Source: an uncultured Bacteroidia bacterium
GTDB taxonomy: Bacteria; Bacteroidota; Bacteroidia; Bacteroidales; UBA932
DNA: 64,000 bases
NCBI GenBank assembly: GCA_902785575.1
Contig: CACZZF010000013.1
Location: forward strand, 52,867-116,866
Reading direction: 5' to 3'
Numbering within the stretch: the stretch's first letter is position 1; every line of letters starts with the position of its first letter. This document shows positions 1 to 64,000 of this stretch, piece by piece. The notes under the pieces were generated by a model. That model did not search any database. It worked only from the letters and a program-made list of their open reading frames with translations, and was not told where the DNA came from. The position numbers were made by a program, and so were the translations under genes.

Positions 1-753
1 TCGGATGTGGGTCTTCCCAGCCCGGAGCTGCTTGACGAGCATATCACTTCAAAACCTGTCGAGGAGAAGACTGAGACTCCAGAGCATGCCCACGCCCTTT
101 ACAAGGTTCTCCTTAAGAAGATGGTATTCCGTAACCCGATGATCTGGATCTTGGCTGTGTCCAATTTCTGCGTTTATGTCATCAGGTTCACGATCCTTGA
201 CTGGGGATCCATGTTCCTAACTGATTATAAGCAGCTTCCAATCGCCACTGCGGCTAATGTCGTGGCCGCTTCGGAGATTGTGGGAGGAATAATCGGCACC
301 TTGTTGGCCGGTTGGGCGACTGACAAGTTTTTCAAGAGCAAGGCACATCACACTTGCCTTTTCTGCATGATCCTGGCGACTCTCAGCTTCTTCGCGTTCT
401 GGAAGATGCCTCAGTCCAACACGGGCCTGGCGATATTCTTCCTGATTATGTCCAGTTTCTTCATTTACGGTCCACAGGCGCTCACCGGAATCGCCGCCTC
501 CAACCAGGCTACCAAGCGAGCCGCCGCTTCCGCTAACGGTGTTCTCGGTATATTCGGTTACGCCAGCACGACTGTCTCCGGACTGGCTTTCGGTATGATA
601 GCCAAGTCCTTCGGTTGGAACACGGTGTTTGCTGTGGCGATCGCTTTCGGTATTCTGGGTTGCCTTGTCTTTGCCATCATGTGGAAGGCTCCGGCTGACG
701 GTTACGCCAAGGCCGAAAAGATAATTGAGGAATTCGAAGCCGCTAAAGAATAA
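1..753 (+). CDS. MFS transporter, organophosphate:Pi antiporter (GlpT/UhpC-like) family, C-terminal part; 5' end outside window
   Basis: Frame is open to the window edge. About 6 hydrophobic helices. Blocks FRNPMIWILAVSNFCVYVIRFTILDW and GTLLAGWATDKFF align by eye with the second half of GlpT/UhpC. Confidence 0.7.
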   Translation, partial: SDVGLPSPELLDEHITSKPVEEKTETPEHAHALYKVLLKKMVFRNPMIWILAVSNFCVYVIRFTILDWGSMFLTDYKQLPIATAANVVAASEIVGGIIGTLLAGWATDKFFKSKAHHTCLFCMILATLSFFAFWKMPQSNTGLAIFFLIMSSFFIYGPQALTGIAASNQATKRAAASANGVLGIFGYASTTVSGLAFGMIAKSFGWNTVFAVAIAFGILGCLVFAIMWKAPADGYAKAEKIIEEFEAAKE

Positions 754-1877
754 TGGAGATAAAGAAAAGGCTCGCCTCCCTGGACATCCTGCGCGGGATG
801 GATCTTTTCCTCCTGCTGGTGGCCGGGCCAATAATCCATAAATTCCTGGAGATCAACACCTCTCCTATTTGGGATGGGGCGCGTCGCCAGGTGACCCATG
901 TCTCATGGGAAGGCTTTGTGCTGTGGGATATAATAATGCCCTTGTTCATGTTCATGTCAGGGGCGACAATCCCGTTCTCGATGGCAAAGTACAGGGAAGG
1001 GGAAAGGCCTGGGAAAGCATTCCATCTCAAACTTCTCAAACGATTCGCCCTGTTGTTCTTTCTTGGGTGGATTGTTCAGGGTAACCTCTTGAATTTGGAT
1101 TTCAAGCAGTTCCATCCGTTCGCCAATACACTTCAGGCCATTGCGGTCGGCTATGTCTTCTCGGCTCTGGCATTTGTATATTTCGGAAAAAAAGGGAGCT
1201 GGATTTTCGGCACCGCATGTTTCGGGTTGTATATTCTCGTGTTTGTCCTTTTCGGGCATATGAACCTTGATCCTCAAGGGAATATAGCGATGGTCATAGA
1301 CAAGGCCGTTTTAGGGTCTCACCGAGACGGCGTGATTTGGAATCCTGACGGGACATGGGCCTGGAATGAGGGCTATCAATATACATGGATCCTGAGCAGC
1401 CTCAATTTTGTCGTGACCGTGATGCTAGGATCTTATGCTGGAAGTCTGCTGAAGGATGAGACTCGCCCCAAGAAGCTGAGAGGCTTTATTCTCGCCGCCA
1501 CAGGGGTCTCCTTGGTCATATTCGGCATAGCTCTCGACTCGTGGTTCCCTTGTATCAAAAAGATTTGGAGCAGTTCCATGACTCTGTATTCGGCTGGTTT
1601 ATGCAGCCTGGCTTTAGCGCTTGTCTACTTGATTGTGGATGTATGGGGGAAAGGAAACAAGAGCCTCGGATGGTTCAAGTTTTTCGGAATGAACTCGATA
1701 GCGGCGTACTGCATCGGCGAGGTCATCAACTTCTCATCTGTCAGCCGGTCTCTATTGCATGGTTTTGATCATATTTTAGGAGAGTATTACCCTCTTCTCA
1801 TCACTTTTTGCAATGTCACTATTCTTTTCCTGATCATGAGATTCATGTACAAGAAAGGAATATTCCTAAAGGTTTAG
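753..1877 (+). CDS. Polytopic membrane acyltransferase, DUF5009/DUF1624 (HGSNAT-like, heparan-alpha-glucosaminide N-acetyltransferase homologue)
   Basis: 374 aa with many TM segments. N-terminal RLASLDILRGMDLFLL motif is typical of this family. ATG overlaps the upstream stop (TAATG). Confidence 0.6.
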   Translation: MEIKKRLASLDILRGMDLFLLLVAGPIIHKFLEINTSPIWDGARRQVTHVSWEGFVLWDIIMPLFMFMSGATIPFSMAKYREGERPGKAFHLKLLKRFALLFFLGWIVQGNLLNLDFKQFHPFANTLQAIAVGYVFSALAFVYFGKKGSWIFGTACFGLYILVFVLFGHMNLDPQGNIAMVIDKAVLGSHRDGVIWNPDGTWAWNEGYQYTWILSSLNFVVTVMLGSYAGSLLKDETRPKKLRGFILAATGVSLVIFGIALDSWFPCIKKIWSSSMTLYSAGLCSLALALVYLIVDVWGKGNKSLGWFKFFGMNSIAAYCIGEVINFSSVSRSLLHGFDHILGEYYPLLITFCNVTILFLIMRFMYKKGIFLKV

Positions 1878-1879
1878 TG

Positions 1880-2461
1880 ATGGCGGTCGAAGTCGAGAGA
1901 CATCCGTTCGAGCCTTTCCTGCCGGAAGGAGCTAAAGTGCTGATGCTGGGGAGTTTCCCGCCCCAGAAGAAGCGTTGGAGCATGGAGTTCTATTATCCGA
2001 ATTTCATCAATGATTTCTGGCGGATTATCGGACTTCTGTTCTTTGAGGATAAGGATTGGTTCGTCGATAAGGTAGCCAAGAAGTTCAAACTCCAGGAAAT
2101 CAAGGAGTTCTGCGCTGAAAAGGGAATAGCGATGTTCGACACCGCCACAGCTGTGCGTCGGCTCAAGGACAACGCCTCGGACAAGTTCCTTGAAGTCGTG
2201 GAACCTACTGACATTCCGGCACTTCTGCGTCGAATACCGTTCTGTAGGGCGGTTGTGGTCACAGGAGAGAAGGCGGCTCAGACACTTTGCGCGGCCTTCG
2301 GGACAGAGGCTCCGGCTGTAGGAGAGTTTTCACAGTTCAGTTTTGAAGGAAGGAATTTGCGCCTTTATCGCATGCCCTCCACCTCCAGGGCATACCCCCT
2401 CCCGATACAGAAAAAAGCCGACGTTTACCGCCGGCTCTTTGCGGATCTTGGAATCAGCTAA
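1880..2461 (+). CDS. Uracil-DNA glycosylase superfamily protein, family-6 (hypoxanthine/deoxyinosine DNA glycosylase)-like
   Basis: Motifs LMLGSFPPQKK and YYPNFINDFWRIIG. ATG at 1880 is preferred over the in-frame ATG at 1808, which would overlap the preceding gene by 70 nt. Confidence 0.55.
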   Translation: MAVEVERHPFEPFLPEGAKVLMLGSFPPQKKRWSMEFYYPNFINDFWRIIGLLFFEDKDWFVDKVAKKFKLQEIKEFCAEKGIAMFDTATAVRRLKDNASDKFLEVVEPTDIPALLRRIPFCRAVVVTGEKAAQTLCAAFGTEAPAVGEFSQFSFEGRNLRLYRMPSTSRAYPLPIQKKADVYRRLFADLGIS

Positions 2462-3759
2462 TTACCCCTCACGAAGATCGCGAAGTTGCGGACTAAGAAT
2501 TCTTGTCCGTCAGATGTGTCTATCGCATTAATTGAAATCATACCAGCGCTTTTGGCCGTGAGCACACATTCGGTGTCGGTATAACTCACATCCACGTGAG
2601 TTGATCCGAATATTATGTTCAATTTCCAGTCCTTGGTTTTGAGGAAGGACTTCGTTGTTTCGTCAAATAAACTGAATTTAAGCACATTCCCTTGATTAGT
2701 CCCCATATAGTATTCAATACTGTTTCCCGCCTCCTTTCCATTGTAATATAATTTATACTCTGTTACCTTGGCAACGAACGAGCGTCTGAATTCGCCATAT
2801 CCAAGGGTTATTGTGGCTGTGCCCGCATTATGACTATAAATGCCCCATGTGTAACTAAAACTACCTGTATTCACCACAACAGATGCGATATCCGGGTCAG
2901 AAGATTCGCCCGTTATCAATTCGTCGTGTAAAATTTGCGATCTGTTAGTCAAATCATAGAGATCCAGATAATAGACGTTGAAAAATGGGGAATTAAACCT
3001 AAGTAAGGCGCCTTCCACAATTTCTCTATCTTTGGCAATGGGGTCCGTACCAGTCCCCGCATGAGCATAAAACACTCCGAATTCCGTTGGTTTAGGAAGC
3101 ACTTTCAAGATGATGGAGTGTAAGCGCTCGTCTCCCCAGCTGAAGGTCAAAGTGGATAGCCCGGCGCTTTCTGCTTTCACAAAACCGGAGCCGTCTTTAT
3201 TGCCCAAATATGTCGCCACCTCTTTTGATGAGGATGAGACTTTAAGATTGTCAGCGTCAACGAAAGCCCCGGTCGCGTTGTCAAACACCTCGAAACTGAG
3301 AGAGTCACCAGGGAATGATCCCAACCTGTATATTAGCGAGTCGCCGACTTCTTTGCCGCTATTGTATACCTTGAGAGAGAGCGGCTCTTTGACGGTGATG
3401 GTGAATTTGGCGGTCATATTGCCGTCTTTAGTGATGACAGAGATGGTTGTGGTGCCACCTTTGACCGCGGTGACCAATCCCTTTCCATCGACATTCGCTA
3501 TGGACGAATCGTCGGTCTTCCACGATATGCTTTTCTCGGTGGCATTGGCGGGCTCAACCGTGGCGGAAAGCTGCACGGTCTCACCTACCATCAATGTCGC
3601 CTCAGTCTTGTCAAGTTTTACCCCAGTGACTTTGACAACTTGCGGAGTCGGCGGGTCCACCGTTGGCGTTGGTTTATCGGGAGTGACAGGTTCTTTCTTG
3701 TCGCATGCGACAGCCAGGAACGCTATACATAGCAGGTTGAATAAAAAGAGTTTTCTCAT
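2458..3759 (-). CDS. Lipoprotein with bacterial Ig-like (Big_2) domain
   Basis: Signal peptide plus lipobox (MRKLFLFNLLCIAFLAVAC). VTGVKLDKTEATLMVGETVQLSATVEPANATEKSISWKTDDSSIANVDGKGLVTAVKGGTTTISV is a canonical Big_2 module. An alternative ATG lies at 3777. Confidence 0.6.
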   Translation of the reverse strand: MRKLFLFNLLCIAFLAVACDKKEPVTPDKPTPTVDPPTPQVVKVTGVKLDKTEATLMVGETVQLSATVEPANATEKSISWKTDDSSIANVDGKGLVTAVKGGTTTISVITKDGNMTAKFTITVKEPLSLKVYNSGKEVGDSLIYRLGSFPGDSLSFEVFDNATGAFVDADNLKVSSSSKEVATYLGNKDGSGFVKAESAGLSTLTFSWGDERLHSIILKVLPKPTEFGVFYAHAGTGTDPIAKDREIVEGALLRFNSPFFNVYYLDLYDLTNRSQILHDELITGESSDPDIASVVVNTGSFSYTWGIYSHNAGTATITLGYGEFRRSFVAKVTEYKLYYNGKEAGNSIEYYMGTNQGNVLKFSLFDETTKSFLKTKDWKLNIIFGSTHVDVSYTDTECVLTAKSAGMISINAIDTSDGQEFLVRNFAIFVRGN

Positions 3760-3827
3760 GATTGAAAAAAAGGTCATTACGTTTTACTACTCTCAAATAT
3801 ACGCGATAATTGTCGGAAGTCAAAGGA

Positions 3828-5651
3828 TTAAGCCTCAGGGACAAGAGAAACTTTGATGGAGACTCTCTCGTGAGGCATTACATTCTTGATTTCGAAACCC
3901 ACGAGGCAGGTGCCGGGATTCTCGGCATCATAGTCATGCCGGGGCGTCGTCGGCCATATTCTCGGACTGGCGTAATGCTTTGTGGATATCCTTAATATCT
4001 TAGTCTTGCCGTCCTTTTTCAGTTCGATCGCCGCCGGCCCGAGGATCCTTGCCTCGGCCTCGGTGCACATAGTCCAGAACAGATTCTGTTTGGTCTCTCC
4101 GCCGATGAAAAAATCCTCGATGTGGAGGTTGTCTTTCTTGTCGAGATATACCTTCCGGTAGCAGGAGTCGAGATCTCCGCCGTAGAAAGAAGTCATAGGT
4201 AGCCCGCAGCCCTTCCTCGATTTCTTCTTCCAAACATCACGGATAGGAATCCTTGTGTCGACTATCGGTCTTTTACCCTTGACTGTAAGGATGTTATGAG
4301 ACTCGGCTCCAATCCTGAACACGTCCCAACGCTGGCTTTTCTGGTCCATGGCCCACAGGTCTATTCCACGAGTCTCCAGAGAGTTGTAGTTCTGACTTCC
4401 GAGGTCGACCGCCCAGCCGATTCCTTCACTTTCAAAGAAGAAGGAACCCGCATCGATATGGCCATGATTATCGGCCGCCCGTCCGCCTTTGACAGCGAGA
4501 TAGGTGTCGTTCTGATTGTCCCATCCGCTCCTGTAGATGAACATCGGCTCTAGGCCCGAGCAGACATAGTAATTGTCCTCCGGCTTCGGAACTTTGTTGA
4601 AATCAATTCCTTTGCCGGCGATGAGGAACATGGGTAACAGCCTGTCCTCATCATTCATGACAAGTCCCCGGTCTTTGTGGAAAGTGAGTTCGGGATAAAG
4701 CGGGGAGGTGTCACCAGTCTTGGCTGCCATCCAAGCCTGGATGTGCTGGAAATTCTGCCTTCTCCCACCATCGAAATAGCTGAATACATTGTGTTTAGGG
4801 GTGCTCATCATGCTGATGAACCGGGACGAGTTGTAGAATCTTTCCTGTCCGTCCATAAGCCCGAGATCACTGCCGAAGGCGCTCTCGAGAGCGGCGATCA
4901 GCATTATCTGGAAAGATGTGCCATACGCCCAATAGCCGTATCCTTCCGGATAACAGCCTTCCTCCGAGTAGCTCGCCAAACTTATAGGGTTGGATCCCAA
5001 GCATTTGGATATCATCGCCCGGGCTTCTTCAGGGATATCTTCGAAGATCGCGAGGGCACCATATACCATTCCGGCGTTACAGACCTGGTTCCAGTTGTTG
5101 TTAGAGGTGAAGAACCACTGTCCTTCGGAAGTCCTAAGTCCTTTATTCAGAATAGATTCTCGTATCTCTTCCCTGTCGGTTTCGCTTATGGCATCGTACA
5201 GCCAGTCATAACCTATAGCGACAGCCATTGTCATCTCACCCACGTCCAGGAAATGAGAAGGGTTCCAGTCCTGGAAACGGCAGAGGGCGAGCATCTCGCT
5301 CACCGCCCGTTCGGAATACCTCTTGTCCCCGTCCAGCCTGTACATCATCGAGAGGTGAAAAATCCTCTTTAGAGCCTGGCGGGAGACACTCAGAAGGCGA
5401 CGGCCGGTCATTACCCTTTCCAGAGGTGGTTCAGTCAGGAGATTATCGGAGAAGTCCTTGATGTAGGAATATGCTTCCGACATGATTCCGCCTTTTCCGA
5501 CGGCTTCCTTGACCGCTGTCTCTTCTCCAGCCCTCAACACAAGTCTGGGGTGGTCGCATGGCTCCGGAATACTCGCTGGAGAACCGTAAACCGAGATGGA
5601 GAACAGGCAGATTATGACTAGCACCGAGATTTTGTTTCCCATAATGGACAA
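3828..5651 (-). CDS. Heparinase II/III family polysaccharide lyase-like protein
   Basis: 607 aa with a signal peptide. C-terminal block RAADNHGHIDAGSFFFESEGIGWAVDLG is typical of the Heparinase II/III domain. N-terminal half looks helical (toroid-like). Confidence 0.75.
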   Translation of the reverse strand: MSIMGNKISVLVIICLFSISVYGSPASIPEPCDHPRLVLRAGEETAVKEAVGKGGIMSEAYSYIKDFSDNLLTEPPLERVMTGRRLLSVSRQALKRIFHLSMMYRLDGDKRYSERAVSEMLALCRFQDWNPSHFLDVGEMTMAVAIGYDWLYDAISETDREEIRESILNKGLRTSEGQWFFTSNNNWNQVCNAGMVYGALAIFEDIPEEARAMISKCLGSNPISLASYSEEGCYPEGYGYWAYGTSFQIMLIAALESAFGSDLGLMDGQERFYNSSRFISMMSTPKHNVFSYFDGGRRQNFQHIQAWMAAKTGDTSPLYPELTFHKDRGLVMNDEDRLLPMFLIAGKGIDFNKVPKPEDNYYVCSGLEPMFIYRSGWDNQNDTYLAVKGGRAADNHGHIDAGSFFFESEGIGWAVDLGSQNYNSLETRGIDLWAMDQKSQRWDVFRIGAESHNILTVKGKRPIVDTRIPIRDVWKKKSRKGCGLPMTSFYGGDLDSCYRKVYLDKKDNLHIEDFFIGGETKQNLFWTMCTEAEARILGPAAIELKKDGKTKILRISTKHYASPRIWPTTPRHDYDAENPGTCLVGFEIKNVMPHERVSIKVSLVPEA

Positions 5652-5700
5652 ATGATTATTTAGTGGCGTTTAAAGTTAGTGAAAGATAGCGAAAAATGAG

Positions 5701-5708
5701 TATCTTTG
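5701..5708 (+). promoter_or_regulatory. Candidate Bacteroidetes primary-sigma -7 box (TAnnTTTG)
   Basis: TATCTTTG lies 32 nt upstream of the ATG at 5740, in a divergent intergenic region. Confidence 0.4.
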
Positions 5709-5739
5709 TAAGATTGTAATAAAGAAATAACATCAGCAT

Positions 5740-7530
5740 ATGGCAAGAGAAATCAAGTTCTCCCTGGTGTACAGGGACATGTGGCAGAGCTCGGGCAAGT
5801 ACGTCCCCAGGGTCGACCAGCTTTGTGAGGTAGCCCCGGCTATCGTGGATATGGGCTGCTTCGACAGGGTTGAGACCAACGGAGGCGCTTTTGAGCAGGT
5901 CAATCTCCTTTTCGGAGAGAATCCCAATGTGGCGGTCCGTAAGTGGACGGCGCCTTTCCATAAAGCCGGGATCCAGACCCACATGCTTGAGAGGGGATTG
6001 AACGCCCTTAGGATGAATCCAGTCCCGAGAGATGTCAGGGACTTGATGTTCAAGGTCAAGAAAAAGCAAGGCACCGACATCGCCCGTTCTTTCTGCGGTC
6101 TTAATGACCACCGTAACCTCCGCGGCTCGGTTGAGGGCGCGAAGAAGGGCGGTATGATTTCCCAGGTGGCTCTCTCGATCACCAACTCCCCTGTCCACTC
6201 CGTGGCATATTACATGGGTATTGTCGACAAGGTAGTGGAATATGGTTGCGATGAGATTTGCCTCAAGGATATGGCTGGAATCGGCCGTCCTACCTTCCTC
6301 GGTGAGCTTGTCCGGGACATCAAGAAGAAATATCCCCACATCGTGGTTCAGTACCATGGCCATACCGGTCCTGGTTTCTCTCCCGCGTCTATGCTGGAGG
6401 TCGCCCGCGCCGGAGCGGACTATCTGGATGTAGCCGTGGAGCCTCTTTCTTGGGGCAAGGTCCATCCGGATGTGATAACTATCCGTGAGATGATGAAGGC
6501 TGACGGCTTCCTGGTGAAGGATCTCAACATGGACGCCTACATGGAGGTTCGCCGCCTGACCCAGAAGTTCATCGACGACTTCCTCGGATATTGGATCAAC
6601 CCCACGAACTCCCAGATGAGCTCGCTGCTCGTGGGATGTGGCCTGCCCGGGGGAATGATGGGCTCCATGATGGCCGACCTCAAGGGCTTCCAGGGTGCGA
6701 TCAACGCCGCCCAAAGGGCTCACGGCCGTCCGGAGATGAGCCTTGACACCTTGATGGTCAAGCTCTTCCAGGAGGTTGAATACGTGTGGCCCCGTCTGGG
6801 TTACCCGCCTCTCGTGACCCCGTTCAGCCAGTATGTCAAGAACACCGCCTTGATGAACCTCTTCAATATGCTCAACGACAAGCCTCGTTGGACAACTATC
6901 GATAAGGACACCTGGGGCATGATTCTGGGCAACATGGGCCAGCTTCCCGGACCTTTGGCTCCGGAAATCGTAGAATTGGCCAAGGAGAAAGGGCATGAGT
7001 TCTCGACCGGTAACCCGCAGGACAATTATCCCGATGAGCTTCCTAAGTTCCGCGCGATGATGGATGAGAAGGGCTGGGACTACGGCGAGGATGATGAGGA
7101 ACTGTTTGAGCTGGCCATGCATGAGCGCCAGTACCTCGACTACAAGAGCGGAATCGCCAAGGAGCGTTTCAACAAGGAACTTGAGGACTTCAGGGCTAAG
7201 GCCGGAGCACCCATTGTCGTGACTCGTCCTGTAGTTGAGATGCCCAAGTTCGATGTCGAGGATTATACCAGGAAGTATCCGAATGCCGTGCCTGTTCAGG
7301 CTCCTGTCAAGGGCCAGCTTCTCTGGCAGGTCGATGTGGATGACGATTCGGCCGCTCCTGTCGCCGGAACCGAAGTGAAGGCCGGCGTCGGAATGGGCTT
7401 TGTCCAGACATATTACGGTATGGAAGAGCTGGTTCCGGCTATTGACGGAAGAGTCGTCGCTGTTCTCGGCAAACAGGGTGAGAAGGTCGTCAAGGGCGAG
7501 ATTGTCGCGTTTATTGTTCCTGAGAAGTAG
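5740..7530 (+). CDS. Oxaloacetate decarboxylase alpha / pyruvate carboxylase subunit B-like carboxyltransferase with C-terminal biotinyl-like domain
   Basis: 596 aa. Carboxyltransferase (HMGL-like) motifs present: YRDMWQS, ICLKDMAGIG, VVQYHGHTGPG. C-terminal barrel-sandwich hybrid domain (GEKVVKGEIVAFI). Confidence 0.8.
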   Translation: MAREIKFSLVYRDMWQSSGKYVPRVDQLCEVAPAIVDMGCFDRVETNGGAFEQVNLLFGENPNVAVRKWTAPFHKAGIQTHMLERGLNALRMNPVPRDVRDLMFKVKKKQGTDIARSFCGLNDHRNLRGSVEGAKKGGMISQVALSITNSPVHSVAYYMGIVDKVVEYGCDEICLKDMAGIGRPTFLGELVRDIKKKYPHIVVQYHGHTGPGFSPASMLEVARAGADYLDVAVEPLSWGKVHPDVITIREMMKADGFLVKDLNMDAYMEVRRLTQKFIDDFLGYWINPTNSQMSSLLVGCGLPGGMMGSMMADLKGFQGAINAAQRAHGRPEMSLDTLMVKLFQEVEYVWPRLGYPPLVTPFSQYVKNTALMNLFNMLNDKPRWTTIDKDTWGMILGNMGQLPGPLAPEIVELAKEKGHEFSTGNPQDNYPDELPKFRAMMDEKGWDYGEDDEELFELAMHERQYLDYKSGIAKERFNKELEDFRAKAGAPIVVTRPVVEMPKFDVEDYTRKYPNAVPVQAPVKGQLLWQVDVDDDSAAPVAGTEVKAGVGMGFVQTYYGMEELVPAIDGRVVAVLGKQGEKVVKGEIVAFIVPEK

Positions 7531-7533
7531 TTT

Positions 7534-8073
7534 ATGAGAAGAGTTCTCCCGGTTATTGTTCTCGTGTTGTCTGTGGCTTTCATGGCTACAGGCTGCGATT
7601 TCTTCCGTGTTTTGGCCGGGAGGCCGACTTCAAAGGACATTGAGGCGAAGCGGGAGCAGATCCTTCGCTCCGCTCAGGATGACAAGGTTACCGCTCCGTC
7701 TGATATGGTAGCCTCTACAGAGCAGTCGGTCTCGACTGGGCAGGCCGAGGCTAAGCCGGATACTGTCGTTGCCGCGCCAATTCGTCCTGCTGGCGACAAG
7801 GACCCTTTGACAAGCTCAGGGGCCGGGACGGAGAAGAAGCGTTTCTACGTCATAATGGGGGCGTTTTCCAGCAGGGAGAATGCGGAAAAGTATGCCGCTC
7901 GGATAAAAGGCTTTGGTTATGAGCCGGAATTCTTCGGCTTCACTGAGGGCCGTACTGCCGTCGGAATCGGCGGGACTGATGACCAGGAAGAAGCCAAAGC
8001 TTTCATGAAAGATTTGAAAGGGCAGGATTTTTGCCCTGAGGGCGTCTGGATTTTAGACAGGAAAAAGAAATGA
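7534..8073 (+). CDS. SPOR domain lipoprotein
   Basis: Lipobox FMATGC. C-terminal RFYVIMGAFSSRENAEKYAARIKGFGYEPEFF...GIGGTDDQEEAKAFMKDLK matches the SPOR fold pattern. Confidence 0.7.
   Translation: MRRVLPVIVLVLSVAFMATGCDFFRVLAGRPTSKDIEAKREQILRSAQDDKVTAPSDMVASTEQSVSTGQAEAKPDTVVAAPIRPAGDKDPLTSSGAGTEKKRFYVIMGAFSSRENAEKYAARIKGFGYEPEFFGFTEGRTAVGIGGTDDQEEAKAFMKDLKGQDFCPEGVWILDRKKK
7659..7683. repeat. Intragenic copy of the GTCATYCTGAGCG-N-GCGAAGRATC hairpin motif (reverse orientation), in frame in the SPOR protein linker
   Basis: GATCCTTCGCTCCGCTCAGGATGAC is translated as ILRSAQDD. Same motif family as 31540-31620. Confidence 0.6.
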
Positions 8074-9434
8074 TCAGAAAATCAGCGCTCATAGCCATTG
8101 TCGCGGCCATTTTCGCCTTGTCCGGGCAGGTTCACGCACAGTACATGTCAGGGTATTCAGAGTTGGGAGACACGGAGACGGTCTCTTCTCTTAAGAAGCA
8201 TATCACTACCGTTTCCTCCGCTATGATGGAGGGCCGCAAGGCCGGGTCGGAAGGAGAGAAGATGACGGCGGAGTATATCACCGAAGTGTTGAATGAATAC
8301 GGGGTAGATGTGCTCTCTGGGGAATCCGGCGATCCTTTCGGAATTCGTCAGGAGAATGGGGACACTCTTGTGTCAAGGAATGTGTGCGGTTTTATACAAG
8401 GTTGGGATAAGTCGTTGAGGGACAGGTATATTGTCATAGGCGCCAGGATGGACAACCTTGGCACTGGCTCAATGACTGTTGACGGAAATAAGGTCGAGAA
8501 GATTTATTATGGGGCCAATGGCAACGCCTCCGGAGTGGCTATGATGCTGGAACTCGCGAGGATGCTCAAGACCAACAAAGCTTTGCTTCGCCGATCTGTC
8601 CTGTTGTTGGCTTTCGGGGCTTCGAAAGAGTCTTTCGCCGGATCGTGGTATTTCCTAAACCGTTCTTTCTCAGATGTTTCCAACATCGACGCCATGATTA
8701 ATCTGGATATGCTCGGGACGGGTGCCGACGGCTTCTTCGCTTTCACTGCCTCCAACGCCGACATGAACGCGATGGTTGAGGCCCTGTCAAGTGAGCTTCA
8801 GCCCATCAGACCGGTCATCACTTCGCAGGAGCCATACCCTTCCGACAATATCGCTTTTTACGACAAGGGTATTCCCTCGATCTTTTTCACGACCGGACGT
8901 TATCCGGCCCATGACACCGAGAGGGACACCCAGTCGATTATCGATTATGACAACATGGAGAAGGAACTGGAATATATCTACAACTATTCCGTTTCTCTCG
9001 CTAATGGACCCAAGCCAATATTCAACCCGACGGAGGTGGTCAAACTAACCGGAGGAGTCTCAGGAGTTGTCCCTTATTACGACTGCGATGTCAAGCCGTC
9101 ATTCCTTGGCAGCACCGATCCTACGGTTTTCCTCCAGAAGTGGGTATATTCTTACATGAAATATCCTGAGGAGGCACTCAAGCAGGGCATCCAGGGAAGG
9201 GTTCTCGTTGATTTCGTCATTGGAGAAGATGGTAAGATCCGTGATGTTAAAGTCCTAAAGGGCGCGGATCCTCTCCTTGATGACGAGGCCGTAAGGATCA
9301 TCAGCGGATCACCGGCTTGGAAGCCGGGCAAAGTCCGCGGCAAGAAAGTCAGCTCCGAGATGTCTTTGTATGTGGAATTCCGTCTGGAAAAGAAAGGAAC
9401 CAGGAGTTTTGGATTTAAGAAGCATAATACTTAG
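8070..9434 (+). CDS. M28 peptidase-like domain (metal ligands substituted) fused to a TonB C-terminal domain
   Basis: Signal peptide, then an M28 scaffold (EGRKAGSEGEKMTAEYI, GANGNASGVAMMLELAR, INLDMLG). C-terminus YPEEALKQGIQGRVLVDFVIGEDGKIRDVKVLKGADPLLDDEAVRIISGSPAWKPGKVRGKKV matches TonB_C. ATGA overlap with the SPOR gene. Confidence 0.7.
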   Translation: MIRKSALIAIVAAIFALSGQVHAQYMSGYSELGDTETVSSLKKHITTVSSAMMEGRKAGSEGEKMTAEYITEVLNEYGVDVLSGESGDPFGIRQENGDTLVSRNVCGFIQGWDKSLRDRYIVIGARMDNLGTGSMTVDGNKVEKIYYGANGNASGVAMMLELARMLKTNKALLRRSVLLLAFGASKESFAGSWYFLNRSFSDVSNIDAMINLDMLGTGADGFFAFTASNADMNAMVEALSSELQPIRPVITSQEPYPSDNIAFYDKGIPSIFFTTGRYPAHDTERDTQSIIDYDNMEKELEYIYNYSVSLANGPKPIFNPTEVVKLTGGVSGVVPYYDCDVKPSFLGSTDPTVFLQKWVYSYMKYPEEALKQGIQGRVLVDFVIGEDGKIRDVKVLKGADPLLDDEAVRIISGSPAWKPGKVRGKKVSSEMSLYVEFRLEKKGTRSFGFKKHNT

Positions 9435-9450
9435 AAATAACTTGTAAACA

Positions 9451-12216
9451 ATGGATTACGATTTCAGGCAAATTGAGAGGAAATGGCAGGCCTACTGGGC
9501 TGAGAAAGGAACTTTCAAGACGGGTACCGATCCGTCCAAACCTAAGTTCTATGTCCTTGACATGTTCCCTTACCCTTCCGGAGCGGGACTTCATGTGGGC
9601 CATCCGCTGGGATATATAGCGAGTGACATATTCTCCCGCTACAAGAGGTTGAAGGGGTTTAATGTGCTCCATCCGATGGGTTACGACGCTTTCGGCTTGC
9701 CTGCCGAGCAGTACGCCATCCAGACTGGCCAGCATCCTGAAGTCACGACCGTCAATAACATCAACCGTTACCGCCAGCAAATGGACAGGATCGGTTTCTC
9801 CTATGACTGGGACCGTGAGGTGAGGACATGTGATCCGGCTTACTACAAGTGGACACAATGGGCTTTCTTGAAGATGTTCGGCTGCTGGTACGACGCCGAT
9901 ATGGACAAGGCCCGCCCGATCGAGGATCTTGTCGCGGCCTTCGAGAAGGGCGGCAGCGAAGCCGTAAACGCCTCATGTTCAGATCATGACCCGTTCACGG
10001 CCGAGCAGTGGAAGGCGTTCTCTGAGAAGGAGAAGTCCGACATGCTCATGAACTACCGGATCGCTTATCAGGGAGAGACTTCTGTCAACTGGTGCGCTGG
10101 TTTGGGAACTGTGTTGGCCAACGATGAGGTCAAGGATGGATTCTCCGTCAGAGGTGGCTTCCCTGTGGAGCAGAAGAAGATGATGCAGTGGCAGTTGAGG
10201 GTGTCCGCCTATGCCGGAAGGCTTCTTGATGGCCTTGACAAGATCGACTGGACAGACTCCCTCAAGGAGATGCAGCGCAACTGGATCGGCAAATCCAATG
10301 GTTGCGAGGTCGTGTTCAAGTGCTACAATGGTGACGAGGAGCACGATGTCACCATATTCACGACCAGGGTCGACACTATTTTCGGTGTGACCTTCATGGT
10401 TCTCGCACCTGAGAGCGAGCTTACCCCGATCCTCACTACCGAGGCCCAAAAGGCTGAGGTTGAGGAATATCTCGCCTATGTCAAGAAGAAGACGGAGAGA
10501 GAGAGAATCGCCGAGACCAAGACCGTCACCGGCGTTTTCTCCGGATCTTATGGCGTCAATCCGCTTACAGGTGAGAGGGTTCCGATCTGGATATCTGAAT
10601 ATGTGCTCGCCGGATATGGTACGGGTGCGATTATGGCTGTCCCGGCCCATGACAGCAGGGATTATGTGTTCGCCAAGAAGTTCAATCTTCCTATCGTTCC
10701 AATCATCGAAGGCTGCGATGTCAGTGAGGAGAGTTTCGACGCCAAGGAGGGCAAGATGGTCAATTCAGGCTTCCTGGACGGAATGGAGGTCAAGGATGCC
10801 ATTCCCGCCGCTATCAAGTATGTCGAGGAGAAAGGTCTGGGCCACAGCAAGGTCAATTACAGGCTCCGTGACGCCATATTCAGCCGCCAGAGGTACTGGG
10901 GAGAGCCTTTCCCTATCTATTACAAAGATGGGATCCCTACTCCCGTACCGTTTGAGGATCTGCCTCTGACTCTTCCTGAGATCAGCGAGTTCAAGCCTAC
11001 CGAGAAGGGAGAGCCTCCGCTCGCCAGGGCGAAAGATTGGACCTATAAGGGATATCCTCTGGAGACCAGCACGATGCCTGGATTCGCCGGATCAAGTGCC
11101 TATTATCTCCGCTACATGGATCCCCACAATGATAACGCCTTGGTTGACAAGGATGTGGACGCATATTGGAGGGATGTTGATCTCTACATTGGTGGCACCG
11201 AGCACGCCACTGGCCACCTCATTTATTCCCGTTTCTGGAACAAGTTCCTGTTCGATTTGGGATATGTTTGTGAGGATGAGCCTTTCCGTAAGCTGATCAA
11301 CCAGGGTATGATCCAAGGCCGTTCCAACTTTGTGTACCGTATTGTCGGGACCAACAAGTTTGTATCCCTCGGTCTCAAGGGCCAGTACCAGACCACTGAG
11401 ATCCATGTCGATATCAGCCTGGTGCGCAACGACAGGCTTGACCTTGAGGCGTTCAAGGCCTGGAGACCGGAATTCGCTGATGCTGAGTTTGTTCTGGAGA
11501 ACGGGGAGTATATCTGCGGATGGGCTGTCGAGAAAATGAGCAAATCTATGTTCAATGTTGTCAACCCTGACAATATCTGCGATGATTACGGTGCCGACAC
11601 GCTTCGTCTATACGAGATGTTCCTCGGCCCGCTCGAGCAGAGCAAGCCTTGGGACACCAAGGGAATCGACGGTGTCAACCGTTTCCTGAAGAAGTTCTGG
11701 AGGATGTTCTTTGACGGGGAAGACCTGGATGTCTCTGATGAGGAGCCTACGGCGGAGGAGTTGAAGGTCTTGCACAAGTTGATCGGGAAAGAGGAGTCTG
11801 ACATCGAGCACTTCTCGTTCAACACCACAGTCAGCGCCTTCATGATAGCGCTTAATGACCTCGGCGCGTTGAAATGCCACAAGAGGGCCATTCTGGAGCC
11901 CATGGTCATCCTTCTCTCTCCGTTCGCCCCTCATATTGCTGAGGAACTCTGGTCGCTGCTCGGCCATGAGGAGAGTGTCACATTCGCATCCTTCCCGGTC
12001 TTTAACCCGGCCTTGGCCGCGGAAGACAGTATCAAGTACCCTGTGTCTTTCAACGGCAAGATGAGGTTCACGGTGGATCTTCCAAAGTCAATGGCTCCCG
12101 CTGATGTCGAGGCTACGGTCAGAGGGATGGAGCAGACCATCAAATGGGTGGGCGACAAGTCGATAGCAAAGGTTATCGTTGTCCCCGGCAGGATTGTCAA
12201 CATTGTTATCAAGTAG
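9451..12216 (+). CDS. leuS: Leucine--tRNA ligase
   Basis: 921 aa. Class I HIGH motif ([10 protein letters not shown]) and KMSKS motif ([10 protein letters not shown]). Overall LeuS architecture. Confidence 0.97.
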
Positions 12217-12221
12217 TGGAA

Positions 12222-13175
12222 ATGGTTCAAACAGCGAAAAAGAAGAAAAGCGCTTTCTTGAATACCCTTGATGACTATGTCGTCATAACCATCGGTGTAT
12301 TGTTCTACACCTTTGCTTGGGCCGACATGCTTATTCCGAATGGAATCGCCAGCGGTGGTCTGACTGGCGCGTGTACAATCATCAATTTCGCCACCGGCAT
12401 CCCGGTCTATCTTTCCTATATTGTTGTAAATGGCTTGCTGATAATAGCCGGAAGCATCATTCTCGGGAAGGGATTCGGATTCAAGACCCTTTATGCTATC
12501 GGCCTTTCCACATTAGGTCTGGATTTCTTGGCCGGGATGGAGTTCCTGCATGTGTTCTTCGACAACAAGCTTCTTCTTGTGGTTGTGGCGGCCATCATCG
12601 AGTCCATTGGCATCACATGTATCTTGGCGAGAGGGGGAAGTACCGGAGGAACCGATATTGTCGCGTTGATAGTCAATAAGTTCTGGCCCGTCTCATTAGG
12701 GAAGGTCTTCTTGGCTGTGGATATGTTTATCATAGCGTCAGTACTCCTTGTTCCCGGAAAGACCATTGAGGATATGGTTTATGGTTATGTGGCCATGGTC
12801 ATATTCTCGGTTTTTGTGGACTGGGTCCTTCTGGGACGCAATTCCACATGGCAGATAATGGTGTTCTCCGAAAAGTATAAGGAAATCGCGGACACAGTCA
12901 TTAATGATCTTGAGCGCGGAGTCACTGCCCTTGAAGCCCAGGGGTGGTACTCCGGGCAGAGCAAGAAGGTCCTTCTTATACTGGTGCGCAAGCCTGAACT
13001 CCATACTATCACCAAATTGGTCAAGGAAATAGATCCCAGGGCATTTGTCACGGTGTCCTCCGCCAGCACAGTATACGGTGAAGGCTTCGATGAGATGAAG
13101 ACAGGAATTAAACTGAGGTTGAAAAAGAACAATAATAATGGCAATACAAGAGAAAAACCTGATGCGCGCGGTTAA
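12222..13175 (+). CDS. YitT family membrane protein (DUF2179 C-terminal domain)
   Basis: Motifs GGLTGACTIINF and RGGSTGGTDIVALIV, with a C-terminal DUF2179-like domain. ATG at 12222 is chosen because the ORF-track start at 12144 lies inside leuS. Confidence 0.8.
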   Translation: MVQTAKKKKSAFLNTLDDYVVITIGVLFYTFAWADMLIPNGIASGGLTGACTIINFATGIPVYLSYIVVNGLLIIAGSIILGKGFGFKTLYAIGLSTLGLDFLAGMEFLHVFFDNKLLLVVVAAIIESIGITCILARGGSTGGTDIVALIVNKFWPVSLGKVFLAVDMFIIASVLLVPGKTIEDMVYGYVAMVIFSVFVDWVLLGRNSTWQIMVFSEKYKEIADTVINDLERGVTALEAQGWYSGQSKKVLLILVRKPELHTITKLVKEIDPRAFVTVSSASTVYGEGFDEMKTGIKLRLKKNNNNGNTREKPDARG

Positions 13176-14064
13176 GGAATATTTTCTTATTACGCTCGGA
13201 ATATTGATTTACACGTCCGGTTGGACAATTTTCCTGACTCCAAACAACATGTTCGGTGGCGGAGTGTCCGGTATAAGTGCCATCATCCAGTTCGCCACGG
13301 GGATCAAGATGGGTTACACTTATTTTGTGATCAACGCCTTACTGCTGCTTATTTCCTTGTTTATTATCGGCCCTTCCTTCGGTGTCAAGACTGTTTACGC
13401 GATCTTTCTGGCGTCATTCTGCTTGAATATCGAGCAGACTTTGATTCCGACTCAGTTTATCCAGGATATCGCCCTGTCCAATGGGAAGCTACTCTGCTCT
13501 ATCATAGGTGGTTCCATGGCTGGATTCGGAATCGGCATGTCGATTTCACAAGGAGGAAGTACCGGAGGAACGGACATCATAGCATTGATTGTCACCAAGT
13601 ACAGGAACGTATCCCCAGGCAAGGTGATTCTGCTGATGGATGTGTTCATCATCGCTTTCTCATTGCTTGTGCCGTCTTACGATTCTAATGGTCAGGCGCT
13701 TCCTTTCGTTGATAAGTTCATCACGGCTGTCTATGGTATGATCACTGTCACGGTTTGCGGCAATGTCGCCGACCTTTATCTTTCAGGTTCCAGACGAAGT
13801 GTACAGCTTTTCATCCTCTCCCACGAGCATGTGGCTATCGCTGACATGATCACCACGGAATTCCATAGGGGAGTGACTGTCCTTGATGGACAGGGATGGT
13901 ATACCAAGCAACAGGCCTCTGTCTTGATGGTCATCACGAGGAAGACGGATGTGAATATCCTTCTCAGGGCGATCAAGAGGATTGATCCGGATGCGTTCTT
14001 GTCGATTTCCTCAGTCGCGGGTGTCTACGGAAAGGGATTTGACTCGATTAAGGAAAATAAATAG
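13138..14064 (+). CDS. YitT family membrane protein (second tandem paralogue)
   Basis: Same motif set as the upstream gene (GGVSGISAIIQF, QGGSTGGTDIIALIV, GVTVLDGQGWYT). Overlaps it by 38 nt. Confidence 0.8.
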   Translation: MAIQEKNLMRAVKEYFLITLGILIYTSGWTIFLTPNNMFGGGVSGISAIIQFATGIKMGYTYFVINALLLLISLFIIGPSFGVKTVYAIFLASFCLNIEQTLIPTQFIQDIALSNGKLLCSIIGGSMAGFGIGMSISQGGSTGGTDIIALIVTKYRNVSPGKVILLMDVFIIAFSLLVPSYDSNGQALPFVDKFITAVYGMITVTVCGNVADLYLSGSRRSVQLFILSHEHVAIADMITTEFHRGVTVLDGQGWYTKQQASVLMVITRKTDVNILLRAIKRIDPDAFLSISSVAGVYGKGFDSIKENK

Positions 14065-14100
14065 CAATTTCTCTTTTTGACATCGTTTTTTTGAAAGAAA

Positions 14101-14133
14101 CCCCCGGCGAACCTATCCGCCGGGGGCTTTTGT
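14101..14133 (+). terminator. Rho-independent terminator
   Basis: 9-bp GC stem CCCCCGGCG (14101-14109) / CGCCGGGGG (14118-14126), 8-nt loop, followed by CTTTTGT. Confidence 0.7.
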
Positions 14134-14200
14134 ATGGTTTTCATGTCTATATTCGGCAATGAAAAGAAAAACTTGAAAACTAAAACCATTCTTGAACAGT

Positions 14201-15283
14201 ATGTCGACAGTAGTAGCTTTTTTTCTAATCGTCGAATATCTTTCTTTCCTTTTTTATGACTTTTATAAGAACCGCTCCAGGAGAAATCGCCAAATGGTCA
14301 TCAGGATGCTGGCTGGCCTGACCGGCGCGTTACTTGTCGTCCTTGAGGTTGTAAGGCAGGGACCTGTAGAGACCAGCTATCTTGTCTTGGACATCACGGC
14401 CGTGGTGGAGATACTGCTGCTCTACCCGTGTTCTTTCGAGAAACCTGGTTTCTCTCTTTGCGCCACGCTCCTGCTTGAGATCGCCCTAGTGATATCATTC
14501 GTTTTTTCTTTGTTTGTCCCTTCGGGAAAAGTCTCTTTCCGCTCCGAGAGGATATTCTTTTCCTACATTGTTGTGCTTGTGGTTTTCTCTTTTTATTTCT
14601 CGGCTGTCGCGGCAAAGAGATTCAGCGGAATCAGGTTGTTCTTCCGTAATTCCGCGGTCTGGCACAACTTGGAGGATTACTCCCGATTCATATATTCATT
14701 GGTTTTCATGGGTTTGGGAATATATTCCCTTTGCTCGGTTCTCTTGCCGGGTGACGCCGGTGAGATTATGACTTACACAAGCCTGGCCTTCTTCATGGTC
14801 CTGTACGCCGTCTTATACTTAAGGGACATGACCGGGAGGACATACGTGCTCAATCAGGGTACCGAGGAAAAGGTGAAGGAGATCATAAAGGGCAACCTGA
14901 GGACGTCTGTCATCGACAAGGCTGAGGAAGACAAGAAGATGAACAACCTTTACCGCAGGGTCCTGATGTATATGAATGAACAGAGGCCATACCTTAATCC
15001 GTCTTTCCGTATGGAGGACATGGCCGAGGAACTGTACTCGAATAAACTATATTTATCGCGCACAATTAACCTTTTGTCAGGCAGGAACTTCCGTCAATTC
15101 ATCAATTACCATAGGGTGCAGTATGCGATATCGTTGTTCAAGAAGGACCCACGTTTGAAAGTAGGGGAGGTCTCCATGATGTCCGGCTTCCATTCCTCCG
15201 TTTCTTTCAATATGGCTTTCAAGGTCAACACTGGCCAGACCCCTTCCGAATGGCTGCATGACCATGCCTTTGACCGGATGTGA
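14201..15283 (+). CDS. Membrane-embedded AraC family transcriptional regulator
   Basis: N-terminal roughly 200 aa form about 6 TM segments. C-terminal HTH_18/AraC motif: MEDMAEELYSNKLYLSRTINLLSGRNFRQFINYHRVQYAISLF...SGFHSSVSFNMAFKVNTGQTPSEW. The ORF-track start at 14192 is TTG; the first ATG is at 14201. Confidence 0.75.
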   Translation: MSTVVAFFLIVEYLSFLFYDFYKNRSRRNRQMVIRMLAGLTGALLVVLEVVRQGPVETSYLVLDITAVVEILLLYPCSFEKPGFSLCATLLLEIALVISFVFSLFVPSGKVSFRSERIFFSYIVVLVVFSFYFSAVAAKRFSGIRLFFRNSAVWHNLEDYSRFIYSLVFMGLGIYSLCSVLLPGDAGEIMTYTSLAFFMVLYAVLYLRDMTGRTYVLNQGTEEKVKEIIKGNLRTSVIDKAEEDKKMNNLYRRVLMYMNEQRPYLNPSFRMEDMAEELYSNKLYLSRTINLLSGRNFRQFINYHRVQYAISLFKKDPRLKVGEVSMMSGFHSSVSFNMAFKVNTGQTPSEWLHDHAFDRM

Positions 15284-15313
15284 TAATAGTGAAGATTTTT
15301 TTATATTCGCGTT

Positions 15314-15943
15314 ATGAAAAGATTCATTTTATCCATTCTTTTGGGTGCCATGGTGTTAGCTCCCGTCGCCGCACAGAGCAGGAAAGCCGTGAAACAAGCG
15401 AAAAAGGACACCAAGATTGAGGTCAAGCAGCTTAAGGCCGATGGTTACAAGTCTCTTGACAATGTCAAGCTCGATGAGGTGGTTAACCGTTACCTTACCT
15501 CTTTATATTCCACCAAGAATTCCACTGAGGTGATTGGAAAAGCTGAGAACAAGGATTTGAACATCGCTAAGGCTGAGGCCAGGACCGATGCGCTTTATGG
15601 TTATCCGGAGGATGATGTGGTCGATTCATTTTTCGTCTACAGAAAGACGAGGAACAGGTATGAGGTTGTCTGCTATGCGGCTTTGAAAGGCAGGTCAGCC
15701 AAGGATGCCTCAAAGGACAGGACCCAGATGCGCAGGCGTTCTGAGGGGACTGAGGCCACGATAGCCACCGCCAGATCAGAGCAGGAGGCTAAGGAAGCCA
15801 AGGCTAAGGAAGATAAGGCCAGGGCCAAGGCTGAAAAAGAAGCTAAGAAGGCTGAGAAGAAGGCTGAGAAAGCCAGGAAAGAGGCCGAGTCCGCAAGGCA
15901 GAACGCTGTTTCAGCCAGAGAGAAGGTTGATGATTACAGGTAG
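15314..15943 (+). CDS. Secreted hypothetical protein with Lys/Glu/Ala-rich C-terminal tail
   Basis: Signal peptide MKRFILSILLGAMVLAPVAAQ. C-terminal low-complexity region AKEAKAKEDKARAKAEKEAKKAEKKAEKARKEAE. No family recognised. Confidence 0.5.
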   Translation: MKRFILSILLGAMVLAPVAAQSRKAVKQAKKDTKIEVKQLKADGYKSLDNVKLDEVVNRYLTSLYSTKNSTEVIGKAENKDLNIAKAEARTDALYGYPEDDVVDSFFVYRKTRNRYEVVCYAALKGRSAKDASKDRTQMRRRSEGTEATIATARSEQEAKEAKAKEDKARAKAEKEAKKAEKKAEKARKEAESARQNAVSAREKVDDYR

Positions 15944-16653
15944 GGTTCTATCCCTTTCCAAGAGCTAGGAGGTGGCGCGATAATCGTCATCTCCTCTTTT
16001 TTTACGGGATGGATGAAACTTATCTCTCTGGAATGGAGGCATATTCCTCCATCCGGATTGGAACGTGGAGCTCCATATTTAAGATCCCCTTTGATGACAC
16101 AACCTATCGCGGCGAGCTGGCATCTGATCTGATGATGTCGGCCAGTCAGGAGCTGGACTGACAGGAGATGATAGCGCTCTGTCTTTCCGATCACTTTGTA
16201 CAAGAGCCTGGCTTCTTTCGCGCCTTGTGCGGAGCTGCCGTTCTTCGCGACGAAACTTTTGTTCATCTTCTCATTCCTGATGAGCCAGTCCACAAGTTCC
16301 CCGGACTCTTTCTGTGGCGCGTTAAGGCAAAGCGCCCAATAGGTCTTGTGGATATCTCCGGTCCTGAACATCTCAGATAGGCGTGAGAGAGCTTTTGAGG
16401 TTTTCGCGAATACCACAATTCCGCTGACAGGCCGGTCCAGCCGGTGAGGAACGCCCATAAAGACCTTGCCCGGCTTTGAATCCCTCTGGGCTATGAAAGC
16501 CTTTAGGGTCTCAGCCAGGCACTCATCCCCGGTCTTGTCCCCCTGGACTATCTCACCGGGGACTTTGTTGAACACGAGGATATGGTTGTCTTCGTGGAGA
16601 ATCCTTGAAGAGAGGTCCTCGAACTCGTCAGGATCCAGTCTTCTGTATTCCAT
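15934..16653 (-). CDS. RluA family pseudouridine synthase
   Basis: Catalytic HRLDRPVSGIVVFAKT motif and GRHHQIRCQLA motif. Confidence 0.85.
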   Translation of the reverse strand: MEYRRLDPDEFEDLSSRILHEDNHILVFNKVPGEIVQGDKTGDECLAETLKAFIAQRDSKPGKVFMGVPHRLDRPVSGIVVFAKTSKALSRLSEMFRTGDIHKTYWALCLNAPQKESGELVDWLIRNEKMNKSFVAKNGSSAQGAKEARLLYKVIGKTERYHLLSVQLLTGRHHQIRCQLAAIGCVIKGDLKYGAPRSNPDGGICLHSREISFIHPVKKEEMTIIAPPPSSWKGIEPYL

Positions 16654-16654
16654 C

Positions 16655-17089
16655 TTATTGCTGGATAGGGACTAAGGCGAATGAAGGCATTCCCTTGCAG
16701 CAAAGCTTCCCGTTAACCTCCAGTTTCGCGGAGCAGAAGAATAGCAAACCGCGCCTGTCATCTAGGCTGGCGGTCACCTCACAAACGTCTCCGGGCTTCA
16801 CGGAGTTCTTGAAACGGACTTTGTCAAGGCCGGCATATAGGGTGATATGGCCGGGGATCTCGTCTTTGACAAGGATGGCGCAGCTTTGTGCCATGATCTC
16901 GCAGAGAATAACTCCGGGAACCACGGGATTGCCAGGGAAATGGCCTCTGGTGAAAAACTCGTCTTCCTTGATACGGTATTTGGCGTGGGCCAGACCGTTT
17001 TCGTCTATATATGCTTCCTCGATTAGGAGCATGGGCTCCCTATGCGGCAGGAATTGCTTGATATCTTCTTTGTTAAGAACTTCTGACAT
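16655..17089 (-). CDS. fabZ: 3-hydroxyacyl-ACP dehydratase (FabZ-type hotdog)
   Basis: 144 aa. LPHREPMLLI and GHFPGNPVVPGVILCEIMAQ motifs. Confidence 0.8.
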   Translation of the reverse strand: MSEVLNKEDIKQFLPHREPMLLIEEAYIDENGLAHAKYRIKEDEFFTRGHFPGNPVVPGVILCEIMAQSCAILVKDEIPGHITLYAGLDKVRFKNSVKPGDVCEVTASLDDRRGLLFFCSAKLEVNGKLCCKGMPSFALVPIQQ

Positions 17090-17101
17090 AGTTATTTACT
17101 T

Positions 17102-18361
17102 TTAGTCCTCGCATTTTCTGAAAGCGACACAAGCGTCGTGCCCTCCAAATCCGAACGAATCCGAAATACCTAGGGTCAAGTCGGTCTTGACAGCGACGTT
17201 GGGAGTGTAATCGAGGTCGCACTCGGGATCGGGGGTGTCCAAGTTGATAGTGGGAGGGCATATCCCGTCACGGAGGGCAAGTATTGTCGCTATCGCCTCG
17301 GCGGCACCGGCCGCGCCGAACATGTGTCCGGTCATAGATTTGATGGAGCTTATGTGAGCCTTGTAAGCGAAATCTCCAAGAGCGTTCTTGTAAGCCATTG
17401 TCTCAGCGGCGTCGTTAAGCTTGGTGCCGGTTCCATGGGCGTTGATGTAGAGATTGTCTTTCTCCTTGTCGAACTTGGCCTCCTTAAGAGCCAACTCGAT
17501 ACATTTGGCCTGTGTGGTCCCGTCCGGCCTGGGGGCTGTTGAATGGTAGGCGTCGCAGGTATTGCCATAACCGACCATCTCTCCGAGGATCACGGCTCCA
17601 CGGGCTTTGGCATGCTCATATTCCTCAAGGATGAGGGCTGCGGAACCGTCTCCCATAACGAATCCGGCGCGGTTGGCGTTGAAAGGCAATGACGCGTATT
17701 TGGGATCGGTTGACCTCGAAAGAGCTTTCAGGTTGGCGAAACCGGCGATTCCGATCGGAATGGTGGCGTTCTCGCTTCCTCCGGTTATGATAGCGTCTGC
17801 ATAGCCGTGTTTGATGGCTCTGTAGGCCTCACCCATGGCGTTAGTCGAGGTCGCGCAAGCTGTCACGATATCGAGACAGGGACCTTCCGCATGGTTGAGT
17901 ATGGCGATCTGGCCAGCGGCGATGTTGGAGATCATCGTAGGGATGAACAGAGGGGAAATCCACTGTCCTGAAGGATCATCAATCATCTTGGCCATTTCCC
18001 TGTACTGCGTGGCGAAACCTCCGATACCTGATCCGAAATACACTCCGAATCTGAAGGGATCGATGTTCTGCCCCTCACCGGTGGAGACGAGACCGGATTG
18101 TTTTACGGCCTGATATGCCGCCGCGACACCGAATTGAGTGAACAGGTCCTGCTTACGGATGAACGGCTTGTCCATACCATATTCCTCGGCGTGAAACTCC
18201 TTTACCTTGCCGGCGATCCTCACGGGAAGCTGCTCGGTGTCCTCGCTCTCGATTACTTCGATACCGCAGTAACCGTCGCAAAGGTTTTTCCAGAAAGTGG
18301 TGACGTCATTCCCGACAGGGGAGATGACACCCATTCCAGTTATAACTACTCTTTTTTCCAT
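17102..18361 (-). CDS. fabF: Beta-ketoacyl-ACP synthase II
   Basis: 419 aa. Active-site Cys context DIVTACATS and His motifs INAHGTGT and KSMTGHMFGAAG. Confidence 0.9.
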   Translation of the reverse strand: MEKRVVITGMGVISPVGNDVTTFWKNLCDGYCGIEVIESEDTEQLPVRIAGKVKEFHAEEYGMDKPFIRKQDLFTQFGVAAAYQAVKQSGLVSTGEGQNIDPFRFGVYFGSGIGGFATQYREMAKMIDDPSGQWISPLFIPTMISNIAAGQIAILNHAEGPCLDIVTACATSTNAMGEAYRAIKHGYADAIITGGSENATIPIGIAGFANLKALSRSTDPKYASLPFNANRAGFVMGDGSAALILEEYEHAKARGAVILGEMVGYGNTCDAYHSTAPRPDGTTQAKCIELALKEAKFDKEKDNLYINAHGTGTKLNDAAETMAYKNALGDFAYKAHISSIKSMTGHMFGAAGAAEAIATILALRDGICPPTINLDTPDPECDLDYTPNVAVKTDLTLGISDSFGFGGHDACVAFRKCED

Positions 18362-18418
18362 ATTGATTATATTATTTGTCTGATAGTCAATCCGTAAATA
18401 TAACGATTATTGTTTAAA

Positions 18419-19366
18419 TCACCACTCGAGGACGGCAGCTCCGGAAAGGAGTCCGGCTCCGAACGAGCTCAGCACTATGATATCGCCTTGCTTGAACATT
18501 CCCTTGCGGTTGCATTCGTCAAGAAGGATAGGGCAAGAAGCGGAAGATGAGTTGCCATGGTCATGGATATTGACAGGGAATCTATCCGCAGGCACCTGCA
18601 TAAAATCGATGATGGAGTCAATAATCCTTTTATTGGCTTGGTGAACCATGAACCAGGAAACATCCTCCTTATTGATGCCGACCTCGTCAAGAAGACTCTT
18701 CACACCATTGGTGCAGGCACCGACGGCGAAACGGAATACCTCACGGCCGCGCATCTGGAGCGGAATGTCAACTTCCGCTTTTTTGATGTAAGGAGTTGAT
18801 TCCAAAACCCTTCTCATGAACAACTTGTCAGTGTCAGGCTGGGCGTTTAGCTTGGTTCCTTTGATGTTATCTCCTTCAGTCAGCACCACGGCTCCGGCTC
18901 CGTCACCGAAGAGGACACAGGTGGCGCGGTCATCCCAACTCGCCATCCTGGTAGGCTCCTCAATGCATGCGATGAGGACATTCTTCACTTTTCCGGCCTT
19001 GTAATATGCCTCGGCCATGTCAAGGGCATATATGAATCCAGGGCAGGCGCAATTGATGTCGAACATGGGACATCTGAGGCCGATTTTCTCGGCCACGACG
19101 CAACTCATCCCGGGAGTGATATGCTCTGATACAACGTTAGAGACAATGAACAAATCGATATCCTCTACTCCGAGTCCTGACATCTCCAATGCCTTCATGG
19201 CCGCCTCGGCTCCCAAATCTTCGAGCCGCTCGTCAGAAATGACGTGTCTGGACTTGATTCCTGTGCGGGTGGTGATCCACTCGTCACTCGTGTCCAGAAA
19301 CTCGGAGAGCATTTCGTTGGTAACTATTTTTTTCGGAAGAGCGCTTCCGGTTCCAATGATTCTCAT
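18419..19366 (-). CDS. fabH: Beta-ketoacyl-ACP synthase III
   Basis: 315 aa. SDEWITTRTGI motif, Cys in DINCACPGFIYAL, His in MVHQANKRI, Asn in HGNSSSASCPILL. Confidence 0.85.
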   Translation of the reverse strand: MRIIGTGSALPKKIVTNEMLSEFLDTSDEWITTRTGIKSRHVISDERLEDLGAEAAMKALEMSGLGVEDIDLFIVSNVVSEHITPGMSCVVAEKIGLRCPMFDINCACPGFIYALDMAEAYYKAGKVKNVLIACIEEPTRMASWDDRATCVLFGDGAGAVVLTEGDNIKGTKLNAQPDTDKLFMRRVLESTPYIKKAEVDIPLQMRGREVFRFAVGACTNGVKSLLDEVGINKEDVSWFMVHQANKRIIDSIIDFMQVPADRFPVNIHDHGNSSSASCPILLDECNRKGMFKQGDIIVLSSFGAGLLSGAAVLEW

Positions 19367-19425
19367 ACTGTTTCTTTTGTTTTCGGTTGCGAAATTACCA
19401 ATCTTCCGGTCGGGTTCAAAATAAT

Positions 19426-19499
19426 TGTGGTGAATACTTCCCTTTGCGCGTGATATTTAATTAGAAGTGGTGAATTAGCGACATTTGTGGTGAAATACT
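19426..19499 (+). promoter_or_regulatory. Three phased direct repeats GTGGTGAA(T/A), candidate LytTR operator
   Basis: TGTGGTGAATACT at 19426-19438, GTGGTGAAT at 19467-19475, TGTGGTGAAATACT at 19486-19499. Repeat starts are 40 and 20 bp apart. They lie between divergent fabH and the LytTR gene. Confidence 0.4.
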
Positions 19500-19526
19500 A
19501 GGATGCCTATATTCCGAAATAAGTGT

Positions 19527-19534
19527 TATATTTG
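19527..19534 (+). promoter_or_regulatory. Candidate -7 box (TAnnTTTG) for the LytTR gene
   Basis: TATATTTG ends 19 nt before the ATG at 19553. It lies downstream of the GTG at 19523, which argues against that start. Confidence 0.35.
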
Positions 19535-19552
19535 CAGTCCCGAGGAAGAAAT

Positions 19553-20440
19553 ATGGCAATTACCAACCAGATTCCTGATTATTTCAGGGAGAAATACCAG
19601 TTGATTTACACCGTGACTTTCGCGGCGTTCTTCTCGATTGTGTTCCTGCTTCTCAGCTTACCATTTTCCCACAATAGCTGGATGGCCCTCGGGAATTCCA
19701 AGTTTTTTGCCTTCACCGTCCTTTTCGCCGCCGGATCACTGACGTTTGTCGCTTTGAGCCGCTATTTGATGTATAGGACCAGGAAGGTTCTGAGAATGAC
19801 TTACTTGGGTTACGTGGCATGGTGTATTGCCGAAGTTATAATAATCTGCCTGGCATATTCGTTCATCACGGTTCCGATCACCGGAATAGGGTGGGACCAG
19901 TTTCCCAAGACTCTTGGGAACGCCCTTCTTTATGGTGTCATATCCTTAATAATTCCGTACATCCTCGCGGGCATGTATTTCGCCTTGCAGGACAAGAATC
20001 AGACGATCCGTCTGATGAACTATGGGAATGTCGTCTTGGATGAGAATGTGCTCCCGTCTCGGCTGGAGAAGATAACTCTGTTCGACAATAGCGGGAACCT
20101 GAAACTTGTCGTCAGCGCTTCCAGCCTGTATTATTTGGAATCTGACGACAACTACATCATTGTCCGGTACACCGACAGCCGGGGCGACCTCAAGCGCTAC
20201 ATGATCCGCAGCAAGATGAAGACTGTGGAAGAGAGTTTCCGGGGCAGTAGTCTGGTGCGTTGCCACCGGAAATACCTGGTGAATATGGATAAGGTCAAGG
20301 TGCTGAGGAAGGAGAAAGATGGCTATGAGCTTGATTTGGACAATGACACAATACCTCCTATCCCTGTCTCCAAGACGTATGAGGGGAATGTCCTCGCAAG
20401 TTTCAATAACTCCCTCTTATCTCGTCAGCCTGTCAAGTGA
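19553..20440 (+). CDS. Membrane-anchored LytTR family DNA-binding protein (no receiver domain)
   Basis: About 4-5 N-terminal TM helices. C-terminal LytTR domain: LYYLESDDNYIIVRYTDSRGDLKRYMIRSKMKTVEESF...LVRCHRKYLVNMDKV. Confidence 0.75.
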   Translation: MAITNQIPDYFREKYQLIYTVTFAAFFSIVFLLLSLPFSHNSWMALGNSKFFAFTVLFAAGSLTFVALSRYLMYRTRKVLRMTYLGYVAWCIAEVIIICLAYSFITVPITGIGWDQFPKTLGNALLYGVISLIIPYILAGMYFALQDKNQTIRLMNYGNVVLDENVLPSRLEKITLFDNSGNLKLVVSASSLYYLESDDNYIIVRYTDSRGDLKRYMIRSKMKTVEESFRGSSLVRCHRKYLVNMDKVKVLRKEKDGYELDLDNDTIPPIPVSKTYEGNVLASFNNSLLSRQPVK

Positions 20441-21286
20441 CAACTCCACCAACTGACGGACCATTGCCTTGTAGTCCGGGTTACTGCTCTTGAGGTAGCG
20501 GTTGGCTATAGCGCAGCAAATAGTTCCGGCCTTGTGACCCAAATGCTTTGCCAGACCAGCGACAGCGGATCCTTCCATCTCAAAGTTGGTGATCCTGTAT
20601 TCCCCGAACCTGAACGTCTCGAATTTCTCAAGCATGTCCGGCATGGCGAGACCGAGCCTGACGACTCGTCCTTGTGGACCGTAAAAACCTGGGGCGGAGA
20701 GGGTGATACCCTTTACCGAGCAGTCCTCAAACCTGCTGATCAAATCGTCGCTCGCCTTGATGAAATAAGGTGAAGGAAGGTGCTTGTCCCAACCTGTATG
20801 CTCCTTGAAAGCATCTTCCATCTCCTGGTTTGTGATCAGCTCCCTATTGGCATACCAGTTCAGAAGACCGTCGCAACCGATGGAGTAGTGGGAGAATATG
20901 GGTGACCCGATCGGGATGTCAGGTTGTATGGCTCCGGTCGTGCCGATCCTGAGGATCGTCAGTTCCCTATGCTCGGCTTTGGGCTCCCGGGTCTGGAAAT
21001 CCACATTGGCGAGAGCATCCAATTCTGTCAAAACTATGTCGCAATTATCCGTGCCGATTCCTGTTGACAGGGCGGTCAAGCGCTTCCCGTTATAATTGCC
21101 GGTGATGGAGACGAACTCCCTGCTGGCGTGACGGAACTCTACGTCAGAGAGATAATATCCGATCATATCCACCCTGCCCGGGTCGCCTACAAGTATCACT
21201 ATATCAGCGAGTTCCTCTGGCCTCATATGGATGTGGAACGCGGATCCGTCGTCGTTGATTATGAGTTCTGATTCAGCTATTCTCAT
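20417..21286 (-). CDS. Nucleoside phosphorylase (PNP/UDP family 1, uridine phosphorylase-like)
   Basis: 289 aa. ILVGDPGRV, STGIGTDNCDIVLTEL and FEMEGSAVAGLA motifs. Confidence 0.75.
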   Translation of the reverse strand: MRIAESELIINDDGSAFHIHMRPEELADIVILVGDPGRVDMIGYYLSDVEFRHASREFVSITGNYNGKRLTALSTGIGTDNCDIVLTELDALANVDFQTREPKAEHRELTILRIGTTGAIQPDIPIGSPIFSHYSIGCDGLLNWYANRELITNQEMEDAFKEHTGWDKHLPSPYFIKASDDLISRFEDCSVKGITLSAPGFYGPQGRVVRLGLAMPDMLEKFETFRFGEYRITNFEMEGSAVAGLAKHLGHKAGTICCAIANRYLKSSNPDYKAMVRQLVELSLDRLTR

Positions 21287-21355
21287 GGTGTCTTTAGTTT
21301 TATGTGGATTTCAAATATAAGAAATTTCGCTGGAATTCACTATTTTCGCGTCACT

Positions 21356-21781
21356 ATGTGGCAAAGAATCCAGACATTGTATCTCGCGATCGCGACCGCT
21401 TTGGTCGTGACGCTTTTCTTTTGTGTGAAGTCTTTTATGGTGGGACCTGGCGGTGCTCATATTGATGAGGTCAAGTACATCAGTTTCATCCCGTACGCCA
21501 TCCTGCTGGTGTTAACAGCGATTCTTCAGGTCATCGCCTTGTTCACGTTCAATGTGAGAGTGCTTCAGATGCGCACGGCAGTCCTGTCCGCGCTCATCCT
21601 GCTCGGTCTTCAAGGTTGGCTGGTGTTTGATTACATGACGGCTGCGGACGGGGTCCTGTTCCGCTGGACGGCAATTTTACCGCTATTGGCCGCTATTCTT
21701 GATTTCATGGCCGCCAGGCGTATATTGAGGGATCAGTTGCTTGTCGAAAGCATTTCCCACTTGCGCTCCCGAAAACGCTAA
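21356..21781 (+). CDS. DUF4293-like small membrane protein
   Basis: N-terminus MWQRIQTLYLAIA followed by 4 TM helices. ATG at 21356 is preferred to 21302. Confidence 0.6.
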   Translation: MWQRIQTLYLAIATALVVTLFFCVKSFMVGPGGAHIDEVKYISFIPYAILLVLTAILQVIALFTFNVRVLQMRTAVLSALILLGLQGWLVFDYMTAADGVLFRWTAILPLLAAILDFMAARRILRDQLLVESISHLRSRKR

Positions 21782-21795
21782 GTGCCTTGGCCGCG

Positions 21796-21873
21796 GTGCC
21801 GGGTGTCGTCCCGGCTCCCTGCGCTTCGCGCCCTATCCGGGTAAATGGTCGCCGGTGGCGACACCCGGACACC
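21796..21873. repeat. GC-rich hairpin repeat (family with core CTCCCTRCGCTTCGCGCCCTATCCGGGTAAATG), intergenic copy
   Basis: Arms GGTGCCGGGTGTCG (21796-21809) and CGACACCCGGACACC (21859-21873) are complementary. Core 21810-21847 matches 28172-28210 in reverse orientation at 37 of 39 positions. Confidence 0.65.
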
Positions 21874-21886
21874 GGGGACGTTGGAT

Positions 21887-22147
21887 TTACGGGACAGGGT
21901 CGTATCCGCTGCCGCCCCACGGGTTACAGCGCAAGACCCTCCAGACAGTCAGATACAATCCTTTGAACGGTCCCCATTTGCGGAACGCCTCAATGGCGTA
22001 GGTCGAGCAGGAAGGCTCGAAACGGCAAGTCTTGGGAATATAAGGACCGATACACTTGCGGTAGAACCAGATAAGGGCAAGGAAGGGGGCGGACAAGACG
22101 TCCCTCACAACCTTGCGCCAATGAGGTATGCTATAACTGTCTTTCAT
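21887..22147 (-). CDS. yidD: Membrane protein insertion efficiency factor YidD
   Basis: CRFEPSCSTYAIEA...RCNPWGGSGYDPVP signature; located downstream of rnpA. Confidence 0.9.
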   Translation of the reverse strand: MKDSYSIPHWRKVVRDVLSAPFLALIWFYRKCIGPYIPKTCRFEPSCSTYAIEAFRKWGPFKGLYLTVWRVLRCNPWGGSGYDPVP

Positions 22148-22490
22148 CTGCCACTTTTTTCAGGATCTCGGCGACTTCTTCCTTAATGGTCTGGAAATCA
22201 TTTATTTCCTTAGAATTGTATAAGAACAGTATGTCCGTTGAAGATGGCCCGAGTATGGATTTTTGAGTCCTGTAGGCTTCCCTCAGACGGCGCTTGAGGA
22301 GATTCCTTTTTACCGCTCTTTTGAAAAAGCGTTTCGGCACGGAGACCATGATCCTGTTAGGCTCATCGGATGATTCGTTTCGCAGATAGCAATACTTAAG
22401 GCCGCGCGAGAAACCCCAGCGGCCCTTTGACATCAGAGCCGAAACCGCGATCTTGCCCCTGAGGCGCTCGGATTTCGGTAAGGTGTCCAT
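22131..22490 (-). CDS. rnpA: Ribonuclease P protein component
   Basis: 119 aa, basic. KAVKRNLLKRRLREAY (RNR-like) motif; synteny with yidD. Confidence 0.85.
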   Translation of the reverse strand: MDTLPKSERLRGKIAVSALMSKGRWGFSRGLKYCYLRNESSDEPNRIMVSVPKRFFKRAVKRNLLKRRLREAYRTQKSILGPSSTDILFLYNSKEINDFQTIKEEVAEILKKVADERQL

Positions 22491-22495
22491 TTTAT

Positions 22496-23239
22496 CTATT
22501 TCTGTTCCTGCAAATAAAGCTCGATGGCGCGCGCTACCGAGGGCGCCTCCGGAGTAGGAGCCTTGACCTCGATTGTAAGACCGGCCTCTTCCATAGCCTT
22601 GACTATGGATTTGCCGAATGAGACGAACTTTATGTCACCCTGCTTGAAGTCGGGGAAATTCTCAAAAAGGGACTGGACATCGGAAGGATTGTAGAAGACT
22701 ATCATGTCATATTCCTTCAGGTCCATATCCTTAAGATCCTGAGGCACGCTCTTGATGAAAACGGCTGTCTGATAGGAGATTCCCTCAGCATCAAGAAGAC
22801 GGGTGAGTGTCGAGCTGCCGTTGGAGTCCGACTGGGTCACCAGGAATTTCTCTCCTTTATGCTTGGTGCCGATCTGCTCAATAACAGACTCGGGAGTGCC
22901 GTTTCCGAAGAATATCTTGCGCTTGCGGTAGACAATGTGCTTCTGGAGATACATCGCGACAGCCTCTGTTGTGCAGAAATACTTCATAGTCTCAGGCACC
23001 TTAACCCTCAGTTCGTCGCATAATCCATAGAAAGCATCGATGGCGTGACGTGATGAGAATACTACAGCGGTGTAATCCAGGATGTTGATTCTCTGGGCAC
23101 GGAACTCTCTGGAAGTCAAAGGTTCGACGACAAAGAACTGATGGAAGGTGATGTCCACGCCATAGTTCTCTTTCAGGGCGACATAAGGGGCGTCCTTTAG
23201 AGGGGCGCGTTGGGAGATCAATATCTTCTTGATAGCCAT
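22496..23239 (-). CDS. Uroporphyrinogen-III synthase (HemD) family protein
   Basis: 247 aa two-lobe alpha/beta pattern. Conserved Bacteroidales position upstream of rnpA. The call is by synteny and overall resemblance only. Confidence 0.6.
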   Translation of the reverse strand: MAIKKILISQRAPLKDAPYVALKENYGVDITFHQFFVVEPLTSREFRAQRINILDYTAVVFSSRHAIDAFYGLCDELRVKVPETMKYFCTTEAVAMYLQKHIVYRKRKIFFGNGTPESVIEQIGTKHKGEKFLVTQSDSNGSSTLTRLLDAEGISYQTAVFIKSVPQDLKDMDLKEYDMIVFYNPSDVQSLFENFPDFKQGDIKFVSFGKSIVKAMEEAGLTIEVKAPTPEAPSVARAIELYLQEQK

Positions 23240-23272
23240 TCGTTTACTGTTTACATTCCGCCTGCGCTCCGC

Positions 23273-23914
23273 TTATAAAAGCCTCTCAGAGAGAATTAAA
23301 GCGGCAGTCGGGAGCAATTCAAGGCTGCAAAGATACAAAAATGTCGAAAAAGGATTGCAAACGGATGCGAAAATCTGTCCTCGACGGAATATATAAACGA
23401 TATAGGTCACTCCGATTTCCCAAAGCATGATAGTCCTCACTGTTGAGGAAGAGCCTCCCAGGAGCCTCGTGATACCAGCGGTCAAGAACAACAGGAAGAA
23501 CAACAGGACACAGTAGTTGTAGAAAGACCTGTTGGCCGCCGTGAAAGTCGATGATCCATAATTGTGCATCTCCAGCTGCCAATTGAGGAATGTCTTCAGC
23601 AGCAGATACACTAGGAATACCCCCATGACGACAGTGAACTGGAGAGTCTGCGGCAGCCACTGCAGGAACTCCGGGGAATAGAGGCCGTTATAGTAGACAA
23701 GCAGACAAAAAGGGACGAATAGGATCGCGGCTATCCAGTTGCGGCTCCTGCATAGTTGTATGCTGTCCTCAAGATCCAGGTTCCCCTTCCATCTGGTGGC
23801 GCAATCCAGTAATGAGGGAGTGATCTTCAGCAAACTCTTCAGATTCAGCAGAAAGAGTAGCGTGAAGAACACGACCAGCGCGCAGAATACAGGATTGTCC
23901 AGGAGCTCTGTCAT
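23273..23914 (-). CDS. DUF4271-like polytopic membrane protein
   Basis: 213 aa with about 6 TM helices. Usual neighbour of the hemD-like gene in Bacteroidales. Confidence 0.5.
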   Translation of the reverse strand: MTELLDNPVFCALVVFFTLLFLLNLKSLLKITPSLLDCATRWKGNLDLEDSIQLCRSRNWIAAILFVPFCLLVYYNGLYSPEFLQWLPQTLQFTVVMGVFLVYLLLKTFLNWQLEMHNYGSSTFTAANRSFYNYCVLLFFLLFLTAGITRLLGGSSSTVRTIMLWEIGVTYIVYIFRRGQIFASVCNPFSTFLYLCSLELLPTAALILSERLL

Positions 23915-23927
23915 CTTAAGTCACTTT

Positions 23928-24275
23928 TCAGTTGCCCCTTTTCGCGTTGTAACCGAGCTGTTTAAGCAATTCTGTGACCTTGTCGCGGAAATCTCCCTGA
24001 ACTGTGATTTCCCCATCTTTCGCCGATCCTCCCACTCCACATTTGACTTTGAGGGTCCTTCCCAACTCGGCCAGATCCTCCTGGGTGCCTTGGAATCCGG
24101 TCACCAATGTCACCTGCTTGCCACCTCTGTTCCTTCTGTCGATAGATACGATCAGACGCTGCTTGGAAGGCGGAAGAGTCTCCACCAAATCCTCTTCTGA
24201 TGAGGAATAATCAAAATCGGGATTTGTCGAGTAGACTACCCCGAGTCGTTGTTTCCAATCGTTGTCCTGCTTCAT
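23928..24275 (-). CDS. SUI1/YciH family translation initiation factor-like protein
   Basis: RRNRGGKQVTLVTGFQG...LKVKCGVGGSAKDGEITVQGDFRDKVTELLKQLGY matches the SUI1 fold signature. Confidence 0.85.
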   Translation of the reverse strand: MKQDNDWKQRLGVVYSTNPDFDYSSSEEDLVETLPPSKQRLIVSIDRRNRGGKQVTLVTGFQGTQEDLAELGRTLKVKCGVGGSAKDGEITVQGDFRDKVTELLKQLGYNAKRGN

Positions 24276-24325
24276 TTTCCCGTATCAATTTTCGCGAAGA
24301 TAGGTATTCCTTTTATATCTTTTTG

Positions 24326-24333
24326 TAAATTTG
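24326..24333 (+). promoter_or_regulatory. Candidate -7 box (TAnnTTTG)
   Basis: TAAATTTG ends 23 nt upstream of the ATG at 24356. Confidence 0.35.
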
Positions 24334-24355
24334 TCCGGAATATGCCTTATTATTT

Positions 24356-27300
24356 ATGGACAGCAAAAAATTCAAACAATGGAATCTTCTGACCGCGGCG
24401 GTGGTCTTCCTCATCTCCGCGTTCACATATCTTTCTACAATAGAGCCGACCGCGTCGTTCTGGGATTGCGGTGAGTTTATCGCCTCATCATATAAGCTTG
24501 AGGTGGGCCACCCCCCGGGAAACCCTGTCTTCCAGATAATCGCCAGGTTTTTCACGATGTTCACAGGCCCTTCCAAGGCTGCCGTGATGGTCAATTGCAT
24601 GAGTGCCCTTTGCTCTGCGCTGACCATATTCTTCCTGTATCTGACTATCGTCTTTTTCACTAAGAGGCTGATTATTCCGAAGAAAAGACCGGACGGCAGC
24701 GCCGGGGATTATTCCATCGGTGAGTCTATAGCGATATTCGGTAGCGGCGCCGTGGGAGCCCTCGCGTATTGCTTCTCCGATACGTTCTGGTTCTCAGCTG
24801 TTGAGGGTGAGGTCTATGCCATGTCATCCCTTTTCACCGCTATTGTAGTGTGGGCGATGACAAAATGGTACGAGTCAGAGGACCGCAGGTACGCCAACAG
24901 GTGGATTGTGCTTATTTCCTTCCTGATGGGTCTTTCAATCGGAGTCCATGTGCTGAACTTGCTGGCTCTCCCGATGATCGTGTTCATGTATTACTACAAG
25001 ATCAGGGAAGACAAGCCATATTCTTTCTGGGAGTGTGTCAAGATTCTCGCGCTGTCGGCAGTCATCCTCGGAGTCTTGTTCTTCATAATGATTCCTTGGC
25101 TTCCGAAGATGGCCGCATATTTCGACCTGATTTTTGTCAACGGTTTCGGACTGCCATACAACACAGGAGCCGCCGTCTTTGTCCTGGGTATCATCGGGCT
25201 TTGCTTCTGGGGACTTTTCAAGACTCTGGAGAAGGGGAAAGTGTTCTGGAACACGGCTTTGCTTTGCTTCACGACCATCTTGATCGGATTCTCGATATTC
25301 AGCGTGGTGATCATCCGCTCCAGCGTCAAGCCTCCGACAAACGAGTATCAGCCGGACAACGCGTTCACACTGGTGCGTTATCTTTCCCGTGAACAGTACG
25401 GTTCTGTCCCGCTTGTTTACGGCCAGTATTTCGGTGCTCCTTATGATCTCAAGCAAGGCACCTATTGGGCCCCTTTGAACGGGAAATACAAGAAGGTCCC
25501 CAGCCCGGTCGAGCCGGTTTATGACGCCTCCGGAAAGATGCTTTTCCCGAGAATGTATAGCAATGATGATCGCTCCATCAAGTTCTATCAGACCTATATG
25601 AACGGCAAGGGCATAACTGTGCCGGGAGCGGAGTACAAAAAACCTACATTCGGGGCTAACTTGAAGTATTTCTTTGACTTCCAGCTCGGATGGATGTATT
25701 GGAGATACTTCATGTGGAACTTTGTCGGGCGCCAGAACGAGATTCATGCCCCGCAAGCTGACCTTTTCACAGGCAACTGGGAAAGTGGGATCAAGGTCAT
25801 AGACAGGATCCATCTGGGCGACCAGGATAACGCTCCGACTTGGCTGAAGGAGAACAAGGGCAAAAACCACCTCTTCTTCCTGCCCCTGCTTCTAGGCTTG
25901 TTGGGTTTGCTGTTCCAGTTCGACAGGGACAAAAGGGGTTGCTGGCTTACTTTCCTGCTATTCTTCCTGACAGGAATAGCTGTTGTGATGTACCTCAACC
26001 AGCCTCCTTTCCAGGTCAGGGAGAGGGATTATGCCTATGCCGGTTCATTCTATGCCTTCACAATTTGGATAGGCTTCGCTGTTGCCGCCATATATTCTTG
26101 GATAACAGGAGCTTTGAAGAATAAGAACACCACCGCCGTGGCTGCGGCGACGACATTGGTTTGCCTTTGCGTTCCCGCCCTCATGTGCGCTCAGGAGTGG
26201 GATGACCACGACAGGAGCCACCGCAGGACAGCTGTGGAGGTAGCCTACAACTATCTGAATTCCGTAGGCCCGAATGGATTGTTGGTGACCCATGGCGACA
26301 ATGACACCTTCCCTTTGTGGTATGCCCAGGAGGTTGAGGAGATCAGGAATGACGTGAGGATACTCAACACATCATTGCTCGGAACCGACTGGTACATTGA
26401 CCAGATGAGATATGCGATCAACAACGCCGCTCCTTTGACCCTTTCAATCGGACAAGAGCAATATCTATATGGCACCAATGATTGGGTATTAATCCAGGAC
26501 AGCAGGAACCAGGCGGTACCTATCTCCGAATGCATCAAAGTTTTCAAGCATCCCGATGCCAAACTCATGACCCAGGACGGCCGTAAGCTGGATTACTGGG
26601 TCTCGAGGAAGATGATCATACCTGTCAACAAGGAGAACTGTCTTAAGTCGGGGATCGTCAGCCCCAAGTTCGCTGACATGATTCCTGAGTCGATTGTGCT
26701 TGAGATACCTCAAGGTAAGACCGGACTTACCAAACCTGAGCTCTTCATGCTGGATCTCCTTGCTAACTACAAGTGGGACAGGCCTCTTAACTTGCTTAAC
26801 CAGGGAGGTGATCTCAATATCGGCCTTAAGGAGTATTTGATGTATGACGGGTTCTCATACCGTTTCATCCCTATCAAGAACAAGGTGGAGTCCTTCAATA
26901 TCGGCCTTGTAGACACGGATGACCTCTATAAGAAACTGACTGAGACTTTCAAGTTCGATGCTGTCGGTGCTGATAATTATCTGGTTGATTATCAGAATAT
27001 TTACACCTTTATGGGTGTGATGTCCATTCGCAATCTCTTAGTCTCTTCGGCGGATGCCTTTATGGAGGCAGGGGAAAAGGATAGGGCGGAGAAAGTCCTG
27101 GATATGTGCCGGCAGATCATGAGACCTGACAGGTATCCTTACGACAACACTTTGTTCGGCTGGAGTTCCAACGCCTTGTTCCCGATAGAGATGGCTCGTT
27201 GCTACTATGGCCTTGGCAAGCCGGAAAAGGCTCGCGAGGTGATTGGCGAGATCGATAAGGAGTTGAAGGAGTCAATCGGTTTGTTCCTTGATTTCTACCC

Positions 27301-27436
27301 CGAATACAAGGATGAATTCGAGTACAACTGCCAGTTGATTTACTACATGGCTAATGAGGTCTCGAAGTGTGGCGACAAGGAGTTCGCCAAAGAGTTGGAG
27401 TCAGACCTGGCGGCTTTCCTCAACTCGAATAGCTGA
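24356..27436 (+). CDS. DUF2723 (TMEM260-like, GT-C fold) membrane glycosyltransferase-like protein with C-terminal helical repeats
   Basis: 1026 aa. N-terminal FWDCGEFIASSYKLEVGHPPGNPVF motif and more than 10 TM helices. Confidence 0.75.
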   Translation: MDSKKFKQWNLLTAAVVFLISAFTYLSTIEPTASFWDCGEFIASSYKLEVGHPPGNPVFQIIARFFTMFTGPSKAAVMVNCMSALCSALTIFFLYLTIVFFTKRLIIPKKRPDGSAGDYSIGESIAIFGSGAVGALAYCFSDTFWFSAVEGEVYAMSSLFTAIVVWAMTKWYESEDRRYANRWIVLISFLMGLSIGVHVLNLLALPMIVFMYYYKIREDKPYSFWECVKILALSAVILGVLFFIMIPWLPKMAAYFDLIFVNGFGLPYNTGAAVFVLGIIGLCFWGLFKTLEKGKVFWNTALLCFTTILIGFSIFSVVIIRSSVKPPTNEYQPDNAFTLVRYLSREQYGSVPLVYGQYFGAPYDLKQGTYWAPLNGKYKKVPSPVEPVYDASGKMLFPRMYSNDDRSIKFYQTYMNGKGITVPGAEYKKPTFGANLKYFFDFQLGWMYWRYFMWNFVGRQNEIHAPQADLFTGNWESGIKVIDRIHLGDQDNAPTWLKENKGKNHLFFLPLLLGLLGLLFQFDRDKRGCWLTFLLFFLTGIAVVMYLNQPPFQVRERDYAYAGSFYAFTIWIGFAVAAIYSWITGALKNKNTTAVAAATTLVCLCVPALMCAQEWDDHDRSHRRTAVEVAYNYLNSVGPNGLLVTHGDNDTFPLWYAQEVEEIRNDVRILNTSLLGTDWYIDQMRYAINNAAPLTLSIGQEQYLYGTNDWVLIQDSRNQAVPISECIKVFKHPDAKLMTQDGRKLDYWVSRKMIIPVNKENCLKSGIVSPKFADMIPESIVLEIPQGKTGLTKPELFMLDLLANYKWDRPLNLLNQGGDLNIGLKEYLMYDGFSYRFIPIKNKVESFNIGLVDTDDLYKKLTETFKFDAVGADNYLVDYQNIYTFMGVMSIRNLLVSSADAFMEAGEKDRAEKVLDMCRQIMRPDRYPYDNTLFGWSSNALFPIEMARCYYGLGKPEKAREVIGEIDKELKESIGLFLDFYPEYKDEFEYNCQLIYYMANEVSKCGDKEFAKELESDLAAFLNSNS

Positions 27437-27450
27437 GGCTCGCCCTCTTG

Positions 27451-28512
27451 TTATCTTCTAAGACGGACGTAGATGGAGAGTGGGAGGACTTTGCCGAATT
27501 TGTCCTTGAGGGCAAGTTCTCCGGAATCAAGAGGAGTGTCAGCTTTCAGCCCAAGCGCTTGACGGACAACTGTTTCCCCAAGGACGGCGGAGAACCCGTT
27601 GGAATACAGGTTCAGAACCATGAAGCTGTTTTCGGGAGCGAGGATCTGGCCGACATTGCGCATCATCTCGAACAGGCATTCATCAAGTTTCCATTTCTCC
27701 CCGTCCGGGCCATGCCCATATGCTGGCGGATCAAGGATTATTCCGTTATAAAGATTCCCTCTGCGGGCCTCTCTCTTCGCGAATTTCATGGCGTCCTCCA
27801 CCACCCAGCGTATGCCGTCCAGGCCACTGCGGTCCTGGTTCTCATGCGCCCAGGTCACTACCTGTCGCACAGAATCAAGATGAGTCACATCCGCCCCCGC
27901 GGCCCTTGCGGCAAGAGAAGCCGCACCGGTGTAAGCGAAAAGATTAAGCACCTTCGGTCGCTGATCCATGGAAGCTGCGATCTCCGAAGTGTTCCGGAAT
28001 ATATATTCCCAATTCGCCGCCTGCTCCGGAAATACCCCAACATGCTTGAATGACGTCAGCCCCAGCCGCAGCGAAAACTCCATCCGTTCACACCCGGTGG
28101 GCAGTGAGGTTTTTATCTGGTGTTTGTCAGGAGTGGCGGAACCGCCGGTGGTCGGGAAGTCCCCAGACGGACATTTACCCGGATAGGGCGCGAAGCGTAG
28201 GGAGTCCGGGGACTTCCCGCCACCGGCGATGCCACCGGACAACCTGTACCGGATCCACCACTGATCAGGCATCGCCTTCAGACGGTTCCAAGTGCCGCTA
28301 TCCTCCTTCCCGGCTTTACCGAACCCGGCACCAGGAGTGAATAAAACATGTGCGGCGGAGTCCCATTCCTTCTGGGACAACTCCTTGTTCCACAACGCTT
28401 TAGGCTCCGGCCTTGAAAGAACGAAACCACCGAACCGCTCGAGCTTCATCCCATCTCCGGAATCCAAAAGCTCGTAGTCTTTCCACCTATCTGAGGGAAA
28501 CTCTGTCGCCAT
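27451..28512 (-). CDS. Class I SAM-dependent RNA methyltransferase (RlmI/RlmK-like, PF10672-type) carrying an in-frame repeat insertion
   Basis: YELLDSGDGMKLERFGG N-terminal block. SAM motif VLNLFAYTGAASLAA, and IILDPPAYG. The MATEF start at 28512 is preferred to the ORF-track start at 28593. Confidence 0.8.
   Translation of the reverse strand: MATEFPSDRWKDYELLDSGDGMKLERFGGFVLSRPEPKALWNKELSQKEWDSAAHVLFTPGAGFGKAGKEDSGTWNRLKAMPDQWWIRYRLSGGIAGGGKSPDSLRFAPYPGKCPSGDFPTTGGSATPDKHQIKTSLPTGCERMEFSLRLGLTSFKHVGVFPEQAANWEYIFRNTSEIAASMDQRPKVLNLFAYTGAASLAARAAGADVTHLDSVRQVVTWAHENQDRSGLDGIRWVVEDAMKFAKREARRGNLYNGIILDPPAYGHGPDGEKWKLDECLFEMMRNVGQILAPENSFMVLNLYSNGFSAVLGETVVRQALGLKADTPLDSGELALKDKFGKVLPLSIYVRLRR
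28133..28230. repeat. GC-rich hairpin repeat, intragenic in-frame copy (same core family as 21796-21873)
   Basis: Arms CCGGTGGTCGGGAAGTCCCC (28145-28164) and GGGGACTTCCCGCCACCGG (28208-28226) are complementary apart from one indel. The loop carries the shared core. Confidence 0.65.
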
Positions 28513-28536
28513 AGTGGTGCAAAGATAAAAAAATAG

Positions 28537-28544
28537 TATCTTTG
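28537..28544 (+). promoter_or_regulatory. Candidate -7 box (TAnnTTTG) for pgk
   Basis: TATCTTTG ends 36 nt upstream of the pgk ATG. Confidence 0.4.
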
Positions 28545-28579
28545 CTCCGGAAAAAAACGATAACAAATTATTTTTCACT

Positions 28580-29833
28580 ATGCAGCAGCACATTGACTCT
28601 TACGATTTCAAAGGCAAGAAGGCCATTGTCAGGGTGGATTTCAACGTTCCGCTCGATGAGAACTTCAACATCACTGACGACACCCGTATCCGCGCCGCCC
28701 TTCCTACACTGAAAAAGGTCCTCGCTGAAGGAGGTTCCCTTATTCTCATGTCCCATCTCGGCCGTCCGAAGGGCGTCACTGAGAAGTTCTCACTCAAGCA
28801 CATAGTCGCCCATGTCTCCGAGTGCCTCGGAGTTCCTGTCCAGTTCGCCCCCGACTGCCAGAAAGCTGACGAGCAGGCCGCCGCGCTGAAGCCAGGAGAG
28901 GTTCTGATGCTTGAGAACCTTCGTTTCTACGCCGAGGAGGAAGGCAAGCCCAGAGGACTCGCTGAGGACGCCACTGACGAGGAGAAGGCCGCCGCGAAGA
29001 AAGTTGTCAAGGAAAGCCAGAAGGAGTTCGTGAAGAAACTCGCTTCCTACGCCGACTGCTACATCAACGACGCTTTCGGAACCGCCCACAGGGCCCACGC
29101 TTCCACCGCCCTCATCGCCAAGTACTTCCCTGAGGACAAGATGTTCGGCTACCTGATGGAGAAAGAGATCAAAGCCATCGATAACGTACTGAAGAACGCC
29201 CGCCGTCCTTTCACCGCTATCATCGGCGGCTCCAAGGTTTCCTCGAAACTCGCTGTCCTTGAGAACCTTCTTGGTAAAGTTGACAACCTTATCATCTGCG
29301 GCGGAATGGGTTACACCTTCATCAAGGCCGAGGGTGGAAATATCGGTAACTCTCTCCATGAGGACGAGCTTATCCCTCAGGCTAAGGAGATAATGGAGAA
29401 GGCGCAGGAACTTGGTGTCAACGTGTCCCTGTCTGTCCAGACCCGTGTCACCCAGGAGTTCGCCAATGATACTCCCGAGATGGTTGTCCCTTCTCACAAG
29501 ATTCCTGACGGATGGGAAGGCCTTGATTGCGGACCCGCTTCGATCGAGAACTGGGCCAGGATCATCCTCGCCTCCAAGACCATCCTCTGGAACGGTCCCG
29601 CCGGTGTGTTCGAGTTCCCGAACTTCGCCACAGGAACCGAGAAGATCGCCGAGCTTGTCGCCAAGGCTACCGAGCATGGAGCCTATACCCTCGTTGGTGG
29701 TGGAGACTCTGTCGCCGCTGTCACCAAGATGGGCTTCGCCGACAAGGTCAGCTATGTCAGCACCGGTGGTGGAGCCATGTTGGAAGCAATTGAGGGTAAG
29801 ACGCTTCCCGGCATCGCCGCTATTCAGGAATAA
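28580..29833 (+). CDS. pgk: Phosphoglycerate kinase
   Basis: 417 aa. [17 protein letters not shown] and GGGDSVAAV motifs. Confidence 0.97.
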
Positions 29834-29848
29834 TAATCGCCATAGGCT

Positions 29849-30736
29849 ATGGATCCGCTAGTGGTGCATTGGAATATGAATCCGGAGATATTCCGGATAG
29901 GTGGCTTTGCCGTCAGGTGGTACGGTCTCCTGTTCGTCTCCGGTTTCATTCTAGGGTATTGGATATTCACAAAGTTCTGTGAGCGAGAGAAGGTAAACAA
30001 TGCTTTCCTCGATCCGCTCCTGTACACCTTGCTTATTGGTACCCTTGTCGGTGCCCGTCTGGGCCATTGCCTTTTCTACGGTTTCAACTATTATTTCGGT
30101 TCCTGGAAGGGTTTCCTGGAGATATTCAAAGTCTGGGAAGGAGGGTTGGCCAGTCACGGTGGTACCATCATGCTGATTTTGTGCATGTGGTGGTTCGCTT
30201 GGAAATTCGGCAAGAAGTACCATATCGACTTTCTCTGGATTCTGGATCACCTCTGTATCGCGGTGGCTTTCGCCGGAGCTTTCATCAGACTGGGAAACCT
30301 TTGTAACTCTGAGATTTACGGTGACGTCACGAATCTCCCCTGGGGCTTTATATTCGAGCGCAGGGGAGAGACGGAGCCGAAGCATCCGACCCAGATTTAC
30401 GAGGCACTGAGCTACCTTATCCTCGGACTGATTCTTGTCTGGCTATATGTCAAGAAACTGGACAAAATGTATAGGGGAACCTTTATTGGATTGTTCTTTA
30501 TCGGTTGCTTCGGGATGAGATTCCTGATCGAATTCATCAAGGAGCCGCAGGAAGCCTTTGAGAATGATATGATCTTGAATATGGGTCAGACCCTGAGCAT
30601 TCCGTTTGTCCTTTTGGGCATAGGTCTGCTTATCTACGCTTTCAAGAAAAAGATTCCGGCTAGGGCGGTGATCCCTGACAACCGGCCGAAGAAAGCCGAG
30701 CCGACCCACTACGCCAAGAGCTTGAACAACAATTAG
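29849..30736 (+). CDS. lgt: Prolipoprotein diacylglyceryl transferase
   Basis: FAVRWYGLLFVSGFILGY and GGLASHGG motifs; HPTQIYEAL signature. Confidence 0.9.
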   Translation: MDPLVVHWNMNPEIFRIGGFAVRWYGLLFVSGFILGYWIFTKFCEREKVNNAFLDPLLYTLLIGTLVGARLGHCLFYGFNYYFGSWKGFLEIFKVWEGGLASHGGTIMLILCMWWFAWKFGKKYHIDFLWILDHLCIAVAFAGAFIRLGNLCNSEIYGDVTNLPWGFIFERRGETEPKHPTQIYEALSYLILGLILVWLYVKKLDKMYRGTFIGLFFIGCFGMRFLIEFIKEPQEAFENDMILNMGQTLSIPFVLLGIGLLIYAFKKKIPARAVIPDNRPKKAEPTHYAKSLNNN

Positions 30737-31513
30737 ATGATCAAAGCTATATTCTTCGACATTGACGGCACCTTGGTGAGTTTCAAGAGCCACAGGATGT
30801 CTGACCGTTTGAAGGACTGCTTGAATGAGCTTCGCGCCCGCGGCGTGAAGCTTTTCATTTCAAGCGGCCGTCACGTATTGGTCATGAATAACCTGGAAGA
30901 CTATCCTTTCGACGGTTACATCGCGATGAACGGGGCATTGACTATCCTTGACGGGAAGACTATCGACAGCCGTCCGCTTCCGAAAGAGATCTCGTTCCAG
31001 GTCGCCAGGATAGCGACGGAGGTCGGTGTCCCTTGCTGGTCTTTCGCTGACTCCATTGTCGGAATCAATTTCGAAAACGGGAAATCAGAAGAGGTCTCCC
31101 GGCAGCTGAATTTCTTCCCGGAGAACTATCTGGATCTTGACGAAGTCGCTCATAGTCACGAGGTTTACCAGTACACGATCTATATGTCGCTCGAGGAGGA
31201 AGCCCGGTATCTGCATCCTGTTCTTTCCGGGGTTGATTACCAGCGTTGGCATCCGTACTTCACCGACATAGTCCCTGGGGGATTGTCCAAGTCCTATGGG
31301 GCGTCTCTTATCCTGGACCGTCTCGGCCTGACTCCAGCGGAGTGCATGGCTTTCGGGGACGGCGGGAATGATATTCCTATCATCGAATATGCCGGGATAG
31401 GTGTAGCGATGGGAAACGCCACGCCTGACGTCAAGGCCGCCGCCGACTTCGTCACCGGTTCCGTCGACGAAGACGGAGTCATCTCCGCCCTCCGCCACTT
31501 CGGCGTCATCTGA
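30737..31513 (+). CDS. Cof-type HAD-IIB family hydrolase
   Basis: FFDIDGTL motif I and GDGGNDIPIIEYAGIGVAMGNA motif IV. Confidence 0.85.
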   Translation: MIKAIFFDIDGTLVSFKSHRMSDRLKDCLNELRARGVKLFISSGRHVLVMNNLEDYPFDGYIAMNGALTILDGKTIDSRPLPKEISFQVARIATEVGVPCWSFADSIVGINFENGKSEEVSRQLNFFPENYLDLDEVAHSHEVYQYTIYMSLEEEARYLHPVLSGVDYQRWHPYFTDIVPGGLSKSYGASLILDRLGLTPAECMAFGDGGNDIPIIEYAGIGVAMGNATPDVKAAADFVTGSVDEDGVISALRHFGVI

Positions 31514-31539
31514 TCCGCTTCAATGTTATCTGATCGGCC

Positions 31540-31611
31540 AACCCTGTCATTCTGAGCGCCCGCAACCCTGTCATTCTTAGCGCCCGCAACCCTGTCATTC
31601 TGAGCGCCCGC
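31540..31611. repeat. Tandem repeat, 3 x 24 bp (AACCCTGTCATTCTGAGCGCCCGC)
   Basis: Units at 31540-31563, 31564-31587 (one G>T change) and 31588-31611. The last unit runs into GAAGAATC, completing the hairpin motif. Confidence 0.9.
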
Positions 31612-31683
31612 GAAGAATCTACTGTCCCTATCGTCCCTAAAACCCGGACGCAAAGAACAAATACAGCCGATATTGATCCCTAC

Positions 31684-31720
31684 GTCCCTCCGGCCGGGAC
31701 GAGGGGAACACGTTTTTCTT
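31684..31720 (+). terminator. Possible terminator of the pgk-lgt-HAD transcription unit
   Basis: GTCCCTC/GAGGG(G)A(A)C hairpin (alternative pairing CGTCCC/GGGACG), followed by CGTTTTTCTT. Confidence 0.35.
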
Positions 31721-31783
31721 ACGGAGGTAATAGCCAGTCAGCCCAGACTTGAGCATAGCACACTACGCCTTTTAAAAGTGATA

Positions 31784-32332
31784 TTATTTCTGGCCTTCAA
31801 TTACTTTAAACATTGTCATCAACATATCTTGTCGTTTTTCTGCCACACTCATATCCGTAGTTCCGCCTAAGTATCTAATTCTAACGTCAGTTATTTTGTG
31901 AGACGACAGTATATCGACATCAGAATCAGATAGCATCAAAGTAGTGTTAAAGAAATGCGTATCCCCGCCCAGAGGATCTCTTTCAGCGCCTATCCCGGTA
32001 TATGATGAATTCAAAACTACGGACTCTCCATTGTCTAGTAAAAATGGTATACCGCTTCCATCTACATATTTTTCTACTTCGGCAAGACCTATGTTCACAG
32101 GTATGCTATAAAGATTATTCACTTTCCGTAAGCAAAGATATAATGTGTTGTGTTTCGTGCCCAAATCCGTGTTGTGGAAACATAGTTGACAGGTTTTTGT
32201 TTCGATTATACGATTACCATTGAATTTATCAGTCTCATTTTTTGCAATTTGGATATTGGCTTTAGTAAAAGAAGCACAGCCACAAATGCTAAGGAGCAGT
32301 GGCAGGATGATAAGTAAAAGTTTTGTCTTCAT
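31784..32332 (-). CDS. Hypothetical lipoprotein (AT-rich orphan gene)
   Basis: Signal peptide plus lipobox MKTKLLLIILPLLLSICGC. No recognisable family. Composition is visibly more AT-rich than the flanks. Confidence 0.5.
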   Translation of the reverse strand: MKTKLLLIILPLLLSICGCASFTKANIQIAKNETDKFNGNRIIETKTCQLCFHNTDLGTKHNTLYLCLRKVNNLYSIPVNIGLAEVEKYVDGSGIPFLLDNGESVVLNSSYTGIGAERDPLGGDTHFFNTTLMLSDSDVDILSSHKITDVRIRYLGGTTDMSVAEKRQDMLMTMFKVIEGQK

Positions 32333-32357
32333 AATGACTGGGGAGCACTAAAACGAT

Positions 32358-32393
32358 AAACCGGAGAAATTTGAGTTTCTCCGGTTTGTTTTA
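32358..32393. terminator. Bidirectional terminator-like hairpin in a divergent intergenic region
   Basis: 12-bp stem AAACCGGAGAAA (32358-32369) / TTTCTCCGGTTT (32376-32387), 6-nt loop, then GTTTT. An A-tract upstream provides a U-tract on the other strand. Confidence 0.5.
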
Positions 32394-32450
32394 GTATAAC
32401 ATTTGTAGTAAAAATGCAGTTTTGTTTAATTGGAAAGAGTAGTTTAGAAC

Positions 32451-33986
32451 ATGATAAAAAAGAGACTGATAATGGCGGCCGCGCTGATGGGGATAGTCAC
32501 CGTGGCGTCAGGGCAATACAGGGCCGACTCTGTCCCTGTCGAAGCCCAGTCCGACACTTCCACGGTTGTCATAACATTGGATGACGCGTTGAAGATCGCC
32601 TTGAGTGAGAATGTGGCTGTCAAGGTGGCAGACAAGGAGATCGAGAGAAGCCAGTACGCCAAGAAAGGGACATATTCATCCCTGTTCCCTCAGGTGACCG
32701 GTTCCGGATCTTACCAGAGGACCATCAAGAAACAGATCATGTACATGGACTCCGACAGCGGCGGTGATGATGAGGAAGGTGGTGGAGGAGGCTTCGGAAT
32801 GCTTTCCTCACTGGCTCCTTATTTCATTAGGATCAATGAGTTGTCCGCAATGCAAGGGATGCCTCTGATTATCCCTGGCGAGAGTGAGAGCTCAAGTTCC
32901 AACAGCGGTTTCGCGGTGGGTCGTTGGAATACCTACAACTACGGTGTGTCCGCGGCCATGCCCCTGGTGAACGCTCAACTTTGGGAGAGCCTAAGGATCT
33001 CCGGCCAAGCTGTCGATCTCGCTGTCGAGAAGGCCCGCTCCTCAAGGCTGGATATGGTCACCCAGGTGAAGCAGGCATACTATGCCGTCCTTCTCGCCAA
33101 GGAAGCGTTCAATGTCTACAAGGAAGTCTACGAGAACGCCGTGGAGAATTTCGTCCAGACCGAGAGACGCTACAAGGCGGAGAAAGCCTCTGAGCTTGAA
33201 TATACTAGGGCAAAGTCTGTGGTGGCCGGGGCCATCCCTAATGTCTACAACGCGGAAAGCTCGGTGATGCTTGCTCTCTGGCAGCTCAAGGCCGTGATGG
33301 GAGTTGACCTTTCCAGGAATATCGATGTGGCCGGGGCTTTGGGCGACTATTCTACCCAAATGTTCAGGGATATTCACGACAACGATGATCCTTCCCTTGA
33401 TTATAATACCACCCTTCGCCAGCTTGAGATCCAGGCGGACCAGCTTGCCTCTACCGTGAAGATGTACAAGGCGGCCTATCTGCCGACTTTGTCGGCGGCG
33501 TTCTCCTACAACATGATCGCCATGACTAATGACTTCAAGTTCAGCGAGTATAAATGGTCGCCATATTCCTATGTCGGCCTGAGCTTGAACATCCCGATAT
33601 TCACTGGTTTCAAACGTCATTACGATGTCAAGCAGGCTAAGGTCCAGGCCGTGGAGCTCGATCTGCAGAGGATAGAGGCCGAAAGGCAGTTGAAGATAGC
33701 CATCCGCCAATATCTCAACACGATGGAGACCAGCATGAATAGCTACAACGCCGCCGCCGAGGCGGTTGGTCTCGCGAGGAAGGCGTATGATATAGCCGCC
33801 AAGTCCTACAAGATCGGCAAGGGCACTATCACGGAAATGAATGACGCCCAGCTCACTTTGACTCAGGCGAGTCTACAGCAGAGCCAGGCTGTCTACAATT
33901 TCATCGTGGCCAAGTCCAATCTTGAGAAGACTCTCGGGTACGATTTCATCGACGATGAAGGTAACGTTGATCTGGATAACATGTAG
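32451..33986 (+). CDS. TolC family outer-membrane efflux protein
   Basis: 511 aa with a signal peptide. Two OEP-type coiled-coil repeats (LTLDDALKIALSENVAVK...; QAKVQAVELDLQR...). Confidence 0.85.
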   Translation: MIKKRLIMAAALMGIVTVASGQYRADSVPVEAQSDTSTVVITLDDALKIALSENVAVKVADKEIERSQYAKKGTYSSLFPQVTGSGSYQRTIKKQIMYMDSDSGGDDEEGGGGGFGMLSSLAPYFIRINELSAMQGMPLIIPGESESSSSNSGFAVGRWNTYNYGVSAAMPLVNAQLWESLRISGQAVDLAVEKARSSRLDMVTQVKQAYYAVLLAKEAFNVYKEVYENAVENFVQTERRYKAEKASELEYTRAKSVVAGAIPNVYNAESSVMLALWQLKAVMGVDLSRNIDVAGALGDYSTQMFRDIHDNDDPSLDYNTTLRQLEIQADQLASTVKMYKAAYLPTLSAAFSYNMIAMTNDFKFSEYKWSPYSYVGLSLNIPIFTGFKRHYDVKQAKVQAVELDLQRIEAERQLKIAIRQYLNTMETSMNSYNAAAEAVGLARKAYDIAAKSYKIGKGTITEMNDAQLTLTQASLQQSQAVYNFIVAKSNLEKTLGYDFIDDEGNVDLDNM

Positions 33987-34012
33987 AATCGATAATAATA
34001 AAGAAAGAAGAT

Positions 34013-35044
34013 ATGAATAGCATTTACAGGACATTAGCTCTCGTCGGAGTCTGCGCCGCACTTGTCTCCTGCGGGGGTAAGAAAGCTCAGGAAAGCGCTC
34101 CCGTGGCACAAGAGGAGGACAGGACGATCCTTGTTTCAACGGCGACTGCCGTGGTGGAGGAAGTTCCTCAGACAGAAGTATATTCATCGACCGTGGAGGC
34201 TTATGCCATCAATAATATAGCGCCTCAGACCCCGGGCAGAATCCAGACGATCAGGGTTGATGTGGGATCGTTTGTGAGTAAGGGACAGATTCTTGCGACA
34301 ATGGACGCCGCCCAGTTGGACCAGACCAGGCTGAAGCTGGTGAACGATTCGACAGAGCTCAGCCGCCTCCGCAGCCTATATGAGGAAGGGGGAGTGTCCA
34401 AGTCGGATTATGACGCTGTCGAGATGGCTTATAAGATCAGCCGCCGCTCATATAACAATTTGGCGGAGAACACCTATCTGCGTTCCCCGCTCAGCGGCGT
34501 AATCACCGCGAGGAATTATGACAAGGGAGACCTTTACGCCGGCCAGCCGATATTCGTGGTCCAGCAGATCACTCCTGTCAAACTCAAGGTCGGAGTTTCC
34601 GAGTCGGATTACACCAAGGTTAAGATAGGCAACCAGGTCGAGATCACTGTCGACGCGCTTCCGGGGCAGACTTTCACAGGTAAGATAAACAAGATTTATC
34701 CTACTATCGATCCCATGACCCACACATTTGTCACGGAAATCCTCGTCCAGAATTCCGACAGGGTTTTGCGTCCCGGAATGTTCGCCAGGGTCAAAATCGA
34801 GTTCGGAGTCAACAAAAGCGTCGTGGTGCCTGAGGAGTCCGTCGTCAAGATGCAGGGAACTGGCCAGAGGTGCGTGTATGTCCTTCAGCCGGACAACACG
34901 GTGGAGAGCTCCATTGTCAAACTCGGCCGTCATGTCGGCAATAGCTACGAGATTCTTGAGGGAATATCCGAGGGGGACGTGGTGACTGTCAAGGGAAGCA
35001 CCAGCCTAAAGGATGGGGCGAAAGTCGAGGTGTCTAACAAATAA
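34013..35044 (+). CDS. Efflux RND transporter periplasmic adaptor (MFP/HlyD family) lipoprotein
   Basis: Lipobox LVSCGG. Biotinyl-lipoyl-like hairpin (GSFVSKGQILATMD...LRSPLSGVITARN) and beta-barrel blocks. Confidence 0.85.
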   Translation: MNSIYRTLALVGVCAALVSCGGKKAQESAPVAQEEDRTILVSTATAVVEEVPQTEVYSSTVEAYAINNIAPQTPGRIQTIRVDVGSFVSKGQILATMDAAQLDQTRLKLVNDSTELSRLRSLYEEGGVSKSDYDAVEMAYKISRRSYNNLAENTYLRSPLSGVITARNYDKGDLYAGQPIFVVQQITPVKLKVGVSESDYTKVKIGNQVEITVDALPGQTFTGKINKIYPTIDPMTHTFVTEILVQNSDRVLRPGMFARVKIEFGVNKSVVVPEESVVKMQGTGQRCVYVLQPDNTVESSIVKLGRHVGNSYEILEGISEGDVVTVKGSTSLKDGAKVEVSNK

Positions 35045-35056
35045 TCACCGCAGCCT

Positions 35057-38000
35057 ATGAGTGTCATTAGATCCGCAGTGAGCAAGCCGGTCACGACAGC
35101 CTTGGTTTTCCTGGCTTTCGCGATATTCGGAATCTATTCACTGACAAAGACATCAGTTGCTCTTTTCCCCGATTTCGACGCCAATGTCGTATTGGTGATG
35201 TCGTCATATCCGGGAGCTAGCGCCTCTGATGTTGAGAATAACTTGACCAAGCTTTTGGAGAACACGCTCAACAGTGTGGCGAACCTTAAGAACCTGACCT
35301 CCCGCTCCCGTGAGAATGTCGCGATCGTGATGCTGGAGTTCAAATATGGAACGGATATAGATGAGGCGAGTAATGACATCAGGGACAAGCTGGACCTGAT
35401 CAACTCGGCCCTGCCAGACGGGGCCTCCGTGCCTGTTCTGTTCAAGTTCGGTATGGACGATATGCCTGTCTTGATTCTCTCCGCCACCGCTGATAAGAGC
35501 ATGGCTGGTCTCGACAGGATTCTGGACGATAGGGTGGTCACTCCTTTGGGACGTGTCACGGGAGTTGGAACTGTCTCTGTCGCGGGAGCTCCCGCCAGGG
35601 AGATCCATGTTTATTGCGACCCTAACAAGCTTGCCGCTTACGGCTTGAGTGTCGCTGGAATATCCCAGATTATCGCCGCTGAGAACCGTAATGTCCCTTC
35701 AGGCTCAATCGATATCGGTTCAGAGTCATTCTCCCTGAGGGTTGAAAAGGAATTCAAGGATCCTTCGGAACTCCTTGATGTCGTGGTCAGTTACCGTGGC
35801 GGCCAGGTGGTATACCTGAAAGATGTCGCAAGGGTTGAGGACGGGCTGGAGGAGAAATCGCAAGAATCCTATACCAATGGAAACCGGTCGGCTATGATCG
35901 CCATCCAGAAGCAGTCTGGCGCGAACACGGTCAATGTCGTGAACGCGGCGAAGCAGAGAATAGCCGAGATCGCTCCGACTCTTCCTTCCGATATCAAGAT
36001 CACCGAGGTGGTGGACAACTCCTCAGAGATTCTGAACACGATCAACTCCCTTAAGGAGACCATAATCATAACCCTTCTCGTGGTCATGCTTGTGGTGTTC
36101 GTTTTCTTGGGAAGATGGAGGGCGACATTCATCATCGTCCTGTCGATTCCTATCGCGTTGCTGGGCTCCCTGGTGTACCTTTTCGCTACCGGGAACACAT
36201 TGAATATCATTTCAATGTCAGCACTCTCCATCGCGATCGGTATGGTTGTGGACGACGCTATTGTGGTTTTGGAGAACATATCCACTCACCTGGAAAGAGG
36301 AGAGAAACCCAAAGAGGCCGCTGTCCACGCCACCTCCGAGGTCGGCATCTCGGTTATAGCGTCCACTTTGACTATGCTCTGCGTCTTCCTTCCTTTGACC
36401 ATGGTCTCCGGAATGGCTGGAATAATGTTCAAACAGTTGGGTTGGATTGTTTCGATCATCATGATCATCTCCACCACCGCCGCTTTGACCCTTGTCCCGA
36501 TGCTTTGCTCAAGGATGCTGAAAGCTGGCCCCAAGACCGGAAAACTCCATAGGGCTATTTTTGATCCCATCGAGAAGGGTCTTGACGGCCTTTCCGCTTG
36601 GTATTCCAGAATCATAGCTTGGGCTGTCACTCACAGGAAGACCGTGATCTTCGGTGCCTTGGCAATCTTTGTCGGTGTGCTCGCTCTTCTGGCTCCCGGC
36701 CTCAAGACGGAGTTTTTCCCCACGATGGATGGAGGACGCCTTTCTGTCTCGATCGAGCTGCCTGTTGGAACCGAGCAGAGTGTCACAGGGGCTTTCGCCA
36801 GGCAAATATGCGATCGCCTGGAGGAGGAAATTCCTGAGATTCAGGTTCTTCAGTACCGTTATGGACAGGCCAGCTCCGACAATGTGATCGGAAGCATGCA
36901 GAACAACGGCTCTCATGTTATCTCGATGAATGTGAATATCGGATCCATGGAAGACCGCAAGCGCTCGTCTTCCGAGATCGCCGATATTATCCGTAAGGAT
37001 CTCCGAGAGTATCCGGAGGTGAAGAAATCCACCGTCACTGAAGGTATGGGAGGAGTCGGTGGAGCCGCCTCTCTCCGTCTTGAGATATATGGTTACGACT
37101 TCGACGAGACCGACCGGATCGCCAAAGAGGCCCAGGCGAAAATGCTCGCTGATCCCGCCTTCACCCAGGTGATCTTGAGCCGTGATGATTATACTCCTGA
37201 GTACCAGGTCGATTTCGATAGGGAGAAACTAGCCCTGAACGGTCTTAACTCCACAACCGCCGCCGCGGCTTTCAGCGCCGCGATGAGCGGTTCGGTGAAT
37301 TCATTCTACCGCGAGGACGGAGACGAGTACAACATCCGTGTCATCTATGACAAACGCTTCCGCACAAGTGTGGAGGATATTGAGAACATATTGATTTACA
37401 CTCCTTTGGGTGGTGCCGTCAGGATCAAGGATCTGGGCACTGTCGTGGAGTCGAAGGTACCTCCGACAATCGAGAGGAAGAACCGTGAGAGATATATTTC
37501 AGTGACCGGAATCGTCACTCGGGGATATGCCCTTAGCGACGGAGTCGCCGTCACTAACCGGGTGCTCTCCGAGATTGACATCCCTAACAACATATCTACC
37601 GAGATCACTGGAGACTTCGAGGACCAGCAGAGCATGTTCAAGGACCTCATTGTCCTTATGATCTTGATTATAATCCTGGTCTACATGGTCATGGCCTCCC
37701 AGTTCGAGTCGTTCATGAGCCCGCTTGTGATCATGTTCTCGGTGCCGTTCGCCTTTATCGGTGTGATTTTGGGACTTAGACTCACCGGAACAGCGCTAGG
37801 GGTGATGGCGATGATAGGTGTCATCATCCTGTTGGGTATTGTCGTGAAGAATGGTATCGTGCTGATAGACTACACCATACTCATGCGGGAGAGGGGAATG
37901 AACGTCATTAACGCTTCCGTGACCGCCGCCAGGAGCCGATTGAGGCCTATCCTCATGACCACACTCACCACAGTTCTTGGTATGTTGCCCATGGCTTTGG

Positions 38001-38170
38001 GTAGAGGAGAGGGTTCCGAGATGTGGCGCTCCTTGGGTATGACAGTTTGCTGGGGCCTTTCATTCTCGACATTGATCACTCTCGTGCTTATTCCTGCCGT
38101 GTACTGCGTGTTCGCCACGCGCCAAGAGAAAAGAAAGGCTAAAAAATTCACCGCTGGAGCTAAAGTTTGA
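35057..38170 (+). CDS. Efflux RND transporter permease (AcrB/HAE family)
   Basis: 1037 aa with the 12-TM AcrB architecture. Motifs AIGMVVDDAIVVLENI and GIVVKNGIVLIDY. Confidence 0.95.
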   Translation: MSVIRSAVSKPVTTALVFLAFAIFGIYSLTKTSVALFPDFDANVVLVMSSYPGASASDVENNLTKLLENTLNSVANLKNLTSRSRENVAIVMLEFKYGTDIDEASNDIRDKLDLINSALPDGASVPVLFKFGMDDMPVLILSATADKSMAGLDRILDDRVVTPLGRVTGVGTVSVAGAPAREIHVYCDPNKLAAYGLSVAGISQIIAAENRNVPSGSIDIGSESFSLRVEKEFKDPSELLDVVVSYRGGQVVYLKDVARVEDGLEEKSQESYTNGNRSAMIAIQKQSGANTVNVVNAAKQRIAEIAPTLPSDIKITEVVDNSSEILNTINSLKETIIITLLVVMLVVFVFLGRWRATFIIVLSIPIALLGSLVYLFATGNTLNIISMSALSIAIGMVVDDAIVVLENISTHLERGEKPKEAAVHATSEVGISVIASTLTMLCVFLPLTMVSGMAGIMFKQLGWIVSIIMIISTTAALTLVPMLCSRMLKAGPKTGKLHRAIFDPIEKGLDGLSAWYSRIIAWAVTHRKTVIFGALAIFVGVLALLAPGLKTEFFPTMDGGRLSVSIELPVGTEQSVTGAFARQICDRLEEEIPEIQVLQYRYGQASSDNVIGSMQNNGSHVISMNVNIGSMEDRKRSSSEIADIIRKDLREYPEVKKSTVTEGMGGVGGAASLRLEIYGYDFDETDRIAKEAQAKMLADPAFTQVILSRDDYTPEYQVDFDREKLALNGLNSTTAAAAFSAAMSGSVNSFYREDGDEYNIRVIYDKRFRTSVEDIENILIYTPLGGAVRIKDLGTVVESKVPPTIERKNRERYISVTGIVTRGYALSDGVAVTNRVLSEIDIPNNISTEITGDFEDQQSMFKDLIVLMILIIILVYMVMASQFESFMSPLVIMFSVPFAFIGVILGLRLTGTALGVMAMIGVIILLGIVVKNGIVLIDYTILMRERGMNVINASVTAARSRLRPILMTTLTTVLGMLPMALGRGEGSEMWRSLGMTVCWGLSFSTLITLVLIPAVYCVFATRQEKRKAKKFTAGAKV

Positions 38171-38190
38171 CGGATAAAACAGACAAAGAG

Positions 38191-38487
38191 ATGAAAGCGA
38201 TATTCATAGCATATAACCAGGCGTATGGAGAGGAGATTGTCGAGCTCCTCGATGAGAAAGGCCAGAGAGGATTCACCCAGTGGGTGGACATCCAAGGCAG
38301 GGGAGGAGAGGAAGGAGAGCCTCATTATGGCAATCATGCCTGGCCAACCCAGAATTACGCCATCCTGACCATAGTCAAGGATGACGCCAAGGCTTCGGAA
38401 CTGCTCGACGCGTTGAAGGAAAAGGATGAGATGTATCCTGATTTAGGTCTGAGGGCCTTCTGCTGGACTGTCGACAAGATGGTTTAG
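38191..38487 (+). CDS. PG0541-family small transporter-associated protein (P-II-like fold suspected)
   Basis: MKAIFIAYNQAYGEEIVELLD...GEPHYGNHAWPTQNYAILTIV. Immediately follows and overlaps the RND stop. The ORF-track start at 38167 is TTG; the first ATG is at 38191. Confidence 0.6.
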   Translation: MKAIFIAYNQAYGEEIVELLDEKGQRGFTQWVDIQGRGGEEGEPHYGNHAWPTQNYAILTIVKDDAKASELLDALKEKDEMYPDLGLRAFCWTVDKMV

Positions 38488-38491
38488 GGAT

Positions 38492-38522
38492 TTTGATTGA
38501 AACAATGATTTTTATAAATTTG
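38492..38522 (+). promoter_or_regulatory. Candidate Bacteroidetes promoter for trxA (-33 TTTG and -7 TAnnTTTG)
   Basis: TTTG at 38492-38495, a 19-nt spacer, then TAAATTTG at 38515-38522, ending 27 nt upstream of the ATG. Confidence 0.45.
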
Positions 38523-38548
38523 TATTCTGAACTTTAATCGAGAATAAA

Positions 38549-38863
38549 ATGGAAATAACTGCCACTAATGAGAATTTCGCGGGAATCATTTCCGCCAATA
38601 GCGTTGTCTTGGTCGACTTCTGGGCCACTTGGTGCGGTCCTTGCCGTATGCTCGGTCCCACTGTTGAGACTGTCGCCGGAGAATATGACGGGAAGGTCGC
38701 CGTCGTGAAGTGCAATGTCGACGATTGCGAGGATATCGCCGTCCAGTATGGTATCAGGAATATCCCCACGCTCATCTTCTTCAAGGATGGGCAGGCTGTC
38801 GACAAACTCGTTGGTAATGTGCCCAAGGCTGAGATTACCTCAAAGCTTGACGCTCTCCTTTAG
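38549..38863 (+). CDS. trxA: Thioredoxin
   Basis: 104 aa with the WATWCGPC active site. Confidence 0.92.
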   Translation: MEITATNENFAGIISANSVVLVDFWATWCGPCRMLGPTVETVAGEYDGKVAVVKCNVDDCEDIAVQYGIRNIPTLIFFKDGQAVDKLVGNVPKAEITSKLDALL

Positions 38864-38892
38864 TATTTGATAATCAATTTATTCCAACAGAT

Positions 38893-39450
38893 ATGAAGAG
38901 AATGTTTATCTTGGCTGCCATTGCCACCCCTTCTTCTTCCAGCAAGGTGAAGAATGTGGACTCAAAGTCCATCTCCCTATACCACGCCGGTATCGCTTTC
39001 GAGATTCCTCTCGGAGCCGGTTTCGCCATTCAGCCTGAGGTTCTTTATCAGGTCAAGGGAATGTCTCTCAACAATTGGGGAGATTCCACCACCGGAGAGA
39101 TCGGCAAGTCTTTCGAGACCAAGGTCGGTTTTGTTGAAGTTCCTGTGCAGATCCAGTGGGGACCTGATCTTGTGGCTTTCCGCCCCTACGGTTTCGTAGA
39201 GCCTTTCGCCGGCTACCAGATCTCATCTGGAGGTGACCAGACTTTGAAATCTGAGCTTCAGAAAATTGAATACGGAATGAGCCTCGGTGCCGGTATCGAT
39301 ATCTGGCATCTCCAGGTCGCCGCCAAGTATTTCTGGAACTTCGGCAGTGTTTACAAGAGCGATATGAAAGAGACTGGAAACACTATCGCCGGACTCAAGG
39401 ATGGCAACACCTTCAATGGCTTTGCCGTTTCCGTCGCCATTTTCTTCTAA
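38893..39450 (+). CDS. Outer-membrane beta-barrel (OMP_b-brl_2/porin family) protein, N-terminus atypical
   Basis: Alternating-hydrophobic beta strands (FAIQPEVLYQVKG, VGFVEVPVQIQWG, YGMSLGAGIDIW) and a terminal aromatic residue (AVSVAIFF). Confidence 0.55.
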   Translation: MKRMFILAAIATPSSSSKVKNVDSKSISLYHAGIAFEIPLGAGFAIQPEVLYQVKGMSLNNWGDSTTGEIGKSFETKVGFVEVPVQIQWGPDLVAFRPYGFVEPFAGYQISSGGDQTLKSELQKIEYGMSLGAGIDIWHLQVAAKYFWNFGSVYKSDMKETGNTIAGLKDGNTFNGFAVSVAIFF

Positions 39451-39998
39451 TGGGAAGTGAGAAGGCTCAGGAGCGGAAGATAGTATTCTTCTGCTCAGCC
39501 AGTTTTGATATAGACGATAAATACAACCAAGCTGCGCGGGAAGCTACCCGCGCGGCTTGTTCGCTTGGATATACCGTGGTTTCCGGCGGTACTGTCAAAG
39601 GTACTATGGGAGTTGTCGCGGATGAGGTCGTGAGGTGTGGCGGGCGCCATGTGGGAATCATTCCCCGGTTTATGGAAGATGTTGTGTATCCGTCACTTGA
39701 CGAGACTGTCTGGACTGACACCATGGCTGAGCGGAAGGAGTTGATGAGGGAGGGAACCTGTGTCGCTGTGGCTTTGCCAGGCGGAATAGGCACTCTTGAT
39801 GAGCTGATAGAGACCTTGACTCTCGCGAAACTCGACCTTTACAAAGGCAAGGTTATCGCTCTGGATTTCGACGGTTTCTACGAGCCTTTGAAAGCCCTTC
39901 TCGACCATTATGTCACGACCGGGATGCTGGACAGCCGTTCAAGGCGGCTTATAGCTTTCCCGAAGACGATCGAAGAGTTCACCGGACTTCTCAGATAA
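39450..39998 (+). CDS. LOG family (TIGR00730) Rossmann-fold nucleotide phosphoribohydrolase
   Basis: VVSGGTVKGTMG and PGGIGTLDEL motifs. Confidence 0.85.
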   Translation: MGSEKAQERKIVFFCSASFDIDDKYNQAAREATRAACSLGYTVVSGGTVKGTMGVVADEVVRCGGRHVGIIPRFMEDVVYPSLDETVWTDTMAERKELMREGTCVAVALPGGIGTLDELIETLTLAKLDLYKGKVIALDFDGFYEPLKALLDHYVTTGMLDSRSRRLIAFPKTIEEFTGLLR

Positions 39999-40001
39999 AT
40001 C

Positions 40002-40982
40002 ATGCTTGACCGGATAAAGACACTTCTCGGACAGGACTGGATCGCTACCCAGGACATGATTCGTTCGTCACTCAAAAGCGATATAGAGCTTTTGGACGCG
40101 ACCAATTCGGCTATTCTCTCCACCGGAGGAAAGCAGTTGAGGCCAATCTTGTCCTTGCTTGTAGCTCGTGCCTGTTCCGGCGGTCACGCGTCTGAGGATA
40201 GCATCCGTTTCGCCTCCGCATCCGAGCTCCTTCACAACGCCACCCTCCTCCATGATGATGTGGCGGACAACAGCGCGGAGCGCAGAGGCGTGCCGACTGT
40301 CATGTCTCTGCTTGGAGGACCGGCGTCTGTGCTTATCGGGGATTTCTGGCTTGTGCGGGCTATGGATAATATTCTCGCTTCTGTCACCCGTGGGACAAGG
40401 GCGATCCGTATCTTCGCCAAGACTCTCAGCGATCTGGCGGAAGGGGAGATGCTCCAGCTCCAGAAGGCGGAGAGTTGCGACACCACCGAGGACGACTATT
40501 TCCGGATAATCTACAACAAGACAGCCTCCCTTTTCGAGGCTGCGGGAGTGACCGCGGCTCTATCTGTGGATGCTCCTGATGAGTTGGTGGAGGCGGTGAG
40601 GGAATACTGCGTCTGCCTTGGGATAGCGTTCCAGATCAGGGACGACATGCTGGATTACTCTGACGGGGACGGGCTCGGGAAGCCAGTCGGCGCTGATCTC
40701 GACGAGCGGAAGATCACCCTTCCGCTTCTCGGAGCCTTGCGTTCACTAGACGAAAATGAGGAGTCCAGATTCCGTTCCATGGTTAAAGATATTCCGGAAC
40801 ATCCTGAATATAAGCCCGAAATCCGTGGCTTGGTATTCGAAAAAGGAGGAAATGAATATGCCACATCCCGCCTTGTCGAATACACTGGGAAGGCCATCAA
40901 AGCCATTGGAATTCTTCCGGATTCTGAAGAAAAAGAGTATCTTGCGCAAATAGCTCGCTTCACCGCGGACAGGAACAAATGA
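40002..40982 (+). CDS. Polyprenyl diphosphate synthase (trans-IPPS, octaprenyl/IspB-like)
   Basis: First DDxxD motif (LLHDDVADNSAERRG) and second (FQIRDDMLDY). Confidence 0.85.
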   Translation: MLDRIKTLLGQDWIATQDMIRSSLKSDIELLDATNSAILSTGGKQLRPILSLLVARACSGGHASEDSIRFASASELLHNATLLHDDVADNSAERRGVPTVMSLLGGPASVLIGDFWLVRAMDNILASVTRGTRAIRIFAKTLSDLAEGEMLQLQKAESCDTTEDDYFRIIYNKTASLFEAAGVTAALSVDAPDELVEAVREYCVCLGIAFQIRDDMLDYSDGDGLGKPVGADLDERKITLPLLGALRSLDENEESRFRSMVKDIPEHPEYKPEIRGLVFEKGGNEYATSRLVEYTGKAIKAIGILPDSEEKEYLAQIARFTADRNK

Positions 40983-42073
40983 CACTGGAAAACATCATAG
41001 GCAACCATGACGCCGTCAAGGCTTTGGGAGGGATGATCCGCGAGGGTCGTGTCCCACATGCCATGATGCTTTATGAGAATGACGGGTGTGGCGCGATGGC
41101 GATCGCCCTTGCTTTTTTGAGCGAGTTGTTCTCCAGCGAGCATAAAGTTTCCGGCCTGATTCATCCGGATGTGCATTATGTCTATCCAGTAGCCACCGGA
41201 TCCAAGGTGTCCGAGAAAGTCGACAAACTCCGGGCTGATTTGTTCCTGAGCTATTGGAGAGACTTGATGAAGGCCAACCCTTATGCTCTTGAGACTGAGA
41301 TAAATGACGCTTTCGGGATTGAGGGGAAGCAGACTGTGATCAACAACGCTGAGGCCAAGGAGGTTTTGGAGACTATTTACCTGACCCCTGTTGAGGGTGG
41401 CTGGAAGGCGGTGGTCGTGTATCTTCCCGAGAAAATGAACGCCACGGCGGCCAACCGTCTGCTGAAGGCGGTTGAGGAACCTCCTGAGAAAACTGTTTTC
41501 CTCATGATAACCCATTCTCCCGAAAAGGTTTTGCAGACCATCTCCTCGAGATGCCAGGCGTTGAGGATTCTTCCGGAGACTAAGGATGAGATTGTGGAGA
41601 TACTTGTCTCCCGGTTCGGGAAGGATCCGGATGAGGCGGTGTCCGCTGCCCAGATCGCTGGCGGGAGCGTGGGTGAGGCGCTGCGTTACCTTTCCGGTAA
41701 AGAGGACTTCGAAGGCCAGATGGAGATCTTTTCCGGGCTAATGGAAGCTATTGATTCAAAGGATCTTATTGCTGCGCTTTCGTATGGCGACGCCTTGGCT
41801 GGGCTGGGGTCGCGGGAAAAACAGAAAGCTTTTTGTAAATTCGCGTCGGAGAACCTCCGCAAGATATTCCTGATACAGCAGAAACTGACTGGTATCGCTG
41901 GTTTGGCCACTGATGAGGAAGAATCCCTCACGAGGATTGCCTCAAAGTGCAAAAAGAGTTTTCCCAGACAGGCGCTTTCCTGCCTTGACCGGGCTAAACT
42001 GCTGATAGACAGGAATGTGTCGCAGAAGATACTGTTCTGCGAGCTTGTCGGGAGGCTGTATTCATTATATTGA
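40979..42073 (+). CDS. holB: DNA polymerase III delta' subunit-like AAA+ clamp-loader protein
   Basis: GRVPHAMMLYENDGCG, ANRLLKAVEEPP and ISSRCQ sensor motifs. The Walker A looks degenerate, as is usual for delta'. Confidence 0.75.
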   Translation: MTLENIIGNHDAVKALGGMIREGRVPHAMMLYENDGCGAMAIALAFLSELFSSEHKVSGLIHPDVHYVYPVATGSKVSEKVDKLRADLFLSYWRDLMKANPYALETEINDAFGIEGKQTVINNAEAKEVLETIYLTPVEGGWKAVVVYLPEKMNATAANRLLKAVEEPPEKTVFLMITHSPEKVLQTISSRCQALRILPETKDEIVEILVSRFGKDPDEAVSAAQIAGGSVGEALRYLSGKEDFEGQMEIFSGLMEAIDSKDLIAALSYGDALAGLGSREKQKAFCKFASENLRKIFLIQQKLTGIAGLATDEEESLTRIASKCKKSFPRQALSCLDRAKLLIDRNVSQKILFCELVGRLYSLY

Positions 42074-43266
42074 CGACCACGATGGATAATATAGATAACG
42101 AGGCCATAAAATTCGACTGCAGCCGGGGATGCACTGTCACACGTGACAGCGAGTCCGGGGAGTACGATTGCAACTACCGTCAAGGATGTTGCAAACTCGG
42201 GGCTTACAACTGGCTCAAGGGTGTGAACCAGGAACAGTACAAAGATTTATTCGAGGTCCGTTTCAAGAACACCCGTAAAGGAATATATATCAACGCCTCA
42301 GGTCAGGGTATCAAAACCGGGGACTTGGTGGTTGTCGAGGCCGCTAACGGTCATGATCTCGGAATTGTGACTCTTGAGGGGCCTATTGTCGGCCGCCAGA
42401 TGAAGTGCAAGGGTGTCGACATGGAGACCACGGTCTTGAGAAAGATATACCGTAGGGCAAAACCTTTTGATATTACCAAGTGGCAAGAGGCTATCGCCCG
42501 GGAGCAAGATACAATGATCCAGGCCCGCCGTATCGCCGCGGAGCTTGGCCTGGATATGAAGATCGGAGATGTTGAGTTCCAGGGCGATGGGACGAAAGCG
42601 ATATTTTATTACATCGCTGACGGTCGTGTCGATTTCCGCCAGCTGATCAAGGTCTATGCGGAGGAATTCCGTATCAGGATTGAGATGAAGCAGATCGGAG
42701 CCCGTCAGGAAGCCGGGCTCATTGGAGGGCTTGGAGTCTGCGGTAGAGAGCTTTGCTGCGCCAACTATATCACTAATTTCCAGTCGATTTCGACATCGGC
42801 CGCCAGGGTTCAGGACCTGTCGCTGAATCCGCAGAAACTTGCCGGGCAATGTGGCAAGCTCAAGTGCTGCCTCAATTACGAGGTCTCCAATTACATGGAT
42901 GCCCAGACTAGGATTCCCAAAGTCACTGAACCGCTTGAGTTCGAGGACGGATTGGTATATCTGGTCAAGACTGACATCCTCCAAGAGATGATGTATTTCT
43001 CCTATGAGAAGGGTTCGCTCACCAATGTCTATCCGCTCACCGCGAGCGAGGTTCGTGAGATTATCATGATGAACCGGAACGGGGAACGTCCGGATTCCCT
43101 CAAGAGTGATCCGGAACCTCTTGGCCCTCAGTTCATTTCCGCTGTCGGGGATGATAGCATCACCCGTTTCGACAAACCGAAGAAGCAGAAGAGCAGGAAC
43201 CGTAACAGGAACCGTGACAACCGTGGTGGCGGACGTGGCAAGAATCCCCGGAAGGATCAATCATAA
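42070..43266 (+). CDS. PSP1 domain protein (RicT/YaaT-like) with basic C-terminal tail
   Basis: PSP1 C-terminal block GICGRELCCANYITNFQSISTSAARVQDLSLNPQKLAGQCGKLKCCLNYE. Follows holB, as it does in many bacteria. Confidence 0.8.
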   Translation: MTTTMDNIDNEAIKFDCSRGCTVTRDSESGEYDCNYRQGCCKLGAYNWLKGVNQEQYKDLFEVRFKNTRKGIYINASGQGIKTGDLVVVEAANGHDLGIVTLEGPIVGRQMKCKGVDMETTVLRKIYRRAKPFDITKWQEAIAREQDTMIQARRIAAELGLDMKIGDVEFQGDGTKAIFYYIADGRVDFRQLIKVYAEEFRIRIEMKQIGARQEAGLIGGLGVCGRELCCANYITNFQSISTSAARVQDLSLNPQKLAGQCGKLKCCLNYEVSNYMDAQTRIPKVTEPLEFEDGLVYLVKTDILQEMMYFSYEKGSLTNVYPLTASEVREIIMMNRNGERPDSLKSDPEPLGPQFISAVGDDSITRFDKPKKQKSRNRNRNRDNRGGGRGKNPRKDQS

Positions 43267-43272
43267 GTCGTG

Positions 43273-43716
43273 ATGAAGGGACGTTTGTGGATATTCGTCC
43301 TGGTGGCGGTGGCGCTCGCATGCTGTTCCCGCCCTCCGTCCCGGGAGTTCTTCATTCTCCGGGAGAACGCTGAATATGGCGACACTTATTCTTTTTTCCT
43401 GGATCTGGATGATTCCACCCAGACATATTCTTTGGATTTCTTCACCAGGCTCGAGAGGAATTCATTCAAGGACTTTCCGCCAGAGGATATCATCTTGGAT
43501 CTCAGATGGTTCTCTCCTTCAGACTCTATCTTGACAGACACCGCTTTTGTCAAGATAAATGATCTCGCCGGCTCCGGTTATTACTCCCGGGACTTGATAA
43601 CCCCGTTCAGTGCGGATCTGGATCTCCCGGAGGTTGGAGAGTGGAGGCTCAAGGCCAAGGTTGTCAATGATTCTGAGGAGATCCGCGGATTGGGAATAAT
43701 ACTAAAACACGACTGA
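43273..43716 (+). CDS. gldH: GldH-like lipoprotein
   Basis: Lipobox VALACC, about 147 aa. Position after the holB-PSP1 pair is typical of Bacteroidota gldH. Sequence resemblance was judged from memory only. Confidence 0.5.
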   Translation: MKGRLWIFVLVAVALACCSRPPSREFFILRENAEYGDTYSFFLDLDDSTQTYSLDFFTRLERNSFKDFPPEDIILDLRWFSPSDSILTDTAFVKINDLAGSGYYSRDLITPFSADLDLPEVGEWRLKAKVVNDSEEIRGLGIILKHD

Positions 43717-44714
43717 TGGGTCACGATAAACTTAGGAAATTCGCCGAGAACGAGACTTTCGCCTGCTTGCTGCAGCCGGATGCCTCAAAGGTTTTGGACA
43801 AGACTGGAGATCCTTCTGAGGGCCTGAAGCTCCATGAACATCCGATTAAAGGTCATTGGAATGAGATGATGTTCCACAATGACCAGCCGATTGTTTTGGA
43901 GCTTGGCTGCGGAAAAGGAGAGTACACTATTGATTTGTCCAGAAGAGTCTCGGAAAGGAATTATATCGGTGTGGATATCAAGGGAGCGAGACTCTGGAGA
44001 GGCGCTAAGACGGCCACTGAGGAAGGGATTGGTAATGTGGCGTTTCTGAGGACGAGGATAGAGTTTATCGAGGCGTTTTTCGGGCCTGGGGAGGTGAGTG
44101 AGATTTGGTTGACGTTTTCTGATCCGCAATTGAAGAGCGAGAACAGTCGTCTGACCAGTCCGCTTTTCCTTGAGCGTTATCGCAAGTTCCTCCGGCCCGG
44201 CGGAATCATCCACCTCAAGACCGACAGCCGTTTTCTCCATGAATATTCCAAGGCGGTTGCCCTCGAGAACGGTCTCGACATCCTCGCCGCGACAATTGAT
44301 TTATACGGTGGCAGATGTCCCTCGTGCGACGTCCGCTCCGCGGACCCCACCACCGGCTTTGCCGGCGGTCCCCCCTCTTACGTGGCCGAGGGTGGCCACG
44401 GTCTCCGAGGGACATCTGCCGCCGTAGACAAATCCTACCAAAAAGATTCCACGTTTGCCGGAGCGGACGTTGAACGGGGGGAATACTCCCTCGGAACCGT
44501 ACGTGGGAAGTATTCCCTCGGAGCGGAGTTATTCGAGGTTCAGACGTTCTATGAGCGTATGTTTCTTTCGCAGGGGTACAAGATCACGTATCTTGCGTTC
44601 ACAATCGACCATGACGGACCATATAAGCATCCAGAGACCTTCGATTCTGATTATTGGAGATCGATAGAGGGACCAAGAAGGTTCGTTCACTCACCGGCCT
44701 CTTCCCAAAGGTAA
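43716..44714 (+). CDS. trmB: tRNA (guanine46-N7)-methyltransferase carrying an in-frame repeat insertion
   Basis: LELGCGKGEYT SAM motif, plus IGVDIKG, VAFLRTRIE, WLTFSDPQLK and GIIHLKTD. The ORF is 332 aa, about 70-100 aa longer than characterised TrmB proteins. Confidence 0.85.
   Translation: MGHDKLRKFAENETFACLLQPDASKVLDKTGDPSEGLKLHEHPIKGHWNEMMFHNDQPIVLELGCGKGEYTIDLSRRVSERNYIGVDIKGARLWRGAKTATEEGIGNVAFLRTRIEFIEAFFGPGEVSEIWLTFSDPQLKSENSRLTSPLFLERYRKFLRPGGIIHLKTDSRFLHEYSKAVALENGLDILAATIDLYGGRCPSCDVRSADPTTGFAGGPPSYVAEGGHGLRGTSAAVDKSYQKDSTFAGADVERGEYSLGTVRGKYSLGAELFEVQTFYERMFLSQGYKITYLAFTIDHDGPYKHPETFDSDYWRSIEGPRRFVHSPASSQR
44310..44522. repeat. GC-rich multi-hairpin repeat element inserted in frame in trmB
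   Basis: Perfect inverted repeats at 44310-44324/44406-44420 and 44329-44340/44459-44470. 20-bp palindrome at 44381-44400. Homology to 48650-48695 in reverse orientation. Confidence 0.65.
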
Positions 44715-45988
44715 AGCCGGTCGCCTCTACGAAGCTTGCGATCACCTTTCCAGTCTTCCGGAAACGATACCGGAATAGAGCACAAATCACCCTTTCTGGC
44801 CTCTGGGACTGGCTTCAGATCGACCCTGATCTCTTCCACCCGGCCCTCATAGACCCCGGTGGTCGCCCCGATGGCGATATATTCATCACCCACTTTGAAA
44901 GATCCCGATTCGACCAGGACTTCGGCTACTCCCAGGCGGTCGAACCAATTGGTCACCTTCCCGAAATAAGTCTTCCTGCGGGAGGCGTGGCTTCCGTAGA
45001 TCTCACTCCATTCCCCGAGCTTGGCTCCTTGGTAATAGCCGTCCCAAAAACCTCTGTTGAACACTTCGGAGAGCTGTTCTTTCAGATTTGAGGCAAGCTC
45101 ATCTGTGAACGTGCCGTCGCAGACGGCGTCGGCCGCCTTCCGGTAACAAGAGGCCGTCCTCTTCACATATTCAGCGGACCGTGCCCTGCCTTCAATCTTC
45201 AGCACCCGGACTCCCGAGTCTATGATCTTGTCCATGAACTCGATGGTACAGAGATCCTTAGGGGACATTATGTACTTGTTGTCGATATTCAGTTTATATC
45301 CCGTCTCAAGGTCGGTCACTTCATAGCCACGGCGGCAGACCTGGTAGCACTCGCCTCTGTTTCCGGACTTCCCGTGGGCGTGGAGGCTTAAGTAGCACTT
45401 CCCGGAAACCGCCATACAAAGCGCCCCATGGGCGAACATCTCGATTCGCACCGGTTTCCCGGACGGCCCTGTAATATTCTCAGAGTCAATTGCTTCCTTT
45501 ATGGCTTTGACTTGCTTTAGATTTAGTTCCCTGGCTAGGACAACCACATCAGCGAACCTTGCCCAGAATCTCAAAGCCTCGATGTTGGAGACATTAAGCT
45601 GGGTCGAGGCGTGTACTTCCAGGCCGATTGCCCTGCAATAAGATATCGCGGCCATGTCAGAGGCGATTATGGCGTCCACCCCTGCGCTTTTCGCGGCATC
45701 AAGGGCTTCCCGCATCGCATCCAGATCCTCATTGTAAAGGACTATGTTAAGGGTCATATAAGTCTTGACCCCCGACTTTCGGCAGATCCTTGTGATCTCC
45801 GGAAGATCCTCAGGACAGAAATTGTTAGCCGAGTGGGAACGCATGTTTAGTCTTCCGACTCCGAAATAAACAGAGTCGGCTCCACCCTCGATCGCTGCCG
45901 CGAGGCACTCGAAATTGCCCGCCGGAGCCATTATCTCAATTACCTTCCTATCCATGGATTGCCGATTGTGCTGTGCAAAGATAGCCAT
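44687..45988 (-). CDS. Peptidase U32 family protein (RlhA/TrhP-type)
   Basis: IEIMAPAGNFE N-terminus, SVYFG, and the LSLHAHGKSGNRGECYQVCR cysteine block. An alternative start is MDRK at 45955. Confidence 0.85.
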   Translation of the reverse strand: MAIFAQHNRQSMDRKVIEIMAPAGNFECLAAAIEGGADSVYFGVGRLNMRSHSANNFCPEDLPEITRICRKSGVKTYMTLNIVLYNEDLDAMREALDAAKSAGVDAIIASDMAAISYCRAIGLEVHASTQLNVSNIEALRFWARFADVVVLARELNLKQVKAIKEAIDSENITGPSGKPVRIEMFAHGALCMAVSGKCYLSLHAHGKSGNRGECYQVCRRGYEVTDLETGYKLNIDNKYIMSPKDLCTIEFMDKIIDSGVRVLKIEGRARSAEYVKRTASCYRKAADAVCDGTFTDELASNLKEQLSEVFNRGFWDGYYQGAKLGEWSEIYGSHASRRKTYFGKVTNWFDRLGVAEVLVESGSFKVGDEYIAIGATTGVYEGRVEEIRVDLKPVPEARKGDLCSIPVSFPEDWKGDRKLRRGDRLYLWEEAGE

Positions 45989-46048
45989 TTTCGGATATTT
46001 TGGTTATATTGCGGATTAGTTGCGGAATAAGGCCGCCGTGTTAAAGTT

Positions 46049-48442
46049 ATGCGTTTAACTATCAGTATTGAATATTACACCGTTCTGGGAGAGTCCCTCT
46101 TCGTGGTTTTAGCCGACGGTAAGGAGTTTCCCATGCGTTATGTCGCTGACGGGATTTGGGCGACGGAATTCAACGTCCCCATATCGTGGAAAATCGTGGA
46201 TTATGGGTTCGTGGTTAAGAAGGATGGACAGATTGTCCGTCGCGAATGGTCCGGACATGTTTTGAATATTCCTTCGTCAAAGAAGATATCCTCTGTTGAG
46301 GTCAGGGATCGTTGGAATGAAAGACCTTCCGATGCCCCGTTCTGGACAAAAGCCTTCACGGACGTGATTTTCGGAGGAAAGGACTCGGCCGCGAAAAGGA
46401 CGACAGGAGATTCGGTTATCATGGTGGCGGCTCCGCAAGTACGTAAGGGTGAGACCCTCGCTGTGACAGGTTCTGGGGCCAAGTTCGACGACTGGAAGAG
46501 ATTTGTTCCCATGTCCAGGAAAGGTGTGATGTGGAAAGTTACTCTTGATTCCAAGGAAGTCTCTGAATATAAGTTTGTTATTATCGATTCAAAGACAGGG
46601 GATCCGATCGCTTGGGAGACTGGACGGAACCGTCGTTTCTCAGGTTATGTCGAGGATGGCTCTCTCTTGGTAGTCCGTGAAGCGGAGCCGGTTTTTGCCA
46701 GGGCTCCCTGGAGGGGGACCGGAGTAGCGATTCCGGTGTTCTCGCTTCGTTCCGAGGATAGTTTCGGTGTCGGAGAATTCAAAGACCTTAAGAAACTTGT
46801 GGATTGGGCCGTCGCTACTGGCCAGAGCGTGATCCAGATCCTTCCGATCAACGACACCACGATGTCCAGGACTTGGACGGATTCTTATCCTTACAACGCC
46901 AATTCCACCTTCGCCCTTCATCCGCAGTTCATATCCCTTCCCGAGGCCGGGGTGAAGAAGACAAAGGAATATAAAGCTCTCCAGAAAGAGCTTAACGCCC
47001 TCCCTCAGATTGATTACGAGCGTGTCAATAATGAAAAGACCCGTTTCCTGCAGGAGACTTTCAATGCTATAGGACCGGAAGTCCTTGCCAGTGAGGAATA
47101 TAAGTCATTCTTCAAGTCTAATGAGCATTGGCTTGTTCCTTATGCGGCTTTCTGTGTTCTGAGGGATCTGAACTGCACTCCGCAGTTTGGGAAATGGACT
47201 GAACTGAGTGTATATTCCCGTAGCGGTGTGGAGGCTTTCAGGAAGGTTCATGGCGAGAAGATGGATTTCTACTGCTGGGAACAGTTCTGCCTTGACACGC
47301 AGCTTAAGGATGCCGTCGATTATGCCCATTCCAGGGGTGTCGCGATTAAAGGTGACCTGCCTATCGGCATAAGCCGTGACAGTGTCGACGCATGGCAATA
47401 TCCCGAACTCTTCAATCTTGATTCCCAGGCGGGAGCACCGCCGGACGCTTTTTCCGAGGATGGTCAGAACTGGGGCTTCCCGACTTACAATTGGGAGGAG
47501 ATGTCCAAGGATGGCTATGGTTGGTGGAAGGCTCGTCTCGGGAAGATGAGCGAGTATTTCGACGCTTTCAGGATTGACCATATTCTCGGTTTCTTCCGCA
47601 TCTGGGAGATTCCTCTTGGCATAAAGTCCGGCCTTCTGGGTCATTTCAATCCGGCTCTGCCATATTCGGCGGATGAGCTTCGAGGCCGAGGTTTCAATCC
47701 CGACACTGACTTGTTCGTTCCTGATCCGCATCGTCCTGGTTGGTATCATCCTCGTATTTCCTCCCAGAAGACAGCCGCGTTCGAGGCTCTCGAGCAATGG
47801 CAGAAAGATGCCTACAACGACTTGTACAACGATTTCTTCTATCGCCGCCATAACGATTTCTGGAAGGAGACGGCTATGCGCAAACTTCCCGCCTTGCTGG
47901 ATTCAACGGGCATGCTCGCTTGCGGCGAGGACTTGGGTATGATTCCGGCTTGTGTGCCTGAGGTGATGGATGAGCTCAAGATCCTTTCGCTTGAGGTGCA
48001 GAGGATGCCGAAGTCTCCGGAGGACACTTTCGGTGATCCGGACAGATATCCGTATCTTTCCGTATGTACGACTGGATCGCATGATACTTCGTCGCTCAGG
48101 GCTTGGTGGGAGGAAGACAGAGAGCTGACTTCCAAGTATTTCCATGAGATGCTTCATTGTGAGGGGCAGGCTCCGGCGTTTTGCGAGCCTTGGATTTGTG
48201 AGTTGATTTTGAAGAATCACCTCGATTCTCCTGCGATGTTCTGCATCTTGCCGCTTCAGGATTGGTTGTCTATCGATGGTTCGGTCCGTTACCAGGGTAA
48301 TCCGGCTGACGAGAGGATCAATGTTCCGGCTAATCCTCGGCACTACTGGCGCTGGAGGATGCACACAACCCTTGAGGACTTGCTTTCCCGCACTGACTTC
48401 AACACTCGTCTCCACGACCTCATCACCACCTCCGGCCGGTAA
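46049..48442 (+). CDS. malQ: 4-alpha-glucanotransferase (GH77, amylomaltase) with N-terminal starch-binding-like domains
   Basis: GVGEFKDLKKLVDWA, ILPINDT, GDLPIGISRDSVDAW, FRIDHILGFFRIWEIP and ACGEDLGMIP motifs. Confidence 0.85.
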   Translation: MRLTISIEYYTVLGESLFVVLADGKEFPMRYVADGIWATEFNVPISWKIVDYGFVVKKDGQIVRREWSGHVLNIPSSKKISSVEVRDRWNERPSDAPFWTKAFTDVIFGGKDSAAKRTTGDSVIMVAAPQVRKGETLAVTGSGAKFDDWKRFVPMSRKGVMWKVTLDSKEVSEYKFVIIDSKTGDPIAWETGRNRRFSGYVEDGSLLVVREAEPVFARAPWRGTGVAIPVFSLRSEDSFGVGEFKDLKKLVDWAVATGQSVIQILPINDTTMSRTWTDSYPYNANSTFALHPQFISLPEAGVKKTKEYKALQKELNALPQIDYERVNNEKTRFLQETFNAIGPEVLASEEYKSFFKSNEHWLVPYAAFCVLRDLNCTPQFGKWTELSVYSRSGVEAFRKVHGEKMDFYCWEQFCLDTQLKDAVDYAHSRGVAIKGDLPIGISRDSVDAWQYPELFNLDSQAGAPPDAFSEDGQNWGFPTYNWEEMSKDGYGWWKARLGKMSEYFDAFRIDHILGFFRIWEIPLGIKSGLLGHFNPALPYSADELRGRGFNPDTDLFVPDPHRPGWYHPRISSQKTAAFEALEQWQKDAYNDLYNDFFYRRHNDFWKETAMRKLPALLDSTGMLACGEDLGMIPACVPEVMDELKILSLEVQRMPKSPEDTFGDPDRYPYLSVCTTGSHDTSSLRAWWEEDRELTSKYFHEMLHCEGQAPAFCEPWICELILKNHLDSPAMFCILPLQDWLSIDGSVRYQGNPADERINVPANPRHYWRWRMHTTLEDLLSRTDFNTRLHDLITTSGR

Positions 48443-48457
48443 TTTACCACACCTTCG

Positions 48458-48625
48458 GAGGGCATAGGCCCTGTAAGGACTCCGCTCACTTCGTTCGCTC
48501 CGGCCCCTCCCAACGCTATTTGGGCATTCGCCGTGAGCAAGCTCACGTCTCATACCCAACTATCGTTGGGCCCCTCCCCCTGCCCCTGTCCGGGGGTGGA
48601 CAGGCCTTACAGGGCCTATGCCCTC
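48458..48625. repeat. Large palindromic element 1 (perfect 21-bp terminal inverted repeat with nested hairpins)
   Basis: GAGGGCATAGGCCCTGTAAGG (48458-48478) is the exact reverse complement of 48605-48625. Inner palindromes: CCCAACG/CGTTGGG, GTGAGCAAGCTCAC, CCTGTCC/GGACAGG. Confidence 0.75.
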
Positions 48626-48634
48626 TGTTCGGTG

Positions 48635-48802
48635 TCGAAGGAAGTAGTAATGCCCGGAGGCGTGGCCCCCCTCGGCCACGGGAAGAGGGATGGGGCCCGT
48701 TGGATACGAGTTATCGCATTAGCGATGACGAAGTAGACAATGGGAGGGTACGGAGTGGAGCGAAGCGGAACGAAGCCCTCCGGGCATCACTACTTCCTCC
48801 GA
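48635..48802. repeat. Large palindromic element 2 (26-bp terminal inverted repeat, 24/26 complementary)
   Basis: 48635-48660 pairs with 48777-48802. Inner palindrome CGTGGCCCCCCTCGGCCACG (48661-48680) is 19/20 identical to the trmB insert palindrome. Confidence 0.75.
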
Positions 48803-48819
48803 CATGGCGGAGTAAGTGG

Positions 48820-48862
48820 GAGAAAAAAGATCGAGGCGTCTCTGGTGGGAGGCGCCTCGATC
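48820..48862 (-). terminator. Rho-independent terminator of the 1059-aa lipoprotein gene
   Basis: On the minus strand: GATCGAGGCGCCTC / loop CCACCA / GAGACGCCTCGATC, followed by TTTTTTCT. Starts 22 nt after the stop. Confidence 0.75.
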
Positions 48863-48883
48863 GTGGAATGGTGGAAATCAGGG

Positions 48884-51800
48884 TTAATTGATTTCGATAC
48901 TGTTAAAGCATAGCTGTCCGGCCTTTGTCTCGCCATCGGAACCATATACCGCCTTTTCACCGACAGTGAATGTGACGGACTTGGCCGATCCTGACCATGT
49001 GACAGTCGCATCTCCGGCAGTTTGCTTCGCCACAGTTCCGGTATTCGCTGTGATAGGAGCGAGTCGTTTCTTTCCTTGATTGGAAATGTTGAACACAATA
49101 CTCGTCATATTCGCTCCTGTCGTCGTGATAGTGACCGTACCCTTAGCGTAGACACGGCAATCGTTGGCGGATGCGTTTACGGCCGGGTTAGTGGAACCAT
49201 TGACTTTATCAATTGTGATGGTATAGTCACCGGCAGTCAAGGAGATTACTTTCTCCCCGATTCCTGACCAAGCGTCACTGGAATCCCAGGTGATTTTCCC
49301 GCCAGATATTGAACCGCCACTGCCACCAGGAGTGTCGCCACCAGGGGTGTCGCCGCCACCACCACCGCCTTGGCCTTCGCCGATATACTCGTAGAGGCAA
49401 GGCATCAGGGCACCACTCTGTTCTGATGCGTAAGAGCCGTAGGAGGAGTGGGAAACTGAATACTGAACGTACTTATTGACCGAAGTGTTGGTGATTGTGG
49501 CTTTCCCGTCGCTGGCGATGGAAATGGTCCAGTACTGTCCTTCAGAAGGAGAGGCGTCAACATTGAAGTTGTCGTACGTGCCCTTCTGGTACAGGAGCTT
49601 TCCGTCGGACTGCGCGATTGTGTAGCCAGTGCCAGCCGATGTGATCACATACTCGTTGCTTCTTGAAGGCATGGAGATGACACCATTATTGTCAGTGGCC
49701 TCATCCACATTTATATAACCGAAATTCTTGGTGATAGGCGAACCGACATAGGCCTTGCTACCATCCAGAGCGACGAGGATGTATGACTTACCGGAAGATA
49801 CGCTGGTGGCCTTCTGGTAGTTGTAGACAGTGGTGGATGAACTGCCGCCACTGAACGAGACGATCTCGGCATCCACAACCTCATGCTTCTTGTCCTTCTC
49901 GTAGTACTGGTACTTGCCCAGGAGAGTGACAGTGCCGCCATTCTTGATCTTGTTGGACCACTCGCTCTTGTTGGTGACGGTGTAGACGTAGATCGTGCCG
50001 GTCTCATCGGTCAGGTCGAAGCGGCAGTTGCTCTTGTTGTAATTGCTTACGGTACCGGTGAGTTTCAGTTTGATGTCAGTCCTGGCAAGGCTGATGAACT
50101 GGGCGACAGTAACATCGTCACCTTCCTTCATGGTCACGCCATTGCTGGTGAAGGAGACGGCGATGATGTTGATCGCTCCGTCAGACTCACCATAATAGAT
50201 ACCTGTCAGGTTGATGTTGTAACCATTGTAGGAGGCGAGGCCAGTGTAGTTGGCCGGCTTGTAGATGACAACTTTCTTGGTGGCGCCCTTGACAGTCAGG
50301 TTATAGTTGCCCGAGTTGTCGATTGTGAGGTCACCAGTAACCTTGACAGCGGTCGGGACACCTGTGTTGAAGGTGTTGATCTTGGAAGTGATGTCGGTCC
50401 CGGATACCTTGACGGTATTCTTTTCGGAAACGGTGGTGAATCCAGAGACGGAACCAAGGGCCGGGAGGTCGTTGAACTTGGTGGCGGTCGCATTGAACTT
50501 CACGGAGTCGCCTGCCCACTGAGGAGCATTGGAGGCATCCTGGACGAAGATGTAGCTGCCGCCTCCGGAGACGACATATCCGTCAGTCGTGACAGCGACC
50601 ATCAGTGAGGTCTTGAGCTCGATTTCCTCGCCCTCGTCAGAAGCGGCGGCTTCGGCCACATCCATCGAAGGATCACCCTCGAAGACGGCCTGATTGATTG
50701 TGCAAGTCTTTGTGATGTTGTTTCCTGAGAACTCGACCGTAGCTGTTCTCTCAGCCTCGGTCTTGTTTCGCTTGGCGGTGAAGGTGAAGATCTTCTCAGT
50801 CAAGCCCCTGGTCGCGGGGGAGACGGAGAGCCAGTCGGAACCTTCGGTCACGTTGGCCTTCACTATGATATTGGAGTTGACGACAAACGCCACAAGCTGA
50901 CGCCTTCCGTCGATGTTGACGACCTCCTTGCTGAGGATCAGCGCATCCTCGGTGACCTGGGTGATAGTCACGACGGTTCCGTCCTCGAGGGTGACTTTGG
51001 CGGACCTGCGGTCGTAAGACTCGTTCTTGGACACATTCACAACGACCTGGTCTCCGACAGAGACGATCTTGACCCAATCGGCGTCGACCTCGGCGGTGGA
51101 AGACATGATAGGGATAGTGAGGTTACCGCCCTGGTAGTCGCTGGTGTATTCAGTTTGGACGACAGGCTTGCCGGACTCATTCAACCCGATATTGATGATC
51201 TTAATGAACGAACCGCCCTTGTCGTCGGTGAGCAGGAAGAGAATCTTGGTCGGTTTGACTTTTTCGGGAGCCTTAATAGAGATTCTTCCGGTCCTGGAGT
51301 CATTCTTGTAGAACTTGACAGTCCAGCCATCACTCTCAAAGGTCTCGAGGTCAACTTTGGCGCCTTCAGGAGCTGTGATTGTGTAGGCGGTGCTGAGGAG
51401 CTCGCCGTTACGCATGGAAGCGAAGACTTTCTCGTCGAAAACGAGCTGGAGCTTCTGGGCGGCATTTGTCAGGGGAACGGTGATGACGGTGCCGTCACCG
51501 AGGGTGAAAATGGCGTTGTTGGGATCCGTGGTCACTTTCTCGAACACGCAGGTGGCGGAAGCACCCTGGCCCTCAACCTTTGTCCATGAAGCGCCATTGT
51601 CATAGGAGACCATCCACTGGTCATCCTCGATCTTGACCTGGGGAGTATTGCTTGTGGACACCTTATTGCCCTCGGCGTCAAGAAGCCATGCCCCGTTGAC
51701 AGTCCAATAGAAATTGCCGTCAGAGTCGGCCTTGGCTCCGATCACGGGAGTTGTGCCATCTTGACCGTTCTTTCCGTCTTTACCATCAACACCGTTATTG

Positions 51801-52063
51801 ATTCTGGCGGTGTTGCCGTCGGAGAAGGCGATCAGATAGCCGCTTTCGGTCTTTGTGACAGCGTTGATGGTCACTTTGGACTGTACGGCGTTGATAAGAG
51901 ACTGGAGAGATCCGATGTTGGAATTCATCGAAGCGACAGTGCTCTCAAGAGTGGCGATTTTGGCTTTCTGGGCGTTGACCTCGTCCCAGAGGCTGGTGTC
52001 GTCATACTTGCAACCTGCCAGCATACATGCGAAAGGCAGGAGTAAAAGCAGTAATTTCTTCAT
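48884..52063 (-). CDS. Large multidomain surface lipoprotein (PL29-N/DUF4988-like N-terminus, BACON-like modules, OB-fold-like cassettes, Gly-rich linker)
   Basis: Lipobox MLAGC. The N-terminal coiled-coil, GVDGKDGKNGQDG stretch and FYWTVNGAWLLD pattern resemble DUF4988. W...V.V..N....R.A.V-type BACON-like segments. Linker GQGGGGGGDTPGGDTPGGSGGS. Confidence 0.55.
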   Translation of the reverse strand: MKKLLLLLLPFACMLAGCKYDDTSLWDEVNAQKAKIATLESTVASMNSNIGSLQSLINAVQSKVTINAVTKTESGYLIAFSDGNTARINNGVDGKDGKNGQDGTTPVIGAKADSDGNFYWTVNGAWLLDAEGNKVSTSNTPQVKIEDDQWMVSYDNGASWTKVEGQGASATCVFEKVTTDPNNAIFTLGDGTVITVPLTNAAQKLQLVFDEKVFASMRNGELLSTAYTITAPEGAKVDLETFESDGWTVKFYKNDSRTGRISIKAPEKVKPTKILFLLTDDKGGSFIKIINIGLNESGKPVVQTEYTSDYQGGNLTIPIMSSTAEVDADWVKIVSVGDQVVVNVSKNESYDRRSAKVTLEDGTVVTITQVTEDALILSKEVVNIDGRRQLVAFVVNSNIIVKANVTEGSDWLSVSPATRGLTEKIFTFTAKRNKTEAERTATVEFSGNNITKTCTINQAVFEGDPSMDVAEAAASDEGEEIELKTSLMVAVTTDGYVVSGGGSYIFVQDASNAPQWAGDSVKFNATATKFNDLPALGSVSGFTTVSEKNTVKVSGTDITSKINTFNTGVPTAVKVTGDLTIDNSGNYNLTVKGATKKVVIYKPANYTGLASYNGYNINLTGIYYGESDGAINIIAVSFTSNGVTMKEGDDVTVAQFISLARTDIKLKLTGTVSNYNKSNCRFDLTDETGTIYVYTVTNKSEWSNKIKNGGTVTLLGKYQYYEKDKKHEVVDAEIVSFSGGSSSTTVYNYQKATSVSSGKSYILVALDGSKAYVGSPITKNFGYINVDEATDNNGVISMPSRSNEYVITSAGTGYTIAQSDGKLLYQKGTYDNFNVDASPSEGQYWTISIASDGKATITNTSVNKYVQYSVSHSSYGSYASEQSGALMPCLYEYIGEGQGGGGGGDTPGGDTPGGSGGSISGGKITWDSSDAWSGIGEKVISLTAGDYTITIDKVNGSTNPAVNASANDCRVYAKGTVTITTTGANMTSIVFNISNQGKKRLAPITANTGTVAKQTAGDATVTWSGSAKSVTFTVGEKAVYGSDGETKAGQLCFNSIEIN

Positions 52064-52252
52064 TTTGTAGTCGTTAAAGTTATCAGATATTGTGTGTTAT
52101 CCAGTGTAAAACGTACTAAATTAGGCAGAAACCGCGAGAGGAGCAAGCAAGGTCTCCCCTTTTGGGGAGAAAAGTTATCAACATGGGTTGTTAATAAAGT
52201 ATTACCTCCGATTAAAGTGTTATATTCGCGAGAACCTTTTTTTGAATATACC

Positions 52253-53278
52253 ATGTTGTCATTTGAGAGCGATTACACCGAGGGAGCTCATGAGAGTATC
52301 ATCCGCCGCCTCGCCCAGACCAATCTGGAGCAGACCCCAGGATATGGTCTTGACCCATATTCCGAAAGCGCGAAAGAGAAGATCAAGCAGACCTTCGGTA
52401 TCCCTGACGCGGATGTGTTTTTCCTTGTGGGAGGCACTCAGACCAATTCTACTGTCATCGCTTCGATGCTCCGGGATTATGAGGGAGTTATCGCTGTCAG
52501 GACAGGCCATATCGGAGTGCATGAGAGTGGCGCTGTGGAGTACACCGGCCATAAGGTACTGACACTTCCTGATCACGACGGCAAGATGGATGCTGGAGAG
52601 CTTGAGGATTATCTGAAGGCTTTTTATGCTGACGGGACTTATGAGCACATGGTTATTCCGGGGATGGTCTATATCTCTTTCCCGACTGAGTTTGGAACGA
52701 TATATTCCAAGGCGGAGCTTGAGGCTATTCACGCTGTTTGCCAAAGCTACTCAATGCCGCTGTTCATCGATGGAGCCAGACTCGGATATGGCCTTATGAG
52801 CGAGGCTAATGATATTGATGTCAAGGAGTTGCCGAAGCTTTGCGACGTGTTTTACGCTGGCGGGACAAAGGTCGGCGCTCTTTTCGGGGAAGCGGTTGTT
52901 TTCCCTAAGGGGAACGCTCCGGCGCATTTCTTCACCACAATCAAGCAACATGGCGCCTTGATGGCCAAAGGCAGGATGCTGGGGCTCCAGTTTGACACCC
53001 TTTTTACTGACGGGCTTTATTTCAAAATCGCCCGTCATGCTGATGAGATGGCTTCGATGCTCAAGGGAATATTTCTGGAGAAGGGGTATGAGATTTTTAT
53101 TGATTCTCCTACCAATCAGCAGTTCTTTGTGATGACCCGTGACAGGGCAGCCGAACTCCATTCGAAGGTCCGGTTCGAGGACTGGTGTCCGGTTGACGAG
53201 AATAGGATTGCCGTGAGGTTCGTCACCAGCTGGGCTACTCCTCTTGAGAACGTTCTTGCCCTCAGGGAGATCTTATGA
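52253..53278 (+). CDS. PLP-dependent threonine aldolase / beta-eliminating lyase family protein
   Basis: FESDYTEGAHESI, LVGGTQTN and the PLP-lysine context FYAGGTKVGALFGE. ATG at 52253 is preferred over the ORF-track start at 52094. Confidence 0.65.
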   Translation: MLSFESDYTEGAHESIIRRLAQTNLEQTPGYGLDPYSESAKEKIKQTFGIPDADVFFLVGGTQTNSTVIASMLRDYEGVIAVRTGHIGVHESGAVEYTGHKVLTLPDHDGKMDAGELEDYLKAFYADGTYEHMVIPGMVYISFPTEFGTIYSKAELEAIHAVCQSYSMPLFIDGARLGYGLMSEANDIDVKELPKLCDVFYAGGTKVGALFGEAVVFPKGNAPAHFFTTIKQHGALMAKGRMLGLQFDTLFTDGLYFKIARHADEMASMLKGIFLEKGYEIFIDSPTNQQFFVMTRDRAAELHSKVRFEDWCPVDENRIAVRFVTSWATPLENVLALREIL

Positions 53279-54390
53279 ACAGGCATTTGACGGAAGAACG
53301 TTGGAAAGAGGCAGTCCGCCACATGGAGTCCCGTTTTGAGCGGGAGATCGCCGGGGCGGCAGATTGTTATCTTGACTTGGGAGGTGTCAAGACAGTTCGC
53401 TTGGTTGTCGGCGATCCTGAGGCTTGGAATATGATTCGTCGGGAACTCGGGTGGGTGATGACCTCTCCAGTCGCCTCTCCAGATGCCACAATCACCCTTC
53501 TAAAGTACGATTCTCCAAAGGATTTCTTCCATGATGCGATGGGTTTGCCATTCATTCATAGGGAAGATGCCAGGTTTGAAGTAGTTTGCTTCTGTCCTGG
53601 GAGTGGGAAAGGCGGCGTGCTTTTTCCTACCGCGCAATACAATAGGGATGACCAGACGGCCCATCTTCGTGATGAGAACTCATATTATTATGTCACAAAG
53701 AGTTATAAACCCGAAGATTGGATAAATGAAGGCCATGTTTTCGTCCAGATGCTCTTCCGTATCCTCAACTCTGAACCATCAACTTGTCTTGTTCATGGCG
53801 CTTGCGTCGGAATTGATGGGCATGGTATCCTGATGTGCGCCAGAGGGAATATGGGTAAGTCGACATTAGCTGTGACCTCCATGCTTAATGGAATGGAATA
53901 TGTTTCAGAAGACTATCTGATTCTTTCTCAGGATAACCCTGAAAGGGAGTTGAGGGCATCCCCGATTTATTCGATAATCACCTTGTCACCTAAGATGTAC
54001 AATTCCTTGTACGAAAAGATGGATAAAGCCCGTTTCGTCGGAATAAGTCATTTCAAAGGGAAGTATGTGTTTGACATGTCAGCCTATTCGGACAGGCTGC
54101 GCAGGGATTATCCGATCCGGGCATGTGTTTTTCCTGAGATTAATCCGTCGGCTGAGGAACCGGTTGTGGAACTTATCAATGGATCGGAGAAAAGCCGGGC
54201 CATTACCCACATCGCCCATTCGACCATTTTCCAGATGTGGAGCACAGGCCTGATAAGGGAGCAGCAGGATGCGAAAACCATCCTCAAAATAATAGGCATG
54301 GTCAGGGATATGCCTTTTTATAAAATAACCTTAACTACTGACCTGGAAGCCAACTCCAAAATTCTGATGGAGTTTGTGTCATCGTTATGA
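53275..54390 (+). CDS. Hypothetical protein with HPr-kinase-C-terminal-like (HprK-related) P-loop domain
   Basis: VHGACVGIDGHGILMCARGNMGKSTLAVTSMLNGMEYVSEDYLIL aligns by eye with HprK MHGVLVDIYG.GVLITGDSGVGKSE.A..L...GH.L.ADD. ATGA overlap with the upstream gene. The N-terminal roughly 170 aa are unassigned. Confidence 0.45.
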   Translation: MNRHLTEERWKEAVRHMESRFEREIAGAADCYLDLGGVKTVRLVVGDPEAWNMIRRELGWVMTSPVASPDATITLLKYDSPKDFFHDAMGLPFIHREDARFEVVCFCPGSGKGGVLFPTAQYNRDDQTAHLRDENSYYYVTKSYKPEDWINEGHVFVQMLFRILNSEPSTCLVHGACVGIDGHGILMCARGNMGKSTLAVTSMLNGMEYVSEDYLILSQDNPERELRASPIYSIITLSPKMYNSLYEKMDKARFVGISHFKGKYVFDMSAYSDRLRRDYPIRACVFPEINPSAEEPVVELINGSEKSRAITHIAHSTIFQMWSTGLIREQQDAKTILKIIGMVRDMPFYKITLTTDLEANSKILMEFVSSL

Positions 54391-54436
54391 CTTACTAATC
54401 AGTCGTCTTCTTATTGACTTGTTCCAAGTTTTTTGT

Positions 54437-54444
54437 TAAATTTG
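54437..54444 (+). promoter_or_regulatory. Candidate -7 box (TAnnTTTG) for the polysaccharide locus
   Basis: TAAATTTG lies 195 nt upstream of the wza-like ATG, implying a long leader. Confidence 0.3.
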
Positions 54445-54639
54445 TAAGTTATATTGGCGGTAGAATATACTGTCGCCATGGCTGTGGACAGGCTTTACTC
54501 TTGGATTGGAGGACGCCTGAAGTCGGGTCATGAAAAAGCCCGGCGTCTTACGGTGTAGCCTGGTGGTCACGCATATTATTGATCACAAGGTAGTTAGATT
54601 GTATATTATTGTTAAGTAAAATATAAATTCAACCATGTT

Positions 54640-55503
54640 ATGGAAAAGATAACTAATCTTTCAAGGCTAATGCTGTCACTCGTTGTGACAGTCCTCGCCA
54701 TCGGTTGCAGCACTGTCCCTAAGATCGCTTATCTGAGGGATCTGCCTGCGGAGACCCCAGTCCGATTGCAAGAGACAAGAGATCTGACTTTGAAACCTGG
54801 AGACAGGCTTCAGGTATTTGTTTTCAGTCATGACAGGGAATTAGCCAGCGATTTCAATCTTTGGGAAGGAGGTAGTACTTACGGATCAAACTCTTATGGT
54901 GGCGGCAGCAACTATTCCGGCCGAGGAGGCAATCATCCGTATACCGTAGATGAAAACGGAGAGATAGAGATGCCTGTGTTGGGACGTATCAAAGTAGGTG
55001 GAAAAACTCGTCTTGAGGTGGCCGATCTGATCAAATACAGGCTGCTTTCCGGAGAAATGCTTGCTGACCCTACCGTCCTGGTGGAGTATTATGATCTTTC
55101 TTTTTACGCTCTTGGAGAGATTGGTCACTCTGGAAGGATCACCATTCCCAGGGACAATGTCACAATTATGGAGGCTATTTCTCTTGCCGGTGACTTGACG
55201 ATCAGCGGACGTAGGGACAACGTGATGGTGCTGCGGACCGAGAATGGGACGCAGACGCCGTATTATGTCGATCTCACCAATCCCCAGAGCGTTTATAGCT
55301 CCCCGGTTTATTACCTTCAGCAGAATGATATGATATATGTGGAACCGACAGCTTTGAGGGCTAATCAATCTACCTTGATGGCCAATCAGACAAGGAACCC
55401 CACTTTCTGGATGTCCACAATCACAAGCGTGATCACATTCTACCTGTTCATCAGGACATTCATAACCAACGAAGCATCTAGAACAGAAAAACTGATCCCA
55501 TAA
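54640..55503 (+). CDS. wza: Outer-membrane polysaccharide export protein (Wza/OPX; Poly_export + SLBB)
   Basis: Lipobox AIGCS. LKPGDRLQVFV, YTVDENGEIEMPVLGRIKVGGKT and ITIMEAISLAGDLT motifs. Confidence 0.85.
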   Translation: MEKITNLSRLMLSLVVTVLAIGCSTVPKIAYLRDLPAETPVRLQETRDLTLKPGDRLQVFVFSHDRELASDFNLWEGGSTYGSNSYGGGSNYSGRGGNHPYTVDENGEIEMPVLGRIKVGGKTRLEVADLIKYRLLSGEMLADPTVLVEYYDLSFYALGEIGHSGRITIPRDNVTIMEAISLAGDLTISGRRDNVMVLRTENGTQTPYYVDLTNPQSVYSSPVYYLQQNDMIYVEPTALRANQSTLMANQTRNPTFWMSTITSVITFYLFIRTFITNEASRTEKLIP

Positions 55504-57935
55504 TGGAAAGAACACAAAATACGAATCCTACCTCTACTAGGCAATCCTCATCTGTGAATGGGACGATTTCCGTGAAGAAAATCCTCGGATTGATTCTTCA
55601 TAATTGGTATTGGTTTGTTTTATCTCTTGCCGTGGCCTTCGGTTGCGCTTATCTTAAGATCCAGAAGACACCACCGGTGTATTCACGTACCGCGTCTATC
55701 CTGATCAAGACAGACGCCAATAGTGGTGACAGGACTCTTAGGGATCTGGGTATCACTCAGACTCCATCCAACCTGGATAATGAGATTCTTATGATGAGGA
55801 CGAGTGTCGTGGCGACAGAGGTTGTCAGGAGGCTCAATCTTGATGTGGATTATCTGTTGCCAGGACCATTTTACAAGAAAACCATCTATGGAGTGGAGCT
55901 TCCGTTCAATGTCAAGTTCCTGGATCTCAATGACAGCGAGTCTGCAGGTCTCCATGTGGATCTGGCGAAAGACAGTACTGTTGTCCTGAGCGCGATGCGC
56001 CGAGGGGGAGCCTCTTCTGAGGGCGCTATCAAGATGCATCTGGGAGACACTGTCCAGTCGCCTGCAGGGCTCGTCACAGTGTTTCCTTCGAGGTATTACA
56101 AGTCTGGAGCGGAGAGTAGTCTTGATGTTGAGAGATTGACTTTAGGTTCTGCTATTTGGAGAGTTAGAGGGGGTATTAATGCCCGTCTGCGCAGTGAAGC
56201 GGCGACTATAATCGATATCAGCTATAATGATGTTTCTCCACAAAGGGCGGAGGATATTCTGAGTACTCTTGTCGCGGTCTATAATGAGAATTGGATGATG
56301 GATCGTAACAGGAGGATCGTCAGTGCCAACGAGTTTATCAAAGATCGTCTCGGGGTCATCGAACATGAACTTAGCGATGTGGACCAAGGAATCGCCAGCT
56401 ATAAGTCCGAGCATCTTATCCTTGATGTTAATCAGGCGGGAGGTATGGCTCTTTCGGAAGCCACTGAGGCTGAACGACAGGCTGTCTCGTTGGAGAACAC
56501 CATGCGTCTTCTGCGTTCAATAAGGGATTTTGTGATGGATGAGAGCAACATGTTCTCCCAGATCCCTTACACATCGGGAATGAATAGCGGTATTGTTGAG
56601 AGAGGTATTAGCACATACAATGCCACCTTGATGGAGAGGAATAATCACCTTGCTCATTCTTCCCTTCAGAATCCTCGTATTATGGAGTATGACAGGCAGA
56701 TCCGTTCCATGCGCGAGACTTTGCTCATATCGATGAATAGCGAGTTGGCTGTTATGCAGAACACGCTTGCCGGCCTACGAGCCACCAAGACTCAGGCTTA
56801 TGGCAAGGTGGCGGCTAATCCTTCTCAAGCGAAGCATCTTCTCTCTGTGGAGAGACTGCAGAGAGTCAAGGAGCAACTTTACATGTTCCTGCTTCAGAAG
56901 AGGGAGGAAAATGAGCTCTCCCAAGCGTTCACAGCTTACAATACACAACTTATTGAGCCACCTCACGGGGGCGGAGGACCGATTTCGCCTGTTCCGAGTA
57001 GCATCTATTTAATGGCGCTGCTGATAGGCTTGGCTATTCCTGCCGTGATATTGCTTCTCAGGGAAGTTTTGAAATCCACTGTTCAAGGACGTGAGGATTT
57101 GAAGGTTTTGACAGCTCCTTTCGCTGGCGAAATTCCTTTAGTTCACTTTAAAGGCAAGAAGAAAAAGAAGAGCAAGGATAAAAAGACCAATGTTCCAGAA
57201 GTTCTTGTGGCAGACAAGAATAGGGACATGATGAACGAGGCGTTCCGCGTCGCCAGGTCCAACCTTGAGTTTATGCTTGGGTATGATTCGACCCATAAGA
57301 TCGTGATGCTCACATCGCTTAATCCAGGTTCAGGAAAAACCTTCATCTCCGCGAACCTCGCTACGGCAGTTGGACTCAAGGGAAAGAAAGTGCTGGCGAT
57401 TGACCTGGACCTCCGTAAGGCCTCTCTTTCAGAATATGTCGAATCTCCTCATAAGGGTATTTCGTCATATTTGAGCGGGAAGGAGGAGGATTATCACACT
57501 CTTATCGTCAAACTTGGAAATATAGATGTCCTTCCTTGCGGCAAACTTCCTCCGAACCCTAGTGAGTTGCTTTATACCACTCATTTCGAGCAGCTTATGA
57601 ATTCTGTCCGTGAGGAATACGATTATGTGTTCGTCGATTGTCCTCCGGTGGAGATCGTGGCTGACGCCTCTATAGTCAATCGTTTCGTGGACCAGACTCT
57701 CTTTGTTATCAGGGCTAAATTGATGGAACGCGCGTTCCTCTCTGAAATTGAGCAGTGGTATCAGGAGAAACGTTATAAGAACCTTTCCGTTATCCTTAAC
57801 GGAACGACCGCTGAGGCCGGTTACAGCCGCTATGGTTACCATAAATACGGATACCACCGTTATGGCTATGGCTACGGCTATGGGAAAGCCGTTTATGGAA
57901 AGACCGCTTACGGTAACGATGTGAATGAGAAGTAA
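55503..57935 (+). CDS. wzc: Polysaccharide co-polymerase / tyrosine autokinase (Wzc, PCP-2a type)
   Basis: Wzz-like N-terminus and coiled-coil periplasmic region. Walker A SLNPGSGKTFISANLA. C-terminal Tyr cluster YSRYGYHKYGYHRYGYGYGYGKAVYGKTAYG. Confidence 0.85.
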   Translation: MERTQNTNPTSTRQSSSVNGTISVKKILGLILHNWYWFVLSLAVAFGCAYLKIQKTPPVYSRTASILIKTDANSGDRTLRDLGITQTPSNLDNEILMMRTSVVATEVVRRLNLDVDYLLPGPFYKKTIYGVELPFNVKFLDLNDSESAGLHVDLAKDSTVVLSAMRRGGASSEGAIKMHLGDTVQSPAGLVTVFPSRYYKSGAESSLDVERLTLGSAIWRVRGGINARLRSEAATIIDISYNDVSPQRAEDILSTLVAVYNENWMMDRNRRIVSANEFIKDRLGVIEHELSDVDQGIASYKSEHLILDVNQAGGMALSEATEAERQAVSLENTMRLLRSIRDFVMDESNMFSQIPYTSGMNSGIVERGISTYNATLMERNNHLAHSSLQNPRIMEYDRQIRSMRETLLISMNSELAVMQNTLAGLRATKTQAYGKVAANPSQAKHLLSVERLQRVKEQLYMFLLQKREENELSQAFTAYNTQLIEPPHGGGGPISPVPSSIYLMALLIGLAIPAVILLLREVLKSTVQGREDLKVLTAPFAGEIPLVHFKGKKKKKSKDKKTNVPEVLVADKNRDMMNEAFRVARSNLEFMLGYDSTHKIVMLTSLNPGSGKTFISANLATAVGLKGKKVLAIDLDLRKASLSEYVESPHKGISSYLSGKEEDYHTLIVKLGNIDVLPCGKLPPNPSELLYTTHFEQLMNSVREEYDYVFVDCPPVEIVADASIVNRFVDQTLFVIRAKLMERAFLSEIEQWYQEKRYKNLSVILNGTTAEAGYSRYGYHKYGYHRYGYGYGYGKAVYGKTAYGNDVNEK

Positions 57936-57938
57936 ACG

Positions 57939-58781
57939 ATGGCCAAAGATTGGACCCTTGTCATAAAACCCGAGAAACGTCTTCTGGATGTTGATTTGAA
58001 GGGGATATGGCGATACCGTGACTTGTGGTACATGTACGTCAAGCGCGACATCGTCACTGTCTATAAGCAGACTATCCTCGGTCCTCTGTGGTTTTTTATC
58101 CAGCCTATATTCACGACGGTGATGTACATGTTCGTGTTTGGTGGTCTGGCTGGCATTTCCACAGACGGAGTTCCGCAACCTCTGTTTTACCTTTCCGGTA
58201 TCATGTTGTGGAATTACTTCAGCGAATGCTTCTCCGGGGCGTCAAACACGTTTACCGCTAACGCGGGTATATTCGGGAAGGTCTATTTTCCCAGGCTTGT
58301 GGTCCCGTTGGCGTCTTTGACGTCGAACCTTATCAAGATGTTCATCCAGTTGCTTCTGTTTATCGCTGTGTATATTTACTACTTGGCGGTAGGTGGGACA
58401 GTCTCGATCAATGCCGCGGCGCTTTTGTTCCCGGTTCTGGTATTCATGTTGGCCTTTCACGCCCTTTCATGGGGTTTGATTGTCTCTTCTTTGACTTCCA
58501 AGTACCGCGACCTTCGCTATCTTGTCGGGTTCGGACTTCAGCTTTTCATGTATGCCACCCCTATCATCTACCCCTTGAGCGCGGCAGGTGACAAGTTCCG
58601 TTGGGCTTTGGAGCTCAATCCGTTAACTCCTATTTTTGAAGCTTTCAAATATGGATTCCTCGGTGCGGGTTCCTTATCGTGGAGCGGGCTATTATATAGC
58701 GCCATCTTTATGGTTGTGATGATGTTTATTTCCGTGATCATTTTCAACCGCGTTGAGCGCAACTTCATGGACACGGTATGA
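57939..58781 (+). CDS. wzm: ABC-2 type polysaccharide/O-antigen exporter permease (Wzm/TagG/KpsM-like)
   Basis: 280 aa with 6 TM segments. WRYRDLWYMYVKRDIVTVYKQTILGPLWFFIQP signature. Confidence 0.85.
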   Translation: MAKDWTLVIKPEKRLLDVDLKGIWRYRDLWYMYVKRDIVTVYKQTILGPLWFFIQPIFTTVMYMFVFGGLAGISTDGVPQPLFYLSGIMLWNYFSECFSGASNTFTANAGIFGKVYFPRLVVPLASLTSNLIKMFIQLLLFIAVYIYYLAVGGTVSINAAALLFPVLVFMLAFHALSWGLIVSSLTSKYRDLRYLVGFGLQLFMYATPIIYPLSAAGDKFRWALELNPLTPIFEAFKYGFLGAGSLSWSGLLYSAIFMVVMMFISVIIFNRVERNFMDTV

Positions 58782-60079
58782 GTGACATTTCGATACAGTT
58801 CGATCATATCGGGAAGCTCTATAGGCTCGGGCTTGTGGGTACGGGTACATTGTCTCACGACCTGAACCGATGGTGGCAGACTAAGGTTTTACATCACGAG
58901 GATCCTTACTTAAGGGTGGGCGAAGTCAATGACCGGGCCCATAAAGGCAGCTCTGACTATGTCTGGGCATTGAAAGATATCACTTTTGATGTCAAGGAAG
59001 GGGATGTTGTCGGGATCATCGGGAAGAATGGCGCGGGGAAGTCCACTTTGCTTAAACTGTTGTCAAGGGTGACTTCACCTACTACCGGGATTATTCGGGC
59101 AAAAGGCAGGATAGCATCCTTGCTGGAAGTTGGCACCGGCTTTCATGGAGAGATGACCGGAAGGGAGAATATCTACATGAACGGTTCGATTCTCGGTATG
59201 ACCCGCTCTGAGATTAACCGCAAGTTGGATGATATAATTGATTTTGCGGGGATTGAGCGATATATCGACACTCCGGTCAAACGCTACTCCAGTGGTATGA
59301 CCGTCCGTCTGGGTTTCGCTGTCGCCGCGTTTCTTGATCCGGAAATACTTGTGGTTGACGAGGTTCTGGCCGTCGGTGACGCTGAGTTCCAAAGGAAGGC
59401 GATCGGCAAGATGCAGGATGTTTCCAGGGGAGAGGGGCGTACGGTCTTGTTCGTTAGCCATAATATGTCCGCCATACGCAGTTTGTGTCACAGGGGAGTT
59501 GTCTTAGATAACGGAATGGTGTCATTTGATGGTGAGACGGAAGATGCTGTACAGTTTTATCTTAAAGACGCGCCAGTCAATGATGAGGCTAAGTCGATAA
59601 AAGAATGTATCTCCAATAAAAAATCCTATCTGGAGATATATGATATTCAGATAAATGGATCTTCCTCTGTAAATACATCTCTAAAGCCAGGGCAAAAGGA
59701 GTTGGACTTGATGATACACGGCGTGACCCAAGATCCACTTAAGTGTGAAATCAAGATGATTATCAAGAAGATGGATGGCACACCTATGGCTTCGTTGATC
59801 GAGGGACGCAATAAAGGTTATCATTTCGATGTTCATTCGGGTGAGTTCATCTTCAGGAAACGGATCAGTCTTCCAAGATACCTTGCCAATGGTGACTATC
59901 TGGTGGATTTGTATTTTGTCCAGCCGATGATACAAGACTATTTCTTCGCTCCGAGTTGTTTGACCTTGCATGTGGAGGGTTTCTATGACCAATTCGGAGA
60001 TCCTTTAAATCTCTCTAATGAAGGTTTTATAGGCTTGGAATCCGTGGAAGGCTTCCCTGGCTCTGTCGAGTATCTATGA
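58778..60079 (+). CDS. wzt: ABC exporter ATP-binding protein with extra C-terminal domain (Wzt/TagH-like)
   Basis: Walker A GKNGAGKSTLLK, signature YSSGMTVRLGFA, Walker B ILVVDEVLAVGD. An additional C-terminal domain of about 180 aa is present. Confidence 0.85.
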   Translation: MSDISIQFDHIGKLYRLGLVGTGTLSHDLNRWWQTKVLHHEDPYLRVGEVNDRAHKGSSDYVWALKDITFDVKEGDVVGIIGKNGAGKSTLLKLLSRVTSPTTGIIRAKGRIASLLEVGTGFHGEMTGRENIYMNGSILGMTRSEINRKLDDIIDFAGIERYIDTPVKRYSSGMTVRLGFAVAAFLDPEILVVDEVLAVGDAEFQRKAIGKMQDVSRGEGRTVLFVSHNMSAIRSLCHRGVVLDNGMVSFDGETEDAVQFYLKDAPVNDEAKSIKECISNKKSYLEIYDIQINGSSSVNTSLKPGQKELDLMIHGVTQDPLKCEIKMIIKKMDGTPMASLIEGRNKGYHFDVHSGEFIFRKRISLPRYLANGDYLVDLYFVQPMIQDYFFAPSCLTLHVEGFYDQFGDPLNLSNEGFIGLESVEGFPGSVEYL

Positions 60080-60867
60080 GACTGTCTATCATCACTGTAA
60101 ACTACAATAACCGGGAGGGCCTGGTCCGTACCGCGAGGAGCGTTGTGGAACAGACGTTCTCCGACTTTGAGTGGATTGTGGTAGATGGCGGTTCCACAGA
60201 CGGAAGTGTGGGTGTGATCCAAGAGTATGCTGATCGTATCGCATGGAGCGTGAGCGAGCCGGATGGAGGTATTTACGAGGCGATGAACAAAGGCCTTGAC
60301 AGGGCCTCGGGGGAATATGTCCAATTCTTGAATTCCGGGGATTCCTTCATTGACCAAACCGTTCTGGAGAGGGTATTTGACGATCAAGATCTTTCTGATG
60401 TGAATTATGGTGACCAGTGGTGTTTGTCCGGGGGAAAAGTCGTTGAGAAAAGGAGCTATCCTGACGCGGTGGATTTGGCTTATCTCTTTCGGAATCCTCT
60501 TGGGCACCAGGCTTCTTTTATAAAAACGTCTGTCGCGAAGGCACATCCATATAAGGTGAAATATACCATATCCGCTGATAGGGCTTTCTTCCTGGAATTA
60601 TATCTTTCCGGATCGGGTTTCCACCATATTAATCTTCCCGTGGTTTATTTTGACACTGAAGGGATCGGGTCGAGGGAAAGCACAAAAGAGCTTCGAAGAG
60701 AGCAACTTTATCAGATTAAAAGGGAGTTGCTGCCACCACGGGTTGTTGACGATATTGAGTATTTGATGGTCAAGTCAGCGGAATTCGATTTTGTGAAGCG
60801 AATCCCGCCTCTGCGCTGGGTATATTCTTTCTTTAAGTGGTTGAAGAGGGTTAAATCAAAGATATAG
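60076..60867 (+). CDS. Glycosyltransferase family 2
   Basis: LSIITVNYNNREGL...EWIVVDGGSTDGS and NSGD motifs. Confidence 0.8.
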   Translation: MRLSIITVNYNNREGLVRTARSVVEQTFSDFEWIVVDGGSTDGSVGVIQEYADRIAWSVSEPDGGIYEAMNKGLDRASGEYVQFLNSGDSFIDQTVLERVFDDQDLSDVNYGDQWCLSGGKVVEKRSYPDAVDLAYLFRNPLGHQASFIKTSVAKAHPYKVKYTISADRAFFLELYLSGSGFHHINLPVVYFDTEGIGSRESTKELRREQLYQIKRELLPPRVVDDIEYLMVKSAEFDFVKRIPPLRWVYSFFKWLKRVKSKI

Positions 60868-60885
60868 GCTTTTTCTTTCTTCCCT

Positions 60886-61959
60886 ATGGCTTTAGTTGTG
60901 GTGTTATCAATAGGTATTCTGCTTATTCTGGAATACTTCATTGAGTTTTTGCTGTTTAGAAGAGTCAATCAAAGCCCTTTGGAATTAGAAACCCTTGATG
61001 GAACCGGCCAGGCTTATCATCCTTCGGTAGTTTTTTTCAAGGAGCCATGGTTCGGGTATGAGTATTGGATGGCGCAGACGCCTTACCCTATTGGTGTGCC
61101 GCCTTACCGTGACAGGTGGGAGTGCCCATCCATCCATGTGTCTCATGATGGCCTGAACTGGCGTATCCCCGAAGGACTTAAAAACCCTATCGATGACCTA
61201 TCCGCATCTGAGATAGCGAACAAGGATTTTTTCTCTGACCCTCATCTTGTGTATAAAGATGGCCATCTTGAATGCTTTTACCGTTTCTCAAAGCGCTTGG
61301 CCGAAGGATTTCATACGGTACTTTTGAGAAAAACCAGTGAGGATGGTGTGAATTGGCGGGAGCGTGAGGTAATCCTGGATTTTTTTGATTCCTCCTGCAA
61401 AGCGACTGTCGGAGATATGGTTAGAAGTCCCGCTATCCTCTGGGAAGATGGTAGATATAAGATGTGGTACGTGGATAGTTTGGATCCCAAAGGTGACAAG
61501 CATGTATGTTATACTGAATCACCGGATGGTTTTCATTGGTCTGAACGCTCGGTTTGCCGGCTAAATGGAGGATCAGTCGTTCCATGGCATCTTGATCTTA
61601 ACAAAATAGACGGGGAATATATACTGACAGTCTATGATTTTCAGGACCTTACCCTTTTCAGAAGCTCAGATGGGTATTCTTTTGAATTTATTCGGAAAGT
61701 ATTGTCCCCTTCTGGAGTATATGGCTGTTTCTATAGCGATGGGCTCTATCGTTCTTCCTTAATTAAAGACAGTGAAGGTTACAAATTGTATTTCTCGGCT
61801 TTTGATGACAAGAAGACTAGAATAGGGCTTATGGAAGGTGAGTGTCTGGACAAGATGAAGGTCATAAGTGCGCGAGGCCAGTACAAATCATTGGCGGCTT
61901 TTCTCCCGGTGTACGCTAAGATTTGGAAAGTCCGTTTGTGGAAGTTAAAAGTTTCCTAG
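60886..61959 (+). CDS. Membrane-anchored hypothetical protein, beta-propeller (GH43/GH130-like) pattern suspected
   Basis: N-terminal TM helix. Recurrent blade-like motifs: HPSVVFF..YWMAQTPYP, SHDGLNWRIP, DPHLVYKDGHLECFYR, SEDGVNWRE, SPAILWEDGRYKMWYV, ESPDGFHWSE. Confidence 0.4.
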   Translation: MALVVVLSIGILLILEYFIEFLLFRRVNQSPLELETLDGTGQAYHPSVVFFKEPWFGYEYWMAQTPYPIGVPPYRDRWECPSIHVSHDGLNWRIPEGLKNPIDDLSASEIANKDFFSDPHLVYKDGHLECFYRFSKRLAEGFHTVLLRKTSEDGVNWREREVILDFFDSSCKATVGDMVRSPAILWEDGRYKMWYVDSLDPKGDKHVCYTESPDGFHWSERSVCRLNGGSVVPWHLDLNKIDGEYILTVYDFQDLTLFRSSDGYSFEFIRKVLSPSGVYGCFYSDGLYRSSLIKDSEGYKLYFSAFDDKKTRIGLMEGECLDKMKVISARGQYKSLAAFLPVYAKIWKVRLWKLKVS

Positions 61960-61965
61960 TTATTT

Positions 61966-62937
61966 ATGGATTCATATCCTCTTATCAGTGTAATCGTTCC
62001 GGTGTACAATGTGGCGCCTTATCTGGAAGAGTGCTTAGATAGCATAGCACGCCAAAGCTACTGCAATTTTGAGGTAATCCTTGTTGATGACGGTTCCACT
62101 GATAATTCTGGAGAGATTTGTGACACCTATTGTGGCAAAGACAATCGCTTTCGTGTAATCCACCAAGAGAATCAGTGGGTAAGCGGTGCGAGAAATACAG
62201 GGCTCAGGGAAGCTGCAGGCGAATGGCTTTGCTTTATAGACAGTGATGATTTTGTGGATTCAGAGTACCTGATGGCTCTGTATCAAAAAACGTCCGAGGG
62301 TTATCTTTTGGCTGTAGTCGATGTTTCTTGTCCTCCATTTGAATCTTGTTTCAATGACGGTGAGATAGATTCTGATAGTATTTTCAAAAAGCTTTTCCCC
62401 ATTAGTAATGACAGCTCTATTAAAGAGAAAGTCGTTTATTCTGTAGTATGGAACAAGTTCTATCACCGGTCATTGCTCGACGGCCTTCATTTCAAGAATT
62501 TACCGGCTGGAGAAGATAAAGAGTTTAATTGTAGGGTTTATCTTAAGGTCGATAAAGTTGGCTTAGTTAATTTGCCATTATATCACTATCGTCATAGGGA
62601 AAATAGTATTATGAGATCACTTGAGAAGGAGCAGAATGTTGATTACAGGCGTTTTAAGCTTTGCGAAGAACTCTTGGCATCTTTCAGATTCCCAGATTCC
62701 TGTAAAACCTGCCGCACTTGGCTATTGCGGACTGCTTTTTCCTATATGATTTATGCTCGCCTAAAAGCTTGGCCTTCCCAGCTTGACCGTGATTGGAAAA
62801 ATGATTGCCGGTCTGTTATTGAAAAATACTGGAAGGAATTCCTTCTAAGTAAGTTGATACCCCAAAAACAGAGGTTAGCCTTTTTCTTGTATTGGTATTT
62901 CCCTTTTTTCGGGAAGGCTTTATCTGGTATTAGCTAA
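61966..62937 (+). CDS. Glycosyltransferase family 2
   Basis: ISVIVPVYNVAPYLEECLDSIARQSY..FEVILVDDGSTDNS and FIDSDD motifs. Confidence 0.85.
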   Translation: MDSYPLISVIVPVYNVAPYLEECLDSIARQSYCNFEVILVDDGSTDNSGEICDTYCGKDNRFRVIHQENQWVSGARNTGLREAAGEWLCFIDSDDFVDSEYLMALYQKTSEGYLLAVVDVSCPPFESCFNDGEIDSDSIFKKLFPISNDSSIKEKVVYSVVWNKFYHRSLLDGLHFKNLPAGEDKEFNCRVYLKVDKVGLVNLPLYHYRHRENSIMRSLEKEQNVDYRRFKLCEELLASFRFPDSCKTCRTWLLRTAFSYMIYARLKAWPSQLDRDWKNDCRSVIEKYWKEFLLSKLIPQKQRLAFFLYWYFPFFGKALSGIS

Positions 62938-62945
62938 TATTTCGT

Positions 62946-63926
62946 ATGTCTTCCCCTCTGATATCAGTGATAGTCCCGGTTTACAAGGTTGAACCATGGC
63001 TGGAGAGATGCGTCAATAGTATTAGGAATCAAACCTATGTTAACCTAGAGATTGTTTTGGTAGACGATGGCTCTCCGGATCGGTGTGGGGATATATGTGA
63101 TAGGATTGCGCTGGAGGATGCCAGAATAAAGGTAATTCATAGAGAGAATGGAGGCTTGTCTGCTGCCAGGAATACAGGATTGGATTTCTGCCACGGAGAG
63201 TATATCGGTTTTGTGGATAGTGACGATCTTATCCATCCAGAGATGTATTCGAGGTTATTTTCGGTGATTAATGAATATGGTGTTTCCTTGGCCTTTTGCC
63301 AGCCAATCATTTGCAATGGCTCTGAAATAAGATTCAGAACAAATGGTGCCGTGGTAGAGTGTTATTCTGGTCATGAGATAATTAAAAAGTCACTGAGTGA
63401 AAATATGTGGTTTTCCGCCTGGACGAAGCTGTACCATAGGAGCTTGTTTAATGGTATTCGTTTCCCAGAAGGCAGGATAAATGAGGATTACCCTGTAACC
63501 ATGCGGCTTTTTGACAGATGCGATAAAGTCGCTGTTGATTCTAGTGGGCTTTACGCTTATTGTAAACGCAAAGGCAGCATAACTAGTTCGTCTGCGAATA
63601 TCAGATCCTTTGATCAAATTGATAGTGCTGAAGATGTTTATCTTTTTATAAAAGCGACTCATCCAGATTGTTCGGATCTGGCGGCTCGTATTCTTCTTAC
63701 ATCTTGTGTTAGAATGCTTTTAAGTTCTGATGGTATTTCCGGAGATGAGTTCGTTGCTAAACGGGACAGTACCTTTACCGTAATACGTAAATACTATCCG
63801 GATGAGAAGCATAATCCATATCTAAAGACTTCCCAACGCTTATTGCTTTCTGCTGCCAACATTGGAAAAGTTTGGTATTCTATCGCTTCTTATGTGTACA
63901 AAACCGCAAAGGCTAATTGGAGATGA
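62946..63926 (+). CDS. Glycosyltransferase family 2
   Basis: ISVIVPVYKVEPWLERCVNSIRNQTY..LEIVLVDDGSPDRCG and FVDSDD motifs. Confidence 0.85.
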   Translation: MSSPLISVIVPVYKVEPWLERCVNSIRNQTYVNLEIVLVDDGSPDRCGDICDRIALEDARIKVIHRENGGLSAARNTGLDFCHGEYIGFVDSDDLIHPEMYSRLFSVINEYGVSLAFCQPIICNGSEIRFRTNGAVVECYSGHEIIKKSLSENMWFSAWTKLYHRSLFNGIRFPEGRINEDYPVTMRLFDRCDKVAVDSSGLYAYCKRKGSITSSSANIRSFDQIDSAEDVYLFIKATHPDCSDLAARILLTSCVRMLLSSDGISGDEFVAKRDSTFTVIRKYYPDEKHNPYLKTSQRLLLSAANIGKVWYSIASYVYKTAKANWR

Positions 63927-64000
63927 GATTCGTTTTTGTTGTGGGTGGGCTGGGAAATCAGATGTTTCAATATGCTCTTCTTCTTGCTCTTAGAAATAAT
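63923..64000 (+). CDS. GT11 alpha-1,2-fucosyltransferase-like protein, N-terminal fragment (continues past window)
   Basis: MRFVFVVGGLGNQMFQYALLLALRNN contains the GT11 GGLGNQMFQYA motif. ATGA overlap with the upstream GT2 gene. Confidence 0.6.
   Translation, partial: MRFVFVVGGLGNQMFQYALLLALRNN

Follow-up and report, generated by a model that had tools for sequence, protein, structure and literature searches.

A methyltransferase gene from an uncultured Bacteroidia bacterium contains about 50 codons more than its uninterrupted orthologues, and the DNA of this block can fold into a long hairpin. The locus raises the question of whether the block is a part of the enzyme or a DNA repeat that happens to be read in frame. 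The stretch analyzed, referred to below as the window, comprises 64,000 nt (GCA_902785575.1 CACZZF010000013.1:52867-116866), and contains the following features.

27451..28512, minus strand: host gene, encoding a class I SAM-dependent (RlmI/RlmK-like, PF10672) methyltransferase of 353 aa including the insert (ORF, Pfam, orthologue alignment)
28078..28239, minus strand: the whole lineage-specific in-frame insert, ~150 nt, residues ~92–145 (DNA alignment with L109, L110, L111 and L112; protein alignment)
28141..28230, minus strand: the family element proper, a T-shaped hairpin of 90 nt (covariance model R1, 81.4 bits, E 3.7e-17; fold)
28172..28204, minus strand: conserved core CTCCCTACGCTTCGCGCCCTATCCGGGTAAATG, with two mini-hairpins, GCG-CTT-CGC and GCCC-TATCC-GGGT (exact pattern match)
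28078..28146, minus strand: 3' outer-arm extension plus 57 nt absent from L112 (matches only the window and L121)
21789..21879, plus strand: a second, intergenic family copy, with its core at 21815–21847 (R1 match, 75.1 bits; fold)

The methyltransferase gene is matched by Pfam PF10672, and more weakly by NCBIfam profiles of the RlmK/RlmI type. Comparison with orthologues places the start at the ATG at 28512, and the minus-strand ORF ends at 27451. The product contains 353 aa, compared with 300–305 aa in uninterrupted orthologues, and the ~50 extra codons sit between the conserved blocks ...PDQWWIRY and FSLRLGLTSFKHVG. The initial annotation had described an in-frame palindrome of ~150 nt inside this gene, and this was confirmed: the ORF remains open across the whole insert, and the hairpin folds. 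The predicted junction peptide reads ...GGGKSPDSLRFAPYPGK.... The closest solved structure, 2igt, aligns on either side of the insert, which places it between the N-terminal domain and the Rossmann domain, and 2igt contains no counterpart of the insert itself. A shallow alignment limited the AlphaFold2 model, whose quality (mean pLDDT 45) was too low to reveal a loop. The ~50 extra residues are an accessory loop and contain no functional domain.

The lengths of the best 120 homologues fell into two classes, 300–305 aa and 310–364 aa. In the protein alignment, P0010–P0012 are 97–98% identical to the window protein outside the insert, of which they are missing most or all; it is absent from P0011 and P0012 (98% identical outside the insert), and from every orthologue at ≤80% identity. 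More distant orthologues read WWIRY-(RNY/DGGPK)-FSLRL, with a loop of 3–7 residues at the insert site. The absence from 98% identical orthologues and the short loop in distant ones bear out the earlier proposal that the block is lineage-specific and not a true domain. Among 80 metagenomic orthologous loci, retrieved by protein similarity independently of the repeat, the element was present in only five, which are the five closest (≥85% identity), and absent from 75. Two "empty" alleles, L109 and L110, retain 14 nt of the 5' arm, GCCGGTGGCGGGAA, and L111 retains a larger remnant, joining both outer arm parts. Because these empty alleles nest among filled relatives, they are deletion derivatives. 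Identical inserts were present in independent assemblies of different projects (P0001, L121, L112). In orthologue P0009 (364 aa), the peptide encoded by the 3' arm is tandemly expanded (CSPEDFPATGNTPGSSK-like, x3), showing that the insert is able to grow by local duplication.

The element may have landed in a recent ancestor of a narrow clade, in the 3–7 residue loop that links the N-terminal domain to the Rossmann fold. Some members would later have lost part or all of it, and the window lineage would have gained extra flanking sequence. The insert is probably neutral for the methyltransferase.

The arms of the methyltransferase hairpin were found where they had been reported, CCGGTGGTCGGGAAGTCCCC at 28145–28164 and GGGGACTTCCCGCCACCGG at 28208–28226. 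The minus-strand RNA of 28085–28255 (171 nt) has a predicted folding energy of −88.7 kcal/mol, compared with −60.1 ± 4.2 in dinucleotide shuffles (z −6.9; 0 of 200 shuffles as stable). The initial annotation had also noted a core common to the gene and an intergenic copy. Indeed, the 33-nt sequence CTCCCTRCGCTTCGCGCCCTATCCGGGTAAATG occurs exactly twice in the window, at 21815–21847 (+) and 28172–28204 (−), with 0 occurrences expected by chance, and the same peptide, SLRFAPYPGK, recurs in a spurious ORF (21729–21998). Aligned without gaps, the two copies match at 77% over 65 nt. The intergenic copy is also a hairpin, and lies between the convergent DUF4293 and yidD genes; no terminator-like T-run was found at 21789–21879. 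Within the window, model R1 matched only these two copies. The GC content of the element is 0.68–0.75, compared with 0.50 for the window. A search of the window with Rfam 15 gave no match at gathering thresholds, and permissive thresholds gave only generic miRNA-like hairpin matches, far below the cut-offs.

The insert of ~50 codons is composite, consisting of the 90-nt family element, an outer stem extension and a 57-nt 3' segment. In BLAST searches of all loci compared, the 69-nt stretch 28078–28146 matched only the window and a 98% identical relative, L121, and no match that would indicate its origin was found elsewhere in the compared DNA. A contig of another assembly, L112, is 96–98% identical to the window across 21 kb. 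Its methyltransferase copy contains compensated changes in the inner stem and lacks the 57 nt found in the window, and the family member in its yidD/DUF4293 spacer is oppositely oriented and has unrelated arms. A segment is also replaced between the two contigs: 30680–32348 in the window (1.7 kb) corresponds to 4945–7833 in L112 (2.9 kb), which encodes a 907-aa Big_2/Peptidase_M64 protein.

A scan with a 20-nt core (one genome per species) revealed, among the matches listed, at least 108 loci in nearly 30 Bacteroidales assemblies. The repeat family suggested in the initial annotation is thus real, and extends beyond the two window copies. Four of the 108 listed loci were chance matches or lacked a hairpin, and the remainder belong to uncultured rumen and gut Bacteroidales (RUG, RGIG, RUI, UBA and Hadza MAGs, and "Alistipes sp. 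CAG:435"). The highest numbers of loci in single MAGs were at least 23, at least 14 and at least 12, and one MAG contained at least 25 exact-core copies. The scan gave 0 matches in viral contigs. Typical copies are also present on four contigs binned as Lachnospiraceae or Eggerthellaceae (L019, L071, L084, L091); L019 also bears a Bacteroidales-type OMP_b-brl outer-membrane protein gene, and all four are probably mis-binned Bacteroidales contigs.

Every copy contains a conserved center, ~CTCCCTGC-GCTTCGCGCCCTATCCGGGT-AAATGGTCG, and two arms that differ between copies and are complementary within a copy. The unit measures ~85–95 bp, with a conserved apical core of ~35 nt, containing two mini-hairpins, on a stem of 24–30 bp. 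Covariance model R1, built from 17 ungapped copies, gave 115 hits in 98 sources, with diverged cores included. The core is invariant or nearly so in 113 distinct family members, a conservation that is inflated, since it was an exact match to a 20-nt core that brought up most of the copies; unselected neighboring copies still show just 1–4 core changes. Diverged copies keep both mini-hairpins despite the sequence change (CGCG-CTG-CGCG for GCG-CTT-CGC; CCC/GGG retained), which indicates that the tip is a small three-way junction.

The majority of the copies (76 of 109, ~70%) lie inside long ORFs, defined by an open frame of ≥60 nt past each end of the copy, and do so in both orientations. Four stop-free frames are in use, reading SLRFAPYPGK (29 copies), IYPDRARSAG (21), FTRIGREAQG (14) and ASRPIRVN (12). 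All 20 host ORFs tested contained Pfam domains, and these often flank the copy on either side. The hosts include an ABC-F ATPase, MatE, MetH, DsbD, Mur ligase, TilS (two copies), GH95, NAD synthase (NadE), peptidase U32, a CitC/CitG fusion and a dehydroquinase-EPSP fusion, and interdomain linkers are the site of many intragenic copies. No split genes were found among the copies, six candidates all being explained by adjacent or antisense ORFs. The other 33 of the 109 copies lie between genes, such as those that follow purL or a TSCPD gene. Within hosts, the inserts are presumably translated, in any of the four stop-free frames, as Gly/Pro/Ser/Arg-rich peptides.

The open frame, and the recurrence of SLRFAPYPGK in many proteins, could suggest a genuine protein module, either a linker or a domain. 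However, the same DNA is read in four frames and both orientations across hosts, is missing from near-identical orthologues, and also occurs in intergenic copies. Together with the identical inserts in independent assemblies (P0001, L121, L112), these observations make a protein module, or an assembly artefact, a barely credible explanation.

An association with RNA-modification enzymes, suggested in the initial annotation by a second insert in trmB, was not borne out, as hosts are of many kinds (ABC-F, MatE, MetH, DsbD, GH95 and others). Given this diversity, the presence in the window of two RNA-modification enzymes with palindromic inserts is a coincidence. The trmB gene (43716–44714, +; 332 aa) is matched in two stretches by the NCBIfam TrmB profile (224 positions), and carries a different GC-rich palindromic insert at ~44304–44480, with arms at 44304–44324/44406–44426 and 44319–44340/44459–44480. 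Two further long hairpins are intergenic, at 48458–48625 (24-nt arms, 120-nt loop) and 48633–48804 (28-nt arms, 116-nt loop). The second of these shares with the trmB insert (44381–44400) a 20-nt palindromic center, CGTGGCC(N6)GGCCACG, which points to another repeat family. A 24-nt unit, CAACCCTGTCATTCTGAGCGCCCGC, is present in three tandem copies at 31539–31611 of the window, and a related motif, TGTCATCCTGAACGAAGTGAAGGATC (peptide CHPERSEG), occurs in frame directly beside the hairpin copies of several host genes (L022, L037, L061 and L083). This motif may be a third read-through repeat.

Pairing in the stem was examined in the 115-hit alignment, where all four Watson–Crick types occur at each of the 24 long-stem pairs. 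Of the stem cells, 91.7% are paired, compared with 61% in shuffles and 33–43% with partners slid by 1–3 columns, and G-U accounts for ~2%. In a separate arm-to-arm alignment, 94% of positions were Watson–Crick, with 63 A.C mismatches compared with 34 G.T, and no wobble excess was found in the host mRNA sense. Between orthologous copies, 374 stem pairs were compared, of which 56 had changed on both sides with pairing restored and 35 on one side only; the 34 loop (core) columns differed at 3%. Although the helix covaries strongly, it does not show the tolerance of G-U intermediates on the transcribed strand that marks a structured RNA. Because Watson–Crick covariation is accompanied by rare G-U, A.C at least as frequent as G.T, and no mRNA-sense bias, the pattern is the signature of a DNA palindrome kept perfect by arm-to-arm copying, and not of a selected RNA helix. 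Complementarity of the arms would thus be maintained at the DNA level, through arm-to-arm copying or template switching, without RNA-level selection.

This pairing pattern also bears on whether the hairpin is a host-functional module under selection, with the core serving as a protein-binding or processing site, either in DNA (for a nucleoid, replication or recombination factor) or in RNA (for an RNase, or in an sRNA-like role). The covariation is of the DNA type: G-U is nearly absent, and neither strand is preferred with respect to host transcription. In addition, there is no Rfam match and no terminator signature, 70% of copies lie within unrelated genes in both orientations, and copies are readily lost from close relatives without replacement. 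On the other hand, the central 27 nt of the core are identical between copies with unrelated arms, even at orthologous sites (flanks 76–95% identical), the two mini-hairpins are kept though their sequence changes (CGCG-CTG-CGCG variant), and some intergenic copies occupy conserved positions in several species, such as downstream of purL or the TSCPD gene. On balance, we consider a host-functional module to be unlikely.

Comparison of orthologous copies revealed that 13 of 43 pairs were flipped, for example at the Mur ligase, ABC-F, GH95 and TilS sites. Where the arms are asymmetric, this asymmetry, including a stem bulge, moves with the core, indicating inversion of the whole element. Orthologous pairs are bimodal: in some, the arms resemble each other as closely as the flanks do, and in others they bear almost no resemblance. 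When different copies of one genome are compared, their arms are near-random (median identity 0.46–0.50), apart from sub-families in which identical arms, with an identical asymmetry, recur at unrelated loci. The occurrence of identical arms at unrelated loci indicates that arms travel with the core. We propose that copies spread together with their arms; elements are also inverted or replaced in situ.

Two other origins for the arms were considered and rejected. Formation of the arms from the target by inverted duplication, which the 14 nt retained in empty alleles might suggest, is contradicted by the presence of the same asymmetric arms at unrelated loci, and by the nesting of the "empty" alleles within the filled clade. 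Insertion of the core into pre-existing terminator hairpins is contradicted by stems of 24–30 bp, a mostly intragenic location and the absence of a T-run. In L026 (RGIG5088), at ~825–873, the left arm and flank are of the L099/L103 type (DsbD) and the right of the L013/L038 type (GH95); this join at the core arose either when two copies recombined or when the MAG was misassembled at the repeat.

The copies were not flanked by target-site duplications, the longest shared flank word having a mean of 3.34, compared with 3.30 in mismatched controls. No conserved termini or flanking tag were found among the copies, whose outer hairpin ends differ from copy to copy, and no GTAG or CGTC head is conserved. 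The family thus lacks the defining features of MITEs and REPs. No transposase or other mobilizing gene was consistently near the copies, and no other transposases were found near clustered copies, where the neighbors were purL, purC, aldose epimerase and an outer-membrane protein. As no clean, recent pair of filled and empty sites was found, it is the distribution of the copies that suggests mobility as a unit.

A classical MITE, that is, an internally deleted insertion sequence moved by a DDE transposase, would likewise be small, non-coding alone, dispersed in many copies and bounded by inverted-repeat arms. Here, however, the center is conserved and the ends vary between copies, target-site duplication is no higher than the control level, and ~1.2 Mb of flanking DNA contained no parent insertion sequence. 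A MITE origin is therefore most improbable. The family resembles the in-frame MITEs (ERIC, Nezha, Coxiella QMITEs) in that these are small non-autonomous repeats read through in ORFs (PMC10969869, PMC5896051), and differs in having variable termini and no duplication, instead of conserved terminal inverted repeats with target-site duplications.

One copy, in L052, has a potential mobilizing gene as its neighbor. A 317-aa Y1_Tnp protein (6681–7634, −; PF01797, 29 bits), with an NHIH HUH motif and the Y motif YVNNNP, is encoded 110 nt from the copy, and the gene also adjoins the orthologous copy in L113/L114. This would be compatible with the family being the cognate REP of a REP-associated tyrosine transposase (RAYT, Y1 HUH), or a REP/REPtron member, as would the report that Bacteroidetes RAYT subclasses have "atypical secondary structures" at their flanks (PMC6006769). 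By inference, a single-strand HUH enzyme would also be suited to recognizing the tip of a hairpin whose stem is free. We nevertheless regard a REP/RAYT system as very unlikely, because RAYT homologues at 58–70% identity (L115–L120; four other contexts) have no adjoining copy, and at least L117 has its own CTTTAGT...ACTAAAG hairpins; no RAYT homologue was present at any other of the ~190 loci flanking copies; and the copies are mostly intragenic, with no conserved GTAG or CGTC head. The single adjacency (L052, orthologous in L113/L114) did not generalize across the loci compared, and an association with RAYTs is doubtful. The RAYT-like Y1_Tnp proteins form a family of 300–320 aa in Rikenellaceae and Bacteroidales MAGs, usually in single copy, and the short hairpins that flank the L117 gene have the form CTTTAGT-N-ACTAAAG.

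The family shares with REP/BIME elements the character of GC-rich hairpin repeats thought to act as single-strand DNA structures (PMC3733652, PMC6006769); a RAYT-like gene abuts one copy of the present family. REPs are 20–40 bp in length, extragenic, conserved in stem sequence and marked by a GTAG/CGTC tag (PMC3733652, PMC6006769), none of which holds for the present family, with its units of 85–95 bp and 70% intragenic copies.

Rickettsia palindromic elements (RPEs) provide a further comparison. RPE families are reported to encode a conserved peptide (Ogata et al. 2000, as summarized in PMC10969869). As described there, RPEs are, like the present repeats, dispersed palindromes of ~100–150 bp with many copies per genome, are unusually frequent in frame in unrelated genes, where the added peptide is compatible with the fold, and also have intergenic copies, with no associated transposase in either case (PMC10969869). 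In the same description, RPEs are conserved beyond a short core and yield one conserved peptide, whereas in the present family the apical core alone is conserved on a free stem, and four frames in both orientations are used (PMC10969869). The intragenic share, at 70%, is also higher than in RPEs. RPEs belong to Alphaproteobacteria and the present family to Bacteroidota, where, unlike in RPEs, in-situ inversion and replacement were seen. By these descriptions, the family is distinct from RPEs and not a member. A 2024 review of MITEs does not mention the phylum, and names RPEs as the extreme of in-frame insertion. The literature searched contained neither the core sequence nor a Bacteroidales family of this kind.

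Palindromes of this kind are also known outside bacterial chromosomes. Fungal mitochondria, for example, contain GC clusters and double-hairpin elements, which are mobile, palindromic and rich in GC, and sometimes lie within coding regions. The present family likewise consists of GC-rich palindromes in a lower-GC genome that can sit in coding regions; the fungal clusters belong to organellar genomes, and their sequences are unrelated to it. We know of no conserved-tip, free-stem architecture among them. Parvovirus inverted terminal repeats form T-shaped hairpins in flip and flop orientations, and hairpin-loop inversions occur in chloroplast DNA. The likeness to the parvovirus repeats is an analogy only, based on a long stem with two small hairpins, a three-way junction and both orientations; unlike them, the present copies have no viral context, Rep gene or terminal position. 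In contrast to both the chloroplast inversions and the parvovirus repeats, the whole element is inverted here, with the stem bulge included.

Taken together, the evidence makes it probable that the insert belongs to a selfish dispersed palindromic DNA repeat of an uncultured rumen and gut Bacteroidales clade, RPE-like in function, and tolerated and presumably translated in protein loops. Its unit would be a perfect Watson–Crick stem of 24–30 bp and nearly arbitrary sequence, bearing the ~35 nt core on top, as a T-shaped three-way junction. Copies would survive chiefly where the host frame stays open, in surface loops and interdomain linkers. That the mobilizer is a single-strand hairpin-recognizing (HUH-type) enzyme is only a guess.

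The core remains near-invariant while the arms randomize, even at orthologous sites, which counts against pure selfish drift. This hints at a function, either host-level or in enzyme recognition, or at repeated replacement. The conserved tip, free stem and flips fit the mechanism of neither MITEs nor REPs, and point to a further mobilizing or binding activity. We therefore tentatively raise the possibility, somewhat doubtful at present, of an undescribed class of repeat that is recognized by its tip: a T-shaped hairpin with a core of 27–35 nt under purifying selection in nearly 30 Bacteroidales assemblies and a free stem, which flips and is replaced at fixed sites, and is mostly intragenic. 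If such a class exists, some enzyme or host factor specific for the hairpin tip, such as a single-strand HUH-type enzyme, would be implied, and this clade would have a route for the repeated gain of new protein loops and linkers.

The repeat has further consequences. It causes length heterogeneity, and errors of annotation and assembly, in MAGs, where one chimeric join at the core was seen. The family would be a second, independent and larger case of in-gene palindromic repeats, in the abundant rumen and gut Bacteroidales. All of its hosts tested are bona fide genes, including the essential MetH, Mur ligase, TilS and ABC-F, and the element family would be a source of new protein loops and linkers.

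Follow-up and report, generated by a model that had tools for sequence, protein, structure and literature searches.

Palindromic repeats translated in frame, 'protein-coding palindromes', have been described mainly in Rickettsia, a lineage of obligate intracellular bacteria whose genome is decaying. The Rickettsia palindromic elements, RPE-1 to RPE-10, were reportedly characterized by Ogata et al. (2000 Science, 2002 Genome Res), and Amiri et al. 2002 are said to have found them to be deteriorating after an old burst. Each RPE has been described as encoding a conserved peptide (PMC10969869). Bacterial MITEs for which in-frame fusions are known include ERIC, BOX, Coxiella QMITE1/2 and the Anabaena MITEs (PMC10969869, PMC5896051), and also pertinent are the REP, BIME and REPIN elements with their RAYT transposases (PMC3733652), and the MITEs of Porphyromonas gingivalis, e.g. 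BrickBuilt/MITEPgRS (PMC4596501, PMC5771137). It is with these that an extra segment of a trmB gene, situated in a 64-kb stretch of DNA that was analysed as a whole (the window), is to be compared. We think it likely that this segment represents one copy of a palindromic repeat that is dispersed and non-coding, behaves like an RPE and resides in frame in housekeeping genes of ruminant-gut Bacteroidales. The original prediction knew of no equivalent in Bacteroidales, and searching the literature by sequence and by topic gave no earlier description of the element.

The host gene, trmB (43716..44714, + strand), encodes a tRNA (guanine46-N7)-methyltransferase. The 332-aa ORF claimed for it is present, and its identity is backed by a match to Pfam Methyltransf_4 (PF02390, E=3e-23) and by alignment of residues 44-203 with B. 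subtilis TrmB (PDB 7nyb/2fca, E=3e-25), an alignment that ends at the insert. The peptide that the original prediction quoted for the insert is indeed in the ORF, though its size is 70 residues and not 71; alleles termed empty have a loop of 8-10 residues there. The position, directly before the conserved T-x-Y-E helix, is that of a naturally variable loop, and in 120 TrmB relatives the distance from DLYG to ELFEVQTFYE varies between 12 and 78 residues. In 35 orthologues L272, E274, V275, T277, Y279 and E280, among others, all downstream of the insert, are invariant. The suggestion of a surface loop agrees with the AlphaFold model, in which the insert is predicted to be a disordered loop (pLDDT 24-40, with 80-95 for the enzyme core) between strand 189-193 and helix 270-274. 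An example of its junction peptide is SADPTTGFAGGPPSYVAEGGHGLR.

The GC content of the insert is up to 0.69, that of its flanks about 0.50. Folded as RNA the insert has -127.9 kcal/mol (z=-7.7; none of 200 shuffles equals it), and as DNA 44304-44426 has about -46 kcal/mol on both strands (z=-8.4 and -6.8). The inverted repeats earlier pointed out in it are real, two of them being parts of longer ones: the perfect 15-bp repeat belongs to a 21-nt repeat (44304-24 / 44406-26) that is 95% complementary, and the 12-bp repeat to one of 22 nt (44319-40 / 44459-80). The 20-bp palindrome at 44381-44400, CGTGGCC GAGGGT GGCCACG, is a 7-bp stem with a 6-nt loop, and GGGAATACTCCC does face GGAAGTATTCCC. 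There is also a 27-nt tandem duplication (44474-95 / 44501-22).

Dissection shows the 213-bp block to be composite. On the + strand it holds a complete 123-nt element, then a linker, what remains of a second copy, and finally a short duplication. The complete element, of what we term family 1, type A, occupies 44304..44426 (117.5 bits with covariance model R1, 107 bits with model R2) and codes in frame F1 for TrmB residues ~197-237 (YGGRCPSCDVRSADPTTGFAGGPPSYVAEGGHGLRGTSAAV); its DNA and RNA folds both give an outer stem around three hairpins. The 5' arm of the outer stem, P1 (44304..44324), contains TACGG, the codons of TrmB's conserved Y-G, and pairs over 21 nt at 95% with its reverse complement, the 3' arm (44406..44426). 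Within it are hairpin P2 (44331..44345, GTCCGC TCC GCGGAC), seen in the DNA fold and with compensatory changes across copies (helix 3), and hairpin P3 (44349..44369, (A)CC A CCGGC TTT GCCGG C GG(T)), also from the DNA fold, whose helices 4 and 5 covary and whose tip in some copies holds additional inserted sequence. Next come a conserved single-stranded C-rich tract, TCCCCCCTCTTA (44369..44380), recognized from invariant alignment columns, and P4 (44381..44400), which is the palindrome just mentioned and the most conserved part of the family; compensatory variants of P4 were seen in copies detected by covariance model only. The CCCTC of the tract is complementary to the P4 loop (pairing 99.8%, one covarying position).

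The linker (44427..44459, DKSYQKDSTFA), delimited by comparison with the empty allele L001, is probably original loop sequence since its GACAAATCC resembles GACAAAAATCC of that allele. At 44460..44501 there follows what is left of an older copy that ran the other way. It matches exactly the right end of the reversed element in L002/L003 and consists of the junction and the 5' half of P2, both as reverse complement, then the old P1 arm, CGGGGGGAATACTCCCTCGGAA, and CCGTA. The last part, 44501..44522 (TVRGKYSLG), is the second copy of the 27-nt tandem duplication of that old arm and is found in L002 too. With the window's allele compound and deletions in close relatives, the trmB site is a hotspot of structural turnover.

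The fold of the family is a conserved four-way junction and not a simple palindrome: a long P1 encloses P2, P3, the C-rich single strand and P4, with the sequence of P1 drifting between loci while its two arms remain complementary. Unaided, 46 of 62 copies fold into an outer stem with three hairpins. Covariation is strong: 93.8-95.1% of cells are paired (93.8% across 95 copies; 72% in shuffles), 29/35 and 32/40 pairs are altered on both sides, and the covariation score of 0.43-0.45 compares with 0.11 and is reached by none of 500 shuffles (slid controls <=0.07). No variation is seen in the junction strands or in the P4 loop, and the loop covaries with the C-rich tract. Fold quality is equal on both DNA strands, and mismatches in the copies number 70 G.T and 50 A.C (p=0.08). 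The covariation figures come from covariance-model alignments; MAFFT with RNAalifold on 32 copies recovered the invariant P4 only, since variable stems were placed out of register. Model R1, built from 8 near-identical seeds, was too narrow and was rebuilt as model R2. An Rfam 15 cmscan of 43000-49500, which holds three copies, gave no match on either strand at E<=1.

Two structural notions were considered and set aside. A full H-type pseudoknot is sterically doubtful, with just 1 nt to cross a 5-bp stem, and loop-tract pairing or an alternative helix is what we keep. The four-way junction, the hosts that are tRNA enzymes, and the likeness of GTGGCCGAG.GG to class II tRNA D-arms brought a tRNA mimic to mind; membership is rejected in view of the 3-nt loops, the free orientation and the lack of a match to any Rfam tRNA model.

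Model R2 finds three family-1 copies in the window, the other two being intergenic. One lies at 48458..48625 on the + strand (41.7 bits, E=6e-8), with 24-nt outer arms at 96%, a covarying P4 (CCTGTCC GGGGGT GGACAGG), the tract CCCCC and a long P3. The other, at 48633..48804 on the - strand (44.1 bits, E=1.5e-8; P4-loop subtype GAGGGG, 28-nt P1), is conserved in the syntenic contig L002, and the pair is disposed head to head between convergent genes. It is the latter that accounts for the reverse-orientation match reported at about 48650-48695, which blastn places at 48655-48689 (86% over 36 nt, E=5e-5) and the covariance model confirms at 44 bits (E=1.5e-8). At 28.2 kb of the window a further methyltransferase gene carries, in frame, a member of a second repeat family.

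Further afield, 97 genome loci were found, about 70 of them real copies in ruminant-gut Bacteroidales MAGs, and 69 metagenome loci carry the element, so that the proposal of a dispersed repeat with other copies, coding and intergenic, stands. Copy numbers are modest and, deriving from incomplete MAGs, uncertain: a single MAG has at most 10 exact-signature copies, and unascertained copies amount to about 8 per Mb of sampled loci. The copies are about 100-170 nt long and have no ORF of their own, and every element host in this set belongs to the Bacteroidales. P1 arms of 10-34 bp are present in every copy, and all of the approximately 70 Bacteroidales copies have a P1 stem score of 9-34, with chance matches in GC-rich phyla at <=8. 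In-frame positions within genes account for about half of the copies, intergenic ones for the rest; long ORFs span 34/69 and 45/69 copies, and those over the copies in L040, L069, L150 and L163, being without a Pfam family, were left out as spurious. Searches of viral contigs and of plasmids found no element in either.

A tentative alternative is that the family is an ordinary MITE or REP/REPIN-type element mobilized in trans by a transposase encoded elsewhere, whether a DDE insertion sequence (MITE) or a Y1/HUH enzyme, RAYT or IS200/IS605 TnpA, acting on ssDNA hairpins (REP-like). Small size, terminal inverted repeats, lack of an ORF, several copies per genome and within-genome subfamilies that share P1 all suit this, and the head-to-head pair between convergent genes resembles a BIME or REPIN layout. 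IS200/IS605 and REP/RAYT HUH-type systems make no target-site duplications. Outside P1, 62 copies yielded no consistent direct repeat of the target-site-duplication kind (boundaries are blurred because P1 often runs past bulges), which, with the hairpin requirement, fits HUH-type systems. However, conservation is lowest in the terminal repeats, which an end-binding transposase would be expected to keep constant; one half of the copies, unlike REPs, are intragenic; no consistent flanking tetranucleotide or target-site duplication is evident, and no transposase gene was seen beside any copy in an unsystematic look at blocks of up to 8 kb. The strand symmetry of the fold and the lack of target-site duplication would fit a mechanism that recognizes structure on folded or single-stranded DNA.

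On the favored reading, that of an RPE-like dispersed repeat, the family has colonized intergenic DNA together with, in frame, loops and interdomain linkers of housekeeping genes in one clade of ruminant-gut Bacteroidales. That it could land in a conserved enzyme gene without breaking the frame, as proposed for trmB, is supported by the many unrelated housekeeping genes that also carry in-frame copies: those for MiaA, a MiaB-like enzyme, TruB, MnmA, Fmt, MetRS, RsmH, KsgA, a THUMP-like methyltransferase, RibF, DapF, IspG, a PMI-type cupin and an MFS transporter. Verified host families number 16, and 10 of the 16 act on tRNA or rRNA; in hosts other than TrmB insertion is mainly between Pfam domains. 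Only three frame/orientation states, F1, F2 and R1, are used in genes, even within one gene. Those never found are two stop-free Arg-rich frames and a stop-containing frame; although 41-51% of copies would allow the unused frames to be read without a stop, 0/16 host families use them (p about 0.005). This bias argues for translation of the insert, and the trmB insert would then be transcribed and translated as about 70 disordered Gly/Pro/Ser/Ala-rich residues that the enzyme tolerates.

In the closest empty TrmB allele (P0008/L001) the flanks are about 95-96% identical and the segment is absent, and other orthologues hold the same DNA in three frame/orientation states, carrying DVRSADPTTGFAGGPPSYVAEGGHG, RSTSAPRTPPP..PPLTWPRVATV or TVATLGHVRGGTAGKAGGGVRGADV, three translations of one DNA, one of them acidic. 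A syntenic contig has the core reversed at 100% identity, and the element is seen either way round in trmB, miaA and the cupin gene. No pairing of a filled site with a truly ancestral empty one was seen, and the closest empty allele may be a deletion derivative. Because P1 is an inverted repeat, we infer that recombination or template switching between its arms could flip the core in place, which would explain how trmB orthologues come to hold an identical core either way round at one site; a codon-aligned flip would turn frame F1 into frame R1.

An idea that the P1 arms are made anew at each locus by inverted duplication of host flanks came from TACGG...CCGTA in two trmB alleles together with TCCCTCGGA in the empty allele, and was not established: L001, with an arm remnant still in place, resembles a deletion derivative, P1 subfamilies turn up repeatedly within one genome, and P1 is shared between orthologues.

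Could the insert instead be a lineage-specific protein feature, for instance a functional linker or an extension that binds RNA, with selection acting on the amino acids and the palindromes incidental? The frame is always kept, the hosts are mostly RNA-binding enzymes, and the peptide of frame R1 contains Gly and Arg. However, three unrelated peptides from the same DNA in orthologues, an acidic one among them, effectively refute this and leave it highly improbable; moreover conservation is at the nucleotide level across frames, the frames richest in Arg are never used, the same DNA is also intergenic, and AlphaFold shows the insert without structure.

Of still smaller probability is that the segment is an assembly or chimera artefact, or else an intervening sequence (intron or intein) removed before the protein works. 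Repeats do disturb these assemblies, L073 having an 89-bp fold-back at its contig start and the TrmB entries P0021, P0099 and P0103 ending within the element on short contigs. But the window's allele is present also, identically, in the independent assemblies L004 (5.9 kb) and L152 (99 kb), in contig interiors; it recurs in a 39-member protein cluster, and related alleles of the insert are in the interior of 96-265 kb contigs. Against an intervening sequence are the frame-usage bias just considered, the lack of intein blocks and of an Rfam intron match, and a size that is far too small.

The element, then, is best taken as a copy, probably translated, of a dispersed repeat, and being under nucleotide-level constraint it is not decaying junk. 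Identity of the core stands at 0.92-0.94 for trmB and 0.87 for miaA, with third codon positions at 0.62 and 0.48; conservation thus equals that of host-gene codon positions 1 and 2 and is far above that of third positions. Conservation is at the nucleotide level, across frames, and the core and P4 would be kept by selection on nucleic acid and not on peptide. Locus-specific subtypes are shared across species, so the trmB and miaA copies appear to be old and vertically inherited and not recent insertions. The slow evolution of the core is unexpected of plain selfish junk and hints at a host function or some maintenance mechanism; the excess of hosts acting on tRNA or rRNA does not follow from random insertion.

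Such constraint is the starting point for a doubtful but instructive alternative in which the element is a functional cis-acting nucleic-acid module under host-level selection, domesticated or never selfish, the peptide being a by-product; it might act in DNA as the site of a structure-specific host protein, or in mRNA as a structure that tunes translation or stability. In its favor are the level of core conservation, the retention of the P4-encoded peptide in 34 of 39 long-loop TrmB homologues, the orthologue-shared, locus-specific subtypes (which argue against gene-conversion homogenization among copies), the invariant junction strands and P4 loop with covariation of loop and tract, and the strong bias of hosts to enzymes acting on tRNA and rRNA. 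On the other hand orientation is free relative to transcription and flips inside a single gene, so that one allele would give a C-rich RNA and another a G-rich one; copies are in unrelated genes and in intergenic DNA; the cmscan of 43000-49500 gave no Rfam match; and empty or deleted alleles in close relatives imply that the element is dispensable at trmB. A more specific version, less probable again, has the conserved four-way junction with its loop-tract pairing read by a host factor as a cis element able to coordinate or tune RNA-modification genes, under purifying selection within coding sequences and with the peptide as a tolerated by-product; the hosts in which it is concentrated are TrmB, MiaA, the MiaB-like enzyme, TruB, MnmA, Fmt, MetRS, RsmH, KsgA and the THUMP-like methyltransferase, which act on tRNA and rRNA.

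Returning to the described systems, the P. gingivalis MITEs are the sole well-described small non-autonomous repeats in Bacteroidales; unlike the present element they are intergenic and insertion-sequence-related and have another sequence and architecture, and we know of no report of their being translated within housekeeping genes. With bacterial MITEs in general the element shares small size (<~500 bp), terminal inverted repeats, lack of a transposase ORF, multiple copies and occurrence within genes in frame, which is occasional there whereas here it involves about half of the copies. It differs in that neither a target-site duplication nor a recognizable parent insertion sequence was found, and in that its terminal repeats are variable and its interior conserved. 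REP, BIME and REPIN elements likewise are GC-rich hairpins without target-site duplication, located between convergent genes and sometimes in inverted pairs, and a structure-dependent single-stranded-DNA biology is plausibly common to both. However, REPs are single palindromes of 20-40 nt with a GTAG or CGTC tag (here CGTC is at the base of P2 in some subtypes only), extragenic by definition and present in hundreds of copies, whereas the element is a multi-hairpin unit of 100-170 nt, in tens of copies and often intragenic, and no RAYT is linked to it.

In practical terms these elements interrupt MAG assemblies, add length to marker proteins such as TrmB, MiaA and TruB, and can lead the annotation and phylogenomics of rumen genomes astray. 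They also amount to a natural experiment that shows in which reading frames a proteome will put up with a repeat, in which in-place inversion through the outer stem would switch the encoded peptide, and in which a non-coding fold as conserved as the enzyme around it prefers genes for RNA-modification machinery.

The closest likeness is to the RPEs, and the parallel originally drawn with them holds in that insertion is in frame in many unrelated housekeeping genes. Both are palindromic non-autonomous repeats with many copies per genome, of about 100-150 bp for RPEs and 100-170 nt here, dispersed intergenically and, unusually often, in frame in unrelated housekeeping genes; both add a peptide where the fold tolerates it (here by predicted structure), and both have several families per genome, two being in this window. 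The hosts are different, free-living gut Bacteroidales as against obligate intracellular Alphaproteobacteria, and unlike RPEs the element offers one DNA in three frame/orientation states, with in-place flips, and not one fixed peptide. It further differs in its covarying four-way junction with a variable outer stem, in the strong nucleotide-level constraint on its core and in the bias of its hosts to enzymes acting on tRNA or rRNA. The element thus seems to work like an RPE, as judged by description and not by RPE sequences, and is not filed as a member of that group. That an independent and structurally more elaborate family does likewise in abundant free-living rumen Bacteroidales means that colonization of housekeeping proteins by repeats, as in Rickettsia, may be a route that the evolution of proteins and genomes takes more generally.

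The over-long ORF at 43716-44714 (+) does encode TrmB: its 332 aa match Pfam Methyltransf_4 (E=3e-23), and alignment with the B. subtilis enzyme (PDB 7nyb/2fca) takes in residues 44-203 and stops at the insert, ending at ...DLYGG. The Gly/Pro/Ser/Arg-rich peptide and all the inverted repeats listed in the original prediction are found there, those of 15 bp and 12 bp being parts of 21-nt and 22-nt repeats, and a 27-nt tandem duplication is additionally present. GC reaches 0.69 in the insert as against ~0.50 in the flanks, and its RNA fold is far stronger than those of shuffles (z=-7.7). AlphaFold models the core confidently (pLDDT 80-95) and the insert, residues 197-268, as low-pLDDT coil (24-40). 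Since the T-x-Y-E region 3' of the insert is invariant among orthologues, the gene looks functional. The trmB 3' end overlaps that of a convergent U32 peptidase gene (44687-45988, -) by 28 nt (44687-44714), an arrangement also found in L002, a syntenic contig.

In 120 TrmB homologues, 12 to 78 residues separate DLY(G) from (A)ELFEVQTFYE. In keeping with the proposed insertion, the segment is absent from the closest empty allele (P0008/L001, ~95-96% identical in the flanking gene), where the site reads DLYGDKNPSLGAELFEV, and elsewhere the same DNA appears in three readings. The insert-bearing orthologues fall into three sets with peptides unrelated to one another (..DVRSADPTTGFAGGPPSYVAEGGHG.., ..RSTSAPRTPPP..PPLTWPRVATV.. 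or ..TVATLGHVRGGTAGKAGGGVRGADV..), and translating the window DNA in two forward frames and one reverse frame gives exactly these, so that what is conserved is nucleotide sequence and not a protein module. In L002 a 75-nt core is reversed and 100% identical, with terminal repeats of 26 nt; deletions distinguish the close relatives P0002 and P0003, and trmB alleles whose flanks are at least 95% identical display five different structures. The window allele itself is compound: a complete 123-nt element (44304-44426), a linker resembling empty-site sequence, the right-hand remnant of an older copy in the opposite orientation, which matches the right end of the L002 copy exactly, and the 27-nt duplication.

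That the element is dispersed is borne out by copy counts. A scan with the hairpin sequence P4 as query, one genome per species, yielded 97 loci, ~70 of them in ruminant metagenome-assembled genomes (MAGs; rumen, omasum and related sites) with the labels Bacteroidales, Candidatus Cryptobacteroides or Coprenecus, and the remainder isolated hits in phyla of high GC. All the Bacteroidales copies, and none of the chance matches, have flanks that are complementary over 10-34 bp and form an outer stem. Another 69 loci came from metagenomes scanned with a 28-nt signature, and copies are both genic and intergenic, with up to 10 of exact signature per MAG; viral contigs and plasmids scanned for this family (family 1) gave no matches. 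Covariance models recover more copies lacking the text signature, ~8 per Mb of sampled DNA, and three in the window, in trmB (107 bits), at 48646-48791 (-; 44 bits) and at 48464-48619 (+; 42 bits). The similarity claimed between the trmB segment and 48650-48695 is real, a covariance-model copy lying there also. The latter two copies, head-to-head, together with a terminator-like hairpin (48829-48862), nearly fill the intergenic region 48445-48885, which is ~98% conserved in L002 and has a GH77 gene (end at 48442) converging on a DUF4988/BACON gene (end at 48884). A few copies, at L033, L090, L005 and L085, are in MAGs labelled Anaerotignum, Lachnospiraceae or 'bacterium' and are probably on mis-binned Bacteroidales contigs. 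Short-read assemblies appear to be broken or folded back by the repeat: in locus L073 (1-260) an 89-bp perfect fold-back surrounds the element right where the contig begins, and several TrmB entries (P0021, P0099, P0103), from contigs of 1-2 kb, end inside it.

Folded individually, 46 of 62 copies have an outer stem, P1, around hairpins P2, P3 and P4, the last preceded by a C-rich tract that is single-stranded. When 95 distinct copies are aligned on the model (65 gave a similar outcome), standard pairs occupy 93.8% of cells, against 72.3% when shuffled, 32 of 40 pairs have changes on both sides, and the covariation score of 0.451 (0.118 shuffled) was reached in 0 of 500 shuffles; with partner columns slid it was at most 0.07. 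The shuffle control is inflated by relatedness among the sequences, and the alignment had been fitted to the model; the conclusion is nevertheless robust, given the slide control and the many types of pair seen at each position. P4 covaries in diverged copies (CATGGCC/GGCCATG, TGTGTCC/GGACACA, CCTGTCC/GGACAGG). Covariation of the second position of its loop with the C-rich tract (GAGGG/CCCTC 90, GGGGG/CCCCC 3, GCGGG/CCCGC 1, mismatch 1) is suggestive only, as it amounts to some two independent events. Mismatches of the G.T type are about as rare as those of the A.C type (70 versus 50, p=0.08) and the two DNA strands fold equally (~-46 kcal/mol; z=-8.4 and -6.8), and the constraint is therefore strand-symmetric, consistent with folding of the DNA, or of the RNA if the element flips often. 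A search of 43000-49500 against Rfam gave no family match. At seven loci (L027, L035, L099, L125, L130, L153, L159) the P3 tip has an extra 40-60 nt forming its own hairpin (..GACAACAAGTTGTC..); P3 thus tolerates nested insertions or cargo.

Orthologous trmB insertions have a core identity of 0.94 (0.92 once the ascertained P4 is left out), against 0.83 for the flanking coding DNA and 0.62 for its third positions; for miaA the core is at 0.87, codon positions 1 and 2 at 0.88 and third positions at 0.48. The P4-encoded peptide is kept, with at most one substitution, in 34 of 39 long-loop TrmB proteins chosen by homology only. Subtypes are locus-specific and common to orthologues while paralogous copies of one genome differ, which points to vertical inheritance under constraint without homogenisation among copies. 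Such constraint in place is not predicted by plain junk DNA.

Copies spanned by an ORF that extends 40 codons or more to both sides number 34/69 in the genome set and 45/69 in the metagenome set. The in-frame landing proposed for trmB, whose ORF is intact, extends to 16 confirmed host families. Ten act on tRNA or rRNA (TrmB, MiaA, a MiaB/MtaB-like enzyme, TruB, MnmA, Fmt, MetRS, RsmH, KsgA and a THUMP-like methyltransferase), the other Pfam-confirmed hosts being RibF, DapF, IspG, a PMI-type cupin and an MFS transporter, and the last one unknown protein. Insertion points are usually between domains. Only three frame and orientation states occur in genes, F1, F2 and R1, the last being the codon-aligned reverse complement of F1. 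Two Arg-rich frames, one free of stops in 51% of copies and the other in 41%, are used in 0/16 host families (p ~0.005), indirect evidence that the element peptide is made and screened by selection. Loci L038 (F1) and L002 (R1) agree in both site and arms, and orientation is also polymorphic in miaA and the cupin gene; a P1-mediated flip in place would generate all three cases.

The share of tRNA/rRNA-acting hosts, 10/16, is far above expectation (P ~6e-10 at a 5% background and ~2e-6 at 12%, both fractions being our own estimates) and is likewise not predicted by plain junk DNA. The bias may reflect a real function of the element. The most economical account, we infer, combines tolerance with costly deletion: conserved, individually dispensable, multi-domain, low-abundance enzymes would tolerate a disordered loop, and imprecise deletion would wreck the host gene so that the insertion persists, the same logic as for inteins.

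The window also has a second, distinct palindromic repeat family, with copies at 21789-21879 (+) and 28142-28229 (-) that are 78% identical over ~150 nt and have long complementary arms enclosing a common core, CTCCCTRCGCTTCGCGCCCTATCCGGGTAAATG. The 28.2-kb copy is in frame in the ORF 27451-28593 (-) for a 380-aa SAM-dependent methyltransferase (PF10672; PDB 2igt, E=1e-51), exactly where this protein exceeds 2igt by ~50 residues. Unrelated to the trmB element are three tandem copies, 96-100% identical, of a 24-nt unit (CAACCCTGTCATTCTGAGCGCCCG C) at 31539-31611.

The trmB finding is real, and its original interpretation is supported and extended. As had been supposed, a literature search by topic and by sequence turned up no description of an equivalent in Bacteroidota. 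Unlike classical MITEs, family 1 is without target-site duplication and has variable ends and a conserved interior; it is unlike REPs in its size, in its copy number and in lying inside genes. The parallel drawn with Rickettsia palindromic elements holds, these being the closest known system: they are ~150 bp, in ten families with 44 copies in R. conorii, and about half are in ORFs, in frame (PMC10969869). Family 1 has no one conserved peptide per family as they do, is in another phylum and is not filed as a member; nevertheless, it works like a Rickettsia palindromic element.
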